Shown here: positions 1-32,000 of the stretch, in pieces
Numbering within the stretch: the stretch's first letter is position 1
Layout: each line of letters opens with the position of its first letter
Assembly (NCBI RefSeq): GCF_039945015.1
Contig: NZ_JBDUXP010000021.1
Span: forward strand, 77,951 to 109,950
DNA from: Dokdonia sp.
Lineage (GTDB): Bacteria; Bacteroidota; Bacteroidia; Flavobacteriales; Flavobacteriaceae
Direction: 5' to 3'
DNA length: 32,000 nt
The notes under the pieces: generated by a model
What the model was told of the DNA's origin: nothing
Database searches by the model: none
The model's input: only the letters and a program-made list of their open reading frames with translations
Program-made: the position numbers and the translations under genes

Positions 1-512
1 GTGACATTACTAAACGCGCTGTAAAATCAAAAATAGAAACTGAAAAACAAACTAATACAGATACCAAAGTAGATAAAGTAAATGAGTCTAAAACAATCAC
101 AGAGCGTAAGGTAGAAGGAGGTAATATACGTACACAAATTATTCCTGAAAAAGATCGTGAACGTGATGATACTGGAGCGATAAAAGAATTAGTACAAGAA
201 ATTAAAGAAGGAGGTCTTACTAAAACTGTTATTTACAAACAAGATGGTAGTGTAGATGTAGACTGTAGACTTGCTGAAATGTTTGAACGCATCGAGCAGG
301 AAAACGTAGAGCGTGATAACTCAATTATTACCATAGTAGAGAATTTAGAAGAGCAAATAAAAAGTAAAGACTCAGAAAAAACAGAGAAGGTAAACACCTC
401 TTTTATATGGGCAGGTATGATAGGGATCTTATTGGTATTTATAACAGCTCTTTTTCTTTTTTATAAACTTATCAATAAGCGTTTTGCAACAATAGAATCA
501 AGAATAGCTTAA
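1..512 (+). CDS. C-terminal part of a hypothetical K/E-rich protein with a C-terminal membrane anchor (5' end outside the window)
   Basis: Frame 3 is open from nt 3 to the TAA at 510-512, so the 77-aa ORF in the track is only the tail of a longer CDS. The body is charged and low-complexity, followed by one hydrophobic helix (FIWAGMIGILLVFITALFLFY). No family recognised. Confidence 0.5.
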   Translation, partial: DITKRAVKSKIETEKQTNTDTKVDKVNESKTITERKVEGGNIRTQIIPEKDRERDDTGAIKELVQEIKEGGLTKTVIYKQDGSVDVDCRLAEMFERIEQENVERDNSIITIVENLEEQIKSKDSEKTEKVNTSFIWAGMIGILLVFITALFLFYKLINKRFATIESRIA

Positions 513-613
513 TGTCAAAAACAAATCATCATATCAATATAGTTAAGATGATCATTTGTTTATTACTAGCAATTTTGTTGTTTGTGATTTTGCTTATGAC
601 TCCAATGAGATAA
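512..613 (+). CDS. Possible 33-aa single-pass membrane micro-protein (MSKTNHHINIVKMIICLLLAILLFVILLMTPMR)
   Basis: Its ATG overlaps the upstream stop (TAATG at 510-514), suggesting translational coupling. It has a hydrophobic core of about 17 residues. It falls below the ORF-track length cutoff, and the only support is the coupling and hydrophobicity. Confidence 0.3.
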   Translation: MSKTNHHINIVKMIICLLLAILLFVILLMTPMR

Positions 614-640
614 TTGAAACAGTAACAGAGATATATTATT

Positions 641-3157
641 ATGACTACCAGAGATGAATTTTATGGACTTAATGGAGCGACAGTAACTAAGGAATATTTA
701 GAAACTCTTTCTGGTCGTTTATATAAAGATCAAGCCTATGATGAAGCTAGAAGGGCAGCATACACAGCTTCTATTATGGGTGATGATGAAGTAGAGATCG
801 AGATCAGACCCCAAGGACTTGCTGGTCCTTCCCAAAATGATCTTTTAAAAAAAGCACTTAATGATTGTGGTAGACTTAAACCTGGATATAAATTTTTAAA
901 AGGAGGTAGGATTGTATATGTACTTAGAAGGCTTCACAAAAAAGGAGGTTTTGTATGGTTAACACAAGATTATAAAGGTCATGTTAAAGGGAAAAGGGGT
1001 AAAGTGACGGAGTACGCAACATCAGCCATCCACAATTATGTATATGTTATATGTTTTGAAGATGAAACAAGCGAAGAAATACCAGAAAAACATCTAATTT
1101 CTTTTAAGAAAAAACCTAAAGATTATAGAGAACATAAAACAAATATTAGTTCAGGACTTAAAGGGTTTAACACTTCATTACTTCCAAATGATGATCCAAA
1201 TGATTTTTATGGTTTGTCTTATGTCCCTTATTATTTGGATAATGAAGAGATAGGACTTGCAAAAGGGGTTTCTCCAGATGAGATATATGAGTATATTACA
1301 AAGATCATTATTGAAACTATAGAGGTTTCAGGTCATTTACCATGGCAGCGTAGTTGGGATAAAGGGATTACCATTTGGGATGGGAAACAAGCTGTAAACT
1401 ATGATAGCAAAAAACCATATCGAGGGATTAATTATTGGTTTACAAATTTTAAAATTGTCTTAGAAAAAGGAAAACGAAAATTAGTGCCTAGAGATTTGAC
1501 TAATCCTTATTTTCTTACGTTTAATCAAATTAAAAAACACAAAGGAACTCTTAAAAAAGATAGTAAAGGAATACGTGTATTTTACTTTACTAAGCTATAT
1601 ACGCATACTGAGGAATTACCTGGAGGTAAAAAACTTTCTATTAGTACTTATGACAAAAAGAAATACTTATCATGGCTTAAAAAGAATCAAGCCAAAATAA
1701 AGACATCTTCTATTGAAAGATTGGCCAATAGTTATATTCCTATTTTAAAATATTACAATGTTTTTCATGGAGCCGATGTTACTGGTATAAAATGGGACGC
1801 GTTTAAAGAAAACAAAAACCCTAAACTCCCTACAAAGGAACGGATCCAGATTGCTGAAAACATTATAAAGAAAATGCCTAATGTTCCTGAGATTCTTTTT
1901 CAAGGAAATCAACCAGCATATTACCCTTCTTTTGATCACGTCCGGATGACTCCTATAGAAGCTTTTAAGAGTGAGCAAGAATACTATGCAACCTTATTTC
2001 ATGAGCTGATACATAGTACGGGGCATACTTCAAGATTAAATAGATTTACAGGAGTAAAAAGTACTAAAAAAGAATATGCTTTTGAAGAATTAATTGCCGA
2101 GATGGGCGCTGTGTTCTTGTGTGCTGAGAGTGGTATTTTGTTTTCTGTGATTAATAATAGCGCTTCCTATCTGGCTGGATGGAATAAGAGGCTTGTAGGG
2201 AAACTTAAAAAAGACAACCGCTACTTTTTTAGAGCTTCTAGTAAAGCACAAGCTGCTACAGATTATATCTTGTATAGAGACAAAGAAGGTGTACCGGCAT
2301 ATTTGAAAGTCAAACCTAAAAAAAATATTCAGAAACCTACTCCTACAAAAAATAAATCTAAACAATTACAACTAGGGCTAAAAGGAGAGAAAACACAATT
2401 CATTAAAAAAAACAAAACTATTATAAGTAATAATATTGAGGGTTTACGATCTATGAGTGAAAAACCTCAAAAGTCCCCACTTTGGGAGATAGCAGGGGAA
2501 ACGGGTAAATTTTTAGGTAATGTAGAACGTAAGAATAAAGAGAGTGTTGTTGTAATTTTAAGTACACCCAAAGGAACTGGCAAAACTACAAGTGCATATA
2601 AATGGATCAATGACTTTGCGTTAAATGATGATGTTCTTTTTGCTTCACTAGAAGAACACCAAGAAAGTAATCTAGCTACAGATAAAGAAGATAAGTACAT
2701 TGAAGAAAGTAGGAAATCTAGGATTAGAACAACTTCAGATATCCCTAATAAACAGGTCCTTTATGATTGGATAGAATTGCATGATGTGATCATTTTTGAC
2801 AGTTGGCAGAAATTGATTGCAATTTTGGGTAAGCTTGATCTTGATCTTGATTTTAGAAAGCGTTTTAATGGGAAGATATTTGTCTTTATTGTTCAACAAA
2901 CGGTTGACGGAAAAGTAAAAGGGGGTGCCTCTCTTAGTTTTGATGGAGATATCATTGTTATGGGATGTAAAGGGGAATCTTTTAAAGACAATTACCTATA
3001 CTTTGATAAGAATAGATACACTAGAATTGATCTTGATAAAATAAGATACAATATAGAGAGTCATAAGACATTTAATCCCAAAGAGCCTAAAACAGCAAAT
3101 AATAGAGACACACAACCTCCAGTGCAATCAAAAGACAGTTGGTTATCGGTATCATAA
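641..3157 (+). CDS. ArdC-like ssDNA-binding/zincin metalloprotease fused to a C-terminal RecA/RadA-like P-loop ATPase; the first ~220 aa are unassigned
   Basis: ArdC N-domain signature: HLPWQRSWD...YRGINYW...LTFNQIKKHKGTLKKDSKG (aa ~230-320). Zincin motif: HELIHSTGHTSRLNR plus YAFEELIAEMGAVFLC (aa 454-495). Walker A: STPKGTGKTT (aa 641-650). Walker B-like: VIIFD (716-720). The RadA/Sms-like tail QQTVDGKVKGGASLSFDGDIIV...FDKNRY resembles the HVTKEG..AGP..LEH.VD / KNRFG region. Confidence 0.8.
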   Translation: MTTRDEFYGLNGATVTKEYLETLSGRLYKDQAYDEARRAAYTASIMGDDEVEIEIRPQGLAGPSQNDLLKKALNDCGRLKPGYKFLKGGRIVYVLRRLHKKGGFVWLTQDYKGHVKGKRGKVTEYATSAIHNYVYVICFEDETSEEIPEKHLISFKKKPKDYREHKTNISSGLKGFNTSLLPNDDPNDFYGLSYVPYYLDNEEIGLAKGVSPDEIYEYITKIIIETIEVSGHLPWQRSWDKGITIWDGKQAVNYDSKKPYRGINYWFTNFKIVLEKGKRKLVPRDLTNPYFLTFNQIKKHKGTLKKDSKGIRVFYFTKLYTHTEELPGGKKLSISTYDKKKYLSWLKKNQAKIKTSSIERLANSYIPILKYYNVFHGADVTGIKWDAFKENKNPKLPTKERIQIAENIIKKMPNVPEILFQGNQPAYYPSFDHVRMTPIEAFKSEQEYYATLFHELIHSTGHTSRLNRFTGVKSTKKEYAFEELIAEMGAVFLCAESGILFSVINNSASYLAGWNKRLVGKLKKDNRYFFRASSKAQAATDYILYRDKEGVPAYLKVKPKKNIQKPTPTKNKSKQLQLGLKGEKTQFIKKNKTIISNNIEGLRSMSEKPQKSPLWEIAGETGKFLGNVERKNKESVVVILSTPKGTGKTTSAYKWINDFALNDDVLFASLEEHQESNLATDKEDKYIEESRKSRIRTTSDIPNKQVLYDWIELHDVIIFDSWQKLIAILGKLDLDLDFRKRFNGKIFVFIVQQTVDGKVKGGASLSFDGDIIVMGCKGESFKDNYLYFDKNRYTRIDLDKIRYNIESHKTFNPKEPKTANNRDTQPPVQSKDSWLSVS

Positions 3158-3270
3158 AACTGCTTTGATTACTGAAAGTCCCTGTGACATATTTACAGGG
3201 ACTTTAACTGAAGAAAATATTAATTAGCTGAGTTTGATTAGGGAGTTACCAGAATTAGGGATCTGGTAAC

Positions 3271-3306
3271 ATAAACCCTCGCTATATGCGAGGGTTTATT
3301 ATTTTA
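3271..3306 (+). terminator. Intrinsic-terminator-like hairpin downstream of the 838-aa CDS
   Basis: A 12-bp perfect stem (ataaaccctcgc 3271-3282 with gcgagggtttat 3288-3299) and a 5-nt loop, followed by a T-rich tail (tatttt). Confidence 0.5.
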
Positions 3307-3370
3307 AATATTAATTGATTTCTCTTTTATAATAAGAGTAAAATATCAACGATAATATCAACTAAAATAA

Positions 3371-3396
3371 AAACCCCCTGTTTTTACAGGGGGTTT
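3371..3396 (-). terminator. Intrinsic terminator for tRNA-Arg
   Basis: A 10-bp stem (aaaccccctg / cagggggttt) with a 6-nt loop. On the minus strand it lies 12 nt after the tRNA 3' end and is followed by ttttattttagt. Confidence 0.6.
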
Positions 3397-3408
3397 CGTA
3401 GTATATTG

Positions 3409-3482
3409 TGACCTCGACAGGATTCAAACCTGTAACCTCTTGAGCCGTAATCAAGTGCGCTATTCAGTTGCGCCACGAGGCC
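3409..3482 (-). tRNA. tRNA-Arg (anticodon ACG), 74 nt, CCA not encoded
   Basis: Hand-folded cloverleaf: acceptor GGCCTCG/CGAGGTC (with G2-U71), D-stem GCGC/GCGC, anticodon stem CTTGA/TCAAG, loop TTACGGC, variable loop AGGTT, T-stem ACAGG/CCTGT, discriminator A. The D-loop reads CTGAATA (GA where GG is usual) and the T-loop reads TTTGAAT (T where C56 is usual). Confidence 0.9.
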
Positions 3483-3576
3483 TTTATTATTCCAAAACAA
3501 AAAATATTTATTTGTTTGTTTCGGGGTGCAAATATATTTCTTTTTATCTTGCCAACAAACACTTTTTTATAAAAAA

Positions 3577-4089
3577 ATGAAACTTACAAACTACATACGT
3601 GATATACAGGATTTTCCGACAAAAGGAATTATTTTTAAAGACATTACTCCTTTATTAGGAGATCATAACGCTTTCGCGAAAGCTGCCCAAGAACTTTTAG
3701 AACTAGTAGGTGATGTACACATAGATAAAGTAGTAGGGGTGGAGTCTAGAGGCTTCTTTTTTGGGGGTATTCTCGCCGAAAAATTAAACGCAGGGTTTGT
3801 TCCTGTGCGCAAGCCTGGAAAACTACCTTATAAAACAGTATCACAAAGTTATGCGTTAGAATATGGTACCGACACATTAGAAATTCACGAAGATGCCATA
3901 CAACCTGGAGATAAAGTATTATTGCATGATGATGTACTTGCCACAGGAGGCACAGCAGCAGCTGTTGTACAACTTATAGAAGCCTTGGGTGGAGAAGTAG
4001 TACAATGTAACTTTTTAATCGAACTAGAGTTCTTATCTGGAAAAGATAAATTAAAAGGCCATACCATTGTAGCTGCGATTAAGTATTAA
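3577..4089 (+). CDS. apt: Adenine phosphoribosyltransferase
   Basis: MKLTNYIRDIQDFPTKGIIFKDITPLL is the typical N-terminus, and VLLHDDVLATGGTA is the PRPP-binding motif. I place the start at the second Met (3577); the 17-aa extension from 3526 is hydrophobic junk. Confidence 0.9.
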   Translation: MKLTNYIRDIQDFPTKGIIFKDITPLLGDHNAFAKAAQELLELVGDVHIDKVVGVESRGFFFGGILAEKLNAGFVPVRKPGKLPYKTVSQSYALEYGTDTLEIHEDAIQPGDKVLLHDDVLATGGTAAAVVQLIEALGGEVVQCNFLIELEFLSGKDKLKGHTIVAAIKY

Positions 4090-4151
4090 TAATACGTTGT
4101 TTGTTTAAAAATACGTAGAGAACTCCTTTTTGCTAGATAGAAAATTATAAT

Positions 4152-5447
4152 ATGCGTTACGAGAAAATTAAAAATCAATTATTTATAGATAATAGAAATC
4201 GTTTTGCTTTAGAAATGAAGCAAAATACCATCGCTATTCTCACTTCCAATGATGTTAAGCATACCAATGCAGATGACGTTATGGGGTTTGCTCAAAATGC
4301 TGATTTGTTTTACCTCTCTGGTATTGATCAAGAAGAAACAATTCTGATTGTATATCCTGATGCATATAAAAAAGAAAACAGAGAAATTCTCTTTGTAAAA
4401 GAAACCAATGAGCAGATTAAGATTTGGGACGGTGAAAAACTAACAAAAGAGCAGGCTTCAGAAATTTCAGGAGTTAAACGAGTAGAGTGGTTGCATGATT
4501 TTGAAAAAATACTACAGCTCATGGCTTTTGAAGCCGATGGATTTTATCTAGGACATAATGAGCATATTAAACGAGTAACAAAAGAACAACAAACCCAACA
4601 AGATCGAATGATCTTATGGTGTAAAGAAAAATATCCTTTACACCAATATCATAGAGTAGCAAAAATAACAAGAGCATTACGTCCAGTAAAATCAGAAATA
4701 GAGGTTGCATTGATGGAAAAAGCAGTTGCTATTAGTGCAACTTCTTTTACACGTGTATTAAAAAACTGCAAGCCTAGTATTAATGAGTACGAATTAGAAG
4801 CAGAACTAGCATATAACCTAATAAAATCTGGAGCATCTCGTCATGCCTTTAAACCTATTGTTGCTTCAGGAAAAAATGCTTGTGCTTTACATTATAACAC
4901 CAATGATGCTGTTTGTCAGGATGGAGATATGGTATTATTAGATTTTGGTGTCTGTTACGCAAATTATAATAGTGATACAACACGTTGTTTTCCTGTAAAT
5001 GGAACATTTTCTGAAAGACAAAAGGAAATATATATTTCGGTATTACATTGCTTAAAAGAAGGAAGTAAACTATTAAAACCAGGCGTTCTCCCTTCTGAAT
5101 ATGAAAAGCAAATGGCAAGCTTGGTAGAAATTCAATTAATAAAATTAGGTTTACTAAACGCAGATGAGGTTGCTAGTCAAGATCCAGAAAAACCATTGTA
5201 TAAAAAATACTTTATGCATGGTACAGCTCATCATATTGGGCTAGATGTACATGACGTAGGATTATATTCTCGACCGTTAGAAGAAGGAATGGTACTAACC
5301 TGTGAGCCAGGGATTTACATACCAGAAGAGGGGGTAGGTTGCCGATTAGAAAATGATTACCTGATCACAAATGAAGGCAATCGTAATCTAACAGAAGCAA
5401 TACCTATTGAAATAGAAGCAATAGAAGCAATCATGAATCATGGATAG
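4152..5447 (+). CDS. M24B Xaa-Pro aminopeptidase (aminopeptidase P family)
   Basis: N-terminal creatinase/AMP_N-like region plus pita-bread metal ligand motifs: LLDFG, NSDTTR, HGTAHHIGLDVHD, CEPGIY, RLEND. Confidence 0.85.
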   Translation: MRYEKIKNQLFIDNRNRFALEMKQNTIAILTSNDVKHTNADDVMGFAQNADLFYLSGIDQEETILIVYPDAYKKENREILFVKETNEQIKIWDGEKLTKEQASEISGVKRVEWLHDFEKILQLMAFEADGFYLGHNEHIKRVTKEQQTQQDRMILWCKEKYPLHQYHRVAKITRALRPVKSEIEVALMEKAVAISATSFTRVLKNCKPSINEYELEAELAYNLIKSGASRHAFKPIVASGKNACALHYNTNDAVCQDGDMVLLDFGVCYANYNSDTTRCFPVNGTFSERQKEIYISVLHCLKEGSKLLKPGVLPSEYEKQMASLVEIQLIKLGLLNADEVASQDPEKPLYKKYFMHGTAHHIGLDVHDVGLYSRPLEEGMVLTCEPGIYIPEEGVGCRLENDYLITNEGNRNLTEAIPIEIEAIEAIMNHG

Positions 5448-5452
5448 TTGAA

Positions 5453-6766
5453 TTATTTCACCCAACTATCAATGATATCGTAAATTGTTTGTTGTTTTTC
5501 TTTATTGAAATTTTTTATACGCGTAGTATGATCTCCTTTTGGTTTTACAAATTTATATAACTCACGTTTATTAGCCCCTTTATTAAGCTCTACAGCAGTA
5601 GAACTCCAAGCATCGTATTCTCCATAAATAAAGAGCATTCTTTCTGCAGTGCTATCTAAAAATGATTTTATTTCTTGCATTGGACGTGTATCATATTCTT
5701 TATAAACTCCTTCAGGAAAAGCCCATTCAAATTTGTACACTTCATCGGTTCCTATATATTTTTTAAAAGGAGCTGTTTGATATCCATAAATGCCTTGTTG
5801 TGTTAATGCTGCCCAGAAGTAGGGTTGTAGGTCATCTACCGCCTTTGTTTCAAAAAAACCATAGCCTACGACATCAATCAAGTGTTTATATATTTCTTGC
5901 GGTGTTGCATCTTTGGATGGAATATTCTTGCTGTCTGTACCCCATTGCCAGAACGCAAAGGAATATTCTAAAATGGTATAATCGATTGCTTTTTCTATTC
6001 CAAACTCCCAAGACATACCTCTTTCTTTTGCAGTGTCTTCTAAGATTTTTTTAAGTGCAGATCGATTTTCAAAACATAATTCTTGAAAATTAAAAACGCT
6101 GTCTCGTTCCTGCTGTGTACCTACATTGTTTAAAAATTCATAGACTCTTGGATCTTCCCTTTCATAATTAAGAGGCCCTACATAACATACGCAAGCATCT
6201 ACATTTTCTGGAAAAAATTTGCGATGTGCCATTGTTGTTTGACACCCTTTTGATATTCCCGTTGTGATAAATTTTGAAGTAGGGTATATGACTTCTCTTA
6301 TAGCACTTATGATATTTGCTTGATCTCTAGCTGCATTTTCTATAGTGAGTGTATTCCAAGCTATATTCTCAGGGCGAGAATTATTAAAATAACGATGCTC
6401 TATCGTTAATTGATTGGCTTTATAGTGATTTGCAAGTTCGCCAGATTTTTCTGTATAAATACCATACCCTTGTAACTCAACAAATACAGGTAATGTATCA
6501 TTCTCAAAACCTAATAATACTTTCTGTCTAAATGTTCCTTTTGATAGATCGGAATAATCAATAGGCTGTTCAAACCATAGTTCATAATTCTCGTCAAAAT
6601 GACTAACTGGCGCATTCTTTTCAATTTTCACAATGTTTTTTATTTGTGCTAACTTTTCAAAAGTTGATGCTTTTTTAATGACAACAATAGGCTGCTGCTG
6701 CGTCTTACACCCAATAATGAGTAGTGAAAAAACTAGTATTGAAAAATTGAATTTAATTTTATTCAT
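5453..6766 (-). CDS. Exported lipoprotein, S28/S37-like alpha/beta-hydrolase serine peptidase (tentative family)
   Basis: Lipobox LLIIGC. GxSxG-type nucleophile elbow GISKG. Size and overall look match Bacteroidota proteins I recall being annotated as S28/S37 aminopeptidases. The family assignment is from memory, not from an alignment. Confidence 0.5.
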   Translation of the reverse strand: MNKIKFNFSILVFSLLIIGCKTQQQPIVVIKKASTFEKLAQIKNIVKIEKNAPVSHFDENYELWFEQPIDYSDLSKGTFRQKVLLGFENDTLPVFVELQGYGIYTEKSGELANHYKANQLTIEHRYFNNSRPENIAWNTLTIENAARDQANIISAIREVIYPTSKFITTGISKGCQTTMAHRKFFPENVDACVCYVGPLNYEREDPRVYEFLNNVGTQQERDSVFNFQELCFENRSALKKILEDTAKERGMSWEFGIEKAIDYTILEYSFAFWQWGTDSKNIPSKDATPQEIYKHLIDVVGYGFFETKAVDDLQPYFWAALTQQGIYGYQTAPFKKYIGTDEVYKFEWAFPEGVYKEYDTRPMQEIKSFLDSTAERMLFIYGEYDAWSSTAVELNKGANKRELYKFVKPKGDHTTRIKNFNKEKQQTIYDIIDSWVK

Positions 6767-6808
6767 TTTTTAATATTTTAAAGAGATAGAGAAACTTAAA
6801 TTTATTGT

Positions 6809-10392
<3,584 letters not shown>

Positions 10393-13300
10393 TTAAAGTT
10401 GCATAAAATCTTCATTAAAAATCAATCCTAAATAGGAGACTAGTTCTTCAGCGTTTTCTTTAGTAAATACCATAGGCGGTTTAATTTTAAGCACATTATG
10501 GTCAGGACCATCTGTACTCATTAAAATACCGTAATCTTTCATTCGGTTTGCCAAATAATCAGTTTGAGGTGCTAAAGGGTTTTTATGGGTATCTACTAAT
10601 TCAACACCTAGAAATAAACCCTGCCCTCGTACATCACCAATGATAGGAAACTTCTTTGCTAATGAAGTTAATTCTGATTTTAAGTAGTTTCCTACTTCTA
10701 AGGCATTTTCTTGTAGTTTTTCTTGTTTTACAGTCTGTAATACTTTAGTTGCAATAGCACAAGAAACTGGATTTCCTCCAAAGGTGTTAAAGTATTCCAT
10801 ACCATTGGCAAATGTATCTGCAACTTCTTGAGTACAGGCTACAGCAGCAATTGGATGTCCATTTCCTAGAGGCTTTCCAATAGTTACAATGTCTGGAATA
10901 ACACCATGTAATTGAAACCCCCAAAATGTTTTTCCCATACGTCCACAACCTGTTTGAACTTCATCAGAAATACAAAGCCCACCTGCGTTTCTAATATATG
11001 TATAGGCTTTCGCCAAAAAACCTTTAGGGAGTTCTATTTGCCCTCCACAAGAAATAATAGGTTCTATGATAAAGGCACCTACTGTTCTTCCTTTATCTTG
11101 AATGTTTTCTATTTGAGATTGAACTTCTCCAGCATATTTTTGAGCAGCATCGTTGCCTGTGTATTTTCCTCTAAAAGTATCTGGTAATGGGAAAATATGT
11201 GTATGCTCAGGAGCACCTTTCCCGCCTTTTCCGTCAAATTTATAAGAAGAGATATCGATACACATATTAGAATTTCCATGATAACCTACTTCACTTGCAA
11301 TAATATCCCGTGATCCAGTATGAGCTTTAACCATACGAATGGCTAATTCATTAGCCTCACTTCCAGAATTTACAAAATGTAATACAGATAGTTCTGGAGG
11401 GAGTGTTTCTATGAGTTCCTTTGCTAAAGCATTAATATTCTCATGTAAATAACGAGAATTGGTATTAATAAGTGCCATTTGTTCCTGACCAGCTTTTACC
11501 ACATTATAATGCTCGTGACCTACATGTGCTACATTATTTACAGTATCTAAATATTTTTGTCCATATTGATCCATTAGGTATTGTCCTGAACCTCGAACCA
11601 TTTTTATAGGCGTATTATATTGTAGACTTAAGCTCTTACCTAGATGTTGTTTTCTATATGAAATTAAAGTATCGTTTTTTATCGTTTTTAATTGCGATAA
11701 TGCTTCAGACTTGAATAATAAATTCGGATTAGGACAAATACTTTTCCAAACATCTATTTGTCTGTAATATGCTACTCCAGGGTAGTCTTTTGTATAATCA
11801 AATAAAGAAAGTAATATCTGAAAATGTAAATGTGGTGCCCAATTTCCATTTTCCGGATGATTTCCTAGCTCAGCAATTTTAGCTCCTTTTTGGAGGGTAT
11901 CTCCAACAGTATGATTTAAAGCACCTGCAACTGTTAAGTGACCGTATAACGTATAAAAAATCAATGTATCTATTTGATGCTTTAATACAATAAGTCCTCC
12001 ATACTCTTTATCACCAGCATCATTTGCGGCAATAACAACTTGGCCATCAAAAAGTGCATGAACAGCTGTATGTTCAGGAAGCCAATAATCAACACCTAAA
12101 TGTATGGTTCTGCTTTCGCGCCCATAGTTTCCAATAGTGTCGTATTCGGTTGAGGTATAAATTGGACGCGGTTCTAAATAACCACCAGCAATAATCTTAG
12201 TAGGCATTTCTTTTTGAAGTTGATCTAACTTAAATTGGAATAGATCTAAATCATTAAAATCATGTTGATGTCCAATCCATTTGCTAGAAATGCTTAAATC
12301 TAAAGGATATACTTCTGTTTTATGAATACTTGGAAATAGATCAGATAAGGTAAACTGATTTTTAGAAGCCCATTTTTCAAATTCTTTCTGATTAGGATGT
12401 GCCTGATATCCACATGCATTTCTAAATGAAAATAATGCAAACTCTGGATGTATCTGATGCCATTTTTTAAGAACTTCCCAAGCTGGTTTTTCACTAATTA
12501 ACAAGTACTTATTATTAGGTTCTTTAATTTTATTAATAGCTGATTTGGTTACCGTAATAACCAATCGCATGGCAATGGCAGTAAATAAATGAACAAGTTC
12601 TTCTTCTTGTAATTTAAACGACAAATGATATCCTTTAATAATGGGTAATGCTGCTGCTAGCGGATCATTGTGATGCATGATAGCATAGGCACAGGTAATA
12701 GCGACATCATTTATAATTTGTGTATGGATAGCGTCGCCATAATCTATAGCAGCTTTTACTTGTGGTACTGTTAAGTCATCGGAGACAATTACATTGTTAT
12801 CATTTGCATCATTATGTACAATACTTTTTCGGAGTTGTGTATATGTAGGTTGATAGTCTTTAAATTGTCGTTGAAAACATGAAAGAATCTCTTTTTCTTC
12901 AGAAGAGAACAAATCAAAATGATTTATGGTCCATAATGATTGTGCTATATCCCAAACAAAATTACGATGTGCTTCAGGATGATCAAAACCTTGTAAAGCT
13001 CTCGTAAGTAAACCACATTGCTCTCCTAGACTAAAACGTAGATTATCTAATTGCGGGTTGACACTACTCCAAACCCTACCAGAAACCCAAGTAAGTAATC
13101 TCACTTTTCGGAAGTTACCTTGATGATCTTTTATTTCAGAAATAGCATTGTTATTGGTGTCTAAGACTACTTTTGGGGTTGTGATATTGGAATCATTCTT
13201 GGCAACATACTGTAATAGTTTTTGCTGAAAATCTAAATACTTTTCATCTTCATCAGGACGCGATATCTTTAGAATATAACGATCTTCATTGCCAACTTTA

Positions 13301-23462: not shown

Positions 23463-24737
23463 ATGCAACGAGATACTGCTATTTTTGATTTGATTCAAGA
23501 AGAAAAAGAACGTCAGATAGACGGATTAGAATTAATTGCTTCAGAAAACTTTGTAAGTGACCAAGTAATGGAAGCTGCTGGTTCTGTACTTACCAATAAA
23601 TACGCCGAGGGATATCCTGGTAAACGCTATTATGGTGGCTGTGAGGTAGTAGACGTGGTGGAAACTATTGCTATAGAGCGTGCCAAAGAACTTTTTGGAG
23701 CCGAATATGCAAACGTGCAACCGCATTCTGGATCTCAGGCAAACACGGCTGTTTTCCATGCGTGTTTAAAGCCAGGAGATACTTTTTTAGGATTTGATTT
23801 GTCTCACGGAGGACACTTAACACATGGATCTCCAGTAAACTTTTCAGGAAAATTATACAATCCTATTTTTTACGGAGTAGAGAAGGAGACAGGGCGTCTA
23901 GATTATGATAAAATTCAAGAGATCGCTTTGCGCGAAAAGCCAAAAATGATCCTTGCCGGAGCGAGTGCTTATTCTCGTGAAATAGATTATGCACGCTTTC
24001 GCGAAATTGCAGACAGTATAAATGCCATCTTATTTGCAGATATTGCGCACCCTGCTGGTCTTATCGCCAAAGGAATTATCTCAGATCCAATACCACATTG
24101 TCATATAGTGACAACAACAACACATAAAACCCTTCGCGGACCAAGAGGAGGTCTTATCTTAATGGGGAAAGATTTTGAAAACCCATTTGGACTAACGCTT
24201 AAGAGTGGGAAACCTCGTATGATGTCTTCATTATTAAATAGTGGGATTTTCCCAGGAAATCAAGGAGGACCTTTAGAGCATATCATTGCTGCAAAAGCCA
24301 TTGCTTTTGGAGAAGCACTTACTGATGAATTCTTACATTATATGGTACAAGTACAAAAGAATGCACAAGTAATGGCAGCTGCTTTTGTTGCCAAAGGATA
24401 TGATATCATTTCTGGAGGAACAGATAACCATATGATGCTTATTGATTTACGTAATAAAGATATTACAGGGAAAGCTGCTGAAGCTGTTCTTGGAAAAGCA
24501 GATATTACAGTAAATAAAAATATGGTGCCATTTGATGATAAATCACCGTTTGTGACTTCAGGTATTCGTATAGGAACTGCAGCAGTTACAACACGTGGAC
24601 TTAAAGAAAACGATATGCAAACCATCGTTAACTTTATAGATGAAGCTATTATAAATCATGAAGATGATGCTGCACTAGAAGCAATCGCAGGAAAAGTAAA
24701 TGAAATGATGGGTGATAAGCCATTATTTGTAGCTTAA
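23463..24737 (+). CDS. glyA: Serine hydroxymethyltransferase
   Basis: Motifs [23 protein letters not shown] and the PLP-lysine motif [15 protein letters not shown]. Confidence 0.95.
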
Positions 24738-24754
24738 TACTAATTAATAGTCAT

Positions 24755-24795
24755 AAAAAAAGAGTGTTTCATACTATATGGAACACTCTTTTTTT
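24755..24795 (+). terminator. Intrinsic terminator of glyA
   Basis: A-run, then stem agagtgtt (24761-24768) with aacactct (24782-24789), followed by a 7-T run. Confidence 0.7.
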
Positions 24796-25023
24796 GTGTA
24801 TACTATTTTATTGAAATACTTACATATAACAAATAATTTCTATGTGATACTTTATATAGATGATTAGAGTTATCGTTTGCTTATTAGAAAAGAAAGGTCA
24901 AGTGTTATGATGATAAATGGTATTTGAATATTAATAGATACTTTAGCTTTCATAACGACAATGTAATTTTAATATATAAAGCTACATCTAATCTATTAAT
25001 CTTATATCCCCATTACTAAGGAT

Positions 25024-25407
25024 TTATACTATTTCTTTCCCTTGTATATATTGATATGCTGTTCGTTGTAATGTACCAGCACCTGAAAGATGTAACTTCT
25101 TATTAATATTTTTACGATGCGTACTTACAGTGGCTTCACTTATAGAAAGCATCTCTGCAATCTCTTTTGAAGAAAAGTCAAGACCAATCAAATTAAAGAT
25201 TTGATTTTGTCGAGATGATAAGGCACTAGAATAATTTTCTTGTTTACTATATACTTTGATAAGATGAATGATTTTATCAATTAATTTAGGATTTTTAGAA
25301 ATGGTTCGATAGGCAATGATGATTTTTAGTGTTTGATGAATGTTTAATTTTTGATGTTGTAGGCATGCGCGTTCAATATGTGTAATAATCTCTTGGGTTA
25401 TGTTCAT
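25024..25407 (-). CDS. Stand-alone LuxR/FixJ-type HTH transcription regulator with no receiver domain
   Basis: C-terminal LSSRQNQIFNLIGLDFSSKEIAEMLSISEATVSTHRKNINKKL matches the GerE/LuxR HTH. The first ~65 aa are unassigned. Confidence 0.7.
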   Translation of the reverse strand: MNITQEIITHIERACLQHQKLNIHQTLKIIIAYRTISKNPKLIDKIIHLIKVYSKQENYSSALSSRQNQIFNLIGLDFSSKEIAEMLSISEATVSTHRKNINKKLHLSGAGTLQRTAYQYIQGKEIV

Positions 25408-25479
25408 AGTATAAATTTAACCAGAACATGTAGTAGATAAAATACCCGTTATCAGGTATTTGTAATAATTTACTTGTAA

Positions 25480-25516
25480 AAAAAGCGAGATATCATATGT
25501 AGACATTTCGCTTTTT
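25480..25516 (-). terminator. Hairpin terminator after the 138-aa gene
   Basis: Stem aaaaagcga / tcgcttttt with a 19-nt loop. On the minus strand it is followed by a T-run. The long loop lowers confidence. Confidence 0.4.
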
Positions 25517-25535
25517 AAATACGTAATAATTCTTT

Positions 25536-25952
25536 TTATTCTAGGGTTCCTTTTGCAAAATAGCCCCAATCGGTATTTCCGTCTTTCTCATCAGATTTGT
25601 TTGAGACATGCCTCATATGATATACAGAAAGTTCAGTTTCTGAAGACCAAGAGATAGAAAACATTTGTGTTTCTGTCCAAACTCCCCCTTTGTTAATCCA
25701 GAAAAAATTTAATTGTTCTCCATACCCTTTACTCGTTTGTACTTCAAATTGCCTGTCTTTTACTAAATCACCATCTTCATCTTCTGCTACACCATATACG
25801 TTGTTATCTTCAATAAATAGGGTAAGTGTGTATTGTTCTCCATTTTCTTTTTCCATAACGCCTTTCCAAAGCCCGTCAAAGTCACGAGTTTGGGCAAAAC
25901 TACTACAGATGGATACTAAAATGATTGATACTGCTAGAATGGTTTTTTTCAT
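25536..25952 (-). CDS. Small exported protein of unknown function
   Basis: Signal peptide MKKTILAVSIILVSICSSFAQ. The mature part is acidic and beta-rich. No motif recognised. Confidence 0.55.
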   Translation of the reverse strand: MKKTILAVSIILVSICSSFAQTRDFDGLWKGVMEKENGEQYTLTLFIEDNNVYGVAEDEDGDLVKDRQFEVQTSKGYGEQLNFFWINKGGVWTETQMFSISWSSETELSVYHMRHVSNKSDEKDGNTDWGYFAKGTLE

Positions 25953-26223
25953 TGTTTTGTTGTTTTTTACTTGTTAAAAGTATATAATTACGACCTTTAA
26001 AAAAATATCCAACATTAGATGATTATGCATAAACCGTAATTATATTGATGGTTATGCGTAACAATATAAGTAAAAAGATATGATTCGTTAACAAAAAGTT
26101 AACAACTGTGCCTGAAGAATAGACAGTACCCTATATATCTTAAAGAATACTATTAGAGCCTACGTATACAGTATACTAGGTTATAGAGATATTGTTATGA
26201 AATGTTATAAGAGATATAGCTCT

Positions 26224-26853
26224 TTAGAAATCATATTTGCTCTGAATAGCATATTTAAGAAGTTCTCCTTTACCACTAAGTCCTAGTTTACGCATCATAT
26301 TTTTACGATGTTTTTCTACGGTAGAGACCGCTGTAAATCGGATGTCTGCAATTTCTGATGAGGTTTTATTTTGAGCGATGAGCTTTAAGATTTCTCGCTC
26401 ACTTTTGGAAAGATTGGATTTTGGGGTTTTTACTTTCGCGGAAGCGTTATCAAACAAGGTATGATCAATTCCTATGTCATAATATGGATTTCCTTCCATC
26501 ACGGCATAAATGGCCTTTAATAACTCCTCCAACGGACTATTCTTTAATACATATCCCTTGGCGCCTGCGTCTCGCATTTGGATAACGGCTCGGTCTTCAT
26601 CAAACATAGAGAAGGCAATCACCTTGATATGCGGAAACTCTTTTGAGATGACCTTGGTAGCCTCAATGCCATCTAGTTTAGGCATCCTAATGTCTGTAAT
26701 GACCACTTTAGGCTGTTTGAGACGTACAATATCTAATAAGCCTTTTCCGTCATTTGCAGTGCCTATAATGGAGATTCCTTCCTCATATTTTAATAGGAGT
26801 TGGATCCCGTCTATAAGCGATTGGTGGTCTTCTGCAATGGCAATTGTGATCAT
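26224..26853 (-). CDS. NarL/FixJ-family response regulator (REC + LuxR HTH)
   Basis: Receiver acidic pocket IAIAEDH, phospho-acceptor VVITDIRMPKLDG, conserved GAKGYVLK. HTH: LSKSEREILKLIAQNKTSSEIADIRFTAVSTVEKHRKNMMRKLG. Confidence 0.9.
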   Translation of the reverse strand: MITIAIAEDHQSLIDGIQLLLKYEEGISIIGTANDGKGLLDIVRLKQPKVVITDIRMPKLDGIEATKVISKEFPHIKVIAFSMFDEDRAVIQMRDAGAKGYVLKNSPLEELLKAIYAVMEGNPYYDIGIDHTLFDNASAKVKTPKSNLSKSEREILKLIAQNKTSSEIADIRFTAVSTVEKHRKNMMRKLGLSGKGELLKYAIQSKYDF

Positions 26854-26995
26854 TTTTTTGTGTTTATAGGTTTAGTTGTTTATGAGTTTAATAGTATTGA
26901 TTATGAAATGTAACCTATTAAAAGCTGATTTCATTACTCGTTGTTAGGTTATTGCATTATTTACTGTCGTATTTTAATCTTGCTTATTTTGATAC

Positions 26996-27019
26996 ACTTC
27001 GATAGGCTCAGTGCTGTGC
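26996..27019. repeat. Short dispersed motif acttcgataggctcagtgctgtgc
   Basis: A near-copy of acttcgacaggctcagcgtgac at 31455-31476. Both lie shortly downstream of a histidine-kinase stop codon. Confidence 0.4.
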
Positions 27020-27067
27020 AATTTACTTTTAGCAAATTTTGAATGCAGTTATATTATAAATATAACT

Positions 27068-29026
27068 TTATTCTTGTAAAGGAATATCAATACTGATACT
27101 GGTTCCTCTTCCTAGAGTGCTGTCTACTTCTATGCTTCCTTCTAAGTGTTCTACACGGCGTTCTATGTTGCCAAGTCCCATGCCATCCTTTTCTTCCAAC
27201 TTTCCTACTATAAAGCCTTTGCCGTTGTCTTCTACCATGATGTTGAGTTCGTTGTCATGTTGGGTTAATGAAATGGTCGCTTCTGATGCTTGTGCGTGTT
27301 TAACAATGTTTGTCACGAGTTCTTGTATGATTCTAAAGATGGTAATCTCTAACTCGTTGGGAATTCTGTTTTCCAATCCAAAGTCTTGCACATCAATGGT
27401 AAGAGTATTTGTCGTAGAAACAGTACGAGAAAGTTTTTCTATCGCAGGTAAGAGTCCATCTTTTGCCATCACGCCACTGTTACTCTTATGAGAGATGGAT
27501 CTTACTTTCTCATAGGCTTCATTCACCAAGTCATTGGTTTTTTGAAGTAATGCTTTTGGGTCATCTACCTTATCGAGATTACGCTCTAGATTCTCAACTT
27601 GCATCCGTACGGTAGCAAGGGTACTGCCTAGATTATCATGCAATTCGCCTGCGAGTCGCAGGCGTTCTTTTTCTTGTCCAGATACCATGGCATTAATGGT
27701 TTCTAGTTCTTTTTCTTTAAGAATGGTTTCTGTCTTTTGGATTTGGAGTTCGCGATCTTGCTCTGCAATGCGTTGTTTTCGTTTGGTGTTGCGGTAGACG
27801 AGGAAGGCGATGATGGAGCCGAGGAGGAGGGTGGAGGTTAGGATTATAGTTATTTGTTTTGTTTTTGCATCTGCTTTTACTTTATCTAATATAAGTTCGT
27901 TATTTTTAGTTTCTTGCTCTGCTATTGTTTTTTCTTTTTCTGCGGTTCTTAATTGCTGATTTAATTCACTTACAACTAAGTTATTTTTATCATAGTTGTA
28001 TAATCTACGATTTAAAAAAGAATTATACATTAATTTATAAGCGATTGCATAATTATTTTTTGATTCATTTAATGCAATTGCTTTAGGTTCATGATAATAA
28101 ATTGCTTTAAACCTATCTAATAATTCCTGAGATGATATACTATCTGATCTATTATAATATTGATTTGCATTTTTAAAATAAAAATTAGCTTTATTGAACA
28201 AACCTTCTTTTGAAAAAGTGGCACCTAAATCTAAGAAAGCATTAAGCTTGCTTTGATAGGTAAAAGGAGAGTCTTTATATTCGATTACTTTATTTAAAAA
28301 ATATTTTGCACTGTCTAATGTTCCTATAGTTCTATAGTATGCTCCAATATTTTCATAATATCTAATTTTTATATGATCTTTTAATTTGGATTCATTTTTA
28401 GAAATAAACTTAATTAGATCCTTGCAAGATTGATGGAAAATTGCTCTATCTTCTTTTATAGTCATTCCTTCAAATAAATTGTTGTAATATTTTGACCAAG
28501 CAATGTCACTTAAAGTTGTATTTAATTTTTCATATTCTTTTAAGTATTCTTTAAAAGATTTTCTTGTTAACGTATTTTCTCTAGAATATAATTTTAAATA
28601 ACCAAGTAATGCAAGTTTTTGAAAATCAATATTATTAGAATCCTTAGCTATTTGAAGTGCATTTTCTAATTGGTGTATACATGGTACATTTCTTTTATTA
28701 TTTAACAGATGATAATATGCATTAATACAACTTCCTAGAATAGTTAATGTATCATTTGTCTTATATATTGTTTGATAAAAAGAAATAGAATCTTCCGTAG
28801 GTTTTTGTCCTTGATTATTAATTAGTTGATTTAATAATATAATTTTTTTTTGTTGTTGTAGGTCATTCATCTTTTTTGATTCATTTATGACTGTAATTGA
28901 ATCTCCAGATATTAAATTTTCAGTAACCCTTTCAGAAATAGTCTCTTGCCCTAAGAGGATTACTGAATTTAATATAACAACAAAGAAAAGTAGTAGCTCA
29001 ATAATTTTATGGATTGTCATAGACAC
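27068..29026 (-). CDS. Sensor histidine kinase: signal-anchor, TPR-like extracytoplasmic domain, TM helix, coiled coil, HisKA_3, HATPase_c
   Basis: N-terminal helix IIELLLFFVVILNSVILL. Second TM ITIILTSTLLLGSIIAFLVY. H-box AGELHDNLGSTLA. N-box IIQELVTNIVKHA. G-boxes DNGKGF and GMGLGNIERRV. Confidence 0.85.
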   Translation of the reverse strand: MSMTIHKIIELLLFFVVILNSVILLGQETISERVTENLISGDSITVINESKKMNDLQQQKKIILLNQLINNQGQKPTEDSISFYQTIYKTNDTLTILGSCINAYYHLLNNKRNVPCIHQLENALQIAKDSNNIDFQKLALLGYLKLYSRENTLTRKSFKEYLKEYEKLNTTLSDIAWSKYYNNLFEGMTIKEDRAIFHQSCKDLIKFISKNESKLKDHIKIRYYENIGAYYRTIGTLDSAKYFLNKVIEYKDSPFTYQSKLNAFLDLGATFSKEGLFNKANFYFKNANQYYNRSDSISSQELLDRFKAIYYHEPKAIALNESKNNYAIAYKLMYNSFLNRRLYNYDKNNLVVSELNQQLRTAEKEKTIAEQETKNNELILDKVKADAKTKQITIILTSTLLLGSIIAFLVYRNTKRKQRIAEQDRELQIQKTETILKEKELETINAMVSGQEKERLRLAGELHDNLGSTLATVRMQVENLERNLDKVDDPKALLQKTNDLVNEAYEKVRSISHKSNSGVMAKDGLLPAIEKLSRTVSTTNTLTIDVQDFGLENRIPNELEITIFRIIQELVTNIVKHAQASEATISLTQHDNELNIMVEDNGKGFIVGKLEEKDGMGLGNIERRVEHLEGSIEVDSTLGRGTSISIDIPLQE

Positions 29027-29678
29027 TAATTTTTGCTATCGAAGATTTACATAAACCTCCTCCCGCATCTAAATTAATAATATCTAAATCTTCGTCATAT
29101 TCTGGTCCCATAATTATTTTAAAATCTCCATTCTTTCTAGTTTTAACGTGTCTTTTTCCATTACGATAATAAAATTCTTCATCAAAAATCCCATATTTAA
29201 TAGTATTCTCTATTTCAATATCTGTATCTTCCAGAACAGCTACTTGATTATTAAGCCCTACCAAGGTTCTATCAATGATAAGATATGAATCGTTTTCTAT
29301 AACTGGGAAAGAACCATATTCTTCAATGATTTTCTCAGCATTTTTTATATATGAACCCTTTGAGTTATCAAAATCTATTTTTACGTTTACTTTTATAAAT
29401 ATTCCTTTTTCTTCTATAATACTTCCTTCATTTTGAATTTTTTTATTGATTTTGATCTCAAAATCATCAATACCTAAGTTAAATGGTCCTTTGTAATTTA
29501 CTATTCTGATCTCAAAGCTTTGTAACCTTACTTTTCTTGGGTTATAATCGCTATCTGGTATAACTATAAACCTCCCAAAAAGTGCATATAAAGTGCTATA
29601 GGATTGTCCAACATATAATAATTGAAACCTGTTGTTATCTTTTACAGTTAGTCTTAAATTACTAGTTAAGTTTTCCAT
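29007..29678 (-). CDS. Hypothetical 223-aa acidic, beta-rich cytoplasmic protein (no family recognised)
   Basis: The ORF starts 10 nt after the S8 stop, and its last 20 nt overlap the kinase start. No signal peptide, TM helix, P-loop or metal motif. The support for it being coding is the tight coupling on both sides. Confidence 0.55.
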   Translation of the reverse strand: MENLTSNLRLTVKDNNRFQLLYVGQSYSTLYALFGRFIVIPDSDYNPRKVRLQSFEIRIVNYKGPFNLGIDDFEIKINKKIQNEGSIIEEKGIFIKVNVKIDFDNSKGSYIKNAEKIIEEYGSFPVIENDSYLIIDRTLVGLNNQVAVLEDTDIEIENTIKYGIFDEEFYYRNGKRHVKTRKNGDFKIIMGPEYDEDLDIINLDAGGGLCKSSIAKISVYDNP

Positions 29679-29688
29679 AATACATTTT

Positions 29689-31239
29689 TTATTTTTGATT
29701 ATTATTTAATTTTATTGCTTCATTTACACAGTTATAAACATTTAAAATGCCTACTCCATAATGATTGTCTGGTGTTGAAGGGAATGGGGTGTAAATACCT
29801 TCTTTCATTATAATACTTTTAATTTCTTCTGCTTTCAGATTTGGGTTTTGACATAGCATTAAAGCGATACACCCTGTTACCAATGGCGCAGATGCAGAAG
29901 TACCACTAAAATTTAAAAAGTAATTATTCCCTCCTCCAGGTTTAGTTTCTCTATTGGCTCCATATACATACATTATATCTGTAGTTATTAAGTTTGTTCC
30001 TGGAGCAGCAATATCTACTTTAGTCCCATAATTAGAACCCCAATCTGATGAATTACATTCTTTTTTCTTTTTTGGCATATTATCAATATCGAGTGCTGCT
30101 ACAGTTATCACAGAATCTAAATTTGAAGGAAATTGTTGTGTACATTGTTTATTACCTGCAGAGAAAACAATAGGTGTACCTAACCCTTCTCTACCTTTTG
30201 TTGCAACTTCTTCTATAGCAGCTCTTAAAGTTTTGAATGGAGATTTAAAAGTCCAAGAACAATTTATTACATCAGTTTTATCCTCAAACCCAGCAATTAG
30301 TAGTGCTTTTATAATTTTAAATAAATCTATGTTAAATCTTATTCTATTTATATCATTTTCATCATAATCAGAAAATCCAATCCTGTATGCTGCCAAACCA
30401 CAGCCTGTAGCAACACCGTCAACACCATATTTACCGATCTTGTTCCCAACAGCTAGGCCTGCACAATGTGTTCCATGTGGATCATAGTTTGATGGATTGG
30501 GTTTACTATCTTCATTTATAAAATCCCAGGAATATTTTTTTATTATTGCTTCTCTTAAATCAATATGTGTTAAATCTACTCCAGAATCTAAGATTCCTAC
30601 TTTGATATTTTTCTTACCTATATACCCTTGCTTATGAGTTTCATTTACTTTTATAGTGTCATACGCTTTTTGTTCACCAAGATCAGGGGCAATTTTGTTA
30701 TAAAATTTTGGATTAAAATATTCAAATAATTGAGGAGCCTTTTCAATTGTTGAAAAATTTAATTCTGCAATACTCACCCAAGATAGATTCGATAATATTT
30801 TTTGTTGATCTTCTGCAATTTTATCATTATCATATGTTATGAGGTGAAAATTTGCATAACCATCTTTACATTCTCCTATTCCTACTTCAATATTTATTTT
30901 TTTTTGAATTTCCTCTTTTGAATAAGCATAATCAGTTAAAATTATTACAGAACTACTTCCAAAATAGATTTCTCCTTTTCGTTCGTAAGTTCTATTTTTA
31001 GATTTGACTAACTCTTTCTCAGAATCAATTATTGGATCATTTAATTTCAACCCTTTGATTAAATCAACTTCGTAAGTATTATTCTTTTTGAATAGTCTTC
31101 GACAACTTATTTTTTCGCTACTGCCTTTATAATAGAGTTTTTCAATATTAACCTCTTTTATAAATTGAACTTTCGCTTTATGTTCAATGATTTTAAATTC
31201 AATAACATCACCATCATAATTATGAGTATATTTTTTCAT
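29689..31239 (-). CDS. S8 subtilisin-like serine protease without a signal peptide, with a ~200-aa N-terminal extension
   Basis: Catalytic triad motifs VGILDSGVD, HGTHCAGLA and GTSASAPLV; oxyanion SAGN. The N-terminus MKKYTHNYDGDVIEFKIIEH is hydrophilic. No C-terminal sorting domain recognised. The segment ...ILSNLSWVSIAELNF just before the catalytic domain resembles the end of an I9 propeptide. Confidence 0.85.
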   Translation of the reverse strand: MKKYTHNYDGDVIEFKIIEHKAKVQFIKEVNIEKLYYKGSSEKISCRRLFKKNNTYEVDLIKGLKLNDPIIDSEKELVKSKNRTYERKGEIYFGSSSVIILTDYAYSKEEIQKKINIEVGIGECKDGYANFHLITYDNDKIAEDQQKILSNLSWVSIAELNFSTIEKAPQLFEYFNPKFYNKIAPDLGEQKAYDTIKVNETHKQGYIGKKNIKVGILDSGVDLTHIDLREAIIKKYSWDFINEDSKPNPSNYDPHGTHCAGLAVGNKIGKYGVDGVATGCGLAAYRIGFSDYDENDINRIRFNIDLFKIIKALLIAGFEDKTDVINCSWTFKSPFKTLRAAIEEVATKGREGLGTPIVFSAGNKQCTQQFPSNLDSVITVAALDIDNMPKKKKECNSSDWGSNYGTKVDIAAPGTNLITTDIMYVYGANRETKPGGGNNYFLNFSGTSASAPLVTGCIALMLCQNPNLKAEEIKSIIMKEGIYTPFPSTPDNHYGVGILNVYNCVNEAIKLNNNQK

Positions 31240-31454
31240 GGTTAAATATTTTTAACAAAACTGAAGTTTTATTCAATGTTTTGTTATACCCATTACTGGG
31301 TATATTCTGTTAGCATTTGCTGAAAAACAACATGTTATGTTACGGGTTCCCGTAAAATGGAGGGTGAAATGACATATGTGTAAATAATTTGTAGGAAGAT
31401 GTTTGTGATTTATAAAGCGTAGTAAAAGGGGAGAGAATGTGATAAGTCTGATGT

Positions 31455-31476
31455 ACTTCGACAGGCTCAGCGTGAC
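31455..31476. repeat. Short dispersed motif acttcgacaggctcagcgtgac, with a nearby small hairpin gattctc-tat-gagaatc
   Basis: See 26996-27019 and 21530-21621. All were read directly from the sequence. Confidence 0.4.
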
Positions 31477-31564
31477 ATGTTTTTATGAACAGAGTATTCG
31501 ATACGATTCTCTATGAGAATCACTCAATCGCCTAGCATTTAAGTTTTATAAGATCTAGTTCTGT

Positions 31565-32000
31565 TTACAAAGGAATATCAATACTCACGCTGGTACCATG
31601 TCCTATAGCACTATCTATTTCTACAGAGCCTTCTAAGTGTTCTACGCGGCGTTCTATGCTACCGAGTCCCATACCATCTTTTTTTTGGAGTTTAGTTGCT
31701 TTAAAACCTTTGCCGTTGTCTTCTACCATGATGTTGAGTTCGTTGTCGTGTTGGGTGAGGGAGATAGTAGCTTCTGTGGCTTGTGCGTGCTTGACAATAT
31801 TGGTCACAAGTTCTTGTATGATTCTAAAGATGGTAATTTCAAGTTCGTTGGGAATTCTGTTTTCTAACCCAAAGTCTTGTACCTCTATAGTAAGACTATT
31901 AGGATTAGAAACCGTACGTGCCAATTTTTGAATAGCAGGTAAGAGTCCGTCTTTTGCCATGACCCCGCTATTACGTTCGTGAGAGATGGAGCGAACTTTG
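31565..32000 (-). CDS. C-terminal part of a second HisKA_3/HATPase_c sensor kinase, paralog of 27068-29026 (5' end outside the window)
   Basis: The frame stays open upstream of the Met in the track (KVRSISHERNSGV-MAKDG...), matching KVRSISHKSNSGVMAKDG in the paralog. My hand alignment shows 19 differences in 131 residues. Confidence 0.85.
   Translation of the reverse strand, partial: KVRSISHERNSGVMAKDGLLPAIQKLARTVSNPNSLTIEVQDFGLENRIPNELEITIFRIIQELVTNIVKHAQATEATISLTQHDNELNIMVEDNGKGFKATKLQKKDGMGLGSIERRVEHLEGSVEIDSAIGHGTSVSIDIPL

What the first reader, a model, noticed from the sequence alone, without database searches (positions are those of the whole stretch)
29007..31239. Leaderless subtilase plus an unknown 223-aa partner, chained into a TPR sensor kinase: candidate undescribed protease-centred module
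Seen in sequence:
- The S8 protease has a complete D/H/S triad but no signal peptide or lipobox, whereas every exported protein in this window has an obvious one.
- It has no recognisable C-terminal sorting domain, so it is predicted to be intracellular.
- It carries an unassigned N-terminal region of about 95 aa, followed by a propeptide-like segment.
- A 223-aa acidic, beta-rich ORF with no recognisable motif starts 10 nt downstream, and its last 20 nt overlap the start codon of the sensor kinase.
- The NarL-type regulator follows the kinase after 214 nt.

Established knowledge: intracellular proteases paired with a small neighbour are the logic of protease-activated effector systems, such as bacterial gasdermin-protease pairs and the IetA/IetS ATPase-subtilase defence pair.

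Inference: this may be a protease and substrate/effector (or inhibitor) pair whose expression or activity is tied to a two-component system. The partner has no Walker motif, and its charged composition does not look gasdermin-like, so if the module is functional it would be a new type.
Basis: partly seen in the sequence, partly recalled or inferred. Interest (0 to 1): 0.7.

Follow-up and report, generated by a model that had tools for sequence, protein, structure and literature searches.

The report
Hypervariable sensor-kinase cassette with unknown partner protein
The 223-aa unknown protein belongs to an undescribed family in marine Bacteroidota that is always encoded directly in front of a periplasmic-sensor histidine kinase; the protease is an optional add-on, and together they form a fast-diverging, self-regulated signalling cassette rather than a defence system.

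Summary
Window 29007-31239 (minus strand, Dokdonia sp.) encodes a leaderless S8 subtilase with an intact triad. A 223-aa unannotated ORF starts 10 nt downstream and overlaps a TPR-type sensor kinase; a NarL-type regulator follows.

The interpretation needs re-centring:
- **Family.** The 223-aa protein represents a real family of 142 clusters, seen only in Bacteroidota apart from one MAG labelled Chlorobiota. It has no Pfam, NCBIfam or PDB match. Its predicted fold is confident (pLDDT 85) and has no Foldseek neighbour.
- **Constant neighbour.** That neighbour is the kinase, not the protease. In 74 of 74 related cassettes, a kinase with a signal peptide and a periplasmic TPR-like ectodomain follows.
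- **Protease.** A leaderless S8 lies upstream in about a third of cassettes. It is fused to the partner in three clusters and was lost repeatedly.
- **Hypervariable block.** Among Dokdonia congeners, the partner (23-33% identity) and the kinase ectodomain (25-38%) are highly divergent; window versus L068, the whole stretch including S8 shares no detectable DNA similarity. The kinase core and regulator stay at 66-94%.
- **Co-variation.** Partner divergence tracks the ectodomain only (partial Mantel r=0.71). The pairing survives a swap of kinase core from HisKA_3 to HisKA_2.
- **Autoregulation.** A canonical NarL 7-2-7 palindrome precedes the first cassette gene.

Best reading: a self-regulated "signal side plus receptor side" cassette, with the logic of comQXPA or agr. 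Gasdermin-like and IetAS-like defence readings are not supported.

The parts
31565..32000 (-). 3' end of a second, 5'-truncated sensor kinase paralogue (469 aa in the full record). Its kinase core is about 85% identical by eye to that of the cassette kinase, and it lacks the signal peptide and the first ~160 aa of the ectodomain. It looks like the stump of an older cassette.
31287..31302 (.). Exact 16-bp palindrome, TACCCATTACTGGGTA on the + strand, lying 48-63 nt upstream of the S8 ATG. It matches the NarL-type 7-2-7 site pattern TACCC-N6-GGGTA and is the proposed operator for the cassette's own regulator.
29689..31239 (-). Leaderless S8A subtilase of 516 aa. It has an N-terminal pro-region (~aa 1-205, with a propeptide-like unit inferred from the homologue model) and a catalytic domain (aa 209-497) with D218/H255/N363/S448.
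29007..29678 (-). Partner protein of 223 aa with no signal peptide, from an undescribed family. Motifs are RxQxxYxSQxYGTFF, INYKG and NGxFDxEFYYRxG, followed by a disordered hypervariable linker and an invariant Cys 8-10 residues (13 here) from the C-terminus.
27068..29020 (-). Sensor histidine kinase of 650 aa from the ATG at 29020. It has a signal peptide, a ~360-aa TPR-like periplasmic ectodomain (about 27857-28939), one transmembrane helix (about 27788-27856), a HisKA_3 domain (27488-27667) and a HATPase_c domain (27074-27349).
27884..32000 (-). Hypervariable block: the paralogue stump, S8, the partner and the kinase ectodomain. It shows no DNA similarity to a congeneric Dokdonia genome (L068), apart from the paralogue stump's kinase core (31565-32000), which matches the conserved kinase core, while the flanks are 80-85% identical. 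Similarity resumes at about 27883, just before the transmembrane helix. GC is 24-30% against 35-38% in the flanks. The block continues beyond the window end.
26224..26853 (-). NarL/LuxR-type response regulator of 209 aa (REC + GerE).
25443..25458 (.). One-mismatch copy of the palindrome (TACCCGTTATCAGGTA), 36-51 nt upstream of the LuxR-solo gene at 25407..25024. It is a candidate additional target of the regulator.

Best explanation
The locus is a kinase-centred, self-regulated signalling cassette: operator, then leaderless S8 pro-enzyme (optional), partner protein, periplasmic TPR-ectodomain sensor kinase, and NarL-type regulator.

**Shown**
- The partner family is always encoded immediately upstream of this kind of kinase, usually overlapping it.
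- S8 is an optional, repeatedly lost and sometimes fused upstream member.
- Among congeners the partner and ectodomain are hypervariable, and S8-to-ectodomain shares no DNA with L068; the kinase core, regulator and flanks are conserved.
- Partner divergence follows ectodomain divergence and not kinase-core divergence. The pairing survives a change of kinase core class.
- A NarL 7-2-7 palindrome precedes the first gene of the cassette.

**Inferred mechanism**
- The partner is the signal-generating or ligand side of the circuit. It could be a precursor or carrier, or an enzyme that makes a cue. Where S8 is present, S8 matures it or turns it over.
- The TPR ectodomain is the cognate receptor.
- Kinase activation phosphorylates the regulator, which binds the palindrome and feeds back on the operon and on a neighbouring LuxR-solo gene.
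- Diversification of the partner-ectodomain pair would give lineage-specific signalling. This is the logic of comQXPA or agr pherotype loci, or of synthase-kinase pairs such as phcBSR.

I hold the architectural statement at about 0.85 and the signal-side mechanism at about 0.4; the confidence given for this entry (0.45) refers to the whole statement including the inferred mechanism.
For: **Partner family**
- 142 clusters at 50% identity were found, with invariant Y27, G64, F165, D166, E168, R172, G174 and C210.
- The family is unannotated, with no Pfam or PDB match.
- The model is confident (pLDDT 85, pTM 0.82) and has no structural neighbour.

**Link to the kinase**
- In 74/74 related cassettes the partner gene is followed by the sensor kinase, with gaps of about -146 to +84 nt (most within -90..+84).
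- 61 of 67 kinases show a clear N-terminal signal peptide, and 66 of 67 a single membrane helix at about 350-415 at the threshold used, so the variable domain is periplasmic.

**Link to S8**
- S8 is upstream in 24/75 cassettes. All 25 tested cassette S8 proteins are leaderless with an intact D/H/N/S set.
- S8-partner fusions exist: P0005, P0077 and P0092.
- The S8 and partner trees are congruent, and S8-less clades are nested within S8-bearing ones.

**Hypervariability and co-variation**
- In Dokdonia, partner identity is 23-33% and ectodomain identity 25-38%, against 66-94% for the kinase core and 66-87% for the regulator.
- The DNA homology break maps to the ectodomain/transmembrane junction.
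- Partial Mantel test: partner versus ectodomain given core and regulator, r=0.71, p=2e-4. Partner versus core given ectodomain, r=0.01.
- In L020 versus L038/L042, the partner and ectodomain are about 50% identical while the core and regulator are about 38%.
- Six Cytophagia loci keep the partner plus a TPR ectodomain but carry a HisKA_2 core.

**Autoregulation**
- Of 54 exact TACCC-N6-GGGTA sites in 1.34 Mb, 20 lie in the 1.5% of sequence at -300..-30 of the first cassette gene. Another 22 lie there with one mismatch.
- The window copy is at 31287-31302.
- The motif fits the engineered NarL 7-2-7 site TACCCCTAAAGGGGTA (PMC4549865).

**Precedent**
- comQXPA uses the same Pfam domain types (PF07730/PF02518 kinase, REC+GerE regulator) and shows overlapping genes, a variable sensor domain and a conserved cytoplasmic domain (PMC4008528).
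Against: - Neither the partner nor S8 has an export signal, and no transporter is part of the cassette. It is unexplained how a cytoplasmic product would reach a periplasmic receptor.
- The partner is a folded ~200-aa protein with a conserved core, unlike known short pheromone precursors.
- S8 is absent from two thirds of cassettes, so proteolysis by S8 cannot be essential.
- Partner-ectodomain co-variation could arise from physical linkage alone. The partner gene abuts the 5' end of the kinase gene, and recombination would occur in the conserved kinase core.
- Linker length does not differ between S8-bearing and S8-less cassettes.
- The loci were retrieved through the partner, so whether this ectodomain type ever occurs without a partner was not tested.
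- There are no expression or biochemical data.
Confidence: 0.45

Rival explanations
1. Cytoplasmic accessory or co-sensor. The partner stays in the cytoplasm and modulates the kinase from inside as an inhibitor, scaffold or second input, in the manner of dedicated accessory proteins of other two-component systems. S8 cleaves or degrades it to switch the kinase. The hypervariability of the partner and of the ectodomain would be independent or due to linkage.
For: - The partner and all cassette S8 proteins lack signal peptides.
- Gene overlap and translational coupling with the kinase are the rule.
- A conserved invariant motif set could be a docking surface, with the variable parts binding something else.
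- A disordered linker precedes a well-packed C-terminal strand and could serve as a cleavable latch.
Against: - Partner divergence shows no residual correlation with the kinase core.
- The partner stays with the ectodomain when the cytoplasmic core is swapped from HisKA_3 to HisKA_2.
- The homology break lies before the transmembrane helix, so all cytoplasmic kinase parts are conserved while the partner is not.
Confidence: 0.25
2. Split C-terminal domain, chaperone or inhibitor of the protease. The partner is essentially part of the S8 enzyme, serving as a substrate-binding or regulatory domain or as an intracellular inhibitor that keeps a cytoplasmic subtilase harmless. The two-component system only controls expression.
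For: - Three clusters fuse S8 and the partner in one chain, in the order in which subtilases carry C-terminal accessory domains.
- The gap is 10 nt in the window and 5-56 nt in 19 of the 21 S8-bearing related cassettes (two have 135 and 155 nt).
- The S8 and partner trees are congruent.
Against: - About 68% of cassettes have a partner but no S8 within 2.5 kb upstream.
- S8-less clades are nested among S8-bearing ones while partner-kinase coupling is retained.
- At least two distant S8 classes occupy the same position.
Confidence: 0.1
3. Protease-activated effector or defence pair. The intracellular S8 cleaves the partner to release a toxic or pore-forming activity on infection, as in gasdermin-protease or IetAS systems.
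For: - The leaderless protease sits next to a small unknown protein.
- The C-terminal strand after a disordered linker could be an autoinhibitory latch.
- Hypervariable cassettes at fixed positions resemble defence hotspots.
- A generic PADLOC subtilase model hits S8 at E=6.5e-17.
Against: - The confident model has no structural similarity to anything in the PDB or BFVD Foldseek libraries (best E 0.22 and 0.03, TM at most 0.25), so no gasdermin-like fold was detected.
- The partner has no PADLOC defence hit. The IetS hit covers only ~50 residues at E=5e-4, and there is no ATPase.
- S8 is dispensable in most cassettes.
- The partner is always coupled to a sensor kinase.
- The neighbours are housekeeping genes at a syntenic position.
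- The family is absent from 2.9 million viral contigs.
Confidence: 0.06
4. No specific functional relation: these are neighbouring genes that happen to be co-transcribed.
For: None beyond the lack of experimental data.
Against: - Adjacency holds in 74/74 cassettes across Flavobacteriia and Cytophagia at 25-35% protein identity.
- Gene fusions exist.
- A shared upstream operator is present.
Confidence: 0.02

Closest known systems
comQXPA quorum-sensing locus of Bacillus subtilis and relatives
   Same: - Four genes lie on one strand in the order enzyme, small or unknown protein, HisKA_3/HATPase_c kinase, REC+GerE regulator, with overlapping reading frames.
- The sensor part of the kinase is markedly variable and the cytoplasmic part is conserved (PMC4008528).
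- Here, identical Pfam domain types are found for the kinase core and the regulator, and the same mosaic conservation is seen.
   Different: - The enzyme here is a subtilase, not an isoprenyl transferase.
- The partner is a folded ~200-aa protein, not a ~55-aa pre-peptide.
- The sensor is a soluble periplasmic TPR-like domain on one membrane helix, not a polytopic membrane domain.
- The enzyme is optional.
- The host is a diderm of another phylum; the comQXPA census found none outside Firmicutes.
agrBDCA of staphylococci (from my own knowledge)
   Same: - The gene order is processing protease, precursor, kinase, regulator.
- The system is autoregulated.
- A hypervariable block spans part of the protease, the precursor and the kinase sensor domain.
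- The precursor has a functionally essential Cys near its C-terminal part.
   Different: - AgrB is a membrane cysteine peptidase, AgrD is 46 aa, and AgrC/AgrA are HPK10 and LytTR types. None of these is present here.
Signal synthase-sensor kinase operons of Gram-negative bacteria, such as phcBSR, luxMN and cqsA/cqsS (from my own knowledge)
   Same: - A cytoplasmic leaderless protein is encoded next to the sensor kinase that detects its product.
- Synthase and sensor co-vary between strains in the phc system.
   Different: - Those synthases belong to known enzyme families. The partner here has no recognisable catalytic fold, and a protease is involved in a third of cases.
Bacterial gasdermin-protease pairs and the IetA/IetS defence pair
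   Same: An intracellular protease gene lies next to a small protein gene. The partner has a C-terminal strand after a flexible linker.
   Different: - The fold is not gasdermin-like and there is no ATPase.
- The protease is dispensable.
- The constant neighbour is a two-component system.
- The locus is not in a defence island or on phage DNA.
Pro-subtilisins and intracellular subtilisins (S8A)
   Same: - The S8A catalytic domain is closest in sequence to mirolase, subtilisin BPN' and fervidolysin.
- The homologue model aligns with unprocessed pro-subtilisin E, including the prodomain.
- There is no signal peptide, as in Bacillus intracellular subtilisins.
   Different: - The leader-less pro-region is ~200 aa, rather than the short N-terminal extension of Bacillus intracellular subtilisins.
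- The more distant listed relatives I inspected (P0008, P0017, P0025) have signal peptides, and several listed hits carry a PF18962 domain (which I take to be the type-IX secretion tail) that this enzyme lacks.

Membership tests
Peptidase S8 (subtilase) | Pfam PF00082 match above the gathering score | tested here: met
   156.6 bits against a cutoff of 21.8, covering residues 209-497.
Peptidase S8 (subtilase) | Asp/His/Ser triad plus the oxyanion Asn | tested here: met
   D218, H255, N363 and S448. All four columns are invariant in the 25 cassette S8 proteins aligned to subtilisin BPN'.
Peptidase S8 (subtilase) | I9-type propeptide before the catalytic domain | tested here: inconclusive
   There is no Pfam I9 hit. 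The model of homologue P0005 has a beta-alpha-beta-beta-alpha-beta unit at 77-147 and aligns to unprocessed pro-subtilisin E over ~430 columns. The window protein itself was not modelled.
Bacillus-type intracellular subtilisin (ISP) | No signal peptide | tested here: met
   The N-terminus is MKKYTHNYDGDVIEF, an upstream in-frame stop is present, and the maximum hydropathy is low.
Bacillus-type intracellular subtilisin (ISP) | Short N-terminal inhibitory extension instead of a classical prodomain | tested here: not met
   About 205 residues precede the catalytic domain, including a prodomain-like unit.
Bacterial gasdermin-protease system | Partner with a gasdermin fold | tested here: not met
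Bacterial gasdermin-protease system | Sequence match to gasdermin models in PADLOC | tested here: not met
   The only match is a weak one to an unrelated methyltransferase model, E=0.004.
IetAS | IetA-type ATPase partner with Walker motifs | tested here: not met
   The partner has no ATPase family hit, and no ATPase gene lies in the cassette.
IetAS | IetS-type subtilase | tested here: not met
   The PADLOC IetS hit is E=4.8e-4 over residues 212-264 only, of a 795-position model.
NarL-class two-component system | HisKA_3 + HATPase_c kinase and REC + GerE regulator | tested here: met
   The NCBIfam hits are all below the equivalog cutoffs, so this is not a named orthologue.
NarL-class two-component system | 7-2-7 inverted heptamer operator | tested here: met
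   TACCC-N6-GGGTA lies at 31287-31302. The motif is enriched about 25-fold upstream of cassettes and matches the NarL site in PMC4549865. Binding was not tested.
comQXPA-type pherotype locus | ComQ isoprenyl transferase and a short ComX pre-peptide | tested here: not met
   The enzyme is an S8 and the partner is a 223-aa folded protein.
comQXPA-type pherotype locus | Variable block covering the enzyme, signal gene and kinase sensor domain, with a conserved kinase core and regulator | tested here: met
   The comparison is between species of one genus; within-species polymorphism was not tested.
comQXPA-type pherotype locus | Extracellular signal that activates only the cognate receptor | not testable with these tools
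   This needs conditioned-medium or co-culture reporter assays.
Lantibiotic LanP/LanRK cluster | Lanthipeptide precursor and LanB/C/M/T genes nearby | tested here: not met
   None are present in the 20-kb record around the locus or in the window.

The most novel reading that the evidence does not exclude
Marine Bacteroidota carry a phylum-specific, pherotype-like cell-cell (or self) signalling system. A leaderless protein of novel fold, optionally matured by an intracellular subtilase, yields a lineage-specific cue. That cue is read by a co-diversifying periplasmic TPR ectodomain of a sensor kinase, with positive feedback through a NarL 7-2-7 site. This would be the first protein- or peptide-based, comQXPA/agr-like communication system outside the monoderm bacteria.
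Probability: 0.25. Interest if true: 0.9.

Novelty: new variant of a known kind. Interest (0 to 1): 0.68.

Why it matters
- Peptide- or protein-based signalling cassettes with lineage-specific receptor-signal pairs are, to my knowledge, described mainly in Firmicutes; my literature searches found no comparable system in Bacteroidota, which dominate particle-attached marine communities.
- This work defines a widespread, unannotated protein family with an unmatched predicted fold.
- It gives that family a testable role next to a defined receptor domain and a defined operator.
- It provides natural allelic series for specificity experiments: Dokdonia, Maribacter, Aquimarina and Kordia.
- Even if the partner proves to be a cytoplasmic co-sensor, it would be a new class of dedicated two-component accessory protein, linked to an unusual intracellular subtilase.

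Tried and rejected
- **Defence annotation.** PADLOC gave only a generic subtilase hit.
- **Phage origin.** There were no relatives on viral contigs.
- **Sequence-profile search of the PDB and Pfam scan of 40 family members.** Only noise was returned.
- **Reverse census (ectodomain without partner).** The ectodomain alignment has no stretch conserved enough for the collection scan. The in-session check (72/72) is circular.
- **Paired S8+partner alignment for structure prediction.** The fusion P0005 was modelled with an unpaired alignment instead (pLDDT 74.6), and no inter-domain contacts could be read out.
- **Linker length as a mark of S8 dependence.** No difference was found: 33 against 34.5 residues, p=0.37.
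- **Homology of the S8 N-terminal 205 aa to the pro-region of secreted relatives.** Pairwise BLAST was not significant (E=0.2-0.6). Only a shared [YF]Y.Y.G..I motif was seen by eye.
- **Partner remnants next to secondary kinases.** None were found.
- **Sigma-70 promoter and terminator scan.** Counts equal those in shuffles and are uninformative for Bacteroidota.
- **Literature searches for a described system of this kind.** Nothing was found.

Full report
**1. What is in the window**

All relevant genes lie on the minus strand. The order is as follows:
- The 3' end of a kinase paralogue (>32000..31565).
- A 325-nt spacer.
- An S8 peptidase (31239..29689, 516 aa).
- After 10 nt, a 223-aa ORF (29678..29007).
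- A sensor kinase that overlaps the ORF by 14 nt (ATG 29020) or 20 nt (GTG 29026). It ends at 27068.
- After 214 nt, a REC+GerE regulator (26853..26224).

Pfam assigns Peptidase_S8 to residues 209-497 of the protease. The kinase has HisKA_3 and HATPase_c domains plus weak TPR signals. The 223-aa protein has no Pfam assignment. NCBIfam finds nothing for it, and PADLOC gives only a weak methyltransferase match (E=0.004). The triad D218/H255/S448 and the oxyanion N363 are present. An in-frame stop lies upstream of the S8 ATG and the N-terminus is hydrophilic, so there is no signal peptide. The exact protein sequences identify the source as Dokdonia sp. GCA_039944475.1.

**2. The 223-aa protein is a real, undescribed family**

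A word-indexed search of 5.8 billion proteins found only three relatives. An exhaustive HMMER search of 1.84 billion cluster representatives found more: 142 at E<=1e-3. Most are stand-alone proteins of 180-250 aa.

An alignment of 40 members (A1) shows these features:
- Invariant residues Y27, G64, F165, D166, E168, R172, G174 and C210.
- The motifs RxQxxYxSQxYGTFF, INYKG and NGxFDxEFYYRxG.
- A hypervariable polar linker of 20-81 residues.
- An invariant Cys followed by only 8-10 residues in nearly all members.

**3. Its constant neighbour is the kinase, not the protease**

A scan of one genome per species returned 71 loci. All but one are Bacteroidota:
- Flavobacteriaceae: Dokdonia, Maribacter, Kordia, Aquimarina, Polaribacter, Spongiimicrobium and others.
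- Cyclobacteriaceae, Roseivirga, Fulvivirga and Ekhidna.
- One MAG is labelled Chlorobiota.

I called ORFs and searched them with profiles of each component. Including two short contigs whose downstream reading frame runs off the end, every one of 74 related partner genes is followed by a sensor kinase of the same architecture. Gaps range from about -146 to +84 nt (most within -90..+84), often 1-4 nt overlaps. A NarL-type regulator follows in at least 57 of 67 complete cases.

At the thresholds I used, 61 of 67 kinases show a clear N-terminal signal peptide, and 66 of 67 have a single membrane helix at about residue 350-415. The ~350-aa TPR-like domain is therefore periplasmic.

An S8 gene sits directly upstream of the partner in only 24 of 75 cassettes (21 of 72 in the genome scan). 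In the S8-less cassettes, no S8 remnant was found within 2.5 kb upstream.

**4. S8 is nevertheless a genuine, optional member**

- The closest S8 homologue (P0005, 40% identity) and two further clusters (P0077, P0092) are single ~700-aa chains, with S8 followed by a partner domain. P0005 is itself followed by a kinase and a regulator.
- A 35%-identical partner on a metagenomic contig also follows an S8 C-terminus by 15 nt.
- All 25 cassette S8 proteins keep D/H/N/S and none has a signal peptide.
- They fall into at least two distant classes: ~385-430 aa (with a ~480-aa subgroup) and ~485-590 aa. In a rough NJ tree, the long class is closer to ordinary secreted subtilases than to the short class. 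This suggests more than one recruitment.
- The S8 and partner trees are largely congruent. S8-less partner clades are nested among S8-bearing ones, which implies repeated loss of S8 with retention of partner-kinase-regulator.
- The more distant homologues I inspected (P0008, P0017, P0025) have signal peptides, and several listed hits carry a PF18962 domain, which I take to be the type-IX secretion tail. The closest solved structures are mirolase, subtilisin BPN' and fervidolysin.
- The model of P0005 aligns with unprocessed pro-subtilisin E over ~430 columns, so a prodomain is likely.

**5. The cassette is a hypervariable unit at a conserved chromosomal site**

In 22 Flavobacteriaceae loci the cassette lies next to the same small membrane-protein gene and a PRA-PH gene. 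S8 is either present or absent between them.

Between the window genome and another Dokdonia (L068), flanking DNA is 80-85% identical. Similarity stops after the small gene and resumes inside the kinase gene at window ~27883. That point is residue ~379, just before the membrane helix. At the protein level among six Dokdonia loci:

| Component | Identity range |
|---|---|
| Partner | 23-33% |
| Kinase ectodomain | 25-38% |
| Kinase core | 66-94% |
| Regulator | 66-87% |

The variable block is also GC-poor in the window: 24-30% against 35-38% in the flanks.

Over 57 complete cassettes, partner identity tracks ectodomain identity:
- Mantel r=0.75.
- Partial r=0.71 given kinase core and regulator, p=2e-4.
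- No residual relation to the kinase core (r=0.01).

The reverse mosaic also exists. In L020 versus L038/L042, the partner and ectodomain are ~50% identical while the core and regulator are ~38%. In six Cytophagia loci, the partner precedes a TPR-ectodomain kinase whose transmitter is HisKA_2 instead of HisKA_3. The evolutionary unit is thus partner plus ectodomain (plus S8 when present). Linkage alone could produce the correlation. The transmitter swap is harder to explain that way.

**6. The operon carries its regulator's operator**

A perfect palindrome lies at 31287-31302, 48-63 nt upstream of the S8 ATG. It reads TACCCATTACTGGGTA on the plus strand.

Across 1.34 Mb of fetched loci, the pattern TACCC-N6-GGGTA occurs 54 times. 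Twenty of these fall in the 1.5% of sequence lying 30-300 nt upstream of the first cassette gene, where about 0.8 would be expected. Two more fall just inside S8 ORFs whose starts I had over-extended. A further 22 cassettes have a one-mismatch copy there.

The site precedes S8 when S8 is present and the partner when it is not, so S8 lies inside the regulated unit. The pattern matches the high-affinity NarL 7-2-7 site TACCCCTAAAGGGGTA (PMC4549865). Additional copies lie just downstream of the regulator genes in many loci. One-mismatch copy in the window sits 36-51 nt upstream of the LuxR-solo gene (25407..25024). Binding by the regulator is inferred, not shown.

**7. How it most likely works**

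Shown:
- the architecture;
- the gene fusions;
- the membrane topology;
- the hypervariable mosaic;
- the co-variation;
- the operator.

Inferred: the partner is the signal-generating or ligand side and the periplasmic TPR domain is the receptor side of an autoregulated circuit. S8 would act as an optional intracellular maturation or turnover enzyme for the partner.

This is the logic of comQXPA, which has the same kinase and regulator domain types, overlapping genes, a variable sensor and a conserved core (PMC4008528). It is also the logic of agr or of synthase-kinase operons.

The main weakness is topological. The partner and S8 are leaderless and no exporter is encoded, so the route of any cue to the periplasm is unknown. 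I put the architectural statement at about 0.85 and the signal-side mechanism at about 0.4.

The rival readings are:
- **Cytoplasmic co-sensor or latch cleaved by S8 (0.25).** It is disfavoured by the lack of co-variation with cytoplasmic kinase parts and by the HisKA_2 swap.
- **Partner as an accessory domain or inhibitor of S8 (0.1).** It is contradicted by persistence of the partner without S8.
- **Protease-activated defence effector (0.06).** It has no support from fold, PADLOC, genomic context or viral contigs.

**8. Novelty**

I found no description of this family or cassette in the held literature or in the domain and structure libraries. It is a two-component system (a known kind) with a new dedicated accessory family, an unusual intracellular subtilase and pherotype-like mosaic evolution. 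I therefore rate it a new variant of a known kind. There is a roughly one-in-four chance that it is a truly new type of communication system for Bacteroidota.

Noticed in passing
window 31565-32000 (-); full gene in L002 6705-8114: A second sensor kinase lacks the signal peptide and the first ~160 aa of the ectodomain. Its kinase core is about 85% identical by eye to that of the cassette kinase. It looks like the stump of an older cassette left by cassette stacking or replacement. Similar tandem kinases occur in L035/L037, L060, L066 and L071, and L005 carries two complete tandem cassettes.
   Followed up: partly
L002 5548-6149 (just outside the window, beyond 32000): A 173-aa leaderless ORF with no Pfam hit, not matched by the partner profile, precedes the truncated kinase. 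It has its own exact TACCCATTGGTGGGTA palindrome 80 nt upstream and also ends with a Cys close to its C-terminus. It may be an analogous but unrelated partner.
   Followed up: partly
window 25443-25458 and 25024-25407 (-): A one-mismatch NarL-type palindrome lies 36-51 nt upstream of a 127-aa LuxR-solo (GerE-only) gene. Comparable palindromes sit just downstream of the regulator gene in many related loci, which suggests a small regulon next to the cassette.
   Followed up: partly
L015, L021, L026, L034, L039, L062 (kinase genes downstream of the partner): In these Cytophagia loci, the partner is followed by a TPR-ectodomain kinase with a HisKA_2/HWE-type core instead of HisKA_3, and with different small HTH and REC genes nearby. 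This is a natural transmitter swap.
   Followed up: partly
window 25536-25952 (-): A 138-aa protein with a clear signal peptide and no family assignment lies between the regulator and the LuxR-solo gene. It is a possible secreted target of the system.
   Followed up: no
window 641-3157 (+): An 838-aa protein combines an ArdC N-terminal domain with a zincin MPTase-PolyVal metallopeptidase domain. This anti-restriction-like architecture is usually seen on conjugative elements.
   Followed up: no
window 10393-13419 (-): A 1008-aa fusion of an APH-type phosphotransferase, a Peptidase_M23 domain and a class-III aminotransferase sits between two ~1050-1095-aa GH2 beta-galactosidase-like genes.
   Followed up: no
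window 28001-31000: GC content drops to 24-30% across S8, the partner and the kinase ectodomain, against 35-38% in the kinase core and flanks. This coincides with the block that has no DNA similarity to congeners.
   Followed up: yes
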